Positions 1 through 64,000 of a stretch of 64,000 nucleotides of DNA are shown here, piece after piece. The DNA is taken from positions 20,156-84,155 of the forward strand of contig JACOZP010000008.1 of assembly GCA_016181265.1 (NCBI GenBank), in the 5' to 3' direction. The translations under genes were made by a program, and so were the position numbers. How positions within the stretch are numbered: position 1 is the first letter of the stretch; each line of letters opens with the position of its first letter. Source of the DNA: Candidatus Woesearchaeota archaeon (GTDB lineage Archaea > Nanobdellota > Nanobdellia > Woesearchaeales > GW2011-AR9). The notes under the pieces are model-generated. The model saw nothing but the letters and a program-made list of their open reading frames with translations. It had not been told where the DNA came from and made no database searches.

Positions 1-658
1 GATTTAATTCGATGCCGTAGATTTGACGCGCGTCGCTGTTCCGAGCGAAGACAAGAGGATACGGCGCAGCACCGGAGAACATGACGAGGACATCTTCCCC
101 CGGTTTGATCATCTTGGTGATACGTAAACGTTCATTGCCGGAGCGCGCGGAAAAATACGTTTTTTCCAAATGAAGTTTAATGTCAACACCGCTTTCTTTG
201 TGAACGGTCTCTTTGCTCTTCTTGCCGGCAAGGATGCGGACGGTTCTTGTCCTAAATTCACCGCTATGGATTCCTTCCTTGCGCACAACAGTATCGATCT
301 GCCTGTTGATATTAAGATAAGCTTCAGCGATGAGTTTTTCTTTGGAGGTTAATTCTTCTGGAATTTCTAGGATAAGAATGTGCCCGACGATCTCTTGTGA
401 ACGAGGAAGCAGTTCTAATTCTTCTTTAGATAATTTGTTTTTGAGGAGGTCATCGACTGTTCTTGGTTTCTCCCTTGGGGGGAAAGTTATCTTAGTCTGG
501 ACAACTTTGGCTTTCGGTACGGCCATTTTTTTGGTGATGGGAAAGTAGATGTAGCCAAGCTCTTTCAGTGGAAGAAAATCAGGGTGGACTACTTGCTTCT
601 TGACAAGAAATTCTTTGACTGCTTGAGCGTTCTGCAGTTCGGTATACGCAGCAAACAT
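1..658 (-). CDS. trm5: tRNA (guanine37-N1)-methyltransferase Trm5/Taw22-like (Met-10+ family), C-terminal part cut by window edge
   Basis: Own translation of the minus strand from ATG at 658. The ORF is open to the window edge, so it is absent from the track: MFAAYTELQNAQAVKEF... It contains YFSARSGNERLRI and GEDVLVMFSGAAPYPLVFAR, which fit the Met-10+/Trm5 SAM-methyltransferase pattern. Confidence 0.75.
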   Translation of the reverse strand, partial: MFAAYTELQNAQAVKEFLVKKQVVHPDFLPLKELGYIYFPITKKMAVPKAKVVQTKITFPPREKPRTVDDLLKNKLSKEELELLPRSQEIVGHILILEIPEELTSKEKLIAEAYLNINRQIDTVVRKEGIHSGEFRTRTVRILAGKKSKETVHKESGVDIKLHLEKTYFSARSGNERLRITKMIKPGEDVLVMFSGAAPYPLVFARNSDARQIYGIELN

Positions 659-692
659 GAGATGAGTAAAGAAGAAGGGAGATATAAATGTA

Positions 693-1241
693 TTGGAAAC
701 AAGCTTTATTCGTACTGCTGCTTATTTTTGCATAAAGTTTAAAAAGAGCGGTTCTTCAGGATTAAGAATGAGTTTACTTTCTAAAATTAAAAATATTACT
801 ATTGCTACGGCAGTTGTCGGAGGTGTTCTTGGGCTCCATCGCTTGGCCGCTGATACAGTTTACGATGGTATGCACTCGGAGATATCTTCTCCTTTCGGCA
901 GAAAACCAAATCTACACGAACGATATGGTGAATCGAGTGGAGAGGAGGAAATTGGGCTATTTGATACCCTATATTATACTTTAATGTGGAGAACAGACAG
1001 CAGAGAAGTTCATGCCACTTTATATCTCGATCGTGCTTTTAGTCGGGAAAAAGACGTGAGTCTTTACTGTTCTCTCGCTGAAGAAATTCGCTGCTTTCCA
1101 ATCTCTGATCCCATTCCGTCTAATGAATATGTCCTAAGTCTGTCTGGTGAGCAAATACAAGCTTTAGGGGAGAGGTATATCAAAGAAGCTGATTTACGAG
1201 AAGTAAGAGAAAGAATCATTAAAAACGGCTCTGCTTTTTAG
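693..1241 (+). CDS. hypothetical membrane-anchored protein
   Basis: ORF track. Has a hydrophobic segment ITIATAVVGGVLGL and no recognisable family. The real start may be the internal Met near 768. Confidence 0.5.
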   Translation: METSFIRTAAYFCIKFKKSGSSGLRMSLLSKIKNITIATAVVGGVLGLHRLAADTVYDGMHSEISSPFGRKPNLHERYGESSGEEEIGLFDTLYYTLMWRTDSREVHATLYLDRAFSREKDVSLYCSLAEEIRCFPISDPIPSNEYVLSLSGEQIQALGERYIKEADLREVRERIIKNGSAF

Positions 1242-1249
1242 AGAATAAC

Positions 1250-2287
1250 CTATATGTAACTTCCCAACCCTTTCTGTCCTATCTCTTTCTGCGCTTCTTT
1301 CAGCTTCGCTATCTTCTGCCGCACACGTTCTTCAGCAAAATTGTGTTCTTCGACTAACAGATGTAACAATTTCTTCTCATCAATGTTCTTCCATTCCAAC
1401 ACAAAATCATCCGTCACAGGGATATGTTTGATCGTGTCGAAGACTTCTTTCCAGGGGAGATCAGGATAATGCTTTGCCCATTCTACTTTGGCAAAGAGAC
1501 CAGGAAAATCGGTTCCATATTCTTTCACTAACTTCAACCCCGTCTTCGGACCGATGCCTTTAATTCCCCCGGGATTATAATCCGTGCCAACGAGAATAGC
1601 TAAGGCGATCAGCTGATCGTCGGTCAATTTTAATTCGCGAAGGACATCCTGCAGGAGAATAATTTCCGGCTTGATTTTTTCGTAAGCAAGTGCACCGGGT
1701 TTTTTACGTTTGCCTTCAAGAGAAAGGTTACGGATCAAACGTGGACAGCCAAAGATAAGATTATCATAATCTTGGGATATGGAAGCATAGGCTTTCCCGG
1801 TTTTTACCATGTAAGCTGTCTGTGCTTCGCCTTCAGAAGGTGCTTGAACGATCGGTAGGCCCAATGCTCTCAAGAGCTCTTGTGCATCATGAATCATTTC
1901 GCGTGTCAGGACAGTCGTACGGGCAGCAAATTTCTTCATGCTTTCGACATCACCGCTTTCTTCTGCCTCTTTCAACTGCAACGCTGCTTGCATCTTTACT
2001 TCCTTACGTTTCTCCCATGTCTTCTGCTTGATAGCAGGTGATCTTCCGTCAAAGACAAACACTAACTTCAGTCCTTGTTCCATCAACGCCGTTGTGCGAC
2101 TGAAGAGACCGATCAGATGCGACGTTACGCGACCTTTGCTGTCTGTTAACACAGTGCCATCAGGGCTGCGAATCGTGGTAAGAAATTGATAGAGTAAATT
2201 CATCGAATCGATCGCAAGAATCTTATCTTTAAGATCAGCGATGGAAATTTCTTTCCTGATGACTAACTCTTTGAATTGTAAGCCCAT
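1250..2287 (-). CDS. fen1: flap endonuclease 1 (FEN-1)
   Basis: MGLQFKELV N-terminus. Motifs GLPIVQAPSEGEAQTAYM and VGTDYNPGGIKGIGPKTG (H3TH). C-terminal PIP-box-like QKGLGSYI. Confidence 0.92.
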   Translation of the reverse strand: MGLQFKELVIRKEISIADLKDKILAIDSMNLLYQFLTTIRSPDGTVLTDSKGRVTSHLIGLFSRTTALMEQGLKLVFVFDGRSPAIKQKTWEKRKEVKMQAALQLKEAEESGDVESMKKFAARTTVLTREMIHDAQELLRALGLPIVQAPSEGEAQTAYMVKTGKAYASISQDYDNLIFGCPRLIRNLSLEGKRKKPGALAYEKIKPEIILLQDVLRELKLTDDQLIALAILVGTDYNPGGIKGIGPKTGLKLVKEYGTDFPGLFAKVEWAKHYPDLPWKEVFDTIKHIPVTDDFVLEWKNIDEKKLLHLLVEEHNFAEERVRQKIAKLKEAQKEIGQKGLGSYI

Positions 2288-2364
2288 TCTTGGTTATGAT
2301 GATGAGAAGAATATATAGATATCGGTAGAAAAATGGAGTAATGGCAATGATGGTTCATTCTCGT

Positions 2365-3066
2365 TCATTTTTTCTTCAGTAATTTCTGCAACCGTTTGTA
2401 ATTAGGGGTGAATTTGTTTAACCAAGATAACAGTGATTGTGATAGAAAATATAATGCAGTCCCCACGGCAGGGACAAGGAAGAGAGTGCCAGAGATGGCA
2501 GTTCTGACTGTTTCTTTCTGTTCTTCGGCGCGGAGGACTTCTTGAAGATGCCGTAGTTCTTCATCTCCATGACGAGCAAGGTTCGCTACGAGGAAAAGAA
2601 GAGCGATCTCGCTGCGAATCGCACGACGCAGGAGCCGTTCCACACTTCCTCTAAGATATTTAGACTTCAGGAAAAAAGAAAGTGTCTTTTTACCTTGCAG
2701 GATCAGAAGATAGCGAACCTCTTTCTCTCGCAGTTCTTTGACCCGCTCGATTTTCTTTTCCATAAGCTGATAACTCGCTAGTAAGCTTTGAAAATGAACG
2801 TTACGATGGCCTTCTTTCTCAAGAAGAAGAACATACGCCAGGACTTGAAGATAAAGATTTTCAAAAGCAATGATCTCTTTGATGGACTGTTCGGTGGGCT
2901 TTTGAAATTCTTGATATAACAAGAGGTCGCGTTCGACTTCTGATTCTTTTAAGAACTGTTCAACTGCAGTTAGCCGCGTTTGGTCGAGGACATTTAATTT
3001 GAGAGCGATTCCTTTTAGCTTTTCTTGTAATTCAGAGAGCTGTGCCTGAATCTTCTGAGCATCCAT
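2365..3066 (-). CDS. hypothetical coiled-coil protein with C-terminal hydrophobic segment
   Basis: ORF track. I prefer the Met at 3066 (MDAQKIQ...), which lies just after the upstream stop at 3071-3073, over the overlapping start at 3090. No family recognised. Confidence 0.55.
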   Translation of the reverse strand: MDAQKIQAQLSELQEKLKGIALKLNVLDQTRLTAVEQFLKESEVERDLLLYQEFQKPTEQSIKEIIAFENLYLQVLAYVLLLEKEGHRNVHFQSLLASYQLMEKKIERVKELREKEVRYLLILQGKKTLSFFLKSKYLRGSVERLLRRAIRSEIALLFLVANLARHGDEELRHLQEVLRAEEQKETVRTAISGTLFLVPAVGTALYFLSQSLLSWLNKFTPNYKRLQKLLKKK

Positions 3067-3070
3067 TATT

Positions 3071-4159
3071 TTACTCCACTTTCTTGACAATCACATTTTC
3101 GAACGCACCAGTAGCAATCATTTCCTGTGCTTTCTTGGTGAGATCATGAGAATACAAGAATAAGAGGGGAAGTTTTTTTACCTGCGCTTCCATGTAGGCA
3201 GCGGAGAGATCTTTCTCATCGCAACGAGTTTTCTTTTTTGCTTTGCAAAAATAGGTCATCTTGCCGACGACGGTGGGAACTTTGATGGAAAGATTCACTT
3301 CCGCATTTTTACGGATGATATCCTGTTCTTGGATTGTGATATTTAATTCGCGGAAGAAATGTTCTATCGTAGGAAGGAAAGTATCTGTTTTTGGGGTTAC
3401 TGTTTTCTTGGGTACAGCGGCGTTCATACCTGGTTTTTCGGCAAGGATCGTCTGAGTTTTATCAAGAATCGAAGTAAGAGAAGAGGATTTTTTGATCGAA
3501 CGAGTCTTCTTGACCGATGCAGGAACTACTGACTCAACTACCTGAACGGGAGGAGACGATTCGACAAGGTGTTCTTCCTCAGCTTTCCATTCTACTTCTA
3601 TGGGAGAAAGAGCGTGAGATGGTTCTGGAGAGAGTGTTCTGATGGGCAGCGGTTCTAGAGGAGTAGGCTCTGGAAATGGGGATTGTTCGACGGGGAGAGG
3701 TTCTTCTACTTGCGGTGGGTAAAGGATCTCGCGCACGAGATGATTTGTGGTATCATCCGGGAGCAGATGCCATTTCCAGAATAGTTCGGAACTGTCCGGG
3801 GTCCGTACTTGCAGTGGGACCGCAAAATCTCGAAGAGCACGCAGAGCAACTTTTGAGAGAAGATCTAGATCGGCCTCTCGTAAGACTCCTTCTGTCTTTA
3901 ACCGATCTAAAACTGCCATATCTTTGGGATTGAGATTGCCCGCAGCGAAGTTGTATAACTGTTCTTCTTGCCCAGGGAGATAATAGAGAGGACTGCCCCC
4001 TAACTTCAAACTGGAGATCCGAATCTTCTTCTGTGCAGCGAGGTCGGATAAGTGAGCAGAGGCGATAATGATATCCGTTTTGATGGTCTTGGCAACTTTG
4101 GTAGGAATTGTCGGTCCGGTAACGTTCAAGAATTCGAGAATTTGATCTTGGACAAGCAT
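3071..4159 (-). CDS. hypothetical protein, N-terminal winged-helix-like region, Pro/Glu-rich linker
   Basis: 362-aa ORF. N-terminal ~150 aa look like tandem wHTH (LEFLNVTGPTIPTKVAKTI..., MAVLDRLKTEGVLREADL). A TATA-like TTTAAATA lies 23-30 nt upstream of the ATG. Confidence 0.6.
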   Translation of the reverse strand: MLVQDQILEFLNVTGPTIPTKVAKTIKTDIIIASAHLSDLAAQKKIRISSLKLGGSPLYYLPGQEEQLYNFAAGNLNPKDMAVLDRLKTEGVLREADLDLLSKVALRALRDFAVPLQVRTPDSSELFWKWHLLPDDTTNHLVREILYPPQVEEPLPVEQSPFPEPTPLEPLPIRTLSPEPSHALSPIEVEWKAEEEHLVESSPPVQVVESVVPASVKKTRSIKKSSSLTSILDKTQTILAEKPGMNAAVPKKTVTPKTDTFLPTIEHFFRELNITIQEQDIIRKNAEVNLSIKVPTVVGKMTYFCKAKKKTRCDEKDLSAAYMEAQVKKLPLLFLYSHDLTKKAQEMIATGAFENVIVKKVE

Positions 4160-4181
4160 GACTCTTGGTCTGGGATGGATG

Positions 4182-4189
4182 TTTAAATA
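4182..4189. promoter_or_regulatory. TATA-like box TTTAAATA, possibly bidirectional
   Basis: Near-palindromic AT box. It lies 23-30 nt from the ATG of the minus-strand gene at 4159 and about 17-24 nt upstream of the first block conserved between the two structured RNA copies (4206). Confidence 0.4.
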
Positions 4190-4205
4190 ATTTTTGATGG
4201 TACAG

Positions 4206-4471
4206 TCATAAAAGTGCGGGAAAGCGGCTCACCTCGCTCTAAAGCCCTAAGAAATCAGACTTGATTTCTTGGGCACAAGAAGAGTCGTTGCTTTTCTTTG
4301 TGAGCGAGGCTTGAAAAGAGACGCTTTCTAATCCCCGCACTTTGTGACATAAATAGGCTAGAAAGCCATTCGCACAGAAAGACAACGATCTTTCTGGCGT
4401 CCCAGCAAAGCTATTTCTTTGCTGAGGACATCCTCGTCTTAAAAGACGAGGCTTTCTGGCCTATTTAATGT
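4206..4471 (+). ncRNA. unclassified structured RNA, copy 1 of 2 (paralog of 61508-61877)
   Basis: Collinear with copy 2. Identical blocks: GAGCGAGGCTTGAAAAGAGACGCTTTCT, ATCCCCGCACTTTGTGACA, ATAAATAGGCTAGAAAGCCATTCGCACA, GGACATCCTCGTCTTAAAAGACGAGGCTTTCTGGCCTATTTAATGT. Long-range helices: AAAGTGCGGG/CCCGCACTTT and the 16-bp AATAGGCTAGAAAGCC/GGCTTTCTGGCCTATT. Hairpins differ between copies by compensatory changes. G-U wobbles occur only when read on the + strand. No ORF is conserved between copies. Confidence 0.7.
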
Positions 4472-4610
4472 GATAATAGCTCTTGTTTTCAGAAAACATA
4501 CCCGCTCGTTAGAGGGGCTAAATCTCTCATTTCGTAAAATTTTTATATTTGAATTGCTACGAAGAGTACTAAGACCGTGTTCTGAGGGTCAACAAAGGTG
4601 GGGATATATA

Positions 4611-4703
4611 ATGGCCAAACCAATGAAAAAGAGAAGAAATGACGAAGATTTCGACGATGATTCTAACGACGAAGATACGGATACCGGCGATGATTGGAAT
4701 TAA
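4611..4703 (+). CDS. small highly acidic peptide (30 aa), hypothetical
   Basis: ATG at 4611 preceded by AGGTGGGG 8-9 nt upstream (SD-like). TTTTTATATT box at about 4540. MAKPMKKRRNDEDFDDDSNDEDTDTGDDWN. The longer alt-start version in the track (4470) runs into the RNA locus. Confidence 0.35.
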   Translation: MAKPMKKRRNDEDFDDDSNDEDTDTGDDWN

Positions 4704-4769
4704 ATTCTAAACGGTCTTAGAATTTCCGCATCTTTTTTATTTTTTACAGATCTAAAATATTTTAGAGAT

Positions 4770-5465
4770 TTACGGTCGCATCCAACGAACTTCATAATAG
4801 GTGACATCATTTTCGTCATCAACGACACCCAAGAGCAGCCGTTTCTTCGTGGAATGAGCGACACGGTTCTTAGCGCTAAATTCATGCCAAGTAAAGACAC
4901 TTGCTTCGTGAACGGGATAGACAATCCATTTGGCGTGATCTTCGCCAGGTTTAACACCGCGATCATAGACACGAAAATCGGCGCCAAATTTTAACGCAGT
5001 CTTGATGATATAACCACGATTGCGCATATCTTTGAAGACACAATAACGGATCCAGAAATTAGGTTCTACTTTACGCGCTTTTTTGACATAGGTTTCGAAA
5101 GGGATTTCTTTACCAGATTCGGTCTTAATGATCAGCCGCGCGCGCTCTAAGAGATAGAGTGCTTCTAACAAAGACAGTTCTACTTTACCATTCTCCGCTA
5201 ATGAACCGAAACGGGATTGATTAAATAATTCACGTGCATCATCAGACGATTCAGTGATGACGCGTTCGCCAGCCAGGATACCGAAGATAGGTTTCTTTTT
5301 CTCTTTCTTTTCGGCTTTTTTACTGTCGTTTTCTTTTTCTTTAGAATGGTTCTCAGAAAGTTCTTCTGCTGTAGCCTCATCCAGTTCTTCAGGTACGTCC
5401 TCTACCATAGTCTCAGCAATTTTGTCTATAGCTGCTTCGGCAGATTTTTTTGTTTTCTTTGCCAT
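4770..5465 (-). CDS. endA: tRNA-splicing endonuclease EndA with Lys/Glu-rich N-terminal extension
   Basis: C-terminal ~170 aa: LSLLEALYLLERARL, FWIRYCVFKDMRNRGYIIKTALKFGADFRVY and HAKWIV...VAHSTKKRLLL fit the EndA catalytic fold. The first ~60 aa are low-complexity. Confidence 0.85.
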   Translation of the reverse strand: MAKKTKKSAEAAIDKIAETMVEDVPEELDEATAEELSENHSKEKENDSKKAEKKEKKKPIFGILAGERVITESSDDARELFNQSRFGSLAENGKVELSLLEALYLLERARLIIKTESGKEIPFETYVKKARKVEPNFWIRYCVFKDMRNRGYIIKTALKFGADFRVYDRGVKPGEDHAKWIVYPVHEASVFTWHEFSAKNRVAHSTKKRLLLGVVDDENDVTYYEVRWMRP

Positions 5466-5490
5466 ACAACTCTATTTCAGAAAGGAGTTT

Positions 5491-6132
5491 TTAAATGTTT
5501 GGGGACGAACAAGCTCTCTTCAATTCTCTCATCGCTTTCTTTGGATCCTCTGCTTGCGTGATAAAACTGCCGGAGACAACAGCATCCGCACCTGCTCTTA
5601 CCGCATCCTGAATGGTTTCTGGCTGCATTCCACCATCAACAATGATTTTGATCTTGGAATTTTGTCGTTTGAGAACAGCAATTTTCTTTAATGGTAGCCT
5701 CAAGTAGGGCGCACCATATCTTCCCGGATGAACGGTTAAAATGAGAACAGAGTTGAGCAAAGGTAGATATTTCTGGATAGAAGCAACGTTAGTTTCCGGC
5801 TTTAAAGCTAGACCCACTTTCTTTTTATATACTTTAACTTGGTTGATCAAAGAGATTATCTTTGAGTGTGATAGTGGTTCGGGGTGAAAGATGATGGAAT
5901 CTACTTTTCTCCCATTTCTTTGAATCCACCATTCGGGACTTTTTACCATCAAATGGGCATTGTACTTGAATTTCTTAGAGAAGGTGATGTCGAACCAACC
6001 ATATTTGTGAGAGACAAATTTTCCGTCACCAACATCAACGTGAAGTGTTCTGGCAACACCACCCATTTTCTTCAGGGTTTGATTTATTTCCAGCTGGTCT
6101 CGAGCCATAATAGAAGGATAGATTTGCATCAT
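5491..6132 (-). CDS. rpe: ribulose-phosphate 3-epimerase-like protein
   Basis: HVDVGDGKFV, LTVHPGRYG and IIVDGGM motifs in the order expected for the Rpe TIM barrel; somewhat divergent. Confidence 0.7.
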   Translation of the reverse strand: MMQIYPSIMARDQLEINQTLKKMGGVARTLHVDVGDGKFVSHKYGWFDITFSKKFKYNAHLMVKSPEWWIQRNGRKVDSIIFHPEPLSHSKIISLINQVKVYKKKVGLALKPETNVASIQKYLPLLNSVLILTVHPGRYGAPYLRLPLKKIAVLKRQNSKIKIIVDGGMQPETIQDAVRAGADAVVSGSFITQAEDPKKAMRELKRACSSPNI

Positions 6133-6226
6133 TGCTTACCTCGAGAGAAGGAGGAGTAATACAACAAAGAGAACAATAACCGCAACAGAGATCAGAACAT
6201 ATTGTTCTCTCCGCCAGCGCTTATGT

Positions 6227-6700
6227 TTATCCATATTTCTTCTCCAGTAATCTTATCTTTTTTATACGACGCTGATGACGTGTCGCTCCTGAAAAAACCG
6301 TGTTCAGAAAGGTGAGAATCATCTTTTTTGCTTTAGAAAAAGAGATCGCGGATTGAGGTTGTAACGTTCCGCCGCCATTGAGACAGAGAATGTTTGCATC
6401 CTCGTCTTCACGAGAACGTTTGACTTGTCCAAGATCATGAGGGTTGGCGGCACGGATGCCACGTATTTTATTGGCAGCGATACAGACGCCGACAGCAGAA
6501 CCACAGACAAGAAGACCCAGGCTATTGTTTTTGATTACTTTCAATGCAACTCTCTCCGCGAAATCAGGATAATCATCATTCCTATCTAATTTTAGGTTTC
6601 CACAGTCTTCGTAAGAAATGTTTTCCGAATCTAACCAGGGCTTGAGTTTCTCTTTGAGATTAAAACCAGCGTGATCTGCGCCAAGATAGATTTTTTTCAT
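6227..6700 (-). CDS. rpiB: ribose-5-phosphate isomerase B (RpiB/LacAB family)
   Basis: MKKIYLGADHAGFNLKEKLK and LLVCGSAVGVCIAANKIRGIRAA are typical RpiB motifs. Confidence 0.88.
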   Translation of the reverse strand: MKKIYLGADHAGFNLKEKLKPWLDSENISYEDCGNLKLDRNDDYPDFAERVALKVIKNNSLGLLVCGSAVGVCIAANKIRGIRAANPHDLGQVKRSREDEDANILCLNGGGTLQPQSAISFSKAKKMILTFLNTVFSGATRHQRRIKKIRLLEKKYG

Positions 6701-7077
6701 GAAGTTTTCCTCCTTAGAGAAAGAAAAATAACCATTAGTAGAGCGGCAACAACAAACAATACTGCGCCCCCGAGAGAGATTGTGCTAAGATAACCCACAT
6801 CAGATCCATCAGTGACGATAAGAAAGATCAACTCATCTAAGACAAGAGCAGTGCTTATTCCAGAAAAGATGAAAAGAAGTGATGAAGAGTAATTAAACAT
6901 TTGAAGAATGAAGCTTATGACGAGCACAAAAGAGCCAAGATAAAGATGATGGATATTATATTCACCGATGTAGAGATTTGTTGCTGGAGAGATGAATAAT
7001 AAGAGACGAGTGAATATAAATGTGATAAGCAGTGAAGAAGAATAATAGAGCACTTTTTGTCTGGTGGTGGGTTTCAT
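6697..7077 (-). CDS. small integral membrane protein, hypothetical
   Basis: 126 aa with about 4 hydrophobic helices. 4-nt overlaps with both neighbours (rpiB, fba) suggest co-translation in one operon. Confidence 0.6.
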   Translation of the reverse strand: MKPTTRQKVLYYSSSLLITFIFTRLLLFISPATNLYIGEYNIHHLYLGSFVLVISFILQMFNYSSSLLFIFSGISTALVLDELIFLIVTDGSDVGYLSTISLGGAVLFVVAALLMVIFLSLRRKTS

Positions 7078-7988
7078 GCTTTGTTCACACTCCCAAAAAG
7101 GCGAATTCTTTGTTCTGCTACGCTTTGAATCAGCTCCCGTGCTGGACCAAGAATATGACGGGGGTCAAAATCTCGAGGAGATCTTTTGATCACTTTTCGG
7201 ACAGCAGCATCGAATGCTAGACGTAAATCTGTGTCCGTATTAATTTTAGTGATGCCGTGCGCGATGGCAGCTCTAATTTGTGCATCAGGAACACCCTCGA
7301 CGCCAGAGAGAGAGGCGCCATAATGCTCCGCCATCTTAACGAGAGAAGAAGGGACACCGGAGGCACCATGGAGAACGAGAGGGATATTTACTTTTTTACG
7401 GAGCTGTTTAAGGATATCTTGTTTCAAGACAGCTTTTCCGGCGAATTTATAGGCGCCATGACTGGTGCCGATAGCAACGGCAAGGAAATCACAACCGGTC
7501 CGTTCCACAAATTCTTTGGCTTTTGCTGGATCAGTATACAGAATAGTTCGGCTGGAGACCAAATCTTCTGCTCCCCCTATCGTGCCTAATTCTGCTTCAA
7601 CAGAGATGTGTTTGCGATGAGCTAGTTGGACTATTTGTTTTGTCTTTTTGATATTCGTTTCAAATGAGTCATGTGAAGCATCAATCATCACGGAAGAATA
7701 GCCAAGGGCTATTGCTCTTCGAATCATATTTAAATCTTGACCATGGTCGAGATGGAAAGCGATGGGGACGGATGTTAATTCAGAAGCAGTCTCGGCTAGA
7801 CAATGGAGAAAATTAATGCCGGCATAGTTGATTGCGCCTTCGGAAGTAGCAAGGATGATGGGAGAGTTTAGTTTGACGGCGGCTTGAACAACACCTTGCA
7901 TGATCTCTAGGTTGTTGATATTAAAATGGGGGACGGCATATTTCTCTCTCTGCGCTTTTAGGAGAAGTTTCTTGGTAGATACAAACAT
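7074..7988 (-). CDS. fba: class II fructose/tagatose-bisphosphate aldolase
   Basis: FNINNLE, HLDHG, MIDASH, EAELGTIGG, AVAIGTSHGAYK and LVLHGASG motifs. Confidence 0.9.
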   Translation of the reverse strand: MFVSTKKLLLKAQREKYAVPHFNINNLEIMQGVVQAAVKLNSPIILATSEGAINYAGINFLHCLAETASELTSVPIAFHLDHGQDLNMIRRAIALGYSSVMIDASHDSFETNIKKTKQIVQLAHRKHISVEAELGTIGGAEDLVSSRTILYTDPAKAKEFVERTGCDFLAVAIGTSHGAYKFAGKAVLKQDILKQLRKKVNIPLVLHGASGVPSSLVKMAEHYGASLSGVEGVPDAQIRAAIAHGITKINTDTDLRLAFDAAVRKVIKRSPRDFDPRHILGPARELIQSVAEQRIRLFGSVNKA

Positions 7989-8091
7989 TTAAAGACCTCT
8001 TTTTAGGAGATGAAGGCGAGCGTCTTTTTATAGATTGCGTTCTGCCTGCCTCACCATAAAATTTATAAGACAAATGAGGAGATGAACAATC

Positions 8092-8541
8092 ATGAAATAT
8101 TTGCTAGGTGTGTTGGGATTAGCTTTAATCATAATTAGTACAACATTATTCTTGGGTGTGAAAGCCGTCCCCATAGACTCGACAGGCTCTGAAACAGATC
8201 GATCTCTGATTAAAGTAGTGACCGAAAACCAAGCAACAACTGCCGCGGTAGGGAAAGAGCAGGCGGTGACGCAACCAACTCTTTCCGGAATCACAACAAT
8301 GGATCTTCAGAAACATAATACAATGAGTGACTGCTGGGTGGGTTATCAACAGAAAGTCTATGACATCACGACGTGGCTGCCAAAACATCCCGGTTCTGCA
8401 AAAGCGATTCTTCCTTATTGCGGAACAGCTGCAGAATTTGAGCAGGCATTTACCAAGAAACATGGCAAATCAAAAGTATCTCTGTTCATGAGAGTAGCAG
8501 TATTTATGGGCGATTTTAGCCCGCAAGGTGATTTGCAATGA
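8092..8541 (+). CDS. membrane-anchored cytochrome b5-like heme-binding domain protein
   Basis: N-terminal TM/signal segment. C-terminal LQKHNTMSDCWVGYQQKVYDITTWLPKHPGS matches the cyt-b5-like pattern. Confidence 0.7.
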   Translation: MKYLLGVLGLALIIISTTLFLGVKAVPIDSTGSETDRSLIKVVTENQATTAAVGKEQAVTQPTLSGITTMDLQKHNTMSDCWVGYQQKVYDITTWLPKHPGSAKAILPYCGTAAEFEQAFTKKHGKSKVSLFMRVAVFMGDFSPQGDLQ

Positions 8542-8978
8542 TGACATCAAAGCAAGAGTATGGAGTGATGCTCTTACGCTATGCGATGGCAGGGGTATTT
8601 CTTCTCTTTGGGATCAATCAACTTTATGCACCAACAGAATGGACTGGTTTCGTCCCGGGATTGGTGAGCAAGTTGATGTCTGCCTCAACGGCAGTGATAG
8701 TGAATGGTTGTTTTGAGATTATCTTTGGATTATTTTTATTGTTCGGCTTGTATGTACGATTATCATCATTACTGTTAGGCTTGCATCTGATAGGTATTTC
8801 TTTTTCATTAGGTTACTCGCCATTAGCAATCAGAGATTGGGGGTTAGCGATGGCGACGCTTGCTCTTTTCTTGATGGGAACAGATAAATATTGTCTCGAT
8901 GTGAAGAGAACAGTGATGAAAGGCCGGCGGGGAAAGGCGGAGAATCGAGAAGAGACTAAGAATGAGGAGAAATCTTAA
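8538..8978 (+). CDS. DoxX-family membrane protein
   Basis: 4 TM helices. LRYAMAGVFLLFGINQL resembles the DoxX N-terminal motif. 4-nt overlap with the upstream cyt-b5-like gene. Confidence 0.6.
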   Translation: MMTSKQEYGVMLLRYAMAGVFLLFGINQLYAPTEWTGFVPGLVSKLMSASTAVIVNGCFEIIFGLFLLFGLYVRLSSLLLGLHLIGISFSLGYSPLAIRDWGLAMATLALFLMGTDKYCLDVKRTVMKGRRGKAENREETKNEEKS

Positions 8979-9915
8979 TCTTTACTTTCTTTATTTCTGA
9001 CAGGGCTTCCCGTTCTTTTAATAATCTATTTTTTGTGCCGATATGTTGGATTACTGAAGACGCATTCACTTGGCCGAGACGGAGACAGTCTGCAAAAGGC
9101 CAATCTTTAATCATGCCTGCGAGCACGCCGGAGGTAAATGCATCGCCAGCGCCGGCAGTATGAACTATTTCTACTTTAGGCGGGATAAATGAGTACGTCT
9201 TATTGAGATGAAGAGCATAACAGCGTTTTGCACCATCGGTAATGACAATAGTTTCTGGACCGAATGTCTGAAGCTTGTGGAGAAGTTTTATCGGTTCTTG
9301 TTCTGTCTTACATAGTACTTGCGCTTCTTCTCGATTCAAAACAAGAAGAGTAGTGACGTCAAGAATTGACTTCAGATAGGATCTCCCTTTTCGTGCGAGA
9401 TATAACGAAGGATTAAAAACAATGTTTATCTTTTTTGACCTGGCGTAAGAGGCGATGACTTTCGCCGTGTGAAATGATTTACCCATCAGCGTAGCGAGGT
9501 AGATCCAACGGGGATGAGGATGCGTTGCAGCAAAGTCGTGGGATGTCAGATCTTGCGATGCGCTTTTGTGAACGAAGATAGTACGATCAGAACCTGTTGT
9601 GGAAGAAAGGATTGTTGAAGAATCTGTTGGATGATGGCTGCGTGTTTTGCAGAGATTAGGAACGTGGTATTGTTTCATTTCTTTGAGAATGAACTCAGCA
9701 TCATGATCCGTACCTAGTTTGGTGAGCATCTTGACATGTAAGCCCAATAAAGAGAGAGCAGCGGCAGCATTCGTTGCGCCACCACCAGAATGAATCTCGG
9801 TGTGGTTGACCAGAATTTTATCTCCGGGATGGATTTTTGTGAGGGGAGTATCAACTGTTAGAAAACGATCGACGGTAGCAGAACCAACGCAGAGCACATC
9901 GTATCTGAAAAGCAT
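8956..9915 (-). CDS. PfkB-family carbohydrate/nucleoside kinase
   Basis: GGGATNAAAALSLLGL near the N-terminus and HTAGAGDAFTSGVLAG near the C-terminus (PfkB signatures). Confidence 0.85.
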   Translation of the reverse strand: MLFRYDVLCVGSATVDRFLTVDTPLTKIHPGDKILVNHTEIHSGGGATNAAAALSLLGLHVKMLTKLGTDHDAEFILKEMKQYHVPNLCKTRSHHPTDSSTILSSTTGSDRTIFVHKSASQDLTSHDFAATHPHPRWIYLATLMGKSFHTAKVIASYARSKKINIVFNPSLYLARKGRSYLKSILDVTTLLVLNREEAQVLCKTEQEPIKLLHKLQTFGPETIVITDGAKRCYALHLNKTYSFIPPKVEIVHTAGAGDAFTSGVLAGMIKDWPFADCLRLGQVNASSVIQHIGTKNRLLKEREALSEIKKVKIKISPHS

Positions 9916-9982
9916 AGATTATCCACCTCTTTTTATTCTAGAGAGGAGAATGAAGTTTAAATAAGTTTTTGTTGACTTTAGT

Positions 9983-10822
9983 TCACTGTTTCCACACTAT
10001 CTTGGAGAAAGTATGATCCTTATCAATCACAATTGTGGCATCTGCTTTAATCTTCTCATAACAAAGATACGTAAACGGCAAGAAAAGGTTGACAAATTGT
10101 TCAACTTCTTGTTCAGTCATCCCTTGCTTACGTATCTGTTTTAATTCGTGTTCTTGCTGTTGACGCCATTGGAGATGTAAGGAAGCTGATTCTGGACGAA
10201 GCATGACCATATAATCCAGAAACTTCCAGAGGGGACGATATCTCTTGATGAAACGCAAGACGAGAGCAGCATGGGTCAGTTTAGGATCGATCTCTTTTAA
10301 AGGAATGTTGTGCTTGCTACAGAGACGGGCCAGAGCTAAGGGGGTTACAGAAGGGATGCCAACGCACCAGCCTTCAAAGAGAACAAAGTCCGGTCTTTGT
10401 GAGACCACTGTTTTCAGGGGGGAGAGGTCGCCCTTGCCGTTGTTGATAGATTTGTCGAAAATGGGTAGTTCGGTACGGCGGCCAGATCTCAGATCGTAGA
10501 GGACAGTTTGGAGGAGAGAGATGCGATGTGTTCCGGGAAGACCACGCGGGATCTGATAGAATGGGTTCTGGGGGTATTTTTTCTGTAATGCTTCTCGTTT
10601 TGACAAGGGAAGATAAAAATCATCGATGGAAAAAGAAGTGACGTGGTATCCCTTCAATTCTAATTCTTTTTCAAGAACTTTGACGAGTGTTGTCTTTCCT
10701 GTCCCTTGACCGCCTTGGATGCCGATGATGGTAGTTTGGTTCTTCTTGTAGAGTTTTTCAAAGCGAGCGATAAGGGGATGAAGAATCTTTTCGTGTTCTT
10801 GGCGACTGAACGGCGAGGGCAT
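9983..10822 (-). CDS. P-loop kinase, glycerate-3-kinase/uridine-kinase-like
   Basis: Walker A IIGIQGGQGTGKTTL followed by SIDDFY and EGW motifs, as in the COG4240-type kinases. Substrate not assignable. Confidence 0.6.
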   Translation of the reverse strand: MPSPFSRQEHEKILHPLIARFEKLYKKNQTTIIGIQGGQGTGKTTLVKVLEKELELKGYHVTSFSIDDFYLPLSKREALQKKYPQNPFYQIPRGLPGTHRISLLQTVLYDLRSGRRTELPIFDKSINNGKGDLSPLKTVVSQRPDFVLFEGWCVGIPSVTPLALARLCSKHNIPLKEIDPKLTHAALVLRFIKRYRPLWKFLDYMVMLRPESASLHLQWRQQQEHELKQIRKQGMTEQEVEQFVNLFLPFTYLCYEKIKADATIVIDKDHTFSKIVWKQ

Positions 10823-10847
10823 CGGGAGGAAGGAATCATTTCTGCTC

Positions 10848-11393
10848 TTATATATCTTCTGGCAACTTCATCATCTCATTTTCCACATGAATCAAAGCCA
10901 TCCTTAACGCTTGCTTAGTATATTCCTTGCGCGTAACTCTGCCTCGTGTTAATACTCCAATAATCCCTTCAGCTTTGCCTACTTCGGGATTAGGAGTATA
11001 GCCAGCAAGATACGCAGCATCATTGAGATTCTTTCCTTGTTTGACAAAAGCTAGGATATCTTCTGGACAATTAAAACCCGAAGAGAAACCATAATGAACA
11101 TTCTTACCATCGTAAACCGCACAGACCGTAACTTCCATCAGACCGCCGTTCGCTAAAGGAGCTTCCAGAAACCCGGATTCGATGCCGACACTAAAATGAC
11201 AATTGCGATAGGCTGCTTTAGCTCGATTTTGCGCGCCAAGCATCGTTTGATCCAGAGTTAATGGCTGATCACCAACACCAGAATCGACTCTCGAAGGGAT
11301 GACCATCGCCGCGCATAAGAGATCATATTCTTGAATGACTTCTGTCAACGCCTGGATTTTAGTGGGATTGTCTGTGCCAATGTTAATGTTCAT
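10848..11393 (-). CDS. inosine/xanthosine triphosphatase (YjjX/DUF84 NTPase)
   Basis: MNINIGTDNPTKIQAL N-terminus, SGVGDQP, SVGIESG. I prefer the ATG at 11393 over the TTG-initiated extension to 11444 in the track. Confidence 0.7.
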   Translation of the reverse strand: MNINIGTDNPTKIQALTEVIQEYDLLCAAMVIPSRVDSGVGDQPLTLDQTMLGAQNRAKAAYRNCHFSVGIESGFLEAPLANGGLMEVTVCAVYDGKNVHYGFSSGFNCPEDILAFVKQGKNLNDAAYLAGYTPNPEVGKAEGIIGVLTRGRVTRKEYTKQALRMALIHVENEMMKLPEDI

Positions 11394-11492
11394 AGAATCA
11401 GCGGTTAATTCAGCATTTAAAAGAATTTCGAGACTTCGAACCAACTTGAAGTCTTCAGAATCTATTTAAATAAGGAAGTTCTAACAGAGGGA

Positions 11493-12071
11493 ATGGCGAA
11501 AAACAATTTCCTCTTAGTTGACCTGAATGAATCGAAGACAAAGAAACTAGCAGAAACGATTACGTCCGATACCAGCAGGATGATCCTTAATTATCTCACC
11601 GAAAAAGAAGGTGTAGAAAGTATTATTGCTAAAGACTTGAACCTGCCTCTTCCTACTGTCCATTATCATCTGCAGAAGCTGCAGGAAGCGGGTCTTGTCA
11701 CGGTCGAAGAATTTCATTACAGCCAGAAAGGGAGAGAAGTGAATCATTACAAGCTGGCGAATAAATATATCATCATCGCGCCAAAGAAAGTAACAGGTTT
11801 GAGGCAGAAGTTACGAGGGATATTACCCGTAGGTTTGATTATCGCGGGGGTAAGCGCAATCTGGGGATTTGTCAACCGAACTTCAGCTGTCGCGACAAAA
11901 TCGATGGCAGCTGAACAATTGGCGATGCCGATGTTGGAACAGAATATTGTCATGGTCCAGCCGCCAGTGTATGCTGATCAATACAGTGTGTTATGGTTCT
12001 TGGCAGGCGGCTTGTTTACGTTATTGATTTACGTGCTGATCATCGTGATGCAAGAAAAGATGAGAAGGTGA
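11493..12071 (+). CDS. ArsR-like winged-helix regulator with C-terminal transmembrane segments
   Basis: SRMILNYLTEKEGVESIIAKDLNLPLPTVHYHLQKLQEAGLV (wHTH), then two hydrophobic helices. ATTTAAATAAGG TATA about 25 nt upstream of the ATG. Confidence 0.7.
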   Translation: MAKNNFLLVDLNESKTKKLAETITSDTSRMILNYLTEKEGVESIIAKDLNLPLPTVHYHLQKLQEAGLVTVEEFHYSQKGREVNHYKLANKYIIIAPKKVTGLRQKLRGILPVGLIIAGVSAIWGFVNRTSAVATKSMAAEQLAMPMLEQNIVMVQPPVYADQYSVLWFLAGGLFTLLIYVLIIVMQEKMRR

Positions 12072-12076
12072 TTTAC

Positions 12077-12814
12077 ATGAATGAAAAGACAACACATGGA
12101 TTAATTATGGGAGGATTGGCGTTATTGTTATTGTTCGCACTCTTCCAAGTGAATGAAAAAGGAAGTGCAGGAGAAAACATTCCAAAGATAAGTGTCTCGG
12201 GAATGGCAGAAATGGAGATCATGCCAGATGAAGCTGTTCTCTCATTGACCGTGCTAACGGAAGGCAGCGACGCGAAAGATGTTCAAGAGAGAAATACGCA
12301 ACAGATGAATGCAGTCATCGCTGCGTTGAAAGAAGCAGGTGTGGATGACGAAGAGATTGAAACGACAGGATATAATCTTTACCCTTGGCAGGAATGGAAT
12401 CCTTCTTTGCAAAAGAGCGTGGAGAAAGGATATCGCTTGCAACAGACGATCACGGTGACGACAAAAGAAACGACCAAGGCGGGAGAGCTAGTCGATGTTG
12501 CGGTGAAGAGCGGCGTGAACACGGTCAACGGGATCTCATTCAGACTTTCCACGGATCGAGAACAGGAAGTACGCGAAGAATTAGTAGCATTAGCATCAAC
12601 GAAAGCACGAGAGAAGGCAGAAACATTAGCGAAGAGCTTGAAAGTCTCGTTAGGAGATGTGCTTTACGCGACCGAGAGTAGTTTTAACAATGGACCTTGG
12701 TACTACGGCGGTATCGCTAAAGCAGTGGCGATGGAAGCAGCTTCTGCGCCAGACATTGCTCCGGAACAGGTGAAGGTTTCGATTCAGGTAAATGTGGATT
12801 ATGAGGTGGATTAA
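12077..12814 (+). CDS. SIMPL/DUF541-family secreted protein
   Basis: Signal/TM LIMGGLALLLLFAL. ISVSGMAEMEIMPDEAVLSL and GYRLQQTITV fit DUF541. ATG at 12077 chosen; the track start at 11993 overlaps the upstream gene. Confidence 0.65.
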   Translation: MNEKTTHGLIMGGLALLLLFALFQVNEKGSAGENIPKISVSGMAEMEIMPDEAVLSLTVLTEGSDAKDVQERNTQQMNAVIAALKEAGVDDEEIETTGYNLYPWQEWNPSLQKSVEKGYRLQQTITVTTKETTKAGELVDVAVKSGVNTVNGISFRLSTDREQEVREELVALASTKAREKAETLAKSLKVSLGDVLYATESSFNNGPWYYGGIAKAVAMEAASAPDIAPEQVKVSIQVNVDYEVD

Positions 12815-12873
12815 TTTTTTATTTTTTTTCCTTCGACCAAAAAACATAAAAGGAAAGAGAGTATACTTTCGAC

Positions 12874-13302
12874 GTGATTCAGAGAAATAAACAGCACATC
12901 GATCGAAAGCTTGTTCTCCGTCTGCGTTTTCTCTTTGCAGTTTTTATGTTCATGGCCATCATCATCAGCTATGATGTGGTCGTCGGAGCGATCCGTTTCC
13001 TGTTAGCGCTTTCTGGAGTCCTTATCGGGATAGGCCTTGGATTTCTGGCAGGGAGAATGATGCGGATACGATGGCATGAGAAAAAGAACAAGATCAGCAC
13101 AGAGATGGATAAGCAGGGAGTGATTATCTTGGTAGCATATTTGATTTTTGTTTTTTTCCGTGACCGGCTGTTAGGACATTGGCTGGATGGTGCAGTACTT
13201 ACGGCCTTCGGGTTCAGTCTCTTGACAGGGATTCTCTTCGGACGTTATCTCAACATGAAATTAGAAATCGAAAGGGTATTAAAAGAAAAAAATTATTGGT
13301 GA
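12874..13302 (+). CDS. integral membrane protein, hypothetical
   Basis: 142 aa with 4 hydrophobic helices. No family recognised. Confidence 0.55.
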   Translation: MIQRNKQHIDRKLVLRLRFLFAVFMFMAIIISYDVVVGAIRFLLALSGVLIGIGLGFLAGRMMRIRWHEKKNKISTEMDKQGVIILVAYLIFVFFRDRLLGHWLDGAVLTAFGFSLLTGILFGRYLNMKLEIERVLKEKNYW

Positions 13303-13316
13303 TTTAACTATACGAT

Positions 13317-13850
13317 CTAAGTTGCATCTATCCGTTCAATGAACGGGATGAAAATATGCAATGCAGGGACATCTAAATAATCCAAAATCTTCTTCTTCCC
13401 CACGATCCATTTGTAATTATTTTCTATATAACCAAAAGGCCGAATAAGAAATAATTTTTGAGAGCCTTCTCCGGAATATTTCTCGGCAGGATTAAATTTA
13501 AAATAAGGTACAGGTAAACCGCCAATGGAGATTATACTGTCGAGGGTAAAAGAATATGCACATGGAGAGAGATAATCAGATTCAAATGTCTGTTTTCCGG
13601 CTTCCAATCTCCGTTTCCGAGGAAATTTACCAAAGATCCCAATGTCATTGTATCTTACTAACGTACAATATTTTTGGGGGCAGGGAATGAGTGGTAGCTG
13701 ATCCGTTTCTTCAGCCGTTTCTTCAGATCCGTAATTTCTAGATGGCTTGAGTACCGTGAAGCGAGCAGTGTACATGACTAAATCTCCAAACTGAGGATTG
13801 TGTTGTTGTAAATCAATTGATTTGTACCATTCCGAATCGCGCCAGGTCAT
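13317..13850 (-). CDS. hypothetical protein
   Basis: 177-aa ORF without a competing frame. No motif recognised. Confidence 0.5.
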   Translation of the reverse strand: MTWRDSEWYKSIDLQQHNPQFGDLVMYTARFTVLKPSRNYGSEETAEETDQLPLIPCPQKYCTLVRYNDIGIFGKFPRKRRLEAGKQTFESDYLSPCAYSFTLDSIISIGGLPVPYFKFNPAEKYSGEGSQKLFLIRPFGYIENNYKWIVGKKKILDYLDVPALHIFIPFIERIDAT

Positions 13851-13904
13851 AATGATCTTTTGGGGGGGTAATATTTAAAAATACGTTGTGTATTTCCATA
13901 CAAC

Positions 13905-14606
13905 ATGATCCAAAAACTGATCCAGCTTGGTTTAACCGGAAGGGAAGCGCAGGCATATCTAGCACTTTATAATTTCCAAGAAGCAACAGCGCCGCAGCTT
14001 GCGAAAGTGACGAAAGAGCATCGCACGAATATCTATGACTCTTTGCATTCTCTTGTCAAAAAAAGTCTCATTACATATATTATCAAAAACAACGTACGCT
14101 ACTATAAAATTTTAGATCCGATTAAGCTCGCGGAGTATTGCAGCGAAAAAGAGAAGATTGCCCAATCGCTCATTCCAGAATTAACTCAGAAATTACAGCA
14201 GCAAGAAGAAAATCCGATTGTTGAAGTGTTCGAAGGAAGAGAAGGATTTAAATCAATACTATCCAAGATTATTCGAGAAGGAAAAACGATTTATGCCATC
14301 GGCGCTTCAGAACAATGGAAAGAAGAATTCCCTATCTCGTTATCCCAATATATGAGGGAAAGGGAATTAAAGAAAATCAAAGCAAAATTACTCTATGTGA
14401 AAAATAGTAAGCCCATTAAACACCAATTGAATGAAATTCGCTTCATTCCCACAGAGTTTGTCCAGCCTTCCACAATTGCTATTTTTGGAGATTATGTCGT
14501 GGTATTAATGTGGACGACACCATTAACTGCAACTTTAACTAAAAGCAAACAGTTAAGCGCTTCTTTTAGAAAATATTTTGAAGTTTTGTGGAAAATAAGT
14601 AAATAG
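13905..14606 (+). CDS. TrmB-family transcriptional regulator
   Basis: MIQKLIQLGLTGREAQAYLALYNFQEATAPQLAKVTKEHRTNIYDSLHSLVKKSLI is the TrmB N-terminal wHTH pattern. Confidence 0.8.
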   Translation: MIQKLIQLGLTGREAQAYLALYNFQEATAPQLAKVTKEHRTNIYDSLHSLVKKSLITYIIKNNVRYYKILDPIKLAEYCSEKEKIAQSLIPELTQKLQQQEENPIVEVFEGREGFKSILSKIIREGKTIYAIGASEQWKEEFPISLSQYMRERELKKIKAKLLYVKNSKPIKHQLNEIRFIPTEFVQPSTIAIFGDYVVVLMWTTPLTATLTKSKQLSASFRKYFEVLWKISK

Positions 14607-14615
14607 AAAAAAAAA

Positions 14616-15923
14616 TTACGGCTTTTCCCTCACCGGATCCCTTGGCAATAGAACAGCTTCTCGCACATTATCCAGCAGCAACAATCGCTGGGTAATCCGA
14701 TCTAGTCCAAATCCTGCGCCGCCATGCGGAGGACAGCCGTAGATAAAAATCTCGGCATATTCTGGCATCCCTTCCGGGTCAAGCCCTTTTTCAGCAGCTT
14801 GTTTCTTCCAGACATCAAGACGATGTTCACGCTGTGAGCCGGAGCAGATCTCGACACCATTAAACAAGAGGTCAAATGATTTGGTGACGTGAGGATTGTT
14901 CTCTGCTTTCATCTGGTAAAATGGTTTGACTTCCCATGGGAAGTGGGTGATGAAGACAAACTCAGATCCGTATTTCTCTTTGACAATCTCGCAGATCAAC
15001 TTCTCTCCTTCGGAATCTAAATCTTCCTCAGGAGCATATTTTTTCCCTTTCTGAGTAAGCAGTTTCTTCGCTTCATCCATGGTTAAGCGAGGGATGTTTT
15101 GGGGAATCTCATGGCTCACACCAAGAAGCTGCAATTCAGCAGCAGATTCGGTCTTTAAGTGAGTGATTAAATCGACAAACATTTTCTCGATAAGATCCAT
15201 GACATCGGTGAAATCTTTGATGAAGCCCATCTCAAAATCCACACCAGTGAACTCTGTCAGATGACGCATCGTGTTCGATTTCTCGGCACGAAATACAGGA
15301 CCAATTTCATAAACGCGTTCAAAACCGCCGCCGACAAACATCTGTTTATAGACTTGTGGTGATTGTGCTAAGTACATCGGCCGCCCGAAGTAATCGACTT
15401 TGAAGAGTTCGGCACCGGATTCAACACCAATTTTCGTCAGTTTGGGACTGTTGATATTAGTAAATCCATTCCGATCAAAGAAATTGGTGATGATCTTGAC
15501 AATCTTGCTGCGAATCTTAAAGATCGCCTGATGTTTAAGATTTCTGGTATCGAGGAGACGATGATCAAGCCGTTTATCAATATTTGTCTGACTTTTATCA
15601 GTATTATCGATAGGGAGAGGAGTTCCAGCAAGAGAGAGAAGTTTGATAGTTTTGACACCGACTTCAATACCCCAACGAGATTCTTTATTTTCTTTAGGAA
15701 CGCCAACGATCTCAACGACAGATTCTTTAGTCAGTTCGTTGACAAGATTAAATGACGTTTCTTCCGTTTCACCTTTAAACGCAACAGTTTGGATATCTCC
15801 GGTGCGATCTCTCAGGATGATAAATTTGATTTTGCTAAGGTTCCGGATTTCTTGAATCCAGCCCTGAAGAAGCACTTCTTTGTTCAGATACAATTTTAAT
15901 TCTGAAATAAGGGTACGGGTCAT
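14616..15923 (-). CDS. aspS: aspartyl-tRNA synthetase, archaeal type
   Basis: N-terminal OB fold (VLLQGWIQEIRNLSKIKFIILRD). Class II motif 2 FRAEKSNTMRHLTEF and motif 3 GGAGFGLDRI. Discriminating versus non-discriminating status cannot be told from the sequence. Confidence 0.9.
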   Translation of the reverse strand: MTRTLISELKLYLNKEVLLQGWIQEIRNLSKIKFIILRDRTGDIQTVAFKGETEETSFNLVNELTKESVVEIVGVPKENKESRWGIEVGVKTIKLLSLAGTPLPIDNTDKSQTNIDKRLDHRLLDTRNLKHQAIFKIRSKIVKIITNFFDRNGFTNINSPKLTKIGVESGAELFKVDYFGRPMYLAQSPQVYKQMFVGGGFERVYEIGPVFRAEKSNTMRHLTEFTGVDFEMGFIKDFTDVMDLIEKMFVDLITHLKTESAAELQLLGVSHEIPQNIPRLTMDEAKKLLTQKGKKYAPEEDLDSEGEKLICEIVKEKYGSEFVFITHFPWEVKPFYQMKAENNPHVTKSFDLLFNGVEICSGSQREHRLDVWKKQAAEKGLDPEGMPEYAEIFIYGCPPHGGAGFGLDRITQRLLLLDNVREAVLLPRDPVREKP

Positions 15924-15971
15924 AACCCACTTAAAATAAGTAATTCTTTTTATTACTTTTGGTAGGGAAAA

Positions 15972-16610
15972 TCACGGTTTATAATAGATACTTCGAACAA
16001 GCCCACTGGAGGGGTCATCCCCTTCTATACAGAGATGTTCCCACGGTTTAAAGAGCTGACGGGAATGTCTTCTTTGAAGATAAATGCGTCCATCGGCACG
16101 CCACTCGAGATCTTTCTCTCGAGGGAGGAGCTCGTCGAGGCCCTTGTCAACGAAACTAACGAGTGAAGGAGGGGTATAGATGTATCCTTTTCCGTGCGAG
16201 TTAAGGACGCGATGCGCTTCGCGCAGGCCGCGTAGCTTGTCGGAGACGTAAGAGAAAGCTAAAGTTGAGTACACCAAGTCAAAAGTTTTCTGTGGAAAAG
16301 GTAGCTGTTGGATATCTCCTTGCAGAAGAAGAAGGTTTGTACGGGGAGAGTGCGAAGTGACAAAGAGATCAATGCCATAAAAATAGTGCTGAGGATACAT
16401 CGCTGCAAGATCAGAGATGGCAAAACCTTCCCCACAGCCGAGATCAATAACTCTTCTTCCAGAAGAAGAAGCGAGAGTATCATGGATAGATTGTGAGGTC
16501 TGCTCACCGAGAAAAAGAGAAACACTTTCCCAATGACGATGGCGATTTAGCGTAGGGAGTACTTGTTGGAGTACAGCATATTGTCGTCGGCGATCTTCCT
16601 CTGAGAACAT
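15972..16610 (-). CDS. class I SAM-dependent methyltransferase
   Basis: Motif I VIDLGCGEGF and post-I/II spacing typical of the Methyltransf_11/25 type. Confidence 0.75.
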   Translation of the reverse strand: MFSEEDRRRQYAVLQQVLPTLNRHRHWESVSLFLGEQTSQSIHDTLASSSGRRVIDLGCGEGFAISDLAAMYPQHYFYGIDLFVTSHSPRTNLLLLQGDIQQLPFPQKTFDLVYSTLAFSYVSDKLRGLREAHRVLNSHGKGYIYTPPSLVSFVDKGLDELLPREKDLEWRADGRIYLQRRHSRQLFKPWEHLCIEGDDPSSGLVRSIYYKP

Positions 16611-16635
16611 GAAGTCCGAAAACGTATGCTTCTTT

Positions 16636-17847
16636 TTATATTCTTCCTCTTATTTTTTCCGTGGTAAGAATTTTGTGAAGAGCATGAATGTACGTTGCCG
16701 TACGAAAATCATATTGCCGGTCACGGAATGAATCCCAGACTTTATGAAAAGCGGTGACCATCTTCTCTTTTAGACGGGTCTCTACTTCTTGCGCCGTCCA
16801 ATAATAATTGGTTCTATTCTGTACCCACTCAAAATAAGATACCGTCACACCGCCGGCGTTGGCAAGAATGTCAGGAAGGACAAGAATCTTTTTGCGATGA
16901 AGTATTTCATCTGCAGTTGGTGTTGTCGGACCATTGGCTAGTTCGAGAATGATTCTTGCGTTTATTTTGTCTGCATTTTTTTCGGTGATGACGCTGCTTA
17001 ACGCAGAGGGGATAAGTATGTCACAGGTAAGCGTAAGGAGCTCTTCATTACTAATCTTTTTTCCAGAATGGTAATTCTGCACGGAACCTGTTTTTTCTTT
17101 AATGGTTACAACTTCATCAACTGGAAGGCCTTGCTGAGCGTAGATGCCCCCTTTGGAATCAGAAACCGCAATAATACTGAAACCGCGATCAGAGAGAAGC
17201 TTTGCAACGTTCATGCCAGCGTTACCAAAGCCTTGAATTACTACACTTTTTCCTTTGAGTTTCAATTTCTTAATCGCTTCTTCTAGAACGTACACGCCGC
17301 CAAGCGCAGTGGCGATATCGCGGACCAATGAACCGCCTAATTCTAATGGTTTACCGGTAATCATCCCGGGATCATGATGACCAACTTTTTTTTCGTACTC
17401 GTCAAGCATCCACGCCATAATTTGCCCATTTGTGTAAACATCTGGAGCGGGAATATCAATCTTCGAACCGAGATGATCTGCAAACGCACGAACATACGCG
17501 CGGCTTAATTCCTGCATCTCTTTTTCGGAGAGAGACTTAGGATCAACGGTAATTCCCCCTTTCCCGCCGCCTAAAGGGATGTCGGCAACAGCCGTCTTGA
17601 GCGACATCCAGAATGCTAATGACTTTACTTCATCTTCATCGACTTCCGGATGGAAGCGGATGCCCCCTTTGTAAGGTCCTCGGGAATTGTTGAATTGAAC
17701 ACGATAGGCCGGATATTTTTTGCCATTCACAGTTAACTCAGCTTTGTGAATATGAATTGGTGTTTCCAGCAGCTTTATTTCTGCTGCCGAAAGGTTAGCA
17801 AGCGGGGCAATTTTCCGAATGAAATGTTGTACATGGTCAAAGGTCAT
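16636..17847 (-). CDS. gdhA: Glu/Leu/Phe/Val-family dehydrogenase (glutamate dehydrogenase-like)
   Basis: PLGGGKGGITVDP catalytic Lys motif. VVIQGFGNAGMNVAKLL dinucleotide fold. Confidence 0.88.
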   Translation of the reverse strand: MTFDHVQHFIRKIAPLANLSAAEIKLLETPIHIHKAELTVNGKKYPAYRVQFNNSRGPYKGGIRFHPEVDEDEVKSLAFWMSLKTAVADIPLGGGKGGITVDPKSLSEKEMQELSRAYVRAFADHLGSKIDIPAPDVYTNGQIMAWMLDEYEKKVGHHDPGMITGKPLELGGSLVRDIATALGGVYVLEEAIKKLKLKGKSVVIQGFGNAGMNVAKLLSDRGFSIIAVSDSKGGIYAQQGLPVDEVVTIKEKTGSVQNYHSGKKISNEELLTLTCDILIPSALSSVITEKNADKINARIILELANGPTTPTADEILHRKKILVLPDILANAGGVTVSYFEWVQNRTNYYWTAQEVETRLKEKMVTAFHKVWDSFRDRQYDFRTATYIHALHKILTTEKIRGRI

Positions 17848-17959
17848 TGCATCGTCGGAAGAGAAAGGATATTTAAAGATTAGTGAAATGTGTTCGTAAC
17901 ACTAAAGAGTGGAGACAGGAAAAAGATAGTTTTAAAAATGTTGGAGATATTCCAAGAAG

Positions 17960-19108
17960 GTGGTTAATTGGCGCTTCTGGGAGAAAAGTGAGAAGAAGGT
18001 TAAACGAGTTATTTCAAGTAAAGTAAAAAAAGGGATGACCATCCTCGCCAAAGAACATGTCGCTTTCCTCAAGCTGCGAGAAGATCTTCAACAATTAGTA
18101 GAAGATTTGCAGAAGCATATCAAAGATAAAGAATTGGGAGATGTAAGAATAGCTCTCCGAGATCTACGTTTTCTAGGAAGGGCTGAACGAAGGCTCAAAC
18201 CTACAGAGGAGGAGATCGAAGCAGCTTTAGAAACGCTTGTTACGAGAGTAAAATCACCTTCTGGTACGCTTGCGGAAGTTACCAAGCACATCGAGACCAT
18301 TAAAGAAGAATTAAAAGTGGAAGCAGGAAAGATTCTTACTGCAGCTTCACGTTATGAAGGAAAAATTCATGATTTATTGATTCAACTACAAGCTGAAGTA
18401 GCTGGAAGTAAAGAACAAGAAGCAAAAGAAACAATCGAAGAGATTGAAAAAATAATCGATGAAGTTGACCAGAAATGGATTCCTGCGCTTGCCGCTGATT
18501 TCAAAAGAGCACGAAGAATTGAAGAAAATTTTGTGCGAGAGAGCGGCGCTAAAGAGGCAGCGCAAAGTGCACTATCAGAAGGACGCTTCTCTGATGCTGC
18601 GCGACTATTCTTGGAAGCAGATCTATCAAAAAGAGCAATTAGTGCGTTAGATCGTAAGAGACCGGTTGATTTTACTCCTGAAGATTATGAACTTCTGAAA
18701 AGAGCGAGTGTTGCAGCAAGAGATGCTAATCGTGCAGGGGATGCAGTGATAATACAAGATGAAGCAGTGCTTCTCGATCTGATTTCCAAGCATGAGGTTG
18801 GAAAACTTGCTCAGCACCTTGATGCCCATTTAGTAAAGATGTACATCCGATGTGGGGATAAACTTCTTGCAGCTTGGGAGCGCCTCTTGGAGAGAATAGG
18901 ACGAGCACCATTTAACAGATTGAACAAAAAAGATAAAGAATGGTTACTCGGTTTTATTAATCAAAAGTTATTAAACTGGGAAGTTGCAGCAAGACATTAC
19001 GACAACGCCGGAGATTTTGCTTCATCGGTACTTTGTTGGGCGAAAACAAAGAATAAAGTACAACTAGAAAGAGCAAAAAGAGAATTACAAAAACAACGGG
19101 GAAAGTAA
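17960..19108 (+). CDS. hypothetical alpha-helical/coiled-coil protein
   Basis: 382-aa ORF with GTG start in the track; an in-frame ATG at 18035 is an alternative. Charged heptad-like sequence. No family recognised. Confidence 0.5.
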   Translation: MVNWRFWEKSEKKVKRVISSKVKKGMTILAKEHVAFLKLREDLQQLVEDLQKHIKDKELGDVRIALRDLRFLGRAERRLKPTEEEIEAALETLVTRVKSPSGTLAEVTKHIETIKEELKVEAGKILTAASRYEGKIHDLLIQLQAEVAGSKEQEAKETIEEIEKIIDEVDQKWIPALAADFKRARRIEENFVRESGAKEAAQSALSEGRFSDAARLFLEADLSKRAISALDRKRPVDFTPEDYELLKRASVAARDANRAGDAVIIQDEAVLLDLISKHEVGKLAQHLDAHLVKMYIRCGDKLLAAWERLLERIGRAPFNRLNKKDKEWLLGFINQKLLNWEVAARHYDNAGDFASSVLCWAKTKNKVQLERAKRELQKQRGK

Positions 19109-19117
19109 ATTAATTTC

Positions 19118-20404
19118 TCAAAATTTTCCTTTTGCCAATCTTTGGGATAACTTCTTTAGTTCTTTGGTGTAGGTATTTAGATCGGCAATCGGTCTTTGTG
19201 CGACACCTTCTTCCATCGCTGCTTTGGCAACTGCGGGAGCAACAACCGATAAGACTCGCGGGTCGAACGGTTTGGGGATGATATATTCCGAACCAAATGA
19301 GAAGTTTTTGCCATACGCCTTGATGACTTCTGCAGGAACTTTCCGATGAGCTAATGCAGCAAGTGCATGAACAGCAGCAAGTTTCATCTTTGTCGTAATT
19401 TTTGTGGCACGTACGTCGAGAGCAGCACGGAATAAGAAGGGAAAACATAACACATTATTCACTTGATTAGGATAATCAGATCTGCCCGTCGCCATAATAC
19501 AATCCGGGACTGCTTTCTTCGCTTCGTCGTAAGAGATCTCGGGGACGGGATTAGCCATGGCAAAGATAATCGGTTTTGGCTTCATCGTCTTTAGCATCTC
19601 ACCGTTTAGAATATTTCCTTGCGACACACCGATAAAGACATCAGCCCCGAGGAGAGCGTCAGCAAGTGTCTTTTGGGGGGTATCTTGCGCAAAAGCTGCT
19701 TTGTATCTGTTCTGTTCCTGACGTTGTTTGGTGACAATTCCTTGACTATCGACCAAGAAAATATTTTTTCTCGGCGCACCAAGTTCAAGAAGCAGGTTAG
19801 CAACAGCGATTGCCGCTGCTCCGGCGCCAGAGAAGACAACCTTACAGTCTTTGATCTTCCGAGAAGTGAATTCTAAAGCATTGAGAAGCGCAGCAGAAGC
19901 GATGACAGCCGTACCATGCTGATCATCGTGGAAAACAGGAATGTTCATCTTTTTAATCAATTCCTGCTCGACAAAAAAGCACTCCGGACCTTTGATATCT
20001 TCGAGGTTAATGCCACCAAATGTTGGTTCTAACGATGTAATGATCTCAACTAGTTTCTCGGGATCTTGTTCGTCGATCTCGATATCAAAGACATCGATGC
20101 CCGCAAAACGTTTGAACAAAACGCCTTTGCCTTCCATGACAGGTTTACCGGCAAGCGCGCCGATATTTCCGAGGCCGAGAACAGCAGTCCCATTACTAAT
20201 AACGGCAACGAGGTTGCCTTTGGAAGTATATTTGTAGGCATCTTCAGGATGATCTTTGATCTCCAGACAAGGTTGAGCCACGCCCGGAGTATAGGCCAGA
20301 GAAAGATCTGCTGCCGTCTTGCAAGGTTTGGTCGGGATTACTTTTACTTTTCCCGGCGTAGGCAGTTCATGAAATTGTAATGCTTCTCGTTTTTTATTTT
20401 CCAT
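19118..20404 (-). CDS. NAD(P)-dependent malic enzyme
   Basis: [15 protein letters not shown] and [10 protein letters not shown] motifs. About 430 aa prokaryotic short form. Confidence 0.9.
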
Positions 20405-20483
20405 CAGGAGAATGGGAGTGCTCTTCTATATAAGTGTTATGACAACTTTATAAGAAAAGAAGAAAAAGAGAAAATAAAAAAGA

Positions 20484-21779
20484 TTATTCAACGAACAATG
20501 TTCCTTTCATCCCACGCCATTCTTCACAACTGCTGCACGTGTACTCAAATGCACCAGCAGTATCAGCGACGACAGTAACTTTTGTCGGCCCTTTGATCTC
20601 TTGCTGGACACCTAATCCCGGTAAAGCAAACGTGAAGTCAACATTTTCCGGCTGGATGTTGAACACAATCGTAGACCCTTTCTTGACCGTAACAACAGGC
20701 GGATTAAAAAGCCAGCGTTTGGCATTAAGAGTTACCTCGACCGTCTGCGTCGAACTGACCGTTGTGGGTGTTTCGGACGGAGAAGCATCTACTGTTGTGG
20801 GTTTAGAATCTGTTGGTGGCACATCTTCAGACGGTGCTTCAGATGGTGCTGTTGTCGTTGGAGAAACAGCAGAGGGAGCACCTAAATTCAAAGAGGTATC
20901 CAATCCCTGCGGGAAAAATAATTTTCCATCCTTCGTCAAATACGAGTCCACAGTTTGACCAGCTACAGAAAGGGTAATCTGATAAAGATCACCTGCTTCG
21001 ACAGAGCTGACGACCTGTGCCACAAACGGAGCAGTCAACAGATTCTCGTTGACAAAACTCAGCGCTTTCGTTTCGGCTTCTTTTAATGTCAACTGTGGGC
21101 CAGCAGCAAGAACGGTCTTCTCAGAGAACTGAAACCCTTGTGTAAAGACGGAGAAAAGCAGCAAGATGATCGTAATACCCGTCAGCGCTTTCCACGTAGA
21201 AACATCTTTAAACAGACCGTTATCCGGTGAACTCTTTACTTCAGCAGAACTTTTGGCCTGAGCGGTATTTTTGAATTCTTTTCCTTTCTTTTCATCCGCC
21301 CAAGGATCGACGGGAGGAGCAGATTCAACGTACTTTGGTGTTTTGTCAGTTTTCGCCTCGGAAACCCTAGGTTCTACTGAGGGAGAATTCTTCTCCGAGT
21401 TTTTCTTTTCTGAAAGCTTCTCTTCTTTAACAGGAGCAGCTGATTTTACGGGAGTTATGACAATCTCGTCCATTAAAGCTTCTTCCTTCTTCTTGAGATC
21501 GGCTTTCGGTGATGCTTTCACGTCTACCTTTGACGAAACAGTCTTTAGCGGCTTTGTCTCTTTCAGCTTGCGCAGAGTCGGTTTTTCTTTCTTCTCTTTC
21601 TCCTCCTGACGAGAAGAGGAGTTCACGGCAGAAGCAAAGGGATTTCCTTTTCCACTGTTGACTTTTGCTTCTTTGGCATCGAGTTCGTCTAAGAAATCTT
21701 CATCGAGCACTTCTTCTTCAATGTACTCTTCGGCAAAGAAAGATTCATCCATCTCGTCTAATTGTTTTTGCTCCATCAT
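20484..21779 (-). CDS. membrane-anchored protein with acidic N-terminal region and C-terminal cupredoxin-like domain
   Basis: One TM (LTGITIILLLFSVF). Thr/Ser/Pro-rich linker. C-terminal VTVKKGSTIVFNI...FEYTCSSCEEWRGMKGTLFVE resembles EfeO-type cupredoxin-like domains. Confidence 0.65.
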   Translation of the reverse strand: MMEQKQLDEMDESFFAEEYIEEEVLDEDFLDELDAKEAKVNSGKGNPFASAVNSSSRQEEKEKKEKPTLRKLKETKPLKTVSSKVDVKASPKADLKKKEEALMDEIVITPVKSAAPVKEEKLSEKKNSEKNSPSVEPRVSEAKTDKTPKYVESAPPVDPWADEKKGKEFKNTAQAKSSAEVKSSPDNGLFKDVSTWKALTGITIILLLFSVFTQGFQFSEKTVLAAGPQLTLKEAETKALSFVNENLLTAPFVAQVVSSVEAGDLYQITLSVAGQTVDSYLTKDGKLFFPQGLDTSLNLGAPSAVSPTTTAPSEAPSEDVPPTDSKPTTVDASPSETPTTVSSTQTVEVTLNAKRWLFNPPVVTVKKGSTIVFNIQPENVDFTFALPGLGVQQEIKGPTKVTVVADTAGAFEYTCSSCEEWRGMKGTLFVE

Positions 21780-22068
21780 GCACCCCTGATGGAGAGATAT
21801 TGTTCTAAAAGAGATAAAAATCTAATCATACATCTCACCCTCACTTTTTATGAATTTTATACTTGCGAGAGATAATTTATAAAGATTTAGCTCTTTAAAT
21901 TTAGATTATTAAACAGTTATATGAAAATAACTAGGAAACCATTGACTTTGGTCAATGGAGAAATGATGCAATATCACTGGTTATTTTTACGATTTTCGGG
22001 CAATAGTCTAGTTCTACTTTAGAGTAGTCATAAAAGCTTAAGAACGTTTCTTCGTATTATAAAAAAGT

Positions 22069-22878
22069 ATGGAATTCAAAATAGAGCGAAAGGGAAATGA
22101 GAATTATCATAAATATCCTACGGATAATCTGAAAAAAGCACAAGAGTTTGCGAATGACCTCAAGAAAGAATTTGATACGTTTGTGTTAGCCATTGTTTTA
22201 TTTGGGAGTTCGGCACGACGTCAAGAGAAGCCGACGAGCGACATTGACGTATTGGTCGTGACTGATGATACTACTTTTATTATTACGGAACCGTTGATCG
22301 AAGCATACCGCCTTACGATTGAGAAATTAGTGCCAAAGATTTCTTTACAATTACATATTACGTCGATGACGTTCACGTCTTTTTGGGAACATGTGCGAGG
22401 TTCTGATCCGGTGACGGTGAATATTTTACGGGATGGCGTACCTCTCTTGGATGTCGGCTTCTTTACGCCACTGCAACAGTTATTGAAACAAGGAAGAATT
22501 AGACCTTCGGAAGAGAGTGTTTGGAGATATTATGGTCAAGCACCACGGACGCTGGTCAATTCCCGCTGGCATGTCTTGCAGGCAACCTTGGATTTATATT
22601 GGGCAGTGATTGATTCGGCACATGCAGCGTTGATGAGTAGGAATGAAGTGCCGCCGACGCCGGAACATGTGCCAGAAATGTTAGAACGAGTATTTGTCAA
22701 ACATCGTCTGTTGGAAAAGAATTATGTGGATACAATGCAAGAATTTTATAAGCTCAGTAAAATGATCACACATCGAGAACTGAGAGAAGTTAAAGGTCCG
22801 GAGTATGAAAAGTATTATCACCAAGCGGATGATTTTGTAAAACGGATGAAGAGACTGATTGAGGGAGGAAGATTGTGA
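22069..22878 (+). CDS. nucleotidyltransferase (MNT-type) fused to an all-alpha C-terminal domain
   Basis: VLFGSSARRQEKPTSDIDVLVV is the minimal-nucleotidyltransferase motif. The C-terminal ~150 aa are helical and HEPN-like in character, but no clean Rx4-6H motif is seen. Confidence 0.7.
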   Translation: MEFKIERKGNENYHKYPTDNLKKAQEFANDLKKEFDTFVLAIVLFGSSARRQEKPTSDIDVLVVTDDTTFIITEPLIEAYRLTIEKLVPKISLQLHITSMTFTSFWEHVRGSDPVTVNILRDGVPLLDVGFFTPLQQLLKQGRIRPSEESVWRYYGQAPRTLVNSRWHVLQATLDLYWAVIDSAHAALMSRNEVPPTPEHVPEMLERVFVKHRLLEKNYVDTMQEFYKLSKMITHRELREVKGPEYEKYYHQADDFVKRMKRLIEGGRL

Positions 22879-22934
22879 GATCAAATACATTTCAATCAAA
22901 ACCTTTAATAACCTTCTTTTGTTTCTAAACATTG

Positions 22935-24635
22935 ATGAAAGATATTGTGAGAAAGTACGTTCTGAAGAATGCTGCTGAATTTGGCGGTAAAGCAAATCCG
23001 GGGGTCATTCTTGGTCTTGTGTTACGAGAGAAACCAGAATTGAAGGAGGATGTGCCGAGATTAAGGAAAGAGATTGATATTCTTTGCATGGAAGTAGCAA
23101 AGCTACCACTAGAACAGATCAAAGAAGAATTGGAAAAAGTTGCAGGAGATCTTCCAGTAGAAGAGAAAAAAGAAACAGTAGAAGGTCCTCTTAAACCACT
23201 GCCCAAAGCAGTGAAAGGAAAAGTTGTCGTCAGAATGGCGCCTTCCCCGAGTGGGCCGTTGCATATTGGTCATGCTTATGGAGTCTCATTGAATTCAGAA
23301 TATGCCAAGATGTATGGGGGAAAATTAATTCTGCGGATTGAAGATACGAATCCGGAAAATATTTACCCCGCAGCTTACAAATTGATTCCGGAAGATGCGC
23401 AATGGCTTACTGATAGGAATGTACGAGAAATGTACGTGCAATCGTCACGCTTGGGAATGTATTATGATTATGCTGAACAATTAGTACGTCAAGGAAAAGT
23501 CTATCTCTGCACGTGTGACGCAGACAAGTGGCGGGAAATGAAAAGCAAAGGAGATGCGTGCGCTTGTCGCTCTCTCCCCATAGAAGAGAATCAAGAACGG
23601 TTTGCAAAAATGTTCAGCAGTTATGCGGAAGGAGAAGTGGTGGCCCGGTTGAAGACGGACATCAAACACAAAAATCCCGCGTTACGTGATTTTGCGATCA
23701 TGCGTATTGTGGAACACGTCCATCCTAAGACGGGGAAAGAGCAACGGGTTTGGCCATTGATGGTGTTTTCCGTAGCGATAGATGACCATGAGATGGGCAT
23801 TACGCATGTCTTGAATGGTAAAGATCACATGGATAATGCGATGAAAGAACGGATGATCATGGACTGTTTTGGTTGGAGTTATCCGGAGTATAAACATTGG
23901 GGAATGATCAGCTTCATCGGTTTTGACCTGAGCACGTCGAAGACGCGAAGAGCAATTGAGCAGAAAGAGTATGTGGGTTGGGATGATATTCGACTGCCAT
24001 TCATGCCGGCATTGCGAAGACGAGGGTATCAGGCAGCAGCGTTCAGGAAATATGCTATGGAGATGGGTTTAAGTCAGAATGACAAGACGGTGTCTTTGGA
24101 AGAGTTCTGGAAGAACATCAATGCGTTCAATCGGGAGATCATCGAGCCGAAGGCAAACCGCTATTTCTGTGTAGAGAAGCCGATTGCCGTGACAATCACT
24201 GGCGCGCCGAAGAAGAGAGTTCTGTTTGATTTACACCCTTCCTTTCCAAAAAGAGGACAACGGGAATTTAATACGACGGGAGAAGTGTACATCGCCGAGA
24301 ATGATTATAATCTTCTCACGGAAGGGGTTATCCACCGCCTGATGGATTATTGTAATTTCCAGATCAAAAAAGGGAAATGGGTATTTGTTTCGGAAGAGTA
24401 TGAAGATTATAAAAATGCAGAACACCGCGGGATGATTATCCACTGGCTGCCGATGCAGCGCCACCCAGCACGGATTACGGTGATGCTGGAAGATGGGACA
24501 ACAGCACAAGGGTTGGGAGAAGAGCAGATGACAACGCTAAAAGTAGGGGATATTGTCCAGTTAGAACGCATGTTTTTTGCCAGAGTAGATGAGGTAGAAG
24601 AAGATATGATCACATTATGGTATTTACATCGATAG
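22935..24635 (+). CDS. gltX: glutamyl-tRNA synthetase, archaeal/eukaryal type
   Basis: RMAPSPSGPLHIGHA (HIGH) and LSTSKTRR (KMSKS-like). Length about 566 aa. ATG at 22935 directly follows the TTG used by the track. Confidence 0.9.
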   Translation: MKDIVRKYVLKNAAEFGGKANPGVILGLVLREKPELKEDVPRLRKEIDILCMEVAKLPLEQIKEELEKVAGDLPVEEKKETVEGPLKPLPKAVKGKVVVRMAPSPSGPLHIGHAYGVSLNSEYAKMYGGKLILRIEDTNPENIYPAAYKLIPEDAQWLTDRNVREMYVQSSRLGMYYDYAEQLVRQGKVYLCTCDADKWREMKSKGDACACRSLPIEENQERFAKMFSSYAEGEVVARLKTDIKHKNPALRDFAIMRIVEHVHPKTGKEQRVWPLMVFSVAIDDHEMGITHVLNGKDHMDNAMKERMIMDCFGWSYPEYKHWGMISFIGFDLSTSKTRRAIEQKEYVGWDDIRLPFMPALRRRGYQAAAFRKYAMEMGLSQNDKTVSLEEFWKNINAFNREIIEPKANRYFCVEKPIAVTITGAPKKRVLFDLHPSFPKRGQREFNTTGEVYIAENDYNLLTEGVIHRLMDYCNFQIKKGKWVFVSEEYEDYKNAEHRGMIIHWLPMQRHPARITVMLEDGTTAQGLGEEQMTTLKVGDIVQLERMFFARVDEVEEDMITLWYLHR

Positions 24636-24680
24636 ACTAGAGAGGACGATAACAGAATAACAAAAAAGGAGTGATAGATA

Positions 24681-25166
24681 ATGCCAACAATTTCCAGGGA
24701 TACACCATTAGCAGAGATTACTTTACGCCGGTATGAAAAACCGACGATGAGTGAACGAGAGTTAGTACGAAAGTTCTGTCTTTCCGTAGGGTTATTACAG
24801 CCCGGAGACTCACGTGATGTAGTTGTTGATGTGCTTCACGTCTTGTTAAAAGCAAAAACACGCAAAGAAGAATTACACTCTGAAGAGATCAAAAACAAAG
24901 TGATGGAAGAGCGAAAAGCTACCGGGTTGCCGATGTTGGGCATAGCGTCTTCAAATATAAGAAGACAATTGAAACGAATCAAAGATCTGCACTTAATTGA
25001 AACGAACGCCAATCTCTATCGCATTACAGAGTGGGCAAATGTTTCTGAGCTGTTTGAAGAAAAAGTAGAGAATTTTATCCTCAATTCCGTGATGAGCAGA
25101 GTGAAGGAGTATGTTAAACGGATTGATGAAGAGTTTATGCATAAAGAGGATAGTGAAGAGAATTAA
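24681..25166 (+). CDS. conserved archaeal putative DNA-binding protein
   Basis: 161-aa ORF. ITLRRYEKPTMSERELVRKFCLSVGLLQPGDSRDVVVDVL looks wHTH-like. No specific family assigned. Confidence 0.5.
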   Translation: MPTISRDTPLAEITLRRYEKPTMSERELVRKFCLSVGLLQPGDSRDVVVDVLHVLLKAKTRKEELHSEEIKNKVMEERKATGLPMLGIASSNIRRQLKRIKDLHLIETNANLYRITEWANVSELFEEKVENFILNSVMSRVKEYVKRIDEEFMHKEDSEEN

Positions 25167-25238
25167 TGATTTTTGTATTTGAATATCTATGTTAATGTCT
25201 CTAAATCAATAAAAACACTCTTTCTTTAATTCGGGACT

Positions 25239-26552
25239 ATGCGCAATTCAGTAGGAGTAATTGATTGTTTTGATGGTGACGGGGGAAAAGGCAAATTAGT
25301 AGATTTTTTTGTTTCTCTCGCTGCGGAACAGCTACGACGAGAGGGCTCATTTGTTCCTCCAGAACAGAAGCCGATTGTTGTACGCCGGTATCAAGGAGGA
25401 GCGAATGCAGGCCACACTATCGTAAGTGATACGGGCACAGCCTACAAGCTTCATCAAGTTCCAAGTGGAATCCTCACAGCTGAGACTTATAATCTTGCGG
25501 GAAAGGGAATGTATCTTAACCCGCGCAAGTTGATGAAAGAGGTATTGATGCTTCAAGCAGGAGGTGTTGACGTTTCTCCGGATAATTTTGGTATTGCCGC
25601 AAATGCACATGTAACTTTTGATTATCACATACTCGACGACCAAGCAGCATTTACCCTAGCAAAACATACATCAACTGGCAGCGGGATAAAGCAGACTGCG
25701 GTAGATAAATATGGGAGAGTAGGACTGCGCTTTATTGAATTTCTTGATCCAGAGTTGATGACAGAGATTTTGAGACAGAAACGGTTCCCCAGAGGAATGC
25801 CAAAGAAATATGGGACATCTATTGACCGGCTGGTAGAGAGCTATGATGCTGAACGTCAAATTCTTGCGCCGTATGCCGTGATGGAGCATGAGATGATGAA
25901 GAAACACGGGATGATCTTAAGTTTAGACGAAGGTGCAAATGGGGTGGGGTTAGATATTGATGACGGGTTATATGATGGTATTACTTCTTCCCATCCGGCA
26001 CGTGTCCCACGAGAGACAAATTTGGTTGTGGGAGTATTAAAACTCTATAAGAGTAGTGTAGGTACAGGGAATCGGCCTTTTGTTACACGCATATCCGATC
26101 AACGATTGGAAGCTTCTTTACGTGATGCAGCAGGAGAACGTGGAACGACGACTGGTAAGGATCGTGAATTGGGATGGTTTGATATTCCCGCTGCACGGTA
26201 TGCAATTGAGGTTGCGGATGTAGATCATATTGTTGGCACACGTGGTGATAGCATGGAAGTTTTTGCACGTGTGGGTGCGAAACCAAAGATCTGTGTGGCG
26301 TATGATATTGGTGGAAAAAAATATGATGCGTGGGATATTTCATTTTTACGAAGAGATACGTTGCGTAAAGCAACACCAGTTCTAGAAGAATTTGAGCCGT
26401 GGGAAAAATTTGTCGAGGAAGATGGGATTACTCTTTCACAAAATGCAGCTGTCTATCTCCGACGGGTAGAACAACTTCTTGGAAAACAATTTAGTATGTT
26501 AGGCACCGGACCAAGAAGGAAAGATATGATTGTGTACGATGAGATAATCTGA
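25239..26552 (+). CDS. purA: adenylosuccinate synthetase (divergent)
   Basis: GDGGKGKLVDF (P-loop GDEGKGK variant), GGANAGHT and TTTGKDRELGWFD motifs. Confidence 0.85.
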   Translation: MRNSVGVIDCFDGDGGKGKLVDFFVSLAAEQLRREGSFVPPEQKPIVVRRYQGGANAGHTIVSDTGTAYKLHQVPSGILTAETYNLAGKGMYLNPRKLMKEVLMLQAGGVDVSPDNFGIAANAHVTFDYHILDDQAAFTLAKHTSTGSGIKQTAVDKYGRVGLRFIEFLDPELMTEILRQKRFPRGMPKKYGTSIDRLVESYDAERQILAPYAVMEHEMMKKHGMILSLDEGANGVGLDIDDGLYDGITSSHPARVPRETNLVVGVLKLYKSSVGTGNRPFVTRISDQRLEASLRDAAGERGTTTGKDRELGWFDIPAARYAIEVADVDHIVGTRGDSMEVFARVGAKPKICVAYDIGGKKYDAWDISFLRRDTLRKATPVLEEFEPWEKFVEEDGITLSQNAAVYLRRVEQLLGKQFSMLGTGPRRKDMIVYDEII

Positions 26553-26603
26553 TTGTGATCAACAAGTTTAATAAACTAGCTACAATCTTCATCTTTTGGG
26601 AAA

Positions 26604-26909
26604 ATGCTGATGTTTAAAGAGCTTACAAAGAAATTTTCTAAACGAATGACTCTTCGGGGGAATAAAATTCAAGGATTTTATGCTGAGCAGACATACGCGA
26701 CATCGAGGAGATTGCAGGGATACGAAGTTAAGAGAACAGGCAAAGGTCATGATTTTGTTGAAAGAAAAGTAGATTTCCGGACTGGTAAAAAAGGACCAGA
26801 AACTTATGTAGAAATCAAATCCAGTAAAGGCGCATGTCTCTCAAAATTACAAAAGAAAACTATGAAAGAAAAATCAAATTATAGAGTAGAAAGAAGAGGC
26901 TTCTTCTGA
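26604..26909 (+). CDS. small PD-(D/E)XK-fold nuclease-like protein (Hjc-like)
   Basis: 101 aa. GYEVKRTGKGHDFVERK...TYVEIKSSKGACLSKLQKK fits a D...(D/E)xK core with the Hjc-like G-x-V-x-R lead-in. Weak by-eye assignment. Confidence 0.45.
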   Translation: MLMFKELTKKFSKRMTLRGNKIQGFYAEQTYATSRRLQGYEVKRTGKGHDFVERKVDFRTGKKGPETYVEIKSSKGACLSKLQKKTMKEKSNYRVERRGFF

Positions 26910-26912
26910 GCT

Positions 26913-27176
26913 CTAAATAATATCTTCTTCTGCAACAACGATAAAGTCACCGGTCGCAATAACAGCAGAGAAAGGAATCAGGATCTGCCCTTCTTTGGTC
27001 TTTTCTAATTCCATCTTGTCAGTGTAGGAAGTTGGATTCTTGAGAAGAATGTGAATTAACTCACCCGAACCAATCTCAAAAATAAGATCAGCTACTTCTC
27101 CGAATTTTTTCCCGGATTTAGAAACAATTGTTTTCCCTACTAATTCCCGTGAATATAATTTGTCTTTTTCAACCAT
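26913..27176 (-). CDS. PRC-barrel domain protein
   Basis: 87 aa. LVGKTIVSKSGKKFGEVADLIFEIGSGELIHILL...IPFSAVIATGDFIVV matches the PRC-barrel pattern. Confidence 0.75.
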   Translation of the reverse strand: MVEKDKLYSRELVGKTIVSKSGKKFGEVADLIFEIGSGELIHILLKNPTSYTDKMELEKTKEGQILIPFSAVIATGDFIVVAEEDII

Positions 27177-27218
27177 GCTGCCTCACCCTCATTTTCAACC
27201 TAATAATCGTTATATCCC

Positions 27219-27974
27219 GTGCTGGTTCATCTTGGGCCATTGGAGATACGATGGTACGGGATAGTGTATGTCTTAGGATTCTTCCTAGCAGTCTGGTGGA
27301 TGCAGCAGGCACGCAGGAAAGAAAAATTGCCTCTTTCTTCGGAAGAGATCTGGGATTTCATCTTTTATTTGATGATCGGAGTGTTGGTCGGAGCACGCCT
27401 ATTTATGCTTTTTTGGCAGCCCGAGATTTATTTTTCTCATCCGCTGAATCTCTTCAAGATTTGGGAAGGAGGGATGAGTTTTCACGGCGCACTGGTGGGT
27501 GTGATTGTAGCTGGCTGGTGGTTCTGCCGCAAGAAGAAGCTTGATTTTTGGACTGTGGCGGATATTGTCTGTGTCCCGGCGATGTTCGCATTGGCATTAG
27601 GAAGGATCGCTAATTTTATCAATGGGGAACTGGTCGGAAGGATCTGGAATGGGAGAGGGTGTGTCGTCTTCCCGGCATATGGAGATGAATGTAGGCATCC
27701 AAATATGATCTATGCGTTTTTCCAAAGGATGGCCGTTTTTGGTTGGTTAGTATGGCTAAGCTATCGGAATAAGTTCAAACCAGGCTTCATCTTCTGGAAT
27801 TTTGTCTTTCTAGAAGGTTTAGGAAGGATCATTGTTGATTTTTTTCGAGAGGACTCATTATATTGGGGATTTAGTCTTGGACAATGGTTTAGTTTAGTGA
27901 TGGTCCTTGTCGCAATATGGTTCTTTAGGAAAAGACACAGAGAGGATTTGAAGAAAATCTTTCAAAGAATATGA
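27219..27974 (+). CDS. lgt: prolipoprotein diacylglyceryl transferase (Lgt)
   Basis: LGPLEIRWYGIVYVLGF, FKIWEGGMSFHGALVGVIV, LGRIANFINGELVGR, HPNMIYA and GRIIVDFFRED align collinearly with the conserved blocks of bacterial Lgt. GTG start. Confidence 0.9.
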   Translation: MLVHLGPLEIRWYGIVYVLGFFLAVWWMQQARRKEKLPLSSEEIWDFIFYLMIGVLVGARLFMLFWQPEIYFSHPLNLFKIWEGGMSFHGALVGVIVAGWWFCRKKKLDFWTVADIVCVPAMFALALGRIANFINGELVGRIWNGRGCVVFPAYGDECRHPNMIYAFFQRMAVFGWLVWLSYRNKFKPGFIFWNFVFLEGLGRIIVDFFREDSLYWGFSLGQWFSLVMVLVAIWFFRKRHREDLKKIFQRI

Positions 27975-27988
27975 ATGGAGGGATATAC

Positions 27989-28405
27989 ATGAAATATACA
28001 GGAATAGTTGTGTTGTTAGTGGGATTATTGGCAGTTGTCGGCTGTAGTTCACCCGTCGTGGAAGATCAAGCGATGCCCGTACCGACGGAAGATGGGACGC
28101 AACCGAGCGTAGAAGAAACGATAGTTGAAGAGGAAACGGTGACAGCACCGACGGCAGGAGAAGTTAACCAAGTTGTAATCGAGAATTTTAAGTATAGTCC
28201 TTTTACGATGGAAGTGAACGTTGGCGATACGGTAGAGTGGGTTAATAAAGATAGCGCAGCGCACACGGTGACGATGTCAACATTAAATGTTGATGAGAAT
28301 TTACCGCAAGGAGCGACATTTACCTACACGTTTACGGAGAAGGGGACATATGAATATCGCTGCCGCTTTCACGCTGGAATGAAAGGAAAAGTGATTGTGA
28401 GTTAG
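27989..28405 (+). CDS. type-1 copper cupredoxin (amicyanin/plastocyanin-like), predicted lipoprotein
   Basis: GGAGGG SD 7 nt before the ATG at 27989. Signal MKYTGIVVLLVGLLAVVGC with a lipobox-like VVGC. Copper ligands AAHTV...C.FHAGM. Confidence 0.85.
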   Translation: MKYTGIVVLLVGLLAVVGCSSPVVEDQAMPVPTEDGTQPSVEETIVEEETVTAPTAGEVNQVVIENFKYSPFTMEVNVGDTVEWVNKDSAAHTVTMSTLNVDENLPQGATFTYTFTEKGTYEYRCRFHAGMKGKVIVS

Positions 28406-28461
28406 AACTTTTGGAGTTTTATTTTTTTCTTTTTTTGTTTTCTTAGCGGGTATGTCTTTTC

Positions 28462-30228
28462 CTAACTATAATACCATTTGTTCTCTTCCCTCTGTTCTCT
28501 ATCTTTGACGCTGCCGGGATTATTGATTCTAGGACGATGAGAAGCAGGATCACGGCGTAGTGTAATCCCAATATCACTTAAAAAAGTGTTCATACCTTCT
28601 TCTAATGGAAATGGCCCGCGTAACAAGCCATTCTTTGCTGGCGTACCTGAAAAGACAATCAGGCGGTCAGAGATATAATCCATGAACAGAAGATCGTGAT
28701 CGACAACAAGGATAGTAACATCACGCTCTTGAGCAACAGTCTTGATCACTTTGGAAATTATCAGGCGTTGTTCAACGTCAAGATAGGCTGAAGGCTCATC
28801 TAAAAGGAAGAGTTGTGCGTCCTGAGAAAGACAGTGGGCGATGGCGACACGTTGCAATTGGCCGCCAGAAAGTTCGCTTAATTTTTGACCGAAAAGTTTC
28901 TCGATGTCGAGAGGTTTGATCAGCTGGTGAGGATATTTGTCAACAGCAACCTGTAAGAAATCGCTGACGATAAGGTCTGATCCGGTCTCAAGATACTGCG
29001 GCTTGTAGGCGACCTTAATTTGAGTATCAACGCTGCCCGCATCGGGAGAAGTGAGGCCGGCGAGAATCTTGATAAAAGATGTTTTTCCAATACCATTCTC
29101 TCCAAGAACACCAACGATCTCGTTCTTGTAGAGGGTGCCACGTTCGGTCTGAAGATGAAATTTTCCTAATTGTTTCTGGAGATTATCCCAAGAGATTAGA
29201 CTACGAGGAAGATTCTTACGAGCATCTTGAGTCTTGTCGAATTTTAACGGGCGGTCACGGAAGCGGACATTTTCTTCTTTGAGGAAGCCATCTAAGAACG
29301 CGTTTATTCCTTCGCGAGTGGATTTGACACCAGAAACGACACCAAAAGCGCCCTCCTGTCCGTACATGATATTGATGAGATCAGTCATGTAATCTAAAAT
29401 GATGAGGTCGTGCTCAATAGAGATGATAGATTTTTCAGGAACAGCAAGAGAACGGATGAAGAGGGAAACATTGATGCGCTGTTTGATGTCTAAGTAAGAT
29501 GTCGGCTCATCAAAGAGGAAGAGATTAGCATCTTTCAATACGGCAGCGGCGATGGCTGTACGTTGTAGTTCCCCGCCGGAGATCGTAGAGATATCGTTAT
29601 CTAAGAAATGCGTGAGTTGAAGCTGTTCGGCGATCTTGTGCAGCTGGTCTTTGGTGTCTATTTTCGCAAGCAATTCTTTGACGGTGCCGGAGAATTGTTT
29701 GGGAATGAGATCGACTTGCTGTGGTTTGTAGGAAAGTGTAATCTCGTTTCGATGTAATTTTTCTAAGAATTTTTGTGTTTCTGTCCCCTTGAAATACGCG
29801 ATGACTTCTTTAAATTCAGGAGGATTCTGCCATTTCCCAAGATTTGGTTTGAGGAGATTTCCCATTATCTTTAGGGCGGTTGATTTCCCGATTCCGTTCT
29901 TTCCAATGATTCCCGTCACTTGTCCAAAGATAGGAGAAGGAAGAGAATATAATTCGAACATGTTCTGACCATAGCGATGAACGGGATCTTTGTTGAGCGT
30001 GTCCGGGAGATTGATGATCTGAATGGCACCAAAAGGACAGCGATTGGGACAGATGCCACAACCCGTGCAAAGAAATTCATCGATGCGCGCTTTCTTCGCG
30101 GGATCATCGCCGGGAAAGATACAATCAGCGCCCGCGCGATTGACAGGGCACAATTTAGCACAAAGATAGTTTCCACATTCCATCGGGTGACATTTCTCCC
30201 GGTCAATGATTGCTAGACGCTTACGCAT
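28462..30228 (-). CDS. abcE1: ABCE1 / RNase L inhibitor-type ribosome-recycling ATPase
   Basis: N-terminal double 4Fe-4S Cys clusters (CHPMECGNYLCAKLCP, CTGCGICPNRCP). Two ABC cassettes (GKNGIGKST, GENGIGKTS) with LSGGELQR/LSGGQLQR signatures. Confidence 0.93.
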   Translation of the reverse strand: MRKRLAIIDREKCHPMECGNYLCAKLCPVNRAGADCIFPGDDPAKKARIDEFLCTGCGICPNRCPFGAIQIINLPDTLNKDPVHRYGQNMFELYSLPSPIFGQVTGIIGKNGIGKSTALKIMGNLLKPNLGKWQNPPEFKEVIAYFKGTETQKFLEKLHRNEITLSYKPQQVDLIPKQFSGTVKELLAKIDTKDQLHKIAEQLQLTHFLDNDISTISGGELQRTAIAAAVLKDANLFLFDEPTSYLDIKQRINVSLFIRSLAVPEKSIISIEHDLIILDYMTDLINIMYGQEGAFGVVSGVKSTREGINAFLDGFLKEENVRFRDRPLKFDKTQDARKNLPRSLISWDNLQKQLGKFHLQTERGTLYKNEIVGVLGENGIGKTSFIKILAGLTSPDAGSVDTQIKVAYKPQYLETGSDLIVSDFLQVAVDKYPHQLIKPLDIEKLFGQKLSELSGGQLQRVAIAHCLSQDAQLFLLDEPSAYLDVEQRLIISKVIKTVAQERDVTILVVDHDLLFMDYISDRLIVFSGTPAKNGLLRGPFPLEEGMNTFLSDIGITLRRDPASHRPRINNPGSVKDREQREENKWYYS

Positions 30229-30274
30229 GGAGATTACTTTTCGTTGCAGATTTTATATACTTTTGCTTTGGAAT

Positions 30275-30835
30275 CTAAGAATGAACAAGGTAAAGATAAC
30301 CGGTTTCGGATGATCCTTCTTGTACGAAGCCAAAATGACCAAATGCTTTCAGCGCTACGTCATTGCTAGGATGGACTAATAAAGTGAGAGGAACATCTCT
30401 TTGGAGAGATCCGAGAAGAGAGGACATTATTCCCCGCCGACGATATTTGGGGGAAACAACAACTTCGTGAATGAAGAGATCGTGATTGTCTTCTTGATAG
30501 AGAGTATAACCAACTATCTTCTGATCTAAAGCGGCGACTAGACACTGAGAACCATCGTCAAGAGAGAAGCGAGGGAAGAGCAAGGGATCATTAACAACAG
30601 CAAGAAGATATCTTCGAAGAGAAGCGACGCGAGAGGCATCGTGCAGAGGATCATAATCGCGGACGAGAAAAGGAGATTGTGTTTCTTCCTCTAATTGAGC
30701 TAATAAGCGGTATCCTTCTTGGCGTTGCTGGTCGGTGAATTCCAGCCAACGATCAATAAGATCATCAATAGAAGTGATGGAAGACATTCCTAACTGTAGT
30801 AGCTGTTTACGTACTTCTTTTAAACATTGAGCCAT
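30275..30835 (-). CDS. GNAT-family N-acetyltransferase
   Basis: VVVSPKYRRRGIMSSLL motif A in the C-terminal half. Confidence 0.7.
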   Translation of the reverse strand: MAQCLKEVRKQLLQLGMSSITSIDDLIDRWLEFTDQQRQEGYRLLAQLEEETQSPFLVRDYDPLHDASRVASLRRYLLAVVNDPLLFPRFSLDDGSQCLVAALDQKIVGYTLYQEDNHDLFIHEVVVSPKYRRRGIMSSLLGSLQRDVPLTLLVHPSNDVALKAFGHFGFVQEGSSETGYLYLVHS

Positions 30836-30916
30836 ATGGCTTTAAATCAGAAGATTCTTTAAAAAATATCACATAAAAAAGATAAATTTAAAATAGAGAC
30901 AAAATTTAAAGATAAT

Positions 30917-31081
30917 ATGGTTAAGTGCAGTATTTGCGGGAGTACGATTCAAGAGTTATTCTTAGAAAAGATTAAAGGAACAGTTCTGCACAAGCCGGGT
31001 TCAAAGAAACAATATCCAATCTGCTTCGAGTGCCAGAAGAAATGGCTGACAAAGGAAGAATTACTGCAGCAGTTGCGATAG
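30917..31081 (+). CDS. small zinc-ribbon protein (54 aa), hypothetical
   Basis: Below the track cut-off. Own translation: MVKCSICGSTIQELFLEKIKGTVLHKPGSKKQYPICFECQKKWLTKEELLQQLR, with CxxC...CxxC. AT-rich boxes upstream. Confidence 0.45.
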   Translation: MVKCSICGSTIQELFLEKIKGTVLHKPGSKKQYPICFECQKKWLTKEELLQQLR

Positions 31082-31101
31082 TTTTTTGGTTTTAGTATTT
31101 T

Positions 31102-31629
31102 CTACAGACAATCTAAAACGGTTTTTCCTTCACCTTCTAAAAAGAGATAGCGACCAGCACCTGTACGATGATACTGTGCGCTCCATCTCCCCGAATAGTG
31201 TTGGGAAAGGAAATGATAGATATTATCTAAAGAACTTGCTTGAAAGACTGCACCAGCTCGGGGATCACCAGAGTGATGAGCATTATGATGAGGATCAACC
31301 GCGAGGCAATGGTTTACTCCCGCTTCTCGCAGAGGAACTATCAGTAGACCAACGTTGTGGAAGTTCCCATATCCTTCTTTGAGAGCACCTTCGCTCCCAA
31401 CAACAAAATAGTGCGCATCGGGAAACTTAACTTTAGTTATGGAAGAGTTCATGATTTCATTCCCTAGTAGGCGGGCAGCATCATGACAGCGGTTGGTTAA
31501 TCCTTCTCTCTGGACATGTGCAACAGAAGCAGTAATGACCGATTCTAACGGTTGCAACGGTGAAGGAAGCCCGAGGGGGGATCGCCGGTTCAGATAGATG
31601 TACTGCAAAGGTGGTATTGGTTCGACCAT
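31102..31629 (-). CDS. hypothetical protein
   Basis: 175-aa ORF, longer than the competing + frame ORF 31086-31382. His-rich segment VDPHHNAHHSGD. No family recognised. Confidence 0.45.
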   Translation of the reverse strand: MVEPIPPLQYIYLNRRSPLGLPSPLQPLESVITASVAHVQREGLTNRCHDAARLLGNEIMNSSITKVKFPDAHYFVVGSEGALKEGYGNFHNVGLLIVPLREAGVNHCLAVDPHHNAHHSGDPRAGAVFQASSLDNIYHFLSQHYSGRWSAQYHRTGAGRYLFLEGEGKTVLDCL

Positions 31630-31744
31630 GTATGAATAAGAAGAGGGTTTATTTAAAAAACATCGCGAGAAAAAATGCTAATCTCTAAAATGGCAAAAGA
31701 ATGAATTAGATGATGTTTTATGTCACTCACTAAAATACCAATAA

Positions 31745-31752
31745 TTTAAAAA
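31745..31752 (+). promoter_or_regulatory. TATA-like box TTTAAAAA upstream of the tRNA-Thr locus
   Basis: The box ends 26 nt before tRNA position 1 (31778), implying a very short or absent 5' leader. Confidence 0.45.
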
Positions 31753-31777
31753 AGAGTTACTATTTTTAGATTGAGGA

Positions 31778-31858
31778 GCCCCTGTAGCTCAGCGGTAGAG
31801 CGGCAGTTTCGTAACAAGATTAAAAACAGAGAAAAAACTGCAGGTCCCGCGTTCAAGG
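31778..31858 (+). tRNA. tRNA-Thr(CGU) gene with canonical 37/38 intron, lacking the 3' T-stem strand and 3' acceptor strand (truncated or split)
   Basis: GCCCCTG-TA-GCTC-AGCGGTA-GAGC-G-GCAGT-TTCGTA[~22-nt intron 31814-31835]A-ACTGC-AGGTC-CCGCG-TTCAAGG. The next bases are TACAATTTATCC instead of the expected CGCGG+CAGGGGC. No complementary 3' part is found in the following 450 nt. Confidence 0.6.
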
Positions 31859-31864
31859 TACAAT

Positions 31865-32026
31865 TTATCCAGTGGCCCATTTCCAGATCCTTGGGGCAAT
31901 ATAAATAAATCCCATGATTACCAGGAAAAGTATTGCTATTGCTAAAACTAAAAATATCCCCCTTCCTGCTTGCCTAGTCCAATATTCTAATACTCTTGAT
32001 AATTTTGATTTATGTCCCATAGCCAT
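31865..32026 (-). CDS. small hydrophobic peptide (53 aa), hypothetical
   Basis: Own translation: MAMGHKSKLSRVLEYWTRQAGRGIFLVLAIAILFLVIMGFIYIAPRIWKWATG, with one TM helix. Its start overlaps the upstream stop (TAATG). Its stop lies 7 nt from the tRNA fragment. Confidence 0.4.
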   Translation of the reverse strand: MAMGHKSKLSRVLEYWTRQAGRGIFLVLAIAILFLVIMGFIYIAPRIWKWATG

Positions 32027-32193
32027 TACCTCCGACTTTTAAATCCTAGATCTTTTAATGCCTCATTAAAAATAGATGAAGGACTGTAATTTTTTCCTTT
32101 CAACCACAGACTCATTTCAGGAGTTATACGGATAGTAATCAGAACCGTTCTTTGTTGGTCTTTTGGTTTTCGTACAATCTTGTGTGCGTCCAT
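32026..32193 (-). CDS. ribbon-helix-helix (CopG/Arc-like) small DNA-binding protein (55 aa)
   Basis: Own translation: MDAHKIVRKPKDQQRTVLITIRITPEMSLWLKGKNYSPSSIFNEALKDLGFKSRR. Beta-strand plus two helices in the RHH pattern. TTTATATAC box about 30 nt upstream. Confidence 0.5.
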   Translation of the reverse strand: MDAHKIVRKPKDQQRTVLITIRITPEMSLWLKGKNYSPSSIFNEALKDLGFKSRR

Positions 32194-32302
32194 TGTATAT
32201 ACAAGAGTATTACAAAAGTATATAAATCTTTTGCTAGATCAAGGTTGATTTAATAATTGTAATTCCCCAAAATTTATATACTCACCCCTCAAAAATACTA
32301 GC

Positions 32303-33163
32303 ATGAACACTCTTCTCATCGGCGAAATTCATCCCGACGCCAAAATACTCCTCGAACAGAACACAAAACTAACTAAAATCACCAACGATCAATTCTCTCA
32401 AATCATTTCTTTCCCTGAAATTGAAGCCGTCGTCCTCAGAACATTTACTCCATTAAAAGCAGCGGAGTTACAGAAGCTGCCGAGATTAAAGTGCGTCGTC
32501 ATCTGCAGCGTCGGGACAGATAATCTTGATCTCGAACTATTAAAACAAAAAAATATTCGCCTCATCCATTGCCCCGGTACAAATGCCAATAGTGTGGCAG
32601 AACATACACTATACTTAATGCTTTCACTTCTTCGAGAGGATTCAAAGAAACCGTTCGCGGAGTTGAAAGGAAAAACAGTCGGTATTCTTGGTTTTGGTGC
32701 CATCGGCAAGATTGTCGCGAAGAAGTTGCAGGGGTTCGAAGCAAAGGTGCTAGCGTTTGATGTTATCCCGCAAGATCCAGAAGTGGTTAAACAATTACAT
32801 GTCACGATGGTCGATCAGGATTCATTGCTTAAAGAAGTGGAAATAATTACTGTCCACGTCCCATTAAATAAGTATACAGAAAAAATAGTTAATAAAAGAT
32901 GTTTTTCTCAGATGAGAGATAATTCTTTTTTTGTCAATACATCGCGCGCGGAAGTTATTGATGAAGAAGCGCTGATTGACGAATGGAAAAAAGGAAAATT
33001 CAGAGGCGTGGGAGTTGATGTTTGTTCTGAAAACTTTGCATTAAAGATCGGGGAAGGAAATGTGATCATCACGGACCATTGTGCAGCTCAAGGAGAAGAT
33101 TCTTTTCGTGAACAATGCGTTAAGCCAGTGGAAGAATTTATGAAGATCTTAGAGAGAGACTGA
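32303..33163 (+). CDS. D-isomer-specific 2-hydroxyacid dehydrogenase (PGDH-like)
   Basis: GKTVGILGFGAIGKIVAKKL NAD fold. VHVPLN, NTSRAEVIDEEAL and TDHCAAQ catalytic-region motifs. Confidence 0.82.
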   Translation: MNTLLIGEIHPDAKILLEQNTKLTKITNDQFSQIISFPEIEAVVLRTFTPLKAAELQKLPRLKCVVICSVGTDNLDLELLKQKNIRLIHCPGTNANSVAEHTLYLMLSLLREDSKKPFAELKGKTVGILGFGAIGKIVAKKLQGFEAKVLAFDVIPQDPEVVKQLHVTMVDQDSLLKEVEIITVHVPLNKYTEKIVNKRCFSQMRDNSFFVNTSRAEVIDEEALIDEWKKGKFRGVGVDVCSENFALKIGEGNVIITDHCAAQGEDSFREQCVKPVEEFMKILERD

Positions 33164-33215
33164 GGAAAAACCTTTCCATAAAATATATAAAGCGTGTTCC
33201 TGGACTCTTATAAAT

Positions 33216-33944
33216 ATGGCTGACGAAGAGATTAAAGTAGAAAAAGCAGGAGAGAAAACCGATTTACCACAGATCGATCCACTCCTCCATCAGAAGAAGA
33301 AAGAACGCAAACAACTGATTACGATTATTGTTGTCGTGGCCATCCTTTTAGCGCTGGGTTCCGGAACGTTTTCACTTCTTAAGACATCAAATGTACCGCA
33401 GAAGTTAGCCGTTGATCAATTACATGATCTCAATAAACAGGGAAAATTATCTCCGGAACGAGGATATATGTATGGAGAGAATAGTATTGTGATGAATGAA
33501 GGATTGTGGTGGTCAGATGTCTTTTTATGGGGAACGACGTTTAAAGTGCCTCTTCATTTTGGCCCGAGAGATGTGGAAACAGTTGTGATAACAGGAGAGT
33601 TGAATCGTTCGTTTAACGACGAGCCAGATGTGTATGTTGCTATCAACCCAGAAGTTTCCGATAAGTATTACACGCTGGCGATCTCTGAGCTAAGCTTGAA
33701 TCTGGCGAAGATTATGAACCGCGCGCCACTCGGTGCGTGTACTCAAGAGAATGAAAATGTGTGCATAGAACGGAAAATTATCAACTGTGGTCAGACGGGG
33801 GGCAAACCCGTTATTGAATTGGAATATAGTGAAGTCCCTTCTATTCAGCTAGATGGCTCGTGCATCAAGATCGCCGGCCAAGGATATAACCTCACTAAAG
33901 CTGTCGATCGGCTGCTATATCAGTGGTATGGGATTATGGAATGA
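33216..33944 (+). CDS. membrane-anchored extracellular protein, hypothetical
   Basis: One N-terminal TM (LITIIVVVAILLALGSG). Cys-containing ectodomain. No family recognised. Confidence 0.5.
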   Translation: MADEEIKVEKAGEKTDLPQIDPLLHQKKKERKQLITIIVVVAILLALGSGTFSLLKTSNVPQKLAVDQLHDLNKQGKLSPERGYMYGENSIVMNEGLWWSDVFLWGTTFKVPLHFGPRDVETVVITGELNRSFNDEPDVYVAINPEVSDKYYTLAISELSLNLAKIMNRAPLGACTQENENVCIERKIINCGQTGGKPVIELEYSEVPSIQLDGSCIKIAGQGYNLTKAVDRLLYQWYGIME

Positions 33945-34291
33945 GCAACGTACTTCTTTCATCTGTCGTTCTTCGAAGCAGGGATCTAGAGGAGATGCGC
34001 CAGTTCTATGAACAGCTGTTGGGTATGCCGTTTCAGGAAGAGCAGCACGAACGTGGGCGGAAGCATTATTCTTGTCGTTTGGGAGACGTGCTGTTAGAAC
34101 TGTATCCACGACGGACAGATGATGCCGGGACAGACCAATTAGGATTTACAGTGGATTCCCTCGATAGAATACTCGAATGTATCGAGGAAAAATATGTCCG
34201 GCACGGGCCTTTTGATACGATGTACGGGCGAGGTTTATTGCTTCGGGATCCAGAGGGAAGATTGATTCATCTCGAAGAAAAGAACCGATAA
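33941..34291 (+). CDS. glyoxalase/bleomycin-resistance (VOC) family protein
   Basis: VVLRSRDLEEMRQFYEQLLGMPF...LELYP...LGFTVDSLD...LLLRDPEGRLIHLEE. ATG at 33941 overlaps the upstream stop (ATGA). Confidence 0.75.
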   Translation: MSNVLLSSVVLRSRDLEEMRQFYEQLLGMPFQEEQHERGRKHYSCRLGDVLLELYPRRTDDAGTDQLGFTVDSLDRILECIEEKYVRHGPFDTMYGRGLLLRDPEGRLIHLEEKNR

Positions 34292-34299
34292 AGAATTAT

Positions 34300-34674
34300 T
34301 TATTCTCTTCTTAATCCTAAGATCTCGGCTTGATTATTCGAAACAGTGACAAGCCGGAAGTTGCATCCCATCTCTAATACAGCCTCTAGCAAGGCCATAT
34401 GTTCTTTCCCTGAGCCGGAGGCGAGATTTAACGCGACTTCAAAGTCAGAAATCTTGTCTTTCAATTGTTTTTTGATCTCTTGAGTGAGAGAAGAACAATC
34501 CATATCTAAGTTAAGTACAAGCAGTTGGACATTTTCTGGCTTTCCCGTGAAGTTTTCCTTCCCAAATTGATTAGTGATCAAAAATATGTTTGTCCAGGGC
34601 TGAGCTTGGATGAGACGAGAGACTTCCGACCACGTTCCTTTTCCAGTCGATAAACAGGCAAGCAAGGTAGGCAT
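34300..34674 (-). CDS. hypothetical Rossmann-like protein (weak CARF/DUF1887-like motifs)
   Basis: 124 aa. LACLSTGKGT near the N-terminus and LNLASGSGKEHMA later loosely recall the two CARF-type loops. Very tentative. Confidence 0.35.
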   Translation of the reverse strand: MPTLLACLSTGKGTWSEVSRLIQAQPWTNIFLITNQFGKENFTGKPENVQLLVLNLDMDCSSLTQEIKKQLKDKISDFEVALNLASGSGKEHMALLEAVLEMGCNFRLVTVSNNQAEILGLRRE

Positions 34675-34724
34675 GGGATGTAGAGAAGCAATGGTTTTAT
34701 AAGAATATCGGAAGGGAAAATGAT

Positions 34725-35204
34725 CTAATCGAAACGAACAATATGATGTTCATCTCCTTTTTTCTCTACAACGCAGTTATAATAGTTCTTCCCTCGTGAG
34801 AGAAGCATCTTTTCGATCATAGCATAATCGCTAGGAATAATCTCTTCCCGATGCAAGGGTAAATCGGCTAAAGCAAACCATGCTAGCGCACCTTCTCTTC
34901 CCTCAACGAATTGAGAAGTCAAAGGCTGTAGCTGGCAAAGATGAAGTAAAAAGTGCTGGATGACTTCATTCTTTTCGGTGAGGTGTTCGGATACGAATCC
35001 GAGATGTTGTGTAAAGAGGCAACGGATACCGGTCTCTTCTTTAATCTCGCGGATAGCAGCTTCAGAAACATGTTCATCTTTCTCGATCTTTCCTCCGGGA
35101 AGACCCCAGAAGCCGACATAACTCCCTTTAGCGCGTTTGATGAGAAGGATCTTGTCGTCGTGGATCAACGCGGCGATGGCAACTGCGAGCGGAAGATTAT
35201 TCAT
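34725..35204 (-). CDS. NUDIX hydrolase
   Basis: Nudix box GGKIEKDEHVSEAAIREIKEETG. Confidence 0.88.
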   Translation of the reverse strand: MNNLPLAVAIAALIHDDKILLIKRAKGSYVGFWGLPGGKIEKDEHVSEAAIREIKEETGIRCLFTQHLGFVSEHLTEKNEVIQHFLLHLCQLQPLTSQFVEGREGALAWFALADLPLHREEIIPSDYAMIEKMLLSRGKNYYNCVVEKKGDEHHIVRFD

Positions 35205-35312
35205 AAGATTATTCTTCCAAAAGGGGTTATAAATAGATTTAGATTGTCGGAAATGAGTAGTAATGACCTAGAAATCGCAACTTATATTAATGATAATACT
35301 ATCTGAGAACGT

Positions 35313-36065
35313 ATGCTGATCAGTTTCTTTGAAGAATTTCCCACAGCAGAAAACCTTGCGAAGTTAGAGTTAGTGAAGTGGAAAACAAAAGTGTATATTG
35401 CTGCGCCGGGATTGGCCATGTTTAGAAAAGTGCAACAAGAAGTGGAAGCGAGGAAAAATATTTTAGAGACGATCTATTGGCCGGTGCTCAAAAAGAAAGA
35501 AGGGTATTGGATCTCACCGTTTTCACGGCGGAAGGCACTGCATCGCGTATTTTCTGAATTGAAGAAACAGGTTGTTCCGGTGATGCTAGATCTGGAATTA
35601 CCGACGACACAGCATCCTTCGTTGTTCTGCACAGAATTCCTGCATTTCAGCGCGAATAAGAAAATGATCTTAGATTTTATCAATTCATATTATGGAGAAG
35701 TTTATCTTGCAGAATATTATCCACTCGATTTGAAAGGACGTAAAAAATTGGAATGGGCCGGTTTGCATTATCAAAATCCAAAAGTAAATGTGGTGAAGAT
35801 GTTCTATCATTCGCTGCATGATTTTAGTGATGATTTTTTAAGAGAGAATTGGGAACGTGGACGGCAGGAATTGGGAAAAAAATATATCCCAGCGTTGGGG
35901 ACGATCGCGCGCGGGATCCAAGGAGACGAGCCAATATTATCTTTAGAACAATTGAAACAAGATTTGATTCTGGCACGTGAACAGAAGATGAAAGAAGTGA
36001 TTATTTTTCGCCTGGGTGGGTTGACAAAAGAATACGCACGATTGTTGGCGAGGTTTGCGGATTGA
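35313..36065 (+). CDS. hypothetical protein
   Basis: 250-aa ORF. No motif recognised. Confidence 0.5.
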   Translation: MLISFFEEFPTAENLAKLELVKWKTKVYIAAPGLAMFRKVQQEVEARKNILETIYWPVLKKKEGYWISPFSRRKALHRVFSELKKQVVPVMLDLELPTTQHPSLFCTEFLHFSANKKMILDFINSYYGEVYLAEYYPLDLKGRKKLEWAGLHYQNPKVNVVKMFYHSLHDFSDDFLRENWERGRQELGKKYIPALGTIARGIQGDEPILSLEQLKQDLILAREQKMKEVIIFRLGGLTKEYARLLARFAD

Positions 36066-36070
36066 GAAGC

Positions 36071-36625
36071 TTACTTACCTCGGAGATACAATTCTAATGC
36101 CGCGGCAGTGCGTTTTGGACTTGCAGGTTGAGAAATCTGTTGTCGCAGAGCATGAATGTGATCAACTTCAGTGAATAGTTTTTCAATTCCCGGATGGTGT
36201 ACATACATCCCAGGAGGGGGTTGAGCATATTCTACGTGGGTTCCTTGGAGGTGCTGATCTTCTACAACAACTAGCTTATAGAGATTACCTGACAAACCTT
36301 GGCGGAAAGCTCTACCTACACGTTCTTTTTCGCGGCGTTCGGAAGGAAGATAGGGAAAATCCTCTACAGAAGGTGTTCCTCGGTGAATTCTTCCGACAAC
36401 GAAATGGAGCGGGATTTCAGATTTCATAGAGGGGATATCAATCGGGAGCGGAATTAGTGAAGAATAGGCGGTGACATCTTTTGTTCTCAGGAGAGGAGAC
36501 CATCGTGGATCCTCGGTATAAATCAGTTTTAGAAGACCATTAAAAGGCAACCCTTCCCAGGGGGAACTATTAAAAAAACGATCGATGAGAACAAGTTCTC
36601 CAGGAGTAGGCTCTTCTAACGACAT
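36071..36625 (-). CDS. hypothetical protein
   Basis: 184-aa ORF. No motif recognised. Confidence 0.5.
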   Translation of the reverse strand: MSLEEPTPGELVLIDRFFNSSPWEGLPFNGLLKLIYTEDPRWSPLLRTKDVTAYSSLIPLPIDIPSMKSEIPLHFVVGRIHRGTPSVEDFPYLPSERREKERVGRAFRQGLSGNLYKLVVVEDQHLQGTHVEYAQPPPGMYVHHPGIEKLFTEVDHIHALRQQISQPASPKRTAAALELYLRGK

Positions 36626-36637
36626 ATACTGTCTTCT

Positions 36638-37726
36638 TTAGAAGAGATACTTCATAAATCTTACGAATCGCGGTTCTTTCAACAAAGCCATACTAACGAG
36701 GGGGATGGGATTATCACGGGTATATTTCTCAAAAACCTCTTGAACTTTTGACTGGTTTACATACGAGATGAGGCGATCCCAATCTGCATCGGAGAATCTG
36801 TCCATGATTTTATGCACCTGAAGATGTGTCCACATTCTCTTACGCAATGGCTTGAGCTCGCGGCAATAATTCTTCTTCTCCGTGATGCAACGAGCGAGAA
36901 TTTCCGCCTGCTGCAGGCCGGGGATAAGACCGCCAAGCGTTGTGGCTTTGACGTAGCCCGCAGCATCACCGACAAGATAACAGTTATCTTTGTGTAGCCG
37001 TTGTTGAGGATGATAGACGGGAATCGTGCCGGCCTGCATCTCTTTTGCAGTGAAGTGATGCGCTTTCATGAATCGGTCAAAGTAATATTTGCTATTCTTG
37101 AGCGTCGCGACACCGACTCGAGCAGTGGTCGCTGATTCTGGCGCGATCCAAGCAAATAATCCGGGACAAACATCATTGCCAAAATAAGTCTTGATGGTAT
37201 GCGGTTCGAAAGTGCCCTCTACAACGGCTTGAACTCCATAATAGTTTTCCCGTTTGGGATAGTAGAAGCCAAAGGCTTTTGCGGTAGGTGATAGCGGGCC
37301 ATCGGCAGCGATGACAATGTCGGGGTTAACACGGATTTCGGTGTTATTTTTAGTGTCTTTGATGATCAGTTCTTTTCCTTCTTTACGCTGAAAACTGTGG
37401 TTGACAAGTATCTTAGCGCCAGCTTTACGAGCTTTGTCAGCGAAGAAGTTATCAAATTTAATGCGGCAGACGATGTAATCTTTTTGCTTGATTACTATCT
37501 TCTTGTTCGACGGAGAGTAGACTTCAATGGAATCAATGGTATTGACGAGAAAAGAATCTAGGGAGAAGCCGAATTGGTCGAAGTCAGAGGTAAGAATACC
37601 TGTGCATTGGATGGGTGAACCAATCTGGGGATGATTCTCGTAAATTGTAACTAAATGACCTTCTTTTGCTAACAAGTAGCCGGCATAACAGCCAATGGGG
37701 CCTGCACCGATGATAGTGATGTTCAT
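36638..37726 (-). CDS. geranylgeranyl reductase-family FAD-dependent oxidoreductase
   Basis: MNITIIGAGPIGCYAGYLLAKEGHLVTIYE (FAD GxGxxG) and LVGDAAGYVKATTLGGL motifs, typical of archaeal digeranylgeranylglycerophospholipid reductases. Confidence 0.82.
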   Translation of the reverse strand: MNITIIGAGPIGCYAGYLLAKEGHLVTIYENHPQIGSPIQCTGILTSDFDQFGFSLDSFLVNTIDSIEVYSPSNKKIVIKQKDYIVCRIKFDNFFADKARKAGAKILVNHSFQRKEGKELIIKDTKNNTEIRVNPDIVIAADGPLSPTAKAFGFYYPKRENYYGVQAVVEGTFEPHTIKTYFGNDVCPGLFAWIAPESATTARVGVATLKNSKYYFDRFMKAHHFTAKEMQAGTIPVYHPQQRLHKDNCYLVGDAAGYVKATTLGGLIPGLQQAEILARCITEKKNYCRELKPLRKRMWTHLQVHKIMDRFSDADWDRLISYVNQSKVQEVFEKYTRDNPIPLVSMALLKEPRFVRFMKYLF

Positions 37727-37835
37727 GAGAAAATGAGTGTTGAGAATCTATTTTAAATATATTATTAAAAAAGAATCTTCCTTCGAGATTATTTAAAAAA
37801 TAAAAAAAAGAAGAAAAATGGAAGAAGATACGTAC

Positions 37836-39152
37836 CTAATAGTACGTTTGTTCTTCTTCGTCGTCTTTTCTCAATCTGCTAAAGCCGATGATCAAGCCGA
37901 TGATGACTAGTAAGACTACTAGTACAATCAGAGCAATTTCAAGGCCGTTGCGAAGATTGAAATCGGTTGCTTTAGCAGCAGGAGCAGCACCAGCTACATT
38001 TGCTTGCAGAGCAATCGTTTGGACGGTTTCACTGCCTGCTTTAACAGCGACAGATACAGCATGTTGACCAACTGTAGCGTCAGCAGCAGGAGTTACATCC
38101 ACATAGACAACTTTGTTCTGGCCAGGAGCTAGAACAACAAGCATTTCACTTACGGAAGCTGTTGCCCATTCTCCACCAGTAGCAACGTCAAAGGTAAAAG
38201 CTTTGGTCGTTGTTCCTTCGTTGCTGAGTGCAATGCCGTAGGTTGCGGTTTTCCCAGGAGCAACAGTTTGTGATCCAGGGCCAACTGCGAGCAATACTTT
38301 ATCAGATTGCACCATTTCGCTTGCAACAACAGTGATGGACAATGTTTTGGTTGCTGTTTCATACTTGTCGTATTTAGCAGTAACTTTTACATCGTAGACA
38401 CCAGCAGCAGCTGAAGCTGGGATCGGCAAGAACATTTCAGGAACGTCTTTGCGTTCGTCAGCATCAAGTTTTTTAACAACTTCTGTAGCTTTTACGCCCA
38501 GAGCTGGAACTTCAACAGTAACAACAACGTTTTCTTCATCGCGGTCGCCATAATTTTCCAAGACTGGAGTAACTAATAGAGCACGGCCTGCTTTTACGGT
38601 TTCCCCAGGGGAGAAGTAGACATCGTTGATGTCAACAGCATGGCGTGCAGATTCTACGCTGAATACGTAGTTAAGTACAATTTCTTCAGAGTTTCGATCA
38701 AGGACGAAAACACGCAAGGTATTTTCTTCGTTGCTGATGTCTTTAGGAACAGTCAATTCAAGATCAACTGTTTTCTTTGTACCAGCGTTAAGATCGAAGA
38801 CGTGAGATACATCTTCTAAAGACACATAATCAGAGTATTCGTACCCGCTTAGGCGAGCAAGAACTTCAATCTGTTCTGCATCTTGTGCGTCAACAGTAGC
38901 GCCAGCAGCATCTTTAACTTGTGCAGGCATTTTCAATTCAACTTCAATATGTAACTTTTCGCCTTCTTCAACGGATTGAAGAATCAAGTTACCAAACTGA
39001 TCTTTTTCAGCTTCTTCATCATTTACCGTTACGGTGATATCATTTTCAGTCAGGCTACCAAGTGTGCTTTCGCTTACTTTTGCAGCACTAACCATAGAAA
39101 CCAACAGTACGCTGATGACGAAAAAAGCCATTACGTTTAGTAGTTTTCTCAT
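37836..39152 (-). CDS. S-layer-like type I membrane surface protein (beta-sandwich repeats)
   Basis: Signal peptide MRKLLNVMAFFVISVLLVSMVSA. Val/Thr-rich repeated beta-strand modules. C-terminal TM IALIVLVVLLVIIGLIIGF plus a short charged tail. GGAGG SD and strong TATA upstream. Confidence 0.7.
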   Translation of the reverse strand: MRKLLNVMAFFVISVLLVSMVSAAKVSESTLGSLTENDITVTVNDEEAEKDQFGNLILQSVEEGEKLHIEVELKMPAQVKDAAGATVDAQDAEQIEVLARLSGYEYSDYVSLEDVSHVFDLNAGTKKTVDLELTVPKDISNEENTLRVFVLDRNSEEIVLNYVFSVESARHAVDINDVYFSPGETVKAGRALLVTPVLENYGDRDEENVVVTVEVPALGVKATEVVKKLDADERKDVPEMFLPIPASAAAGVYDVKVTAKYDKYETATKTLSITVVASEMVQSDKVLLAVGPGSQTVAPGKTATYGIALSNEGTTTKAFTFDVATGGEWATASVSEMLVVLAPGQNKVVYVDVTPAADATVGQHAVSVAVKAGSETVQTIALQANVAGAAPAAKATDFNLRNGLEIALIVLVVLLVIIGLIIGFSRLRKDDEEEQTYY

Positions 39153-39227
39153 TTTTTATCTTCCTCCAAATTTCCTCTTCTTGCCTCATTAAAGGCATGA
39201 GTAGGATAGAGAGACAAGCTCTCGTAT

Positions 39228-39258
39228 TGACCTTTCAAAAGGTCAGTTATATATAAAT
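39228..39258 (-). promoter_or_regulatory. TATA box (TTTATATATAA) followed by the perfect palindrome TGACCTTT-nn-AAAGGTCA upstream of the S-layer-like gene
   Basis: On the minus strand the order is TATA (39247-39258), then the palindrome (39228-39245), then an ~70-nt leader, GGAGG and the ATG at 39152. Confidence 0.5.
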
Positions 39259-39300
39259 GTTTCGTCATTTTTAGTATCTCAAAGTAACTACACTCAGTTC

Positions 39301-41871
39301 TTATTTAAGGATAGTTAACTGACGATAGGCGACGCTATGCAGGGAATCGTTTTTGACGAGAATCTGCACAAGATAGGTTCCGGGAATGGTCTCGGGAGGG
39401 AGGGATAATCCTACGCTAGCCAAAGTCGAACCGTTCTTGGCAACATCAAATTGTCTGGTCGACTGGATAATGCCTAACTCAGGGATCATCACGATGCCAC
39501 GAACATCTTCTGCTTTAAGCAAGGTTTCATTTTCTACCTTGATGAAGACTTGTGTTTGCCAGTTGCCGTTGACTAATTCTTCGGGAGCCAGAGTTACGGA
39601 TTTAATGAAAAAGTCAGCTGAGGCTGGTTCTTCCACGGGCGGAATTATCGGAGGTTGAACTGGCGGAACGACGGGAGGGACGATGTTATTTGTTTCATCA
39701 TTGTCTTGCGGATTAGCGCAGCCAGGATCAGCCATATCGATCAATTTGTCTCCATCATTATCTTTGCCATCAGAACATTGGGTTGTTTGAGGTGGAGGGG
39801 GTGGAGAGGTATCTCCTTTGAGCATGACACTGATCAAGACATCTTCAGAAATAGTAACAAAACCATCGTTGACGGTGAACGTAACGGTATAGAGACCAAC
39901 TTGGTCTTTCGTCGGTTTCCAAGAAAAGCCGCTCTTTGCATATGTAGCTCCATCAGGCATAGGTAAAGCAGCGTAATTCAAGGTATCGTTATCTGCATCG
40001 ATTGCCTCAACAGTAAAAGAGACAGTATCGCCAACGTAGACAATCTGGTCATCTATCGGCTTAAATTGAGGCTTTTGATTTACGTCTTTGATATTGATCA
40101 GAACATTCTTTGTTGTTTTTGCTTTCCCATCATCAGCTTCCAAAATCAGCGTGAATGAACGGCTGGTCTGAGGGTGCTTAACGAATGAATAGAGCGGTTG
40201 GAGTTGAATGGTAAATGTTCCATCATTATTATTGATTATATGGACACCTTGTCCGTTGATCGGGGCAAGATCAGGGAGGATAGGATCGGCAGAGTAGGGT
40301 GTTAAGAGGATCTTATCTCCGTTCTTATCAAAGATGGTAACAGTAAACTGTAAAAGTTTGCCTTCCATTCCAAATTGGGTGTGAAGGCTGCCGATTACGG
40401 GTAGGCTATTTGGATCTACAGGCGGAACAGGAAGGTTTGTCTCGTCATCATCTTCAGGGTTGGTACAGCCAGGATCAGCCATATCGACCAATTTGTCCCC
40501 ATCGTTATCTTTGCCATCAGAACACTGAGACGTAGGCTCGACGGGCTTTTGTTTGACGATGATCTGAACATCTTGACTGGTTTGCGCGAAACCGTCAGAG
40601 ACGGAAAATGTGATGAGATGGCTGCCGAGATCATGGAATTTTGTCTGCCACGTGAAGGCAGTTCCGTCTAGTTTTGATCCGAGAGGTGCGTTTTCCATTG
40701 CATAGGAGAGGACGTCTTCGACATCAGCATCGGTTGCGTATAAGTCAAATGAAACGGTCTCACCAGCATAGACGACAATCTGATCAGAGAACGTGACGAA
40801 AGTCGGTTTGCGATTGACATCATTGACTAAGATAGTCACAACTTTCCAATCGGAGAACATTTTTCCATCGTATGCTTTAAAGCGCAGTTGGAGCGTCTTC
40901 TGAGTTTGAGGGTGCTTGATAAAGTCGTAGTCCGGACTAAAGGTAAATACTCCTGTCTGCGAATCGAAGTGAGCACCTTCTGGAACTAGATTAGGGAATG
41001 GATTATTATCAATAGGAACACCATTTGCGACAAGTGTATGAACGTAATACGTTAATTGATCCTGCTCAGCATCAGTTCCACTGACAACATAATTGATAGT
41101 ATCACTTTCATTGACATGAAGAGCAGGGATGTTATTCATCTGAGGAGCGGTGTTCTTCGGTTCGGGAGGAGGGACATCCGGTTTTTCTTCATCAAGAACA
41201 TAAATCTGGATCGTTTCGCTATCCTCTGCTTGGCCATCGGTAACGGTGAACGTGATAGCATACGTACCAGTCTTAGAAGGGGTCCAGATGAATTTCCCAG
41301 AGCCAGAATTAAGTTTCATATTCGGCTGGAAAGAAATTGCGCCGAAGTAGAGCTTGTCATTATCAGCATCAGTTGCGGAAAGTGTAAATTGCAGCGTCTC
41401 ACCGACAGGAATGTATCGATCGCCGATCGGATTCAAGACAGGGGAATGATTTTGTGGCGCGGGAGGGGGTACTGTTTCTTCTGTTGGGTTGACGTGTAAA
41501 ATAAGCGATTCTACGTCCGAGGAGTTGTAGCTAGTGATCTTCGCTTGAATGGTATAATCTCCGAGAAGAGAGGCAGTATTTAAGGAAAGAGCCTTCGTGT
41601 ACGAATCTTGTGTTAGATTATCGACTTTTAGAAGAGTGTTGATTTTCTGGGAGCCTTTGTACAAGTCGACGACAAGGTTAAAGCTAGGAGCTAGGCTGTC
41701 CGCAGTGATCATGATCTGAGGGATGCTTCCTTGTGTAACAGTTAGTGATTGGGTATTGGCACCAACCCAATATGCGTAAAGGGAGACATTGCCTGCACTT
41801 GCAAAAGGGACTGCTGCAATGAACAGCATCAACGTCAGTACAATTCCAAATAATTTTTGTGTCATATTCAT
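39301..41871 (-). CDS. large secreted adhesin-like protein with cadherin/dystroglycan-type Ig-like repeats and two Cys/Asp-rich inserts
   Basis: Signal peptide. At least 4 repeats of the pattern P..PIGD..V.VGETL.F.V.A.DAD.D.L.Y. Two copies of QCSDGKDNDGDKL(V/I)DMADPGC(T/A)NP.D.DETN. Confidence 0.75.
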   Translation of the reverse strand: MNMTQKLFGIVLTLMLFIAAVPFASAGNVSLYAYWVGANTQSLTVTQGSIPQIMITADSLAPSFNLVVDLYKGSQKINTLLKVDNLTQDSYTKALSLNTASLLGDYTIQAKITSYNSSDVESLILHVNPTEETVPPPAPQNHSPVLNPIGDRYIPVGETLQFTLSATDADNDKLYFGAISFQPNMKLNSGSGKFIWTPSKTGTYAITFTVTDGQAEDSETIQIYVLDEEKPDVPPPEPKNTAPQMNNIPALHVNESDTINYVVSGTDAEQDQLTYYVHTLVANGVPIDNNPFPNLVPEGAHFDSQTGVFTFSPDYDFIKHPQTQKTLQLRFKAYDGKMFSDWKVVTILVNDVNRKPTFVTFSDQIVVYAGETVSFDLYATDADVEDVLSYAMENAPLGSKLDGTAFTWQTKFHDLGSHLITFSVSDGFAQTSQDVQIIVKQKPVEPTSQCSDGKDNDGDKLVDMADPGCTNPEDDDETNLPVPPVDPNSLPVIGSLHTQFGMEGKLLQFTVTIFDKNGDKILLTPYSADPILPDLAPINGQGVHIINNNDGTFTIQLQPLYSFVKHPQTSRSFTLILEADDGKAKTTKNVLINIKDVNQKPQFKPIDDQIVYVGDTVSFTVEAIDADNDTLNYAALPMPDGATYAKSGFSWKPTKDQVGLYTVTFTVNDGFVTISEDVLISVMLKGDTSPPPPPQTTQCSDGKDNDGDKLIDMADPGCANPQDNDETNNIVPPVVPPVQPPIIPPVEEPASADFFIKSVTLAPEELVNGNWQTQVFIKVENETLLKAEDVRGIVMIPELGIIQSTRQFDVAKNGSTLASVGLSLPPETIPGTYLVQILVKNDSLHSVAYRQLTILK
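39716..39780. repeat. intragenic DNA repeat copy A (Cys/Asp-rich insert)
   Basis: GCAGCCAGGATCAGCCATATCGA(T/C)CAATTTGTC(T/C)CCATC(A/G)TTATCTTTGCCATCAGAACA(T/C)TG is shared with 40463-40527. Only a few mismatches. Confidence 0.8.
40463..40527. repeat. intragenic DNA repeat copy B (Cys/Asp-rich insert)
   Basis: See copy A; same orientation, 747 bp apart, both in frame within the 856-aa ORF. Confidence 0.8.
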
Positions 41872-41880
41872 AGTGGCCCC

Positions 41881-43062
41881 CTAATACTCAACACCTGCTT
41901 TTACTGTACCACCAAAAGAGTGAGGATGATCTTGTGAGGGAATGAAAAAATACAACGCATTGATGCTGCCCGTGAAAGCTGTGGCATCACTGAGGGGGAT
42001 GCGAATACCAAAACCGGCATTTGCGGAGACACCAAACTGGGTAGTGATATCTTCTCCTTTCGGTTCAGAGATCGTCTTCGGTCCCAGGAAAGTAGTTCCA
42101 TCAGGAAGAGAAAGACGTGTTGTTCGTTCTTTGTCACCGGATTCGGCACCCCAAAGTGCGTAAAGGCCTGCGACGAGGTCACTGTATACTTGAACATTTC
42201 CGATTTCTGTGAGAGGAATACGAACACCAAGGACCCCGCCGATTCCACCAGTAAGGCCGTCTGCCGTTGTGGAGGTTGTATCTCTCCATGATTTTGTGTT
42301 TCCGTCAGCTAATAATTCCGTACCTAGAGACGTGGATTGACCAGTGACTGCATCTCCATAGAGAAGAATGCCTTCGACTCCGAGGAATAGGTAATCACCA
42401 AGATGTCGTTGGTAGCGTACGCTTGCATTGAATATGGGATCGGTGCCGTCAGGCATATATCGTGCTAATCCACCAAGTGAAAAAGACAGTTCATTGTGGG
42501 GTTTCTGAGAAGGATAACTTCCAGAACCGGAACTACCTGGGCCGCCACTACCTGTTTTGTTTAGACGTTCTAATTCTTGGATACGACGTTGTGCTTCTTC
42601 TAACGCGCGTTGAGTTTCAGGATTGATAACTTTAACTTCCACTTTCTTTTCTACGAAACGATCGACAGGGCGATCAACATATTCTGTGACTCTTTCGACA
42701 TCGAGTTCATAACAGTGATAACTTTTTCCCCATGGACAAAGATTGTCTGGCCCTCTCTCGATAATCACGCCTTCTAGACTTTCAAGACGGCGTGCGTCGT
42801 CTTTGTTAAGGCAAATGCCTATTCCTGGGCCATCTTTGTAATGATCGGTACATTTACTACGAGGAATGCGTGGTCGTGTCACTTTACTCGGACACTCTGG
42901 GGCAGGCGGGCAATAATTGTCTCTACATACTCTTTCTAACTCATCCGGGGGGAGACAAATCTGTCCCTGTGCATTTGGTTGCGGCGGATTAGCACGTGCA
43001 GAAGGAGTTAAAGTTAAGGTCAGTGCGGCAAGGCCATAAGTTAGATATCGTGTAAGGTTCAT
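41881..43062 (-). CDS. secreted protein: Cys-rich N-domain, coiled coil, Gly/Ser linker and OMP-like beta-barrel-type C-terminal region
   Basis: Signal MNLTRYLTYGLAALTLTLTPSARA. The C-terminal ~200 aa show alternating hydrophobic beta-strand periodicity and end in VKAGVEY (aromatic terminus). ATG at 43062 chosen, 2 nt after the upstream stop. Confidence 0.65.
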   Translation of the reverse strand: MNLTRYLTYGLAALTLTLTPSARANPPQPNAQGQICLPPDELERVCRDNYCPPAPECPSKVTRPRIPRSKCTDHYKDGPGIGICLNKDDARRLESLEGVIIERGPDNLCPWGKSYHCYELDVERVTEYVDRPVDRFVEKKVEVKVINPETQRALEEAQRRIQELERLNKTGSGGPGSSGSGSYPSQKPHNELSFSLGGLARYMPDGTDPIFNASVRYQRHLGDYLFLGVEGILLYGDAVTGQSTSLGTELLADGNTKSWRDTTSTTADGLTGGIGGVLGVRIPLTEIGNVQVYSDLVAGLYALWGAESGDKERTTRLSLPDGTTFLGPKTISEPKGEDITTQFGVSANAGFGIRIPLSDATAFTGSINALYFFIPSQDHPHSFGGTVKAGVEY

Positions 43063-43064
43063 GT

Positions 43065-43727
43065 TTATTCCTCGTTGCAAGTCATTATTACAGTGGTTTC
43101 CATTCCTGGTTGAGATGGCTTTAGATCATATGCTGCTCGTACATATACCTCGAAAGCTTCTCTTAGAGGATAATATTCTTCATCGCCGCCCATTAACTGG
43201 AATAAAACATCTATCGGCTCAAGAGGATAAGAAGCATATCTCACGACAATAGTGTGTGGATCTGCTTTGATTCCCAATGCTTCGCTTTCAAATGTATTTC
43301 TACCATAAAGAATTAACCCAGGAGACAAAGAACAGACGTAATCATTAATTATCTCATCAATTCTTCTTTTTCGATCTTCAACACTCCCATACCCCAAAGC
43401 TTCAACCATTCTTGCTTCCATTGATTGAGGTTGTTCATCAGATTCAGGAGGCAATTGCGTTCTTTCTAAATCACGATTAAGACGTTCTAAACGAGTATTT
43501 AATTTCTCCAAAGACCGAGATAATTTTTCTAATTCTTCAATGGAGGTATCTTTAGCAGGATTAGGTTTGTAGAGAGAAGGAGTATCTTTTGGTTCGGGAG
43601 TATACGTTACGGGCTTTGGATCGATAGGTGATAGAGGTTCAGGTTTCGTAGTGGGTACTAGTTCAAGAGCCCCTAAGCCAAGAACCACTGCTGCTGCAAC
43701 TCCGCCAATGACAAATCTTGTGTTCAT
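43065..43727 (-). CDS. membrane-anchored coiled-coil protein, hypothetical
   Basis: N-terminal TM VIGGVAAAVVLGLGAL, Pro-rich spacer, LEKLSRSLEKLNTRLERLNRDLERT coiled coil. First gene of the surface operon. Confidence 0.6.
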   Translation of the reverse strand: MNTRFVIGGVAAAVVLGLGALELVPTTKPEPLSPIDPKPVTYTPEPKDTPSLYKPNPAKDTSIEELEKLSRSLEKLNTRLERLNRDLERTQLPPESDEQPQSMEARMVEALGYGSVEDRKRRIDEIINDYVCSLSPGLILYGRNTFESEALGIKADPHTIVVRYASYPLEPIDVLFQLMGGDEEYYPLREAFEVYVRAAYDLKPSQPGMETTVIMTCNEE

Positions 43728-43822
43728 GTTTATGTTCTACTCCGAAGTAGTTACTTTTCTTCAAAAAAGAGAGGTTTCTATTTAAATGTTTCTCGATTTT
43801 TGTTAGCAAGGAGTAGTTAAAA

Positions 43823-44998
43823 CTAGAATATCCCGCGAAGAGAGTAGATTATCCCGAACAAGAACATTAACATAAACGCAGTACCAAGGATCCGCTGTTT
43901 TCCCAGTACGTATTCAGGTTTACGATCGCCTAACAGTCGTGCCCTCCAATACATCAGGACAACAAGAATCCCTTCCAAACCGCCAGAAACGGCGCCGGTG
44001 AATCCGAGAACGGCAAGAAACGTCGTCAGACCAAAAACAGAGACTAGTAAAGGAACGATCAACGTCAGGAAAATACTAAGCACAGGGGATAACTTGTAAT
44101 CATAATGATACACTTCTTTGAGAGCAATGGCATTAGTCAGAAATGAAGTGAACATTGCTAGAACCGCGAGAAGATTGGCAAGGATACCCAGCAAAGGATG
44201 GGAATAGATACTCAAAGCAACGGTGGCGATGCGTTCATTGGGTTGAAGCAGTTCAAAATTATCAAGACCGACGGCACCGATGACGATGAATGCAAACAAA
44301 GCGTAAAGGACGATGGGAATCAAAGCGCTGATAATGATTACTTTCTTCATCTTTTTGGTTTCGCTGCCGAGAACCTCGCGGACTTCAGGAATACCGGCGA
44401 AACCCATATATGCAAAGATAAGTACCCCGTACGGAAGAAATGAATAACGTATATCCCACGGAACAAGGGAACTGTAATCAAGACGACTAAATGAAACGAT
44501 GCCGATAATGATTACAACGAGCAGAAGTAGAGGAATCAGGAATAATTCGGCTTTCCCCATCGCTTTGATACCTCCAAGAACAATCATCGTGCAAATGAGA
44601 AAGAATACAATGGTGTATAATAGAGGAGTGCCCCATTTAAAGATAGCAAAGGAAGCTTGGCCAACACCGATGAGATAGGCAGTGAGTGCCCCGTAGACGG
44701 CGATAGGCATAGCGATGCCGGCGATAATTTTTCCTTTTCGCCCAAGATATTTTTCTGCGTAACCAGGAAGCTGATGCTGTTTTTTGGTACGAAGAACGAC
44801 TTCACCATAGAAGAGATCAAGGAATACATAGGCGAGGCCGATGAGGATGATGATGATAAGACCGTAGAGATATCCTGCTTTGGCAATGACATAAGGGATG
44901 CCTAAAATACCGGCACCGACGATAATTCCCATCAGGGTAGCGATGGAAATAGCGAAGCGATTTCTATTGAAGAATGACGGAACCTCTTTTTTGGGCAT
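43823..44998 (-). CDS. amino acid permease-like transporter (about 11 TM)
   Basis: 391 aa, polytopic. The N-terminal FAISIATLMGIIVGAGILGIPYV motif is typical of the Trp/Tyr-permease / amino-acid transporter families. Confidence 0.7.
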   Translation of the reverse strand: MPKKEVPSFFNRNRFAISIATLMGIIVGAGILGIPYVIAKAGYLYGLIIIILIGLAYVFLDLFYGEVVLRTKKQHQLPGYAEKYLGRKGKIIAGIAMPIAVYGALTAYLIGVGQASFAIFKWGTPLLYTIVFFLICTMIVLGGIKAMGKAELFLIPLLLLVVIIIGIVSFSRLDYSSLVPWDIRYSFLPYGVLIFAYMGFAGIPEVREVLGSETKKMKKVIIISALIPIVLYALFAFIVIGAVGLDNFELLQPNERIATVALSIYSHPLLGILANLLAVLAMFTSFLTNAIALKEVYHYDYKLSPVLSIFLTLIVPLLVSVFGLTTFLAVLGFTGAVSGGLEGILVVLMYWRARLLGDRKPEYVLGKQRILGTAFMLMFLFGIIYSLRGIF

Positions 44999-45029
44999 GA
45001 GAGAATTGAAGAATCTTTAGTTTATATAA

Positions 45030-45362
45030 TTATGGTTTGCTGTTCTTTCTCTTGAGAAATCGCTGCAATGCACTTTTTGCGACGGCTAAATCATCTTCAG
45101 AAAATGTTTCCTTGCGATAGTCATTTAGTTCTGCAGCAAAACCAACAACTTGAAGATCGCGATCGTTCAAAGCAACTTTTCCGCTTTCTAACTGTTCGTT
45201 CTTCTTGAAAAAATCAGCGATAGTTTTGCCGAGTCTCTTCCGGTCAGCTTCAGGTGCACCTTGAAATTCAGTGAGGAGTTTCAACATCTTCTCTGCAAAC
45301 TCTGCACCTTGAAATTCAGTGAGGAGTTTCAACATCTTCTCTGCAAACTCCTTTTTGTTCAT
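45030..45362 (-). CDS. hypothetical small helical protein carrying a 16-aa tandem duplication
   Basis: I prefer the Met at 45362 (MNKKEFAEKML...), with an ATTTAAAT box about 30 nt upstream. The 68 extra N-terminal residues in the track ORF look non-coding. Confidence 0.5.
   Translation of the reverse strand: MNKKEFAEKMLKLLTEFQGAEFAEKMLKLLTEFQGAPEADRKRLGKTIADFFKKNEQLESGKVALNDRDLQVVGFAAELNDYRKETFSEDDLAVAKSALQRFLKRKNSKP
45255..45350. repeat. perfect 48-bp tandem direct duplication (2 copies), in frame
   Basis: TGCACCTTGAAATTCAGTGAGGAGTTTCAACATCTTCTCTGCAAACTC occurs at 45255-45302 and again at 45303-45350. It encodes EFAEKMLKLLTEFQGA twice. Confidence 0.95.
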
Positions 45363-45529
45363 TAGGTTGAGTAAGAAAAAAGAGGATTTAAATGTTTCGA
45401 AAAGAACGAGCCACTGGTCACAAAGAAAGAAACAACGCTTTCTTTCTTGTGCAGAAATATGATCGTTGTCGTATTTCTTGCACTGGACAAGTACGGGTGA
45501 ATAATATAAATCACTCATTTCTTTCAAAA

Positions 45530-45700
45530 ATGATGACCAAGAGTATAAAGAAAAGAGAAGTGACAATCTTAGAATTCCAAAGTGAAGCCGGAGTTAGGTT
45601 TAAAGTAACGCGAAGAGTGCCGGAACTACATATTGCGGAAACGATGATTTTCTCTTCAAAAGAAGAGGCAAAACAACAATTCGAAAAATGGTTACGATAA
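45530..45700 (+). CDS. small hypothetical protein (56 aa)
   Basis: ATG at 45530 with AATAATATAAAT about 25 nt upstream. MMTKSIKKREVTILEFQSEAGVRFKVTRRVPELHIAETMIFSSKEEAKQQFEKWLR. The upstream part of track ORF 45392-45700 overlaps the opposite gene and is discounted. Confidence 0.35.
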   Translation: MMTKSIKKREVTILEFQSEAGVRFKVTRRVPELHIAETMIFSSKEEAKQQFEKWLR

Positions 45701-46009
45701 ATATTTAGAAAATCTTTTTGATTTCATCTCTAGAATCTCTTTTAACTGAGGATTATCATAATTATAAACATCAGGGATATCAAACGAAAGTATCCTCTTC
45801 TGTACACTTAACTCCGGAAAACGTTTCTCTACTTCTTGACGTTGTTCTTCTTCCATAACGACAACGATATCGGCCCAACGTAACTGTTTTTCATGAAGAG
45901 GCTTACTATTATAGAGTCCGGCAGATTGAGTATTGAACTTATTTTGAAAGATATGTTCTGCTAATTTACTGCGATTCCGATTTTGATTACAGATGAAAAG
46001 GACGTTCAT
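45692..46009 (-). CDS. low-molecular-weight phosphotyrosine phosphatase / ArsC-like protein
   Basis: MNVLFICNQNRNRSKLAE gives the CX5R(S) P-loop at the N-terminus. Met at 46009 chosen. Confidence 0.75.
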   Translation of the reverse strand: MNVLFICNQNRNRSKLAEHIFQNKFNTQSAGLYNSKPLHEKQLRWADIVVVMEEEQRQEVEKRFPELSVQKRILSFDIPDVYNYDNPQLKEILEMKSKRFSKYLS

Positions 46010-46067
46010 ATTACCGTGAAATGTTCTTAGAAAATAAAAGCTTTGCGAAGCGTACAAGAAGAAAGAG

Positions 46068-46220
46068 TGGGGCTGCTGGGATTTGAATTTCTGAACAATA
46101 AGTGGATTACTTATTATTTCCCAGATCCGAAGCTGGCTTCAGGGAAAGGTCTTGTCATTGCATAAAGCTCAACCCTCCACCACTGGAGGCTCCTATTCTG
46201 CCAGGTTATACTACAGCCCC
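46068..46220 (-). tRNA. tRNA-Trp(CCA) gene with two introns (48 nt at 37/38; 32 nt between 53/54)
   Basis: Minus strand: GGGGCTG-TA-GTAT-AACCTGGCA-GAAT-A-GGAGC-CTCCAG[46182-46135]A-GCTTC-GGAT-CTGGG[46119-46088]TTCAAAT-CCCAG-CAGCCCC-A. The acceptor, anticodon and T stems pair well. The D stem is weak (one A-A mismatch). No encoded CCA. Confidence 0.65.
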
Positions 46221-46251
46221 CCACAGAAAGTTCAAAACAAGACCGGTTTTA

Positions 46252-46470
46252 TTAATGTTTTTGTTTCGCGGCCTTTGGTTCTTCCGGAATGATAATCCAT
46301 GCGATAATGTATGCAAGAATTCCCAATCCCATCGAGAAGAGCGTGGCAATAACCCAAATCAGACGGACGAGAACGGGATCTACTTCGAAATAATCGGCGA
46401 TACCTGCACAGACCCCGCCAATGATCTGATTATTTCTACTGCGATAAAGACGCTTGATGGGTTTTTTCAT
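46252..46470 (-). CDS. PspC-domain membrane protein
   Basis: LYRSRNNQIIGGVCAGIADYFEVDPVLVRLIWVIATL is the PspC domain signature. Confidence 0.85.
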   Translation of the reverse strand: MKKPIKRLYRSRNNQIIGGVCAGIADYFEVDPVLVRLIWVIATLFSMGLGILAYIIAWIIIPEEPKAAKQKH

Positions 46471-46686
46471 CTGATTAATAAAACAAGCGCAATTTAAAAA
46501 TTCTACGGAGAAATCTTTTTATAGGAGGTAGTATTTCACAGGATCATGCCAAATAAAACCAGTGATTGTCGGTGGCAGTAAAAGTTACTCTTTTCTAGAT
46601 TATTCTCTATTTGAACAGAAGATAAAACTCTTCTTCTCACAGTTCTGGTGCTGGCGATAACAATCCCTAGTCCGTTTTCTATTCAA

Positions 46687-46760
46687 GGGATTATAGTTTA
46701 ATGATAAAATTTCAGGCTCCAGACTTGAAGATCCGGGTTTAATTCCCGGTAATCCCACCA
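46687..46760 (+). tRNA. atypical intron-less tRNA-Trp(CCA) with encoded CCA
   Basis: GGGATTA-TA-GTTT-AATGATA-AAAT-T-TCAGG-CTCCAGA-CTTGA-AGAT-CCGGG-TTTAATT-CCCGG-TAATCCC-A-CCA. The cloverleaf is complete, but the D-loop lacks GG and the T-loop is TTTAATT rather than TTCRAAT. Confidence 0.7.
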
Positions 46761-46786
46761 AAAACAAAAACACGGAGGAAACAACA

Positions 46787-46885
46787 ATGACAGAAACAAA
46801 ACTGTATGTGCTAAAACAATATGTGAGGAAATATCCCGAGGATATGATTAGATTACCGGAATCTCTGCGGTGGCGATCTTACTGA
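46787..46885 (+). CDS. 32-aa ORF with strong SD; possibly the detached 5' part of the next ORF
   Basis: GGAGG 9 nt upstream of the ATG. MTETKLYVLKQYVRKYPEDMIRLPESLRWRSY. The next ORF is open in the +1 frame from 46848. Confidence 0.3.
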   Translation: MTETKLYVLKQYVRKYPEDMIRLPESLRWRSY

Positions 46886-46892
46886 AGTTGCG

Positions 46893-47390
46893 TTGGAATC
46901 GTTTGGACAAGGAATGACTCCGCAGGAAGTCTTAGATCATCTGCTTCCAAATGAAGTTTTGTTTGTGCTTCTTGACGAACAACGACGAGGACGTGGTTTC
47001 GCGGGTTTGGAAAGAAGAACGTATTACACAGACCTGACGGGAGCGGTCCTCGGAAAAGAAGAGCAACGCCGCGGATTGTATCGAGCTTTAACACGGGAGA
47101 GAATTGAGTATAGCTTGGCTTTTGCGGGTCATACTTTTAAGACGCGAACGCAAAACCCGCGCGTGGAAGCAGGGATCTGTTCTGTATTGGAAGAGATCAC
47201 TGAAGAGAATCGCCGGGGACATCGTCCGTTGCAGTCGTTGATGGTGACAAGGGAATCGAAACCAGGTCTTTATGGAAGAATGTTGACGGCAAAAAGACCA
47301 CTCTCTAGCAACGAAAAGCTCAATGCCCATTATGAGCAGCTCTGTTACGAAAGAGGAGATGCGTTCGAGCTGACATTCTCTTTAAAGTAG
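46893..47390 (+). CDS. hypothetical protein (possible acyltransferase-like motif), start uncertain
   Basis: TTG start in the track; first ATG at 46914. VLFVLLDEQRRGRGFAGLE loosely resembles GNAT motif A. Confidence 0.45.
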   Translation: MESFGQGMTPQEVLDHLLPNEVLFVLLDEQRRGRGFAGLERRTYYTDLTGAVLGKEEQRRGLYRALTRERIEYSLAFAGHTFKTRTQNPRVEAGICSVLEEITEENRRGHRPLQSLMVTRESKPGLYGRMLTAKRPLSSNEKLNAHYEQLCYERGDAFELTFSLK

Positions 47391-47472
47391 AAAGTGACGA
47401 GAAAGAGATATCTAAAAACTTTTTTTTCTTTTTTATTCCCCCCATAATTTTATATAACGCACTGACTCCACT

Positions 47473-48549
47473 ATGCAGATGATCACTCTCGATGGTTCTC
47501 AAGGGGAAGGCGGTGGCGCGCTTGTACGGGTGGCTTTAGCGCTGTCTACATTTACGGGAAAAGAATTCAAAGTTACTAATATCCGCGCGGGACGAGAGCA
47601 GGGTGGTCTGAAAGCGCAACATCTTGCTGCGATTAAAGCGTTGAAGAAAATGTGCGATGCAGAAACAAATGAGGTACAGATCGGCTCGACGGATTTGTGG
47701 TTTAAACCAGGGGAAATAAAAGGAGGAAGATATGAATTTGATATTGGTACCGCTGGGAGTATCACTTTATTCTTGCAGGCGATCATTTTGCCTTGCCTGT
47801 TTGCACCAAAGAAAGTGACTCTTACTGTTAAAGGAGGAACGTCGGGGAAATGGCAGGCATCAGTTGATTATCTACAATATGTACTTCTGCCACAGCTCAA
47901 GAGATTTGTAGAAAAGATCGAAGTAAAAATTTTGAAACGAGGGTATTATCCAGAAGGAGGAGGAGAGATCATTTTAGAGATCATACCAAAATATACAAAA
48001 GAGGAGATCGAAGAAAAAATTTCGATAATGAGATTAGTAGAGCAAGGGACGTTAGAACAGATCAAAGGAATCGTCAATCTATCATCAGAATTAGAAGAGC
48101 AACGGGTAGGAGAACGCATCCGACAGACAGTGGAGATGGGATTACGAGACTACCATGTTCCGACGACGATTCGGGTAGAGTATGCGCGGAGCAGTAGTAT
48201 CGGAGGAGAAGTTGTCATCTGGGCGCTCTTTAGCTCAGCGAAAGATGAGGAGAGAAAGAATCCGGTCATTCTGGGAGGAGATGCGTTGCTGGAAAAAGGA
48301 AAGCGCTCAGAAGATGTGGCGAAAGAAGCGATTGCGGAATTACGCGAAGAAATCGATAATGGAGCTGTCGTTGATCAGCACTTAGCGGACCAGTTAATTC
48401 CTTTTATGGGATTATTACCCGGTTCAATGATAAAAGTGCGAGAGATCACTCCGCATACGCAGACGAATATTGATATTGTTGAGAAATTTCTGCCGGTTAG
48501 ATTCAGTGTAGAAGAGAAACTTATAAAAGTGGAAGCGTATCAGAAATAG
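47473..48549 (+). CDS. rtcA: RNA 3'-terminal phosphate cyclase
   Basis: ITLDGSQGEGGGALVRVALALS N-terminal signature and the C-terminal VDQHLADQLIPFM region, characteristic of RtcA. Confidence 0.88.
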   Translation: MQMITLDGSQGEGGGALVRVALALSTFTGKEFKVTNIRAGREQGGLKAQHLAAIKALKKMCDAETNEVQIGSTDLWFKPGEIKGGRYEFDIGTAGSITLFLQAIILPCLFAPKKVTLTVKGGTSGKWQASVDYLQYVLLPQLKRFVEKIEVKILKRGYYPEGGGEIILEIIPKYTKEEIEEKISIMRLVEQGTLEQIKGIVNLSSELEEQRVGERIRQTVEMGLRDYHVPTTIRVEYARSSSIGGEVVIWALFSSAKDEERKNPVILGGDALLEKGKRSEDVAKEAIAELREEIDNGAVVDQHLADQLIPFMGLLPGSMIKVREITPHTQTNIDIVEKFLPVRFSVEEKLIKVEAYQK

Positions 48550-48550
48550 A

Positions 48551-48964
48551 TTGATGAATATTTTCCTTTGTTGCAGCAAACATTTTTACGATAAAATCCC
48601 ACCAATTAAAGAAACGTTAGAGAAAAAAGGACATAACATCACATTGCCAAATAGTTATGATGAGCCGTTTAAAGAGGATGAAGTGAGAAGACTCGGTGAA
48701 AAAGAACATCAAGAATGGAAAGCAATGATGATTAGGTTACAAGAGACAAAGATTAAAGCGAATGATGCAATCTTAGTTCTTAATTTTGAGAAGAAAGGAA
48801 TGGCGAATTATGTAGGTGGGGCGACATTCTTAGAAATGTTCAAAGCGTTTGAATTAGGAAAGAAAATATTCTTGTATAATCCCATTCCAGAATCAATCCT
48901 GACGGATGAGATCAAAGGATTTGGACCGATTGTGATCGGAGGGAATTTGAGTAACGTAAACTGA
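48551..48964 (+). CDS. nucleoside 2-deoxyribosyltransferase-like (Rossmann-like) protein
   Basis: NIFLCCS...IKANDAILVLNFEKKGMANYVGGATFLEMFKAFELGKKIFLYN follows the pattern of the NDT/DUF4406-type fold. Starts 1 nt after the rtcA stop. Confidence 0.45.
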   Translation: MMNIFLCCSKHFYDKIPPIKETLEKKGHNITLPNSYDEPFKEDEVRRLGEKEHQEWKAMMIRLQETKIKANDAILVLNFEKKGMANYVGGATFLEMFKAFELGKKIFLYNPIPESILTDEIKGFGPIVIGGNLSNVN

Positions 48965-48998
48965 AACATTTATAAATAACCTATCTTCTCACGTGGCT

Positions 48999-49169
48999 AT
49001 GGAAGGAAAATACTGTAGTTCATGCAAAAAGAAAATTGTCAATGACCGAGGCAGTGTCACATTCAAATGCCCGCAATGTAGCAATCAAGAGTTTGTACGA
49101 TGCAGCAGCTGCCGGACAAATGCGGTAAAATATGTCTGCCCACAATGTAGTTTCATCGGGCCTAATTAA
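48999..49169 (+). CDS. zinc-ribbon protein (56 aa) of the type commonly found upstream of aEF-1beta
   Basis: Own translation: MEGKYCSSCKKKIVNDRGSVTFKCPQCSNQEFVRCSSCRTNAVKYVCPQCSFIGPN. Four CxxC pairs. TATAAATAAC box about 25 nt upstream. Confidence 0.65.
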   Translation: MEGKYCSSCKKKIVNDRGSVTFKCPQCSNQEFVRCSSCRTNAVKYVCPQCSFIGPN

Positions 49170-49175
49170 ATTACC

Positions 49176-49454
49176 ATGGCAAAAGCAATCATCACGTTCA
49201 AACTGATGCCAGAGTCGGTTGATGTGGATTTAGGAAAAATCCGAGAGAAAGCATTAGTCATCGCTAAAGAAGCAGGTGCAATCGGTCAGATGCAGGCAAA
49301 GGAAGAACCAATTGCATTTGGATTAAAAGCAGTTCTTGTTCTTGCGATGTATGAAGTAGGTAATGCTGATTTTGATGGGATCGCTGCAAAGATGAGTGAA
49401 ATCGAAGACGTGCAATCCGCAGAGGTAGCAAAGATGGATTTAGCTTTGGGCTAA
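49176..49454 (+). CDS. ef1b: translation elongation factor aEF-1 beta
   Basis: 92 aa. MAKAIITFKLMPESVDVDL...IAFGLKAVLVLAMYE...VQSAEV matches the archaeal EF-1beta pattern. Confidence 0.88.
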   Translation: MAKAIITFKLMPESVDVDLGKIREKALVIAKEAGAIGQMQAKEEPIAFGLKAVLVLAMYEVGNADFDGIAAKMSEIEDVQSAEVAKMDLALG

Positions 49455-49457
49455 AAT

Positions 49458-50297
49458 TTATGTGAGTGATTCTAAAACTTTCAATCGATCTCGAGCATCA
49501 ATACTTTGTCCCCACAAATGCCAAAATACTTTTTGGGTCCAAGCTATCCATGCTTGGTCTTTAATGAGGTAAAATAAGAATGATTTCTCTTTGACTTCAC
49601 GACATAATTGGGGACTCATCACTTCTTTGATGGACATCAGAGTGTCGTCAACAAGAACCGCGCGCAAAGGCTGTTCGCAGTGTCTAATTTCGATGGCATC
49701 CCAACCGCAGCGCAGATTAAGGGAGAGCATATCGACAGTATTCTTATGAGAAGTAAGATCGACGCGAGTCAATATTTTGATCCTGACTTTTTTGGCCGCT
49801 AACATTTCAATAACTGCACGCATGTCTGGTCCTAATTCCATCCAGGAAAGATTCCCTGAAAAGAAAAGAACCTGTTGTTGTGCGTTTGCCAACATGGTAT
49901 CATACCGTATCGGTTCAGGCGTTAAGAATTCCTGAGATTCTAAGAAAAGCTGGCGCTTATCTTCATCGACGAATTGATACAGATCAAATGGAGAGAAATC
50001 TTCCTTGCGTCTTCCCTGGACGAGCCTAGTGAATAGTCTCTCTTGATATGCACTTCCTTTTGTTCTCTCTAACGCATTCCAATACACAACCTTTAACGCT
50101 CCTCTGCTCCCTTCCCGAAAGATTCTCGTCGAGATCAAGCCAGTTTCTTGTGCGATCAGTTCGATATAGCGGTCAGCAGTACGCCAGTTCTTTTGGATAG
50201 ACTGAGCAACTTCTTGAACGGTTCTCGGTTTCTGTTGGATGAGCTGAAGGATACTATCTTTTATCTCTTTTTGCACCAAAGTACAACACCACGACAA
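49458..50297 (-). CDS. TrmB-like transcriptional regulator (wHTH + C-terminal sensor-like domain)
   Basis: ILQLIQQKPRTVQEVAQSIQKNWRTADRYIELIAQETGLI wHTH. The ~180-aa C-terminal domain resembles the PLD-like effector domain of the TrmB family. Divergent from the 50347 cassette. Confidence 0.6.
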   Translation of the reverse strand: MSWCCTLVQKEIKDSILQLIQQKPRTVQEVAQSIQKNWRTADRYIELIAQETGLISTRIFREGSRGALKVVYWNALERTKGSAYQERLFTRLVQGRRKEDFSPFDLYQFVDEDKRQLFLESQEFLTPEPIRYDTMLANAQQQVLFFSGNLSWMELGPDMRAVIEMLAAKKVRIKILTRVDLTSHKNTVDMLSLNLRCGWDAIEIRHCEQPLRAVLVDDTLMSIKEVMSPQLCREVKEKSFLFYLIKDQAWIAWTQKVFWHLWGQSIDARDRLKVLESLT

Positions 50298-50346
50298 TTT
50301 TTTTGAGAGTAATGGCTATCTTTTCTACAAGTATATATGTATTCTG

Positions 50347-50877
50347 ATGGAGAAATATATACTCACGGGAGGGCCAGGAACTGGAAAAACAACACTTCTG
50401 AGAGAATTGGGAAGATTAGGGTACGAGGTAATTCCCGAAGCAGCGCGAGGAATTATTGCGGAGGAAATGAATAAAGAAAAAGCAGTTCTTCCTTGGACAG
50501 ACTTAGAGAACTTCCAGAGACTGGTCATCAAACGACAATTAGAGTTAGAAAAAGGATCCAATGGGAGGAGACAATTCCTTGACCGTTCGCTTGTTGATTC
50601 TATTGCTTACTGTGAGCAGGGAGGGATCCCTCCGCCAGAAAATATGTATTCTTTGATCAGTCAAGCCCGCTATACAAGAGTATTCTTTCTCGAACAACTT
50701 CCGACTTACGTTCAAGATAGAGAACGGAAAGAAGACAAAACAGCAGCAGAATGGATCCACAAAAGATTATACGAGGTCTATGATCGCTTTGGTTTTGAGA
50801 TCACAAGACTCCCGCCTTCTGGAATTGATAGACGTGTAGAGATGATCATTGCTGAAATAGGAGATACAAAGAGGTGA
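50347..50877 (+). CDS. P-loop NTPase/kinase of the AAA_28 / NadR-ribosylnicotinamide-kinase-like type
   Basis: MEKYILTGGPGTGKTTLLRELGRLGYEVIPEAAR Walker A plus FLDRS (Walker B-like). 176 aa. Confidence 0.7.
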   Translation: MEKYILTGGPGTGKTTLLRELGRLGYEVIPEAARGIIAEEMNKEKAVLPWTDLENFQRLVIKRQLELEKGSNGRRQFLDRSLVDSIAYCEQGGIPPPENMYSLISQARYTRVFFLEQLPTYVQDRERKEDKTAAEWIHKRLYEVYDRFGFEITRLPPSGIDRRVEMIIAEIGDTKR

Positions 50878-50881
50878 GATA

Positions 50882-51685
50882 ATGGACTTAGAACTGCTGA
50901 CGTTTGCGGAGACGTTTTATGTAAGCAAGGGGTATAAAAAGATAGAAGTTCCTTGGACTGTTGACCAGGATGTATTAGATATTACCTTACCACTGGGGAG
51001 AATCGGCGCTGACCTTTTTGGAAAGCTATTAGTAGGATCAGCCGAACAATCATTTCTCCAACTCATCAAAGAGAAGAAACTTTCCCCAGGAAAATATGTT
51101 GCTACTACCCCTTGTTTTCGTGACGACCCGGTTGATGATCTTCATCAGAAATATTTTATGAAGACGGAACTTATTGATTTTTCTGTCGAAGAAAGAGAGG
51201 TAGCAGAGCGATTAGAACAGGTGATGAGAGATGCATTAGAATTTTTTAATTTCTTTCTTCCAATTCGAAAAAAACAGACAGATATGGGGTATGATATTGT
51301 CGATGATAAACGGGAGATAGAACTGGGTTCATATGGAGTTCGGAGCCATGCTTTTTCGGAAGGTCATCGGGTTACGTGGATTTATGGAACTGGAATAGCT
51401 CTTCCCAGATTGACGGATGTAACAGAAAGTGTAAAGAAAAAAGGATATCACGAGATGATTATCCCCAAAGCGCCAGCTGGGTCATTTCTGAAAATTGCTG
51501 AGGAATTTAGAGAGGCGAGAGATGCTTATATGAATCATAATCCAATTATGCTATTAGTCGAACTAGCAGATATTTATGGCGCAATGGAATTATTTCTAGA
51601 GAAGCATTCCCCAGAAATCAGCATGGAAGACGTCCGAAGATTACAGGAAGTGACAAGGAGGGCATTTCAGAATGGTCGACGATAG
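50882..51685 (+). CDS. minimal class II aaRS-like (SerRS-type) catalytic core fused to a MazG-like NTP pyrophosphohydrolase domain
   Basis: TPCFRDDPVDDLHQKYFMKTELIDF (motif 2-like, compare SerRS cFRxE...HQFxKvE). WIYGTGIALPRL (motif 3-like). C-terminal KIAEEFREARDA...LLVELADIYGAMELFLEKH (MazG/HisE EExxE...ExxD pattern). Confidence 0.55.
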   Translation: MDLELLTFAETFYVSKGYKKIEVPWTVDQDVLDITLPLGRIGADLFGKLLVGSAEQSFLQLIKEKKLSPGKYVATTPCFRDDPVDDLHQKYFMKTELIDFSVEEREVAERLEQVMRDALEFFNFFLPIRKKQTDMGYDIVDDKREIELGSYGVRSHAFSEGHRVTWIYGTGIALPRLTDVTESVKKKGYHEMIIPKAPAGSFLKIAEEFREARDAYMNHNPIMLLVELADIYGAMELFLEKHSPEISMEDVRRLQEVTRRAFQNGRR

Positions 51686-52355
51686 AAGGTTATATTTCGT
51701 TCCGGTGCGAGAAGTATGCAATGCCGATTGTACTTTTTGTTATATGAATGAGAAAGCGGTCGATGAACAAAAACCACAGTTCATTCCGCTTGAAAAGCTG
51801 ATAGGATGCGTTGCTTCTCTTCAGGGGAAATTCAATCAAGTGGAGATCACGGGAGGGGGTGAGCCAACTCTCCATCCTAAGCTGCCTGAGATTCTGAGAT
51901 TATTTGAAAATACATACCGGAAAATGTATACTAATGGTTTCCATCTGAGAAATCTGCCGCCTTTTGAAGAAGTAAATATTTCAAGAGTGCATTGGGATTC
52001 AGTAATTAATAACCAGTATTACCGATCAAGATCACAAAATGAACTTAGTGTAGCGATAGATCATTATAGGGGGATTGCAGAGAGAATAAGAATCCAAACC
52101 ATCCTTCTGCGCGGAGCAATTGATTCTCGCGAAAAATTGCTCGATTTTGTAACACGCTATGAAGAGAAAGTTGATGTTTTTATGTTTAGGACGTTGTTTC
52201 CAAAATGTTCTTTGGAGAAAGCAAAAATGGTGACGTATGAAGAAGTCTTTGTAAAACATCCGAAAGTAGTCTTTGACAAGACGTTGGATGATTATTCCAG
52301 GCCCCTTTATTTTATCGGGACTGATTGTAATGTGCATGAAACGTTTCAGTTTTAA
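51672..52355 (+). CDS. small radical SAM enzyme (227 aa), subfamily unassigned
   Basis: VPVREVCNADCTFCYM (CxxxCxxC) at residues 17-24 and EITGGGEPTLHP. 14-nt overlap with the upstream gene. Confidence 0.8.
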   Translation: MVDDRRLYFVPVREVCNADCTFCYMNEKAVDEQKPQFIPLEKLIGCVASLQGKFNQVEITGGGEPTLHPKLPEILRLFENTYRKMYTNGFHLRNLPPFEEVNISRVHWDSVINNQYYRSRSQNELSVAIDHYRGIAERIRIQTILLRGAIDSREKLLDFVTRYEEKVDVFMFRTLFPKCSLEKAKMVTYEEVFVKHPKVVFDKTLDDYSRPLYFIGTDCNVHETFQF

Positions 52356-52416
52356 TATCAATGGGTAACACAAAGAATTTATAGTTCAGCCACCCGTAAG
52401 ATATAAAGTGTTTATC

Positions 52417-52881
52417 ATGAAACTGACTAGTCCTGCTTTTGAAGCGAATGGCGAGATTCCTAGTAAATACACGTGTGATGGGAGTAATATTAGTATTCCT
52501 TTGACATTTGAAGACGTGCCTAAAAACGCGAAGAGTCTCGTTTTAATTATGGATGATCCGGATATTCCTGAAGTGGCGAAGAGGAATTTTAATATTGATG
52601 TGTGGGATCATTGGATTGTTTTTAATATTCCGGCAGAAACAACAGAAATTCCAGAAGGAAAGATGCGGGCGGGCGTTCTGGGAAAGAATACGCGCGGCAA
52701 TAATACCTATGGCGGACCTTGCCCGCCGGATCGGGAGCACCGCTATTTCTTCAAGCTCTATGCACTTGATACGATGCTTAACTTAAAAGAAGGAGCGACG
52801 AAGAAAGACGTGGAGATGGCGATGGAAGGACATATTGTTGCGAGAGCGGAATTGATGGGACGATATGAGAGGAAGAAATAA
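52417..52881 (+). CDS. PEBP-family protein (YbhB/YbcL-like)
   Basis: LIMDDPDIP, HWIVFNIP and GPCPPDREHRYFFKLYALD motifs. Confidence 0.88.
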   Translation: MKLTSPAFEANGEIPSKYTCDGSNISIPLTFEDVPKNAKSLVLIMDDPDIPEVAKRNFNIDVWDHWIVFNIPAETTEIPEGKMRAGVLGKNTRGNNTYGGPCPPDREHRYFFKLYALDTMLNLKEGATKKDVEMAMEGHIVARAELMGRYERKK

Positions 52882-53286
52882 TTATCTCTTTTTCTTAAAT
52901 CCTAACGAAACGGAATTGATACAATAACGTAATCCCGTCGGTTGGGGACCGTCGTCAAAGAGGTGACCGAGATGGCCACCGCATTTCTTGCAGATGACTT
53001 CTGTGCGTTTCATCCCGAAACTATGGTCCTCTTGGAGGACGACTCTGTCTTTAATCACATCAGAAAAACTAGGCCAGCCACACCCAGCATCAAATTTTGT
53101 TTCGGAGGAGAATAATTCTGTGCCACAGGCAGCACAGACGTACGTCCCATTTTCAATGTTGTAGAGAAGTTTTCCAGAAAATGGCTTTTCTGTTCCTTTC
53201 TCGCGAAGAATGTGATATTGTTCTGGAGTGAGTTTCTTTTTCCAATCAGTTTGTTCAGGTTTTGCTTTTAGTTTTGATTCTTTCAT
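52882..53286 (-). CDS. msrB: peptide-methionine (R)-S-oxide reductase MsrB
   Basis: CAACGTELF...GCGWPSF...[16 protein letters not shown]...RYCINS. Met at 53286 (MKESKL) chosen because the longer track ORF overlaps the upstream gene. Confidence 0.9.
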
Positions 53287-53288
53287 GG

Positions 53289-54077
53289 TTAACCAAGAAA
53301 AGTAAAGCGAGGGACGTCTCCGTCTTTGGTACGAACAGTTGTGAGAAAATCGTTTCGTGATCTGACCCAAACGCGTCGAGGTCCAAATTCTGAATCTTCA
53401 CGCGCGCGATAGATGACAACAGGTTCTGGTTGTTCAGTTTCAGTATCTAAAGCAATATCAAGAACATCATATTCATTGCCTCTGTAGTGACGCCATTTGC
53501 CAAGAGGGATATCGGGATCGCCAGCGAAAATCTTCTCAATGGGATCATCTCGACGAACAACACCTTGTCTAAAAACTTCTGCATAGAACCCTGTCAGACC
53601 CCATCGGGGAGAGGTATAATCACACTTCGCAACTCGCTGATCAAACATCGCTTTGATAATTCCTGCACCATACGCATCAGCAATAGTGGTGCAAGGTGTC
53701 CTGATTGCACTAATTCTAAGTCTTACATCAGCACCAACTTGATATACATCACCGATACGGATGGTATGGTAGTCTAAGCCTTCAGTGGTGAGATTTTCTC
53801 CTAGTGCTCCAGGGAAGACAGGAAAACCACTCTTCTTCAATTCTTCCAAGCATTCGAGAGAGTAAAGACAGACTGCTTTCTGGCTCCCCCCATGTTTCCC
53901 GGGCTTTCCGCTGCTTTGAATTCTATCTATACCCCAACTCCATTCGTCGCCGATAACGCGCTCGAGAGAAACGTACGCTTCCGGTACGGGAAGCTTAGGG
54001 ACGCCGCCGCTCCCGGTATTGATTTGATGGATTTTCCCGGTCATGTGACGATTAAAATTAGTTTGACTATAAATCAT
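53289..54077 (-). CDS. MOSC-domain protein with C-terminal DUF1653-like extension
   Basis: [45 protein letters not shown] (MOSC). C-terminal [17 protein letters not shown]...VVIYRA (DUF1653-like). Confidence 0.75.
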
Positions 54078-54089
54078 TTATGTTTTGGG

Positions 54090-54243
54090 GTACGTATTTA
54101 GTTGGCCGTTCGTCTCGCGGAAAATTAGCTGTGAATCATTTATTCCAAAAGAGAAATAAGATCAGATTATTTTCCGTCCCCATCCTTTCTGCTTCGCTAA
54201 CTACTGCGAGACGAACCTCTTGGCCAACTAACTAAATACGTAC
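54090..54243. repeat. long imperfect inverted repeat (29 bp paired, ~87-nt interior) between MOSC and trm1 genes
   Basis: Arm 1 (54090-54118) is GTACGTATTTAGTT-GGCC-GTTCGTCTCGC. Arm 2 (54206-54243) is its reverse complement with 4-nt (AACT) and 5-nt (CTCTT) insertions. The interior contains a nested GGAAAAT/ATTTTCC helix. Arm 2 overlaps the last codons of trm1. Confidence 0.8.
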
Positions 54244-55350
54244 TTTTGGTGGCGCTCGGAGGAATTCTTTCTCGATCTCTTCCAATGAAGCGGTCGTCTT
54301 GATTCCAGTTCCAGAGAAATGTGTTCTCACGGCTTTCATTTTCTTCAAAAGATTCTCCATGCGTGGCGAATCAGTCTTCAATTTACGCGCGATTTCATGA
54401 AGATCATAAAAACCAACCTGGGAAATTGTTGCCTCTTGAGCAAGAAGATCCAAGAATTGTTGTTCTTCAGGGAAAGGATTTTGTTTAGCCATCTTCTGAA
54501 TTAATTTGGAATCGCTAAGTTCTCCAGTCCATAGTGGGCCGGCAAATTGGAATTGCTGTCCACAAGAACAAGTTTTGCGGTTGAAGGGGGAGTGAGTAAA
54601 ATGGAGGCAGAAAGAGCAGAACAAGAAGTATTGATGCTGTTTGATGAGCGCGTCACATTTCTCTTTTCCTTTCGAAGCGCGGAAATAGATCCGAAAATAA
54701 TGATCTTTGTGGTACGAGAGGAGGGGGGTTAATGCTTTGTCAAATTGTGTGCCTTGAAGCTGAATTTTGCGGATGAGAATACGTAGGCCAAGCTCATGCA
54801 TGAGATAATTGTGCATTGATTCTGACCAATATTTCCGCCGGGTGACTTGAAGATATGTGCCGGTTAATGCAGCGGTATCCGTAGCAGTGATAGCAAGAAT
54901 GCCCTCACGAGAAATACGTGTGACGGCAGCGGCAAGGAAAGGATTGGGACTGCCGAACGGATCAATATCGATATAATCAAAACCGGTCTGTTCAAGAAGG
55001 AATTGTGTCGCTTCTTTATTCTCGATACTTATCTTCTCTGTCTTCTTAATCTTGTTGTTCTTCAGTTGGGCAGTAAAGTAAGAAGAGAAATTGGGTTTGA
55101 GGTCATTGGCACAGAGCTGTTTTATTTTTCCCGTTTTCAACTCTTTAAGAAAACGCAGGGAGCGGATGCCTGAACCAGCAAGGGGGTCAGCTATTTTTAG
55201 ATTTTTTGAAGAGATCATGTTCAGAAGAAGAATAGAAAGATTCCGGTTGGAAACCATGATGGGATTGTAAAAAATCTCCATCTTGGCGTTTACATCTCCT
55301 TTAGGTAAAGTGATCGGAAGAGAAACGGAATGTTCAGTGATTGATGTCAT
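54232..55350 (-). CDS. trm1: tRNA (guanine26-N2)-dimethyltransferase Trm1
   Basis: MEIFYNPIMVSNRNLS, PLAGSGIRSLRF, IDIDPFGSPNPFL and ITATDTAALTG, plus a C-terminal Cys cluster. Met at 55350 chosen (ATTTTTAAAG box about 22 nt upstream). Confidence 0.88.
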   Translation of the reverse strand: MTSITEHSVSLPITLPKGDVNAKMEIFYNPIMVSNRNLSILLLNMISSKNLKIADPLAGSGIRSLRFLKELKTGKIKQLCANDLKPNFSSYFTAQLKNNKIKKTEKISIENKEATQFLLEQTGFDYIDIDPFGSPNPFLAAAVTRISREGILAITATDTAALTGTYLQVTRRKYWSESMHNYLMHELGLRILIRKIQLQGTQFDKALTPLLSYHKDHYFRIYFRASKGKEKCDALIKQHQYFLFCSFCLHFTHSPFNRKTCSCGQQFQFAGPLWTGELSDSKLIQKMAKQNPFPEEQQFLDLLAQEATISQVGFYDLHEIARKLKTDSPRMENLLKKMKAVRTHFSGTGIKTTASLEEIEKEFLRAPPKVRI

Positions 55351-55447
55351 CAAGTAGCAGAAGAGAATTTGCTTTAAAAATGTATTCTTAAAGAAAGAAT
55401 TGAGATTGTCAAAGAAAACCACCCACCACTGGTGGAAAGCTCAACTT

Positions 55448-56518
55448 CTAATCGCTATTTTTCCCATTACCATCCATTTCTCTATAGATTTGGATGCAGG
55501 TGATCAAGATTGCCAGAAGAATGGGACCAAAGAAAAATCCTAAGAGGCCAAAGAAATGTAACCCCCCCAAGACGCTCATAAAGACAGCATATGTTGACAT
55601 TTGGATTTTCTCACCGATAATCTTCGGTTTGAGCAGCGTTTCAATGGAAGTAAGGATGAGCACGGCAGCACCAATGAGGATCATCGCTTTAAGGAAAGCA
55701 CCTTGAATGAGAAAGATGATAGCTATAGGAATCCAAATAAGCGAAGGACCTAATCCGGGGATGAATGCAAGGATAGCGATCATCAAGCCCCAGAAGAGAG
55801 GAGCAGAAACGCCGAGGAGATAGAAGATGAGAGATGCTGCGACACCTTGCAGGAATGCAGTCGTGACGTTGCCGCCGATGACTGCTTTGATAGTTTCTTC
55901 CAGACGCTGGACAATCCGGCGTTTATCCCCCTTAGATAAAGGGAGGATGGAAACAACGGTGCTTTTAATTTCTTCGCCATGATCCAGAAAATAGAATAGA
56001 GAGAAAACCATGACCAGAAAGAAGATGATGAATGAGACGATGCCTGCAAGGAGGCCAGTTATCTTATCATAGATGTAGAGAGATGTCTTCTGGAGGAACT
56101 CATTGCTACGTTCTTTGAACTCGGGAGAATCAAAGAAAGAGGAAAATGTTTGAGAGATCTGGCAAGCGGGAAGATCTTTTGTATCCGGGCTGCAGTTCTC
56201 AAGATCACTGACAAACGACGAGACCATCTGGCCCGATTTGACATAGAGAGATTGTGCTTGTGTGGCAAGGGGAAAAGCAATGATAGAAATAAGCAACAGA
56301 AGGACAAATCCCGCGCCAAGACCAATAATGATTTGTGCTGCTACTTTTGATTTTACAACCACAAGGAGTTTGGCATACAAAGGTTTGACGAAATACGCAA
56401 GAAGTGCGCCGACAATAATCGCATTAAGATAAGGACGGAACATGAAAAAAGCGAGTATTAACAGGAGTACAAAGAAAAAGAAAAAGACCCATTTCCGCTT
56501 ATGTTCCTCAAAACCCAT
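55448..56518 (-). CDS. AI-2E family (PerM/YhhT-like) transporter
   Basis: 356 aa with about 8 TM. IKAVIGGNVTTAFLQGV and AFIPGLGPSLIWIP motifs are typical of UPF0118/AI-2E. Confidence 0.78.
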   Translation of the reverse strand: MGFEEHKRKWVFFFFFVLLLILAFFMFRPYLNAIIVGALLAYFVKPLYAKLLVVVKSKVAAQIIIGLGAGFVLLLLISIIAFPLATQAQSLYVKSGQMVSSFVSDLENCSPDTKDLPACQISQTFSSFFDSPEFKERSNEFLQKTSLYIYDKITGLLAGIVSFIIFFLVMVFSLFYFLDHGEEIKSTVVSILPLSKGDKRRIVQRLEETIKAVIGGNVTTAFLQGVAASLIFYLLGVSAPLFWGLMIAILAFIPGLGPSLIWIPIAIIFLIQGAFLKAMILIGAAVLILTSIETLLKPKIIGEKIQMSTYAVFMSVLGGLHFFGLLGFFFGPILLAILITCIQIYREMDGNGKNSD

Positions 56519-56619
56519 ATCCCGGACGAAGGGAATGGATTATTTAAAGGTTACTTTTGGAATGAGCTAAACTTAAACGAGACAAAAGACTTAAATAAAA
56601 ATGATCTCTAGAGCAAGGA

Positions 56620-56958
56620 ATGGAAGAGATAATTAGTTACGATGAATTTGCAAAAGTAGATTTACGAGTAGGAACCATCTTAGAAGTAGAAGATTTCCCG
56701 CAAGCACGAAAACCGGCGTATAAACTCAAGATCGATCTGGGAGAGTTGGGAGTAAAGCAGTCTAGTGCTCAGATTACTAAAGAATATCCTAATAAAAAAG
56801 AATTGATAGGAAAACAAGTTGTTTGTGTGGTGAATTTTCCGAAGAAACAAATTGGACCGTTTATATCAGAATGTCTTACCACGGGTTTTGATGGAGAAAA
56901 AGGAGTAGTGCTTACCACCGTAGATAGAACTGTAAAGAATGGAATGAGACTATATTAG
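56620..56958 (+). CDS. csaA: tRNA-binding domain protein (CsaA/Trbp111-like)
   Basis: [33 protein letters not shown]...[23 protein letters not shown]. Confidence 0.85.
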
Positions 56959-56969
56959 TAGCCTAGGTA

Positions 56970-57899
56970 TTAGTGCCGTTTTAATAGAGAAGCTCCCATC
57001 TGACTAACAACACGTGAAGCGATTCTGCTCCCGTTCATGCCACACGCGGACAAATCATCTCCGTTTAGATATGCTGTTAGGAACCCTGCAGCATAACCAT
57101 CTCCTGCACCATTAGTATTGACAACGGTTGTGGGAACGATAGGGATGCGATGATCAATTCTTTCTGCCAAGATACGTGATCCTTGTACGCCATACTTTAA
57201 ACAGATAATCTTATGGTGATGAGGATTCTCTGCATGAGAAGTAAATTCCCTGCCGACGGCAGCCACGTATTCCTCAGGAGAGGCAAAGAGAATATCCGTA
57301 AGATCAAGAACGGTCTTCATTTTCTCGCCAATCTTATGACAGGTGTGAGGATTGGCGAGATCCACACTTATCTCTGCACCAGCTTCCTTGGCGCGACAAA
57401 GATAGGTGATAAATTCGTCTTCTTTTCCAACAATTTCATAACAGGAAGTGTGAATGATCTTAGCGGAAGTCGGAGCTTTCTTTAAATCAAAGTGAGGGGC
57501 GGCGTTCATCTGATTAAGAAATGTCCGCTCTCCATCAGGGGTGATGAAGGTATAACACACACCACTTTCACTAGCAGAAGAGATCTGCATGTGATTAGCG
57601 ATGCCGTATTCTTGGATCATTTTCCGATACGCTGTGCCGAGCAAATCGTTGCCTAGACAACCAACGATGCCTACTTTCAACCCTAAGACAGCAGTGGAAA
57701 AGCCAACATTTGCTGGCGAGCCAGCGGGACTTTCATAGCTCAGGGAGATGGCTTCTAGTTTTTGAGCGACCTGAGAACGAAGCAAGGCACGATGTTCTGC
57801 ACCGCGGCGTAAGTCTAAATCCTGGAGAAATTCAGTACTGACAGGATAGACCAGATCGGTAACAGCATTGGTAATGACTAAAAGATCTAATGGACTCAT
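56970..57899 (-). CDS. PfkB-family sugar/nucleoside kinase
   Basis: AGSPANVGFSTAVLGL (GG-like motif region) and NTNGAGDGYAAGFL (PfkB signature 2). Confidence 0.8.
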   Translation of the reverse strand: MSPLDLLVITNAVTDLVYPVSTEFLQDLDLRRGAEHRALLRSQVAQKLEAISLSYESPAGSPANVGFSTAVLGLKVGIVGCLGNDLLGTAYRKMIQEYGIANHMQISSASESGVCYTFITPDGERTFLNQMNAAPHFDLKKAPTSAKIIHTSCYEIVGKEDEFITYLCRAKEAGAEISVDLANPHTCHKIGEKMKTVLDLTDILFASPEEYVAAVGREFTSHAENPHHHKIICLKYGVQGSRILAERIDHRIPIVPTTVVNTNGAGDGYAAGFLTAYLNGDDLSACGMNGSRIASRVVSQMGASLLKRH

Positions 57900-57911
57900 G
57901 GGAAATCTCTC

Positions 57912-58565
57912 CTATTTCTCTATATATATTTCAATCCGTTCTTTTCCTTTACCAACGTTTACTCTTTTTAATGTTATCGAACCGATCTCCCCGCTAGATC
58001 TGACATGCGTGCCGCCGCAAGGCATTTTCCATTCACCACACGTCCACCAACGTAAATCTTGTTTTTCTTCATTGTTCTTCATGATGATGTGATGATCTTC
58101 TTGGATAAATAAGTTCATCTTCGATTCTAGTTGTGGAATTACCTCGTTTAATGGTTTCTCGTAAAGGAAATCCATACGTGCTTTCTCTGGAGCAATATTT
58201 GAACCAATAATTTTTACTTTTCCGATTACATCTTCTGTAAGGTAGTATAAAATATGTGCCGCTGAATGAAGATTCCGCAATTTTCTTCGTCGTTCAGGAT
58301 TAATTTTGATTGTAACGGTATCTCCCACTTTGAATGATGGTTCTTTCCCTAATGTATATTCGATATCAATGATATTTTCTTTGTCTCCTTGTTTTACGGC
58401 TTCGCTAACAGTAATACCGCTGATTGTGCCTTCATCAGAAGCTTGTCCACCGGAAAACGCGAAGAAAATAGTCTGATCTAGGTTTATCTTATTACCGTTG
58501 ATCTCTGTGACGGTTGCAGTGCACTCTGTGAGGTACGGGTCTTGCCAGAAGAGTTTGATGGTCAT
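57912..58565 (-). CDS. alaX: AlaX-type alanyl-tRNA editing protein (Thr/Ala-tRNA synthetase second additional domain)
   Basis: HSAAHILY (HxxxH) and PCGGTHV (CxxxH) zinc motifs. 217 aa. Confidence 0.85.
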   Translation of the reverse strand: MTIKLFWQDPYLTECTATVTEINGNKINLDQTIFFAFSGGQASDEGTISGITVSEAVKQGDKENIIDIEYTLGKEPSFKVGDTVTIKINPERRRKLRNLHSAAHILYYLTEDVIGKVKIIGSNIAPEKARMDFLYEKPLNEVIPQLESKMNLFIQEDHHIIMKNNEEKQDLRWWTCGEWKMPCGGTHVRSSGEIGSITLKRVNVGKGKERIEIYIEK

Positions 58566-58568
58566 TTT

Positions 58569-59045
58569 CTAATCCTCTTCAAATGAGTCCACATAAAAGC
58601 CATATTTTGAAAGATAGTTGTTCTTAGGATTAGTTTCTTTGAGCATCCCTTTTAGTTTGTACTTCTGATTGTGCACCAGCCCGTGACATGGTTTCCCGTA
58701 ATCACAATAGCCATAGGCTTCTCCATCCGAAGAGTAAAGCTGAATCGTCGTTTTCCATTCTTCTTCATAGCTTAATTCTTGAGATTCGGGGAGCTCGTTC
58801 TGGGAAAATATCACTTTTCCCCAGCATTCCATTGTAGAAGCCCGACAGACGGCTCGAACATTTAAAGCATAACCTTCTAATTCTATTTTTTGATTCACGT
58901 ACACTTCCGGATTGGCAGTGATGGCTGACATTTTTACTGTCATTCCACTGTTCTTCGACTGTGGGTCTACGTTTTTCTCTGTGCATCCGACTAAGAGAAA
59001 GGCTAAAGTAATGAACAACCCCACCGTCATTATTGCACGTTTCAT
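58569..59045 (-). CDS. predicted lipoprotein, hypothetical
   Basis: MKRAIMTVGLFITLAFLLVGCTEKN: signal peptide ending in the lipobox-like LVGC. Cys-rich mature part. Confidence 0.6.
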   Translation of the reverse strand: MKRAIMTVGLFITLAFLLVGCTEKNVDPQSKNSGMTVKMSAITANPEVYVNQKIELEGYALNVRAVCRASTMECWGKVIFSQNELPESQELSYEEEWKTTIQLYSSDGEAYGYCDYGKPCHGLVHNQKYKLKGMLKETNPKNNYLSKYGFYVDSFEED

Positions 59046-59047
59046 TT

Positions 59048-59944
59048 TTACATCGCCTCTAATTTTTTGATCCTTTCGTTAATATCTGGATGCGTGCTAA
59101 ATAGATTTGTAAAAGTCCCTTTTGTCTTCCTAAACGGCGTCGAAATAAAGAGATGCGCCGTTGCCCGATTGGCTTTATCAACTAACGGATCAGGATCTTC
59201 TTTTATCTTGCGCAGCGCATCAGCCAGTCCCTTTGGATAGCGTGTCAGCATCGCGCCGGAGGCATCTGCCAAAAACTCACGCTTGCGGGAAACAGCTAAC
59301 TTCATCAGTTCGCCGATCAGCGGCGATAATATTGCCAGAGCTAGTCCTACGACAATCAAGATCGCTGTTCCAGAGCCTTTCTCGCGATCATTTCCATGGG
59401 ATCCCCACAAGAAACTACGTAACAAGAAGTCGGATAATAGTACCGTCAAACCAACCATCACGGAAGCAAGCAGCATCACGCGGATGTCAAAGTTTTTGAT
59501 GTGTGAAATCTCGTGAGCGAGAACTCCTTCCAATTCCAATTTATTTAATCGTTCCAGCAATCCGGTGGTTACTGCTACAGATGCATGCTGGGGATCACGA
59601 CCAGTAGCAAACGCATTCAAAGCGCTGTCTTCAATTACATACACCGCGGGAACTTTAGGTAATCCCGCAGCAATGGATAGTCCCTCGACGGTGTTGATGA
59701 GATGAGTATATTTCGGCTTGGTCGCTTCGTGGGCGCCGGTCATGGTTAAGACGGCATTCGCACCAGCGTAATAGCTGAAGAGGAAATAGATGATGCCAAT
59801 AAAGATAGCGAATCCAACGCCAAAATAGGTGCTGCCATACATCGCTCCGATAACGACACCAAGGACAGTAACTAGAACAAAGAAGAAAAAAAGCAAAAGG
59901 TACGTGCGCCTCTGGTTAGAGGCTATTTCATCGTAGATCCCCAT
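59048..59944 (-). CDS. htpX: HtpX-family zinc metalloprotease (M48)
   Basis: HEISHIKNFD (HExxH) and 4 TM. C-terminal FSTHPDINERI. Confidence 0.9.
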   Translation of the reverse strand: MGIYDEIASNQRRTYLLLFFFFVLVTVLGVVIGAMYGSTYFGVGFAIFIGIIYFLFSYYAGANAVLTMTGAHEATKPKYTHLINTVEGLSIAAGLPKVPAVYVIEDSALNAFATGRDPQHASVAVTTGLLERLNKLELEGVLAHEISHIKNFDIRVMLLASVMVGLTVLLSDFLLRSFLWGSHGNDREKGSGTAILIVVGLALAILSPLIGELMKLAVSRKREFLADASGAMLTRYPKGLADALRKIKEDPDPLVDKANRATAHLFISTPFRKTKGTFTNLFSTHPDINERIKKLEAM

Positions 59945-59949
59945 GGAGA

Positions 59950-60504
59950 TTAGAACTCTACTTTGACATTTCCTCGTTCTTTCCCGTCTGCTTTGAAGAA
60001 TTCTTCTGCTTTAAAGCTAAAAAGTTTAGCAAACAAGTTCTTAGGAAAAACTTGCAACGACTCATTGTAGCTCATCACAGAATCATTATAGAACTGGCGG
60101 GCGTATGCAATCTTGCTTTCAGTACCCGATAATTCTTCCTGCAGCTGCTTAAAGTTTTCGTTCGCTTTCAGTTGAGGGTAATTTTCTGCGACAGCAAAAA
60201 TAGACTTTAATGCGTCGGTGATCTGATTTGATGCTTTCGCTTTATCTTTCATCGATCCGGAGATTAAAGAAGTACGCGCTTTGGTCACTTCCTCAAGTAC
60301 CCCTTTTTCGTGTTTCATATAGCCTTTAACGGCGCTGATTAGATTAGGGATCAAATCATATCTTCTTTTTAACTGTACATCAATCTGAGACCAAGCATTT
60401 TTTACGCGCATGCGTAAGCGGATCAGACTGTTGTAGATGTAAATAACAAGTAATACAACCGCAACAATGACTACTAATATCCATGTGGCTACCATAATTT
60501 TCAC
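59950..60504 (-). CDS. lemA: LemA-family protein
   Basis: N-terminal TM, then NAWSQIDVQLKRRYDLIPNL and YNDSVMSYN, typical of LemA. Confidence 0.88.
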   Translation of the reverse strand: MKIMVATWILVVIVAVVLLVIYIYNSLIRLRMRVKNAWSQIDVQLKRRYDLIPNLISAVKGYMKHEKGVLEEVTKARTSLISGSMKDKAKASNQITDALKSIFAVAENYPQLKANENFKQLQEELSGTESKIAYARQFYNDSVMSYNESLQVFPKNLFAKLFSFKAEEFFKADGKERGNVKVEF

Positions 60505-60625
60505 TCCCCTTATTGAAGGTAGATTTCTGTTGTTCTGCCTCTTTAAAAGCTTTATGGAGGAAAAATGGTTACCGTAATGTATATAAACTGAGAAAGAATC
60601 CTCTCTGCAAAGAGAGGTAACGGAT

Positions 60626-61501
60626 TTGGTATTAGAACATCTTTTTCCTGAAGACTGGTTAGAAAAGCGGGGAGTGTACGCGTTTATTTTAGGAGCAGTT
60701 TATTCAGTAGTGGGAGTTCTTGTCGCATCTGTGCTTTTTCCAAAAGATCCGGCACTGGTGGGAGTGGCGTTGACGTCTATGTTAATTCTCCCGGAGATGT
60801 ACAAGATATTTTCATACCAAGAAAGACAACAAAGCTTAGAACAGAAGACAACATTTCTTTCTCTTTGGAAAAATGACATTGAAATTGTACGAATCTATGT
60901 ATTTATGTTTTTGGGAATTATCTTGATTTACTCTGTAGGGACAATGATTCTTCCCAGTATCCAGACAAACGAATTATTTAGGGAACAGTTAGAAATCCGT
61001 TTTGGGGAAGGCTTTGCAGGTAATGCAGTTGCTAGCGGCCTTTTTGAGAGTGGTTTATTCATAGAATTGCTGAGTAATAATTTACTGGTCATGATTGCCT
61101 GTTTTATAATGGCATTGCTGACAGGGGATGGAGCAGTCTTTTTGATTATCTGGAATGGATCAGTGTGGGGAACAATCTTTGGGATCACGGCGAAGAATGC
61201 AGCATCATTTTCAGGAGCGAATGTGATTTACATCTTTGGGATTGTCATGCTCATCGTTTTCCCACATATGATCATTGAAGGGATCTGCTATTTTTTGGCA
61301 GCGATCGCTGGTTCGCTGATATCAAAAGATGTTATTCTAGAGAAGTTTGCTTCCGATCGGTTCTTTAGGGTCTTTGGGTTTAATCTTTATCTTGTTGTGT
61401 TTGCGTTGCTGTTCTTGATATTAGGAGCGGCGGTAGAAGCGTTTGTCTTAGATAATGTGGATATCTATACGGAAATAGTTAGACAGAGTTTATTGGCGTA
61501 G
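60626..61501 (+). CDS. SpoIIM/DUF95-family integral membrane protein
   Basis: About 6 TM. VFPHMIIEGICYFLAAIAG resembles the DUF95 PHGxxE motif. TTG start with a TATAAA box about 40 nt upstream. Confidence 0.6.
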   Translation: MVLEHLFPEDWLEKRGVYAFILGAVYSVVGVLVASVLFPKDPALVGVALTSMLILPEMYKIFSYQERQQSLEQKTTFLSLWKNDIEIVRIYVFMFLGIILIYSVGTMILPSIQTNELFREQLEIRFGEGFAGNAVASGLFESGLFIELLSNNLLVMIACFIMALLTGDGAVFLIIWNGSVWGTIFGITAKNAASFSGANVIYIFGIVMLIVFPHMIIEGICYFLAAIAGSLISKDVILEKFASDRFFRVFGFNLYLVVFALLFLILGAAVEAFVLDNVDIYTEIVRQSLLA

Positions 61502-61507
61502 AGAGTC

Positions 61508-61877
61508 TCATAAAAGTGCGGGAACATGAAAACTGACGACGATCAGTTTTCTGTTCAGAAATGCAATATTATTTACATTTCTTGAAAGCGTCTCACTTCG
61601 CTCTAAAGTCCTGAGAATTGCCGTGCAATTCTGGGACGCAAGAAAATGATTTTTCTTCGCGAGCGAGGCTTGAAAAGAGACGCTTTCTGATCCCCGCACT
61701 TTGTGACACAAGAAGGACAAGTCCTTCTGTGCAAACAGACAATGTCTGTTTTGCATAAATAGGCTAGAAAGCCATTCGCACAATGAAACAAAGATTTCAT
61801 TGGCGTCCCAGTGAAATATCATATTCACTGTGGACATCCTCGTCTTAAAAGACGAGGCTTTCTGGCCTATTTAATGT
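61508..61877 (+). ncRNA. unclassified structured RNA, copy 2 of 2 (expanded paralog of 4206-4471)
   Basis: Same ordered conserved blocks and helices as copy 1, plus about 62-nt and about 46-nt insertions. Each insertion folds into two self-contained hairpins (e.g. GAAAACTGA/TCAGTTTTC, AGAAATG/CATTTCT, AGAAGGAC/GTCCTTCT). A T-rich tract follows the 3' end. Confidence 0.7.
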
Positions 61878-61898
61878 AACTTTATTTCTCATTGCATC

Positions 61899-62717
61899 TT
61901 ATTTCTCATGTGGTTTGCAAACATCATAGAAATCACATTTACCCGTAGACCATTTGCAGAGGGACGTGATGGTTTTAGGGTAATCTTCTTTCTGTTCGGT
62001 GGAACTTGTATGCTTATGGATCTCTTCGATTTCTTTCCTTGCAAGATCGAGGAGAGGCTCGTCAACATTCATCAGCTTCAGCTTATGACGAAGGAAAAAG
62101 ATACCCACTTTGGAAGGCATTTTCCCATGCTTTTCGAAATAAAGAAGAGAGTATATCGCTAATTGAAGCCGGATGCTCTCTTTCATCTCAAACGTAGAGT
62201 TAGTCTTGTAATCAATGATGTGGACTTCGTCATCAACGTGGTGAATAGCATCAATGAATCCACGGACGGAACGTCCTTCGGACGCATATTCTTGTTCACG
62301 GACAGGAGTCAGTTCTAAGAACGCTTCCTGCACGGAAATATTCTTTTTTTTCAGGAGGATGGACAGATCTTCGACAAAGTGATTTGTCCAATTCATGAGC
62401 ATAAGCATTGTCTCTTCGAAGTAAAAGCGTTCCTGGTCAGGGCTCAGTTGGAGCAGTCGGAGTTTTTCTTGGTATTGTTTCCAATAATGAAGAAAAAAAG
62501 TTTGGATGCTCTCCTTGCATTTACGCGCAAAATTCTCTTCGGTAAGTTGATGAGTGTCAAGATTATAGAAGTTTTCTAGCGTAGAGTGAGCAATATTACC
62601 CCGAACCTGATGAATATTGGCTTGAGTTGGTAGTTTCTCGATGTATTGATAATAATATTTCCGCTTGCACTGCTTGAATGTGTTGATTGATGAGGGGGAT
62701 TCTATTCTTTTTGCCAT
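61899..62717 (-). CDS. Cas4/RecB-like PD-(D/E)XK nuclease with 4-Cys cluster
   Basis: N-terminal FKQCKRKYYY and C-terminal CKWSTGKCDFYDVC (C...CxxxxxCxxxxxC arrangement). IDAIH...IIDYK core. No CRISPR or other cas genes in the window. Confidence 0.7.
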   Translation of the reverse strand: MAKRIESPSSINTFKQCKRKYYYQYIEKLPTQANIHQVRGNIAHSTLENFYNLDTHQLTEENFARKCKESIQTFFLHYWKQYQEKLRLLQLSPDQERFYFEETMLMLMNWTNHFVEDLSILLKKKNISVQEAFLELTPVREQEYASEGRSVRGFIDAIHHVDDEVHIIDYKTNSTFEMKESIRLQLAIYSLLYFEKHGKMPSKVGIFFLRHKLKLMNVDEPLLDLARKEIEEIHKHTSSTEQKEDYPKTITSLCKWSTGKCDFYDVCKPHEK

Positions 62718-62826
62718 GGATCACCTCTTTGAATGAAAAAGAGTTGGTGGGGGGTTTATATGCTTTATTGTGATACTCTTCTGCTAGCACAATCTTAATA
62801 AAAGAAAGATATTTTGAGAATGAACA

Positions 62827-63360
62827 ATGAAACCAAATCAACTGACGACGATACGATTTCTCTTACTCTTTTTTGTGATTCTGGCTGATCAGATCCAGCT
62901 TTATCTCCTTGCGCTGCTCTTAATTGGCCTGTCTTTCTTAACTGATTTTTTGGACGGTTTCGTCGCACGCAGATATAAGAAAGGTTCAGAAGTGGGGGTC
63001 TTCTATGATCATTTCGTAGATAAGGTTTTTGTCCACGTTCTATTGATCTATTATCTCTCACAGAATCTAATTTCATTCTGGATTGTAGCGTTATTAATCC
63101 TACGAGATTATGTTGCACTCGGATTTCGACAGTATGCAATTTCCAAAGGAGAGAATGTAGCAAGCGTGTTGTCAGGAAAGATTAAATTGATTTCACAAGG
63201 GGCGTTATTAGTGTTAATTGCATTGGTAAGGCTAACCGCATTTCCGTCCGTGGTTCTGCTGGGATTGGAGTGGCTTATCGTGCTGTGGTCATTTGTATCG
63301 TTAATCGATATGGGATGGAAGAATAAAAAAATCATACAAAAGTTGTGGAAAGAGCTTTGA
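62827..63360 (+). CDS. CDP-alcohol phosphatidyltransferase family protein
   Basis: TDFLDGFVARRYKKGSEVGVFYDHFVDKV fits D-x2-DG-x2-AR-x8-G-x3-D-x3-D. Confidence 0.88.
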   Translation: MKPNQLTTIRFLLLFFVILADQIQLYLLALLLIGLSFLTDFLDGFVARRYKKGSEVGVFYDHFVDKVFVHVLLIYYLSQNLISFWIVALLILRDYVALGFRQYAISKGENVASVLSGKIKLISQGALLVLIALVRLTAFPSVVLLGLEWLIVLWSFVSLIDMGWKNKKIIQKLWKEL

Positions 63361-63382
63361 TTATCCGTCAGTGAGGCGTGAG

Positions 63383-63862
63383 ATGCAAATAATGTCGATA
63401 ACATTTGAAAAAGGAGATATACATTTATTGAAAGAAATTGTTTTGTTAAATGAATCTGTTTTTAGAGGAATGTATGAGCACGAGCCTTACTCGTTAGACC
63501 ACTATACCGAGAGATTATTAAAAGTTAAGCCGGTGATTTATATTGCAAAGTCAGGCAATCAGATCATCGGCGACGCAATATCTTTCGAAAGAGATGGATC
63601 TCTTTATCTTTGGATACTCGCCGTCTCTCCAGAATTCAGAAATAGGGGTGTTGCTTCCACGTTGTTTAACTTGATGGAACAACATGCTCGAGATAATGGT
63701 ATCGGTTCTGTGTCGACAAAAGTATACAATGTTTCAAAAGAAATGTTAAGATTATTGTTAAAAAAAGGATACAATATCGTGGCGATAGAGGAGCATGGTT
63801 CTCATCCAAAATATAATGCTATCCACTTCAAATTATCTTTCTTAAAAAGCAATACTTTTTAA
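63383..63862 (+). CDS. GNAT-family N-acetyltransferase
   Basis: LWILAVSPEFRNRGVASTLF motif A. ATG at 63383 preferred over the GTG at 63371. Confidence 0.78.
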   Translation: MQIMSITFEKGDIHLLKEIVLLNESVFRGMYEHEPYSLDHYTERLLKVKPVIYIAKSGNQIIGDAISFERDGSLYLWILAVSPEFRNRGVASTLFNLMEQHARDNGIGSVSTKVYNVSKEMLRLLLKKGYNIVAIEEHGSHPKYNAIHFKLSFLKSNTF

Positions 63863-63887
63863 AGAAGCAACGATTTTTAATAGGATC

Positions 63888-64000
63888 ATGAATAAACCAT
63901 CTGAAGAGGAATCACAGGTTATCAAAGTTCGTATCCCCCAAGGAAAAGAAGTTCTCGGGATTGTTCAGCAACGCTTAGGGGGTAGCCGGATGAGAGTCCT
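63888..64000 (+). CDS. eif1a: translation initiation factor aIF-1A, N-terminal part (cut by window edge)
   Basis: Own translation: MNKPSEEESQVIKVRIPQGKEVLGIVQQRLGGSRMRV..., matching the aIF-1A S1-domain start (V.VR.P..GE.LG.V...LG..R..V). Confidence 0.75.
   Translation, partial: MNKPSEEESQVIKVRIPQGKEVLGIVQQRLGGSRMRV

Follow-up and report, generated by a model that had tools for sequence, protein, structure and literature searches.

We judge it an even call that the gene cassette described here is a variant of a modular operon which, under a nucleotide-type regulator, processes a pyrimidine nucleotide, most likely a cytidine or deoxycytidine nucleotide. The cassette lies in a window of 64,000 nucleotides (the whole stretch of DNA that was analysed) from a Candidatus Woesearchaeota archaeon, and comprises a P-loop gene, a gene in which a SerRS-like core is fused to a MazG/HisE-like domain, and a radical SAM (rSAM) gene, with a regulator gene transcribed divergently from them (Table 1). 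The conserved universal unit is the SerRS-like core together with the MazG-like domain, mainly a gene pair of viruses, CPR bacteria and DPANN archaea.

Table 1. Features of the cassette and its divergent regulator (positions in the window).
Feature	Position	Strand	Size or extent	Basis
AAA_28 P-loop gene	50347-50877	+	176 aa	ORF, PF13521
SerRS-like core and MazG-like fusion gene	50882-51685	+	267 aa	ORF
SerRS-derived minimal class II aaRS core	50882-51421	+	residues 1-180 of the 267-aa fusion	
HisE/MazG-like all-alpha domain	51437-51685	+	fusion residues 186-267 plus stop codon	
Radical SAM (rSAM) gene	51672-52355	+	227 aa	ORF, PF04055
Divergent regulator gene	49458-50297	-	279 aa as ORF	wHTH and possible PLD-like C-terminal domain
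Divergent intergenic (promoter/operator) region	50298-50346	no strand	49 nt with TTG start	sequence

A preliminary description of this DNA had listed the four open reading frames, a 4-nt gap between the first two cassette genes, a 14-nt overlap between the last two, and the motifs GGPGTGKTT, CNADCTFC and GGGEP; all were found as described, the gap at 50878-50881, the overlap at 51672-51685 and the motifs in the translations from the window, and its domain calls for the cassette hold as well (AAA_28, class II aaRS core, radical SAM and, as a probable assignment, MazG/HisE-like). The genes are real, since homologues of each are conserved and other genomes show the same tight coupling in different orders. 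Our literature search for the composition kinase, SerRS-like~MazG and rSAM found no description of it, in agreement with the earlier statement that no described system of this kind was known. The RtcA gene lies 2 kb upstream of the cassette. A 137-aa ORF at 48551-48964 resembled a nucleoside deoxyribosyltransferase by eye, a reading that was dropped as Pfam and PDB support was absent.

Searched alone, the middle protein gave only sub-threshold matches to Pfam, NCBIfam and the PDB, and no match in PADLOC. The profile of the core family, when compared to the PDB, found SerRS in 10 of 10 matches and nothing else (best E 6e-7); phrog_4806 matches the core with an E of 1.2e-41, and a Foldseek search with its AF2 model (pLDDT 94) retrieved PylRS, SerRS and PheRS cores at E about 1e-9. 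Motif 1 (GYxxIEVPW), motif 2 (TPCFRDE), motif 3 (GTGxAxPR) and the SAEQ segment with its SxE are invariant or nearly so, and the invariant residues of the family include SxE, R80 of motif 2, F92/K94/E96, E147/S150 and T170...R176. These motifs align with those of SerRS from the same genomes and from the PDB, and the SxE is the counterpart of TxE, the serine-binding motif of SerRS (bioRxiv 10.1101/586255). The core thus has in common with SerRS of the bacterial/eukaryotic type the class II fold, motifs 1-3 (motif 3 as G-T-x-x-A-x-x-R), SxE/TxE and the F-x-K-x-E strand, but with ~180 aa it is much reduced: the protein begins at the catalytic core, without the N-terminal coiled-coil tRNA-binding arm, the motif-2 loop is ~7 residues shorter, and a ~25-residue insertion preceding motif 3 is deleted. 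TIGR00414, whose cut-off is 301.65, gives it 14.8 bits, so that it does not qualify as a full-length SerRS. The residues that bind ATP and serine are conserved, while all tRNA-binding elements are lost. Profile and fold uphold the initial view of a class II aaRS stripped down to a core that carries SerRS-like motifs.

The same data bear on the possibility that the core acts on RNA, as a minimal seryl-tRNA synthetase or as a factor for repair or charging of tRNA 3' ends, in which case the cassette would be related to translation or RNA repair. The active site is indeed of the SerRS type, a canonical SerRS gene is found 1-6 kb away in six loci, and some neighbours of the viral copies are translation or RNA-repair genes (PTH2, Thg1, MetRS, RNA ligase, CCA-adding enzyme); the rV5-like phage UPEC06 encodes a CCA-adding enzyme and a nucleotidyltransferase 4 kb away from the pair. 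RtcA near the cassette, and RtcB and an RNA ligase beside an rSAM homologue, fit as well. We nonetheless hold a role on RNA to be highly improbable, given the missing arm, the shortened loop and the lost insertion, an obligate partner of the NTP-pyrophosphatase type whose acidic metal-binding residues are intact, and the full SerRS that the genomes concerned retain.

Loss of the tRNA-binding parts is also seen in amino acid:carrier-protein ligases and AsnA (PMC9437257). In contrast to the carrier-protein ligases, the constant partner of the core is a MazG/HisE-like domain and not a carrier protein, and when 300 neighbouring proteins were sorted by Pfam family, the 25 most frequent families included none of carrier proteins. 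The SerRS paralogues of a 2022 review (SerRS2, SLIMP and the amino acid:carrier-protein ligases) do not include this core (PMC9437257). A precedent for the composition is the biosynthesis of albomycin, where a cytosine nucleoside is acted on by a homologue of dC kinase, by an rSAM and by an enzyme of the aaRS type that works with seryl-adenylate; the SerRS-like core is likewise paired with an rSAM and a nucleoside-kinase-type protein, as in the AbmF/AbmK pathway (PMC9032320). Two other readings were rejected. The annotation "histidyl tRNA synthetase" in phages had prompted a comparison to HisZ/HisE of histidine biosynthesis, which fails because the profile finds SerRS only and the ATP-binding arginines are intact; a logic like that of EpmA/EpmB, with an rSAM aminomutase and an aaRS paralogue, fails because the rSAM is a minimal core that does not match lysine 2,3-aminomutase.

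The domain fused to the core has no Pfam match of its own in the window, and its assignment to the MazG/HisE type, proposed at the outset, is supported through the family profile and the relatives. The profile matches HisE (1yvw, E 5e-3) and the MazG-like protein SSO3215 (1vmg, E 0.013), and among 25 family members compared to Pfam, 18 match PF01503 and five match PF03819. The AF2 model consists of three helices, and the signature EExxE...ExxD (E24, E25, E28, E44 and D47 in domain numbering) is invariant. While a helical domain with this signature is a feature of MazG, HisE and the dimeric dUTPases and dCTPases too, the window type differs from the known all-alpha NTP pyrophosphatases: it forms its own subfamily (phrog_6408, function not annotated, E 1.7e-26), it conserves an N-terminal GYH..IPK motif and a C-terminal RAF.NGRR tail, and it is always tied to a SerRS-like core or an rSAM. 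The phage pair PurZ-MazZ joins a MazG-like enzyme with a ligase, and the small MazG-like gene beside a ligase gene in phages may be comparable to it.

The SerRS-like and MazG-like pair occurs in giant viruses, CPR bacteria and DPANN archaea, and it was also found in 279 GenBank phage records and 172 IMG/VR contigs. In about 110 loci for which the architecture was compared, the two are fused in 23; of the split arrangements, 48 place the MazG-like gene ahead of the SerRS-like one and 33 have the reverse order. The rSAM joins the pair only in DPANN and some CPR, in total about 10% of the loci that carry the ligase, and AAA_28 joins only in a narrow clade; in L010, a close relative, regulator, AAA_28 and ligase are present without the rSAM. 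As most SerRS-like and MazG-like loci lack the rSAM, L010 included, the ligase does not need it. The trio is thus not a conserved unit as first supposed, while the functional linkage that had been proposed stands on synteny, shuffling and fusions. We propose that the SerRS-like and MazG-like parts make up an independent two-part enzyme, which viruses and ultra-small symbionts also use alone.

The conserved synteny extends through Nanoarchaeia, other DPANN, Woesebacteria and WWE3; linkage of the genes, which the preliminary description had put forward as a check, is accordingly found in archaea and bacteria, but in modular form. Coupling is as tight in other loci, with a 0-nt gap and a 14-nt overlap in L003 and no gap in L006, and it is kept when the gene order changes, as in L001 and L016, where the rSAM lies upstream. 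The modules are also permuted between loci, so that either SerRS~MazG is found with an rSAM or rSAM~MazG with a SerRS-like core. The rSAM~MazG fusions (five proteins) carry the same MazG subfamily (E 1e-31 to 5e-35), and in L275 a stand-alone SerRS-like core comes directly after a fusion of this kind, the two genes overlapping by 4 nt; AAA_28 was not detectable in the P-loop protein upstream of L275. That the genes are chance neighbours, or share inherited synteny without a common function, might be considered for the AAA_28 gene and the PEBP gene, which are seen only in close relatives. For the cassette as a whole, however, this is hardly credible: the genes stay translationally coupled in archaea and bacteria alike while gene order is altered, and three kinds of fusion link the modules; fusions and permutations effectively refute chance for the SerRS-like, MazG-like and rSAM modules.

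The rSAM matches PF04055 (Radical_SAM) with an E of 3.5e-8, at 34.2 bits against a cut-off of 29.5. In Foldseek, its AF2 model (pLDDT 94) matched MoaA best (1tv7, E 1.6e-9, TMq 0.67-0.71), and viperin structures (6q2q/5vsm/7n7i) gave a TMq of 0.65-0.71; both MoaA and viperin are enzymes that use NTPs. PflA appeared at low rank only. All NCBIfam matches are far below their cut-offs (NrdG2, 32.7 bits against 131; QueE, 15.7 against 260; MoaA, 34.8 against 284 for TIGR02666 and 32.6 against 325 for TIGR02668), and the enzyme belongs to none of the families (NrdG, QueE, PflA activases) named beforehand as placements that would speak against the proposal. C16, C20 and C23 are the only conserved cysteines. 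The protein is a minimal single-cluster enzyme, MoaA/viperin-like in fold, and its family is small and uncharacterised: among 1.8 billion representatives, only 49 clusters reach E<=1e-30. The CN..C..C motif and an N.S.(D/R) strand are common to it and MoaA (GTP 3',8-cyclase), but the second, C-terminal Fe-S cluster of MoaA is missing, and no molybdopterin genes were found near the window rSAM. By sequence, MoaA, viperin, NrdG and the tungsten-cofactor maturase are all equally far from it, and its substrate class therefore rests on context. Viral contigs gave generic radical SAM matches to the rSAM profile, with at most 31% identity over extended stretches and up to 38% over ~55-residue fragments around the cluster motif, which argues that the family is cellular. 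Some homologues of 398 aa have an additional C-terminal domain that by eye is tentatively NDK-like (best support E 0.04).

The likeness to viperin suggests an antiviral or anti-host system, in which kinases would supply an NTP, the rSAM would convert it to a ddhNTP-like chain terminator, and the MazG-like domain or a deaminase would tune or deplete nucleotide pools. The sole defence matches in PADLOC were weak ones to prokaryotic viperin (pVip) models (E 7e-10 for the window rSAM, down to 5e-14 for relatives), and the proteins have in common the CN..C.FC and GGGEP motifs, the partial-barrel fold with viperin among the best structural matches, and linkage to a P-loop nucleotide kinase. The early analogy to viperin-kinase pairs is reinforced by sister operons, where a TMPK-family kinase directly upstream of the rSAM mirrors CMPK2-viperin and the kinase-associated pVips. 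dCTP deaminases, moreover, are known defence effectors. Fusions of viperin to a "triphosphatase or cyclase domain" are reported, and kinase and nearby CYTH in the sister operons recall the partners described in that study (bioRxiv 10.1101/2023.09.13.557418). On the other hand, identity to viperins is 12-15%, the 227-aa protein is shorter than their about 280-300 aa, and the viperin model NF038283, with a cut-off of 180, gives 32.1 bits and covers residues 13-94 only, in the N-terminal third, with no match to the C-terminal part of the model; partners such as SerRS-like~MazG, DCD and dCMP deaminase have not been described for viperins. Defence genes were not enriched among 150 neighbours surveyed, which gave the rSAM itself and one restriction-modification pair. 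The window rSAM is outside any defence context, among stable housekeeping neighbours (RtcA, EF-1beta, PEBP, MsrB and MOSC), and the location is stable across DPANN despite divergent sequences (32-70% identity for the regulator). With the SerRS-like and MazG-like half borne by phages and giant viruses in addition, we regard antiviral defence, one of the two roles originally suggested, as unlikely.

The first protein of the cassette was originally called AAA_28/NadR-RNK-like, and PF13521 confirms this far above its gathering score (E 3.4e-38, 131.9 bits against 27, residues 3-163 of 176). In the PDB the match to NadR was weak (8x7f, E 0.065, residues 6-163), and PHROG matches were to thymidylate kinase (E 9e-10) and a NadR-like NMNAT (E 6e-9). 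It is thus predicted to be a nucleoside/nucleotide-kinase-like relative of the ribosylnicotinamide-kinase domain of NadR, from which it differs in lacking the HTH and NMNAT domains; its relatives are instead fused or adjacent to CYTH. The AAA_28 proteins of L010, L011 and L012 are longer (351-374 aa), with an additional C-terminal domain; a search for CYTH in the L012 fusion gave nothing at E<=0.01, and the two neighbour-census members with PF01928 (CYTH, E 5e-14) were not assigned to individual loci.

The link to nucleotides comes mainly from sister operons. In about 45 metagenome loci, a homologous rSAM (29% identity, E 2e-20) abuts a DCD gene (PF22769, E 1.6e-36), and in about 30 of these a thymidylate-kinase-like (TMPK-like) gene also abuts the rSAM. 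Archaeal members of this set with sufficient flanks carry the same divergent regulator (about 14 loci), AAA_28 (about nine) and, in some, CYTH, the regulator thus lying upstream also in loci that lack the ligase. Other rSAM homologues are fused to dCMP deaminase (PDB 2hvv, E 4e-8) or to a P-loop kinase. The SerRS-like and DCD partners are mutually exclusive; homologues L118 and L119 have neither partner, and one of the two is the protein among the RNA-repair genes RtcB and RNA ligase. Together, the DCD, TMPK-like and dCMP deaminase partners of the sister clades and the regulator, AAA_28 and CYTH in common point to cytidine nucleotide chemistry. The census of neighbours is rich in NUDIX, PRK, CYTH, MazG, NrdD, DnaE, ThyA/ThyX, DHFR, dCMP deaminase and RNR. 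The nucleotide-directed role that had been suggested is strongly backed by these partners and fusions, and by the regulators.

Upstream regulators are of a nucleotide type: NrdR in three CPR loci (L001, L016, L023), a wHTH-Nudix protein in six Saccharibacteria loci, in both cases divergent, or, as in the window, a wHTH protein with a possible PLD-like domain. The window regulator lies divergently upstream of the cassette in nine archaeal loci. Its start is likelier seven codons downstream of the TTG, near 50276, to judge from a 272-aa call on an identical contig and the starts of homologues; the divergent spacer would then be ~70 nt, so that the divergent wHTH gene stands as first described but the 49-bp spacer probably does not. 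An inverted repeat was sought in the spacer and none was found. The profile of nine regulator homologues matches PH1932, an ArsR/PH1932-type wHTH protein (E 1.4e-3), and HTH_5 matches four of the nine, PLDc_2 three (E 0.016) and PF01978 (TrmB) one (E 0.14). A generic ArsR/PH1932-type wHTH thus fits better than the TrmB-like label given earlier, and the protein has an N-terminal winged HTH followed by a conserved C-terminal domain, possibly PLD-like.

The same context might be explained by housekeeping, that is, by the supply or sanitation of deoxypyrimidines in organisms and viruses of minimal nucleotide metabolism, with dUMP or dCMP produced or cleaned up for thymidylate synthesis or with rSAM deoxygenation partly replacing ribonucleotide reduction. 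NrdR regulates ribonucleotide reductase genes, and in sister operons the rSAM has DCD and TMPK-like genes at its side; L006 is adjoined by ThyA and DHFR, uridine kinase and NDK, DnaE lies directly upstream in L027 and L030, viral copies neighbour ThyA/ThyX, DHFR, dCMP deaminase and RNR, and occurrence in CPR, DPANN and viruses is in keeping with a dependence on salvage. Housekeeping, however, leaves the serine-activating enzyme without a role, stoichiometric use of SAM would be costly for bulk supply, ThyA and DHFR are already present next to L006, and the rarity of the rSAM family is unexpected for an essential route. We thus find it quite unlikely, and favour the modular operon that processes a cytidine-type nucleotide.

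For this operon we envisage that the AAA_28 kinase would help to supply the phosphorylated nucleotide, and that the rSAM, as its fold and partners suggest, would alter the nucleoside triphosphate by means of a 5'-deoxyadenosyl radical. The MazG/HisE-like domain would cleave the NTP, possibly in modified form, to NMP and PPi, and the fused SerRS-derived core would make seryl-adenylate without tRNA and transfer the seryl group to a small acceptor. We speculate that the nucleotide itself offers the accepting amine, perhaps the exocyclic N4 of cytosine, as this is the group attacked by the deaminases of the sister operons. With low confidence, we suggest that the SerRS-like and MazG-like enzyme makes a hitherto unknown seryl nucleotide such as N4-seryl-(deoxy)cytidine monophosphate, or, together with the rSAM, a radical-modified form of it; the route would start from a substrate of the dCTP/CTP type and proceed by release of pyrophosphate and transfer from seryl-adenylate. 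In a bolder variant, radical deoxygenation or dehydration of CTP by the rSAM would feed deoxypyrimidine synthesis under NrdR-type control.

If true, this would define a new class of nucleotide metabolites common to large phages, giant viruses, CPR and DPANN, add another tRNA-independent role for an aaRS catalytic core, and reveal, in the smallest cells known, a small rSAM family of the MoaA/viperin fold with cytidine nucleotides as substrates. It would also give a function to a gene pair present in hundreds of cultured phages, among them those of E. coli, Acinetobacter, Cronobacter, Pectobacterium and Caulobacter. Annotations of the copies at present read "hypothetical", "histidyl tRNA synthetase" or "seryl-tRNA synthetase". 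As phages of E. coli K-12 are among the carriers, the system is directly testable.

We interpret the cassette, with moderate confidence, as a modular operon for the processing of a pyrimidine nucleotide, probably a cytidine one. The ORF list exactly reproduced the three plus-strand ORFs, divergent gene and motifs of the preliminary description, as well as the 4 nt between genes 1 and 2 and the 14-nt overlap of genes 2 and 3. The divergence of the regulator holds too, but the spacer is more likely ~70 nt than 49 nt, because both the gene caller (on the identical public contig) and the homologues place the regulator start 7 codons later, giving a protein of 272 aa. The regulator consists of a generic N-terminal winged HTH (wHTH) and a conserved C-terminal domain with weak PLD-like matches; it does not score as TrmB, the label it had been given.

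Features of the cassette, its surroundings and homologous loci (genes 1-3 and the regulator as in the ORF list; coordinates are those of the locus named)
Feature	Locus	Coordinates	Strand	Remarks
Gene 1, kinase-like	window	50347-50877	+	176 aa; GGPGTGKTT
Gene 2, SerRS-like~MazG-like fusion (ligase)	window	50882-51685	+	267 aa
Gene 3, radical SAM (rSAM)	window	51672-52355	+	227 aa; CNADCTFC, GGGEP
Divergent regulator	window	49458-50297	-	279 aa
PEBP-family gene	window	52408-52881	+	PF01161, E 2e-44
tRNA-Trp (CCA)	window	46687-46760
ORF between RtcA and EF-1beta	window	48551-48964		137 aa
rV5-like phage UPEC06 genes	L116	1-5835
Ribonucleotide reductase large subunit	L005	1-2510		giant-virus contig
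~185-aa protein	L008	6540-7088
~185-aa protein	L023	8820-9416
Unrelated radical SAM protein	L080	9089-10024		viral contig
EcoRI-type endonuclease, D12 methyltransferase	L001	1707-3553
Canonical SerRS	L001	11810-12801
Canonical SerRS	L006	8960-10285
Canonical SerRS	L015	5798-7090
Canonical SerRS	L210	6482-7054
Canonical SerRS	L241	7721-8476
Canonical SerRS	L211	3946-4668
DPANN sister operon	L223	2578-6249
DPANN sister operon	L224	3030-6229
DPANN sister operon	L259	2198-6222
DPANN sister operon	L220	3565-7361
DPANN sister operon	L241	2605-6220
DPANN sister operon	L210	2387-6226

As a single sequence, gene 2 gave only sub-threshold aaRS matches. The motif, model and profile results come from a 35-sequence alignment of its family, in which the class II motifs are invariant; the family profile matched SerRS chains only in the PDB (10/10), and Foldseek of the AlphaFold model (pLDDT 94) returned the catalytic domains of PylRS, SerRS and PheRS as best matches. 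The seryl-adenylate residues of SerRS are kept, namely an SxE form of the TxE motif, the motif-2 arginine, the F-K-E strand, E147, S150 and the motif 3 residues T170 and R176; TxE is the serine-binding motif of SerRS (10.1101/586255). In contrast to SerRS, the core lacks the N-terminal arm, has a motif-2 loop shorter by ~7 residues, and has lost the insertion before motif 3; these missing elements are those that SerRS uses for tRNA. Only SerRS2, SLIMP and the aa:CP ligases are named as SerRS paralogues in a 2022 review of the aaRS field (PMC9437257).

The final 82 residues of gene 2 are modelled as three helices with invariant EExxE...ExxD residues, and the profile of this domain matches HisE (1yvw, E 5e-3) and one MazG-like protein; among 25 members, PF01503 matches 18 and PF03819 matches 5. 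The profiles support the proposed fusion of a SerRS-type core with a MazG/HisE-like C-terminal domain. Gene 2 has more than 1,500 relatives and corresponds to two phage families, phrog_4806 (labelled 'histidyl tRNA synthetase') and phrog_6408 (function unassigned). The SerRS-like/MazG-like pair occurs in 279 GenBank phage records (rV5-like E. coli, Acinetobacter, Cronobacter, Pectobacterium, Caulobacter and others), in 172 IMG/VR contigs, and also in giant viruses, CPR bacteria and DPANN archaea. Across ~110 loci the two parts are fused (23) or adjacent in either order (mazG-like first in 48, SerRS-like first in 33), which is strong evidence that they function as a single enzyme. Since the family profile matches SerRS only, the histidyl name looks like a misnomer. 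RefSeq copies of phages related to Escherichia phage UPEC06 carry the same name for the ligase; in UPEC06 itself, a CCA-adding enzyme and a 375-aa nucleotidyltransferase are followed by the mazG-like and SerRS-like genes.

Gene 3 scores above the Radical_SAM threshold but far below all curated family cut-offs, including those of NrdG, QueE, MoaA and viperin, so that the housekeeping assignments weighed in the preliminary description (NrdG, QueE) do not apply. The nearest folds to its model (pLDDT 94) are MoaA and viperin, at 12-15% identity, and the only conserved cysteines in the family are the three cluster cysteines. This small family (49 clusters at E<=1e-30 among 1.8 billion representatives) adjoins the ligase, downstream or upstream, in 16 loci from DPANN, Woesebacteria and WWE3; it is absent from the viral contigs searched, and one close relative (L010) is without it. 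The trio as a whole is not the conserved unit. AAA_28 is limited to close relatives, in which it has an additional C-terminal domain. Five rSAM members are fused at the C-terminus to a domain of the same MazG-like subfamily, and in locus L275 an rSAM~MazG-like fusion precedes a stand-alone SerRS-like core with a 4-nt overlap; the three modules have therefore been shuffled between loci. Viral contigs also encode two other, unrelated radical SAM proteins (~305-311 aa; CDMGCKYC and CVNSCKFC) located 2-3 kb past the ligase, a hint of repeated recruitment of rSAM partners. The loci are L080 and six others (L081, L090, L092, L094, L096, L107), in which the distance downstream from the fused ligase is ~1.7-2.1 kb.

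More distant rSAM homologues (~30% identity) are never adjacent to the ligase. Instead, their immediate downstream neighbour in ~45 metagenome loci is an abutting dCTP-deaminase-like gene (PF22769, E 1.6e-36), and in ~30 of these a thymidylate-kinase-like gene abuts upstream. Many archaeal sister loci have the same divergent regulator as the window cassette, and a subset has AAA_28 and CYTH. Fusions of further rSAM members with a dCMP deaminase or with a P-loop kinase also occur, and a bacterial example comprises an NrtR-like regulator, kinase, rSAM and two dCTP-deaminase-like genes. The SerRS-like~MazG partner never occurs together with the deaminase partners, which points to a cytidine-type nucleotide as the likely substrate of the rSAM. 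As a unifying guess, every alternative partner would act on the exocyclic amine of a cytosine nucleotide, deaminating it in the sister clades and acylating it in the clade of the window cassette. The DPANN sister operon, of which we found no published description, runs from the divergent wHTH regulator through AAA_28, sometimes a separate CYTH, a thymidylate-kinase-like P-loop protein and rSAM to the dCTP-deaminase-like gene, with genes that abut or overlap.

Gene 1 is a full-length AAA_28 protein (PF13521, E 3.4e-38), weakly similar to the NadR ribosylnicotinamide kinase domain and also matching phage thymidylate-kinase and NadR-like families. What the analysis supports directly is the gene linkage, the identity of the domains, the conserved active site and the sets of partners. 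In the chemistry that we infer, above all as regards the serine acceptor, this kinase would help provide the nucleotide, the MoaA/viperin-like rSAM would modify the NTP, the MazG-like pyrophosphatase would cut the modified NTP to the monophosphate, and the tRNA-independent, seryl-adenylate-forming core would pass a seryl group to a small acceptor. A precedent for this combination is the albomycin pathway, where one cytosine nucleoside is acted on by a homologue of deoxycytidine kinase, an aaRS-type enzyme that uses seryl-adenylate, and an rSAM enzyme (PMC9032320). Each component falls in a known superfamily, and there is a real chance of new chemistry; our literature search, like the preliminary description, found no account of this gene composition.

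The kinase-plus-rSAM logic also resembles that of viperin systems. We nevertheless consider a viperin-like defence system rather unlikely: the PADLOC census of 150 neighbours, which bears on the antiviral option raised earlier, revealed no enrichment of defence genes. Where loci were inspected one by one, the sole defence genes (L001/L002) were an EcoRI-type endonuclease and a D12 methyltransferase 1.7 kb from the NrdR gene facing the Woesebacteria cassette (L001); the census added single matches to models of other type II MTase/IIG and of the UvrD-helicase (GajB).

NrdR is the divergent upstream gene in three CPR loci; in six Saccharibacteria loci a wHTH-Nudix protein takes this position. A Pfam census covered 300 immediate neighbours. 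The commonest cellular families were Radical_SAM, NUDIX, AAA_28, Metallophos, NrdR, DnaE, uridine kinase, CYTH (in two members) and MazG, and viral neighbours included ThyA, ThyX, DHFR, dCMP deaminase and RNR. A housekeeping route to deoxypyrimidines with NrdR-type control, which such neighbours would suit, is in our estimation unlikely. Some translation and RNA-repair genes also occur among the viral neighbours; an RNA-directed role, weighed together with the loss of the tRNA elements, seems very improbable.

A canonical full-length SerRS gene lies ~1-6 kb from the cassette or sister operon in six loci of different lineages. This could reflect inherited synteny or show where the SerRS-like core came from; it could also mark a functional link, such as supply of seryl-adenylate by analogy with the albomycin enzyme AbmK. 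In two unrelated bacterial loci (L008, L023), a conserved ~185-aa protein (HYFGLGFIQ...LPPIV...EVH.HRY; no Pfam match) directly follows the SerRS-like gene. On a giant-virus contig with a fused ligase (L005), the ribonucleotide reductase large subunit is split by two inteins, and DNA polymerase X and PolB also lie within 6 kb.

The cassette is surrounded by ordinary archaeal housekeeping genes (RtcA, EF-1beta, PEBP, MsrB, a MOSC protein and Trm1), and its nearest relatives are found in Nanoarchaeia and other DPANN. The ORF between RtcA and EF-1beta, present as a 136-aa gene on the identical public contig, had no match in Pfam or PDB. The tRNA-Trp gene is the only tRNA gene within the 64-kb window. 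The PEBP gene begins 52 nt after the rSAM gene on the same strand, keeps this position in the close relatives L003 and L011, and may be co-transcribed with the cassette.

Follow-up and report, generated by a model that had tools for sequence, protein, structure and literature searches.

What is the strongly folded sequence that separates two convergent genes in this 64,000-nt stretch of Candidatus Woesearchaeota DNA (the window), and what are the hairpins by which it differs from a second copy in the same stretch? A reading made from the sequence alone had proposed a conserved RNA scaffold, comparable to RNase P or SRP RNA, in which one copy had grown expansion segments. Of that interpretation, the scaffold, whose helices covary, and the modular insertions stood, but a vertically inherited RNA gene growing expansion segments did not. 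The element looks mobile and mosaic rather than like a conserved RNA gene, and the locus is probably a copy of a non-coding mosaic repeat that is multi-copy, insertion-polymorphic and non-autonomous and belongs to the Woesearchaeota, a group of DPANN archaea.

Two copies of one element in the window

Sequence comparison agreed that the window contains two copies of one element (Table 1), which constitute its sole long dispersed repeat. Copy 2 takes up nearly all of the 397 nt that separate two convergent genes, SpoIIM and PD-(D/E)XK, whose ends lie where the sequence-only reading had placed them; the two minus-strand ORFs that it had listed likewise exist in copy 2 and lack a counterpart in copy 1. 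Copy 1 is neighboured by a divergent gene for a conserved 362-aa protein on one side and a 30-aa ORF on the other. Both copies interrupt the Logan assemblies of this organism.

Compared with copy 1, copy 2 contains two extra blocks, one directly 3′ of GTGCGGGAA (cassette A) and one directly 3′ of TTTGTGACA (cassette D). Their measured lengths of 62 and 47 nt match the claimed values of about 62 and 46 nt, and both fold into the hairpins that had been listed, two per block. Copy 1 is not itself the bare scaffold, as the minimal form found in relatives is shorter still: measured against it, copy 1 already carries two cassettes and copy 2 carries four. Decomposition against the minimal copies also bore out that the insertions are modular, sit at junctions or loops and leave the core helices intact.

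Domain 1 (D1) of copy 2 is built from the helices P1, P2 and P3; its internal loop CTTGAAAA and its bulge CTGATC are conserved. Domain 2 (D2) has a closing helix TAAATAGGC/GCCTATTTA, an inner helix AGAAAGCC/GGCTTTCT, an apical hairpin CCTCGTCTT-AA-AAGACGAGG and the 3′ tail AATGTA. The shared helices were recovered in the MFE folds of both copies, at −133.8 kcal/mol (z = −13.2) for copy 1 and −169.5 kcal/mol (z = −15.3) for copy 2, and in neither case did any shuffled sequence fold as well. Three of the cassette sites of copy 2 are filled in other loci too: site A, with the same type of cassette, in L012, L024, L048, L085 and L094; site D in L003, L013, L019, L020, L045, L085 and L093; and site E in L012, L019, L020, L050, L057, L075 and L076. 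Site B was filled only in the two window copies in this data set, and the minimal copies have CTCTAAAGAGCGAGG there.

Table 1. Positions of the element copies, their parts and their surroundings in the window
Feature	Position	Strand	Description
Copy 2 of element	61505-61878	+	374 nt; core of ~140 nt plus four twin-hairpin cassettes
D1, copy 2	61505-61708	+	Core parts 61505-61524, 61587-61608, 61662-61708
Cassette A, copy 2	61525-61586	+	62 nt; after GGGAA, P1/P2 junction; loops CGACGA, TATTAT; R2 match 74.3 bits
Cassette B, copy 2	61609-61661	+	53 nt; apical loop of D1 helix P3
Cassette D, copy 2	61709-61755	+	47 nt; inter-domain linker, after GTGACA; 26.7 bits
D2, copy 2	61756-61878	+	Core parts 61756-61777, 61836-61878
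Cassette E, copy 2	61778-61835	+	58 nt; D2 internal loop between ATTC/ATCC; 33.3 bits
Copy 1 of element	4205-4471	+	267 nt; core plus cassettes B and E; R1 match 110 bits
Cassette B, copy 1	4245-4302	+	By decomposition against minimal copies
Cassette E, copy 1	4372-4429	+	By decomposition against minimal copies
Element ends			Extreme sequences: 5′ CATGAAAG, 3′ TTTTAATGT
Solo cassette	45419-45481	none assigned	Intergenic; flanks CACTGGTC, CACTGGAC; R2 78.2 bits (+), 65.4 bits (−)
SpoIIM/DUF95 gene	stop at 61501		Flanks copy 2
PD-(D/E)XK (Cas4/Dna2-like) gene	end at 61899	−	Flanks copy 2
ORFs of 109 aa and 65 aa	inside copy 2	−	No counterpart in copy 1

The core family and its twin-hairpin cassettes

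A 20-mer from D1 matched 22 loci, in the genomes of about 14 Nanoarchaeota/Woesearchaeota species, at 1-3 or more copies per MAG and frequently at contig ends, and a looser pattern matched 72 metagenome loci, 5 of them chance matches. The pattern scan of Woesearchaeota/Nanoarchaeota MAGs and groundwater metagenomes located the element about 95 times, spread over about 90 loci; some single contigs carry 2-4 copies. The claim of a conserved folded scaffold was thereby borne out in many genomes. Among 61 unique full-length copies, 44 were 137-160 nt long and 17 were 194-480 nt long. Relatives usually (44 of 61) have just a core of about 140 nt, in which D1 (~87 nt) and D2 (~50-60 nt) each form one long, imperfect hairpin. 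The core is conserved, the sequences of its unpaired loops and bulges included, between species with protein identities of just 60-90%; the conservation of the D1 loop, like the breadth of the family, is biased by how members were found, since the pattern searches demanded that loop sequence. Copies in one genome can have derived variants or cassette states in common, as in L003/L004, L006/L007, L021/L024 and at the B site of the window.

Known RNA families did not account for the element. Rfam 15 (including RNase P, SRP, 6S, HEARO, OLE, GOLLD and ROOL) at the gathering threshold matched only a tRNA-Trp in the window; E-value scans with each copy, in either orientation, returned noise (E of at least 0.38, far below gathering scores), and 19 related loci gave two tRNAs and nothing else. 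Viral contigs, plasmids and phages contained no match to the core patterns or to copy 1, and a literature search by sequence strings and topic found no account of the element. One census counts 105 MITEs per Mb in a Woesearchaea genome, among the highest values in archaea (PMC11602168).

What sets the larger copies apart from the minimal ones is a series of clean 46-64-nt insertions, which recur at no fewer than six core sites. Each such cassette is a twin hairpin that twice follows the order AGAAA, variable stem, conserved loop, stem, TTTCT; the loops and the stem bases are conserved and the stems vary, remaining almost perfectly Watson-Crick. In every hairpin, on both strands, the 5′ arm is rich in purines and the 3′ arm in T. 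The cassette subtype is specific to each site. A covariance model of the cassette found members both inside elements and outside them. Its 7 matches in the window comprise 6 inside the two copies and the solo cassette, and the other loci gave about 27 within elements and about 18 outside. Some of those outside sit in a second repeat family, which is itself inserted into D2 in L090. In L019 a cassette lies within a cassette, and L017 contains a solo cassette with the same flanks as that of the window. All copies and cassettes found are intergenic or within other repeats. What had been called expansion segments is therefore a twin-hairpin repeat that also occurs solo, in another repeat family and nested in itself. 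An archaeal intron of the bulge-helix-bulge type was rejected for the cassettes by eye, as their junctions show no such pairing. The basic unit is probably the core of about 140 nt, to which the smaller repeat has been added at defined junctions and loops.

Occupied and empty sites, and pairing of the helices

In the closest relatives, whose neighbouring proteins are 92%, 86% and 74% identical, gene order is kept and neither window site is occupied. At the site of copy 2, L097 has a spacer of 9 nt and L098 one of 31 nt, neither with the element, and the site of copy 1 is empty in L102; the core model found no match in the loci of the empty-site relatives, which were read from assemblies including SRR22388213 and GCA_016203205.1. 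Because the nearest relatives lack the element at both sites, the copies there are not essential. Elsewhere in the family, L009 and L062 are each filled where the other is empty, on opposite sides of a common gene and in opposite orientation, and L007 and L019 differ in the position and orientation of the element beside orthologous genes. Direct repeats bounding a 57-kb island were rejected, as gene order is unbroken across the site of copy 2 in relatives.

These observations do not fit the analogy with RNase P or SRP RNA. The element resembles these RNAs, and the expansion segments of rRNA, in having hairpin modules at loops and junctions with the core helices intact. In contrast to such essential, vertically inherited RNAs with stable loci, it is dispensable at both window sites, multi-copy, variable in position and orientation beside orthologous genes, and made of modules that also occur solo elsewhere in the genome.

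The helices of the core nevertheless covary. In the 43 distinct minimal D1 sequences on which the structure is based, 97.4% of helix cells were paired and 10 pairs had changed on both sides. The covariation score was 0.153 compared with 0.065 for shuffles, none of 500 shuffles scored as high, and slid controls reached at most 57% paired. In D2 both sides had changed in 10 of 21 pairs. This covariation applies equally to a DNA hairpin and to an RNA.

A family of functional trans-acting structured-RNA genes, themselves mobile or often duplicated, would have the core as a scaffold (for example for protein binding) and the cassettes as tolerated or useful peripheral parts. Beyond the covariation of all core helices, such genes would account for the very stable folds of both copies, the sparing of core helices by insertions, the conserved unpaired TCTCACC, CTTGAAAA, CTAATC bulge, ATTCAT and AATGTA tail, and the conservation of cassette loops whose stems vary. 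Also in favour are a U·G pair that 36 of 43 sequences conserve at the + strand base of P1 and a 2:1 excess of copies with the orientation of the flanking genes. We consider this explanation unlikely, however. With the conserved U·G set aside, the D1 mismatches comprise 15 G·U cells and 20 A·C cells, and because the two are balanced an RNA is not specifically supported; the pairing pattern fits maintenance of a hairpin at the DNA level at least as well. In cassettes within elements the stem pairs are almost devoid of G·U (287 Watson-Crick, 4 G·U, 2 A·C), and the cassette model scores nearly equally on the two strands. The earlier argument that intact helices betray selection on an RNA scaffold is not supported by these counts. 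Furthermore, neither an upstream TATA box at a fixed distance nor a consistent downstream T-run was found, the lack of Rfam matches holds for either strand, and the empty sites of the nearest relatives speak against an essential gene. A kissing-loop interaction was not supported either: although the loops are complementary (CAACGA/TCGTTG and AAACTA/TAGTTT), every one of the four loop combinations is found, so that the loops of the two cassette hairpins do not covary. Reading D1 as an H/ACA, C/D or K-turn RNA fared no better; an ACA follows D1, but there is no pseudouridylation pocket, there are no C/D boxes and the non-bulged strand is without the GA that a K-turn requires.

Ends, mobilization and known relatives

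The element begins with D1 at its 5′ end and has a sharply defined 3′ end (AATGTA), 5-6 nt beyond D2, after which the flank varies. Each domain by itself is a long inverted repeat, and the extreme ends have only about 8-9 imperfect bases in common (CATGAAAG versus the complement of CTTTTAATG). No direct repeat indicative of a target-site duplication was found in 63 distinct flank pairs. Of four filled-versus-empty comparisons, two left at most the dinucleotide GT and two had flanks too diverged to read. An 8-bp candidate duplication at L009, TTTTTAAA, was rejected as the repeat is already present in the empty site; another, CACTGGAC, around the solo cassettes, likewise looked like a duplication. 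A search for a fixed 4-5-nt target 5′ of the element found none, positions −1 to −3 being merely A-rich, and the constant GT at the left end is part of P1. Copies on one contig have the same direction, and orientation has no relation to local GC skew (40 versus 35).

A mobile repeat of this kind would probably spread non-autonomously, through an enzyme encoded elsewhere. Among the ORF neighbours of about 95 copies there was no recurrent family, and no transposase, TnpA/TnpB or recombinase adjoined any copy; nor did a multi-copy ORF family emerge from about 630 kb of locus sequence, which sampled the flanks of element copies and included 143 ORFs of 300-520 aa. Our best guess is that mobilization acts on single-stranded hairpin DNA, as in the IS200/IS605 PATE or REP-like type, because the element has terminal hairpins, no target-site duplication, a head-to-tail junction and co-oriented copies. 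The IS200/IS605 variant is weakened by the lack of a conserved 4-5-nt 5′ target. The near-perfect and fast-changing cassette stems may be kept paired by DNA processes rather than by selection on RNA, and template switching inside the hairpin or exchange between cassettes are candidates. Further observations weigh against a mobile repeat. A core conserved down to its unpaired nucleotides, with covarying helices, would also be expected of a functional RNA, and the cassettes cluster strongly at cores or in their vicinity (6 of 7 cassettes in the window) with site-specific subtypes, which could reflect a few old events plus recombination instead of free transposition.

A derivative of a guide-RNA transposon, either TnpB/IscB (reRNA/omega-RNA) or IS110 (bridge RNA), reduced to its RNA scaffold and ends and with its enzyme elsewhere, would likewise be a mobile, multi-copy, two-domain structured non-coding unit with a sharp 3′ end. 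GT stands at both junctions (GT/CAT...AAT/GT, the slash marking the junction), recalling a common core dinucleotide, and a head-to-tail junction (...TTTTAAT/GTCATG) lies upstream of the L014/L041 copies. In addition, two internal sequences, CTTGAAAAG in the D1 loop and the stretch TTTCTAAT, resemble the ends CATGAAAG and TTTTAAT, a likeness that may be coincidence in A/T- and GAAA-rich sequence. We find such an origin very improbable, as no TnpB, IscB or IS110-like ORF adjoins any of the copies, the loci hold no recurrent ORF family, HEARO and related Rfam models gave no match, and the bulge stays constant whatever the type of 3′ end. HEARO/IscB omega-RNA and TnpB reRNA are like the element in being multi-copy, mobile and structured, with covarying helices and sharp ends, but the copies of the element adjoin no nuclease gene, match no Rfam model and show no clear strand signal.

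A domesticated cis element, acting as a two-way terminator or insulator or as an mRNA-stabilizing 3′ structure with the intergenic placement of REP/BIME, is highly unlikely. In its favour, copies directly follow stop codons or provide them (the upstream gene often ends at the TGA of GTCATGA, and a convergent downstream gene at a TAA read from the complement of TTAATGT). They also precede the TATA box that belongs to the next gene, have the same arm composition on both strands and, for copy 2, stand between convergent genes. Against it, relatives manage without the element at the same sites, and 15 of 59 copies separate genes that start divergently, a position in which termination would serve no obvious purpose. 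A terminator would also need no such conserved core sequence, and archaeal termination requires oligo-T tracts, not hairpins. Speculatively, a read-through transcript of the mobile repeat might still form very stable hairpins and so act as a terminator or insulator.

As it stands, the element is an uncharacterized family of a familiar class. REP/BIME sequences are recognized as palindromes of 20-40 nt with a 5′ GTAG or CGTC tag and a link to a RAYT gene. The hairpin units of the element start with AGAAA instead, GTAG occurs only inside some loops, and no link to RAYT was seen. With the BIME/REP of enterobacteria and the BOX element of S. pneumoniae (boxA-boxB(n)-boxC) it has in common that it is short, conserved, non-coding, intergenic and multi-copy, combines a few module types in varying number, forms very stable hairpins, varies in presence between close relatives and has no gene of its own. 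In contrast to these, it occurs in DPANN archaea, its modules are inserted inside a folded core and can nest whereas those of BOX and BIME are strung end to end, and its cassette stems are free to vary while the loops are conserved. This comparison draws on PMC3733652, PMC3184786 and PMC10969869, along with what is generally known of those families.

The PATEs, non-autonomous relatives of IS200/IS605, resemble the element in their hairpins near both ends, lack of classical terminal inverted repeats and of target-site duplication, head-to-tail junctions, co-oriented copies per contig, small size and lack of ORFs. Unlike PATEs, the element has no 4-5-nt target 5′ of its left end, where only the paired GT is constant, no Y1 transposase was identified in the sampled flanks of its copies, and its hairpins greatly exceed the usual subterminal palindromes (about 20 nt) in length and complexity. 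Classical DDE-derived MITEs are similarly multi-copy and insertion-polymorphic but have a target-site duplication, which was not seen for the element. The RPEs of Rickettsia and the Correia elements of Neisseria are also small palindromic mobile repeats that occupy tight spots and can provide stop codons, and RPEs insert within functional RNAs or proteins without destroying them, in which we see a further likeness. The Correia elements, however, are bounded by clear terminal inverted repeats and duplicate a TA, and RPEs insert into genes in frame; neither trait was seen for the element.

We give a slim chance to two more novel interpretations: that the core is a mobile, ORF-less functional RNA, or that the cassettes mark an undescribed mechanism of hairpin-DNA insertion. 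The former could be a guide- or bridge-like scaffold for a nuclease or recombinase whose gene lies at another place in the reduced DPANN genome; the latter could target the junctions of other folded repeats and keep fast-changing stems perfectly paired. Either would amount to new mobile-element biology in archaea. If the core were transcribed and protein-bound, it would be among the first lineage-specific structured RNAs of Woesearchaeota, and if the cassettes moved by a mechanism of their own, that mechanism would be one not yet described. The family also carries a caution, as its perfect 'compensatory' stems mimic a selected RNA, yet even close relatives differ in whether they have the element, and no clear strand signal was seen. 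Since DPANN genomes are tiny and compact, a repeat that fills spacers and breaks assemblies bears on both the quality of their MAGs and the evolution of their genomes.

Two copies of one element and their neighbourhood

Exact matches to GTGCGGGAA lie at only two places in the window, 4214 and 61516, and alignment confirmed two copies of one element on the + strand, copy 1 at 4205-4471 and copy 2 at 61505-61878. The pair is the sole long dispersed repeat of the window. The sequence-only reading had described copy 2 as a conserved RNA scaffold carrying expansion segments like those of RNase P or SRP RNA. Its structural part held: copy 2 has two extra blocks relative to copy 1 (Table), both fold into the two hairpins that had been named, and the shared helices return in the minimum-free-energy folds of both copies (z = -13.2 and -15.3). 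The neighbours of copy 2 were also as described, on one side a SpoIIM/DUF95 gene that ends at 61501, on the other a PD-(D/E)XK (Cas4/Dna2-like) gene with its stop at 61899.

The DNA is archaeal. The window encodes FEN1/XPG and a tRNA-splicing endonuclease, a contig of the same organism reaching past the window end encodes eIF-1A, and the closest homologues of the window proteins are labelled Woesearchaeota or Nanoarchaeota. Adjoining copy 1 is a gene for a 362-aa protein with no Pfam domain, widely conserved in Woesearchaeota with or without the element. A 30-aa ORF at 4612-4703 (MAKPMKKRRNDEDFDDDSNDEDTDTGDDWN; basic N terminus, very acidic remainder) comes with Shine-Dalgarno-like and TATA-like signals of its own and probably encodes a real small protein, as it is kept beside the same genes in the related contig L102 (3766-3858).

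The element breaks assemblies. Short-read contigs of the same organism (Logan SRR12113430) terminate no more than a few dozen bases from copies 2 and 1 (end of L001, start of L002), and many family members in MAGs are located at contig ends.

A minimal core and its twin-hairpin cassettes

A 20-mer from domain D1 matched 22 loci in ~14 species-representative MAGs, all labelled Nanoarchaeota/Woesearchaeota except three bins labelled Methanosarcinales. Each MAG held one to three or more copies, many at contig ends; these numbers are lower bounds because MAG and metagenome assemblies break at repeats. A looser pattern gave 72 metagenome loci, mostly from groundwater, five of them chance matches. 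Most collected copies were only ~140 nt long: among 61 distinct full-length copies, 44 measured 137-160 nt and 17 measured 194-480 nt, with copy 2 the second largest in the data set. The insertions claimed for copy 2 are real, but copy 1 itself carries two when compared with the minimal copies. Copy 1 is not the bare scaffold, and the minimal ~140-nt core is the commoner form among the collected copies.

The core fold is well supported. Across 43 distinct minimal sequences, 97.4% of D1 cells were standard pairs and 10 of 33 pairs had changes on both sides; 0 of 500 shuffles reached these values, and sliding the partners lowered pairing to 36-57%. For D2, both-side changes were seen in 10 of 21 pairs. 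In divergent members the D1 helices P1, P2 and P3 change in concert (for example AATAGGCGGG/CCCGCCTATT, AAATCG/CGATTT and CCACGGAC/GTCCGTGG), and the unpaired TCTCACC and ATTCAT and the AATGTA tail are kept. Because the searches were anchored on D1 sequence, they bias the conservation estimates and miss divergent members. The CTTGAAAA loop was itself a search requirement, so no conservation estimate applies to it. At L039 (2533-2865, -), a divergent full element (AAAAATGCGTGAAACCATCC...TTTCTAAGGATGGTT...) devoid of the anchor loop CTTGAAAAGAGAC comes immediately after a standard D1, which indicates a family broader than the one sampled.

Pairwise alignment of long copies with the nearest short copy revealed clean 46-64-nt insertions at recurring sites (Table). 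These cassettes consist of two hairpins, each built as AGAAA-stem-loop-stem-TTTCT. The stem bases are conserved, and so are the loops (mostly CAACGA or AAACTA in hairpin 1, TAGTTT or TCGTTG in hairpin 2); the stems themselves are freely variable yet perfectly paired. A covariance model built from 11 cassettes found seven matches in the window, six within copies 1 and 2 and one solo intergenic cassette at 45419-45481. In the related loci it found ~27 distinct cassettes inside elements and ~18 outside, as tallied by hand. Several of the latter sit within a second conserved repeat (L013, L016, L090) laid out as ...ACGCTGAGAATTCCAC...GGTTTGCAAACAAACCAC..ATTAGTGGAATTCTTG, cassette, GTGCTCAAAATTAGGCTGG...CTATTTTGACAT, which was searched for in the window and not found. 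In L090 this second repeat is itself inserted in D2 of a core element, and in L019 one cassette is nested within another. Occurring solo, nested and inside a second repeat, the supposed expansion segments form a separate repeat family.

Cassette subtype tends to be site-specific, and site B is filled in both window copies and in no other copy of the data set. Part of the cassette pattern therefore reflects descent and recombination among copies, not repeated fresh insertion. Homologous cassette stems differ greatly between copies 1 and 2, whereas their cores differ at ~2% of positions.

The solo window cassette lies upstream of a small + strand ORF, in a promoter-proximal spacer, and its flanks (45408-45488) are CACTGGTC and CACTGGAC. 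In L017, both flanks of a solo cassette (3995-4057) read CACTGGAC, an octamer that recurs nearby in that locus; it could serve as a preferred target, or it could belong to a further repeat.

Other repeats were observed alongside. About 70 nt from the solo window cassette, 45255-45350 is an exact tandem duplication (2 x 48 nt, 100% identical) encoding an in-frame 16-aa repeat (EFAEKMLKLLTEFQGA) within minus-strand ORF 45030-45566, of which only ~45030-45365 looks coding. A 92-nt direct repeat, 85% identical (39689-39780 and 40436-40527, 747 nt apart), lies inside an 856-aa minus-strand ORF (39301-41871) and is probably an internal protein repeat. Several loci have a ~30-nt repeat directly next to the element, in either orientation (TTAAGTTGATGGGCGCCCTTCTGTGAGTAT or its complement): downstream in L037, L048 and L072, and on either side in L068, L079 and L089. 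L063 (639-910, -) contains a tRNA with anticodon CAT, detected by Rfam and missed by ARAGORN, whose ~46-nt intron has a hairpin beginning with GTCATGAAAAC, as the element does at its 5' end; upstream, the 5' half of the tRNA is partly duplicated, and a twin-hairpin cassette separates this duplicate from the tRNA.

Table. Minimal element, cassette insertions and second repeat family
Feature	Location	Detail
D1 of minimal element		GTCATGAAAGTGCGGGAAAGCGTCTCACCTCGCTCTAAAGAGCGAGGCTTGAAAAGAGACGCTTTCTAATCCCCGCACTTTGTGACA
D2 of minimal element		50-60-nt hairpin, end TTTAATGTA
Insertion site	3' of GGGAA	
Insertion site	D1 apical loop	
Insertion site	3' of GAGACGC	
Insertion site	3' of GTGACA	
Insertion site	D2, between ATTC and ATCC	
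Insertion site	3' of D2 apical hairpin	
Copy 1 insertion, 1 of 2	4245-4302	vs minimal copies
Copy 1 insertion, 2 of 2	4372-4429	vs minimal copies
Copy 2 insertion, 1 of 4	61525-61586	vs minimal copies; 62 nt extra vs copy 1, 3' of GTGCGGGAA
Copy 2 insertion, 2 of 4	61609-61661	vs minimal copies
Copy 2 insertion, 3 of 4	61709-61755	vs minimal copies; 47 nt extra vs copy 1, 3' of TTTGTGACA
Copy 2 insertion, 4 of 4	61778-61835	vs minimal copies
Second repeat family	L013 7140-7335	hosts twin-hairpin cassettes
Second repeat family	L016 1985-2230 (-)	hosts twin-hairpin cassettes
Second repeat family	L090 985-1245	hosts twin-hairpin cassettes

Presence and absence in close relatives

Comparison with relatives was decisive. 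The two proteins closest to the PD-(D/E)XK protein (92% and 86% identity) are encoded on contigs that share the window's gene order of CDP-alcohol phosphatidyltransferase, PD-(D/E)XK nuclease and SpoIIM; SpoIIM is followed directly by LemA and an M48 peptidase in L097, and by one extra ORF before LemA in L098. The convergent genes are 9 nt apart in L097 and 31 nt apart in L098, as against 397 nt in the window. The 362-aa protein has a relative that is 74% identical, with the same neighbours and from the same sample as L097. At the copy 1 site the flanks are identical as far as ...TTTAAATAATTTTTGATGGTACAGT, after which the relative reads TATACTAGCC and the window CATAAAAGTG...TTTAATGT GATAATAGC. 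The core model detected zero copies anywhere in those relatives' loci.

Position and orientation also shift. L009 and L062 have three neighbouring genes in common (71-91% protein identity), but the element lies to one side of the middle gene in L009 and, inverted, to the other side in L062, each locus being empty where the other is filled; in L007 and L019 it lies upstream of the same gene in opposite orientations. Absence at both window sites in close relatives, together with these shifts, speaks against a vertically inherited RNA gene. No target-site duplication was visible in flanks or between filled and empty sites. The element often supplies stop codons: the TGA of its GTCATGA to the upstream gene and, from the complement of TTAATGT, the TAA to a convergent downstream gene. 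All copies sharing a contig were co-oriented (five independent contigs, with 1, 2, 1, 1 and 1 extra copies), and orientation was unrelated to local GC skew.

RNA gene or DNA hairpin

The evidence does not identify the element as RNA. A U·G pair at the P1 base is conserved on the + strand in 36 of 43 sequences; with this pair set aside, single-sided mismatches in D1 comprised 15 G·U and 20 A·C cells, a balance expected from unselected transitions or from structure mattering on both strands. Stems of 25 cassettes, read on the element's strand, contained 287 Watson-Crick, 4 G·U, 2 A·C and 1 other pairs, and the cassette model scored nearly equally on both strands (for example 78.2 versus 65.4 bits). 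TATA-like boxes lie at varying distances upstream, no constant T-run follows across the copies compared, and no Rfam family matches the window copies or related loci. It is possible that the mobile unit carries a functional RNA, because unpaired nucleotides are conserved.

Most likely the element is a non-coding, multi-copy, insertion-polymorphic mosaic repeat, whose folded core carries a smaller twin-hairpin repeat in variable number. It would move by a mechanism handling single-stranded hairpin DNA, as for IS200/IS605-derived PATEs or REP-type elements. This is suggested by a hairpin at either end, the lack of duplication and of clear terminal repeats, co-orientation on contigs and a head-to-tail junction (...TTTTAAT|GTCATG) upstream of the L014 and L041 copies; the mechanism is a guess, since there is no fixed target sequence and no enzyme identified. 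Beyond orthologues on overlapping or related contigs, no recurrent ORF family lies beside the element, and the 143 distinct ORFs of 300-520 aa from all loci included no multi-copy family such as a transposase or TnpB would give. Pairing of stems may be kept at the DNA level, by template switching within the quasi-palindrome or by exchange between cassettes, and we infer that such hairpin upkeep accounts for the stem divergence between copies 1 and 2.

A literature search by sequence and topic returned no publication describing the element. Its nearest known counterparts are mosaic repeats of bacteria (BOX, BIME/REP), PATEs and palindromic elements of the RPE/Correia type. The element lacks the target duplication that defines a classical MITE and the tag that defines a REP, and unlike guide-RNA scaffolds it does not adjoin a transposon nuclease or recombinase. 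It fits PATEs in its hairpin ends and absence of duplication but not in their fixed target. For one Woesearchaea genome, a 2024 census noted a very high density of MITEs (PMC11602168). The present family is unusual in that its cassettes are inserted at the junctions of a folded core, and in that their stems change quickly yet pair perfectly beside conserved loops.
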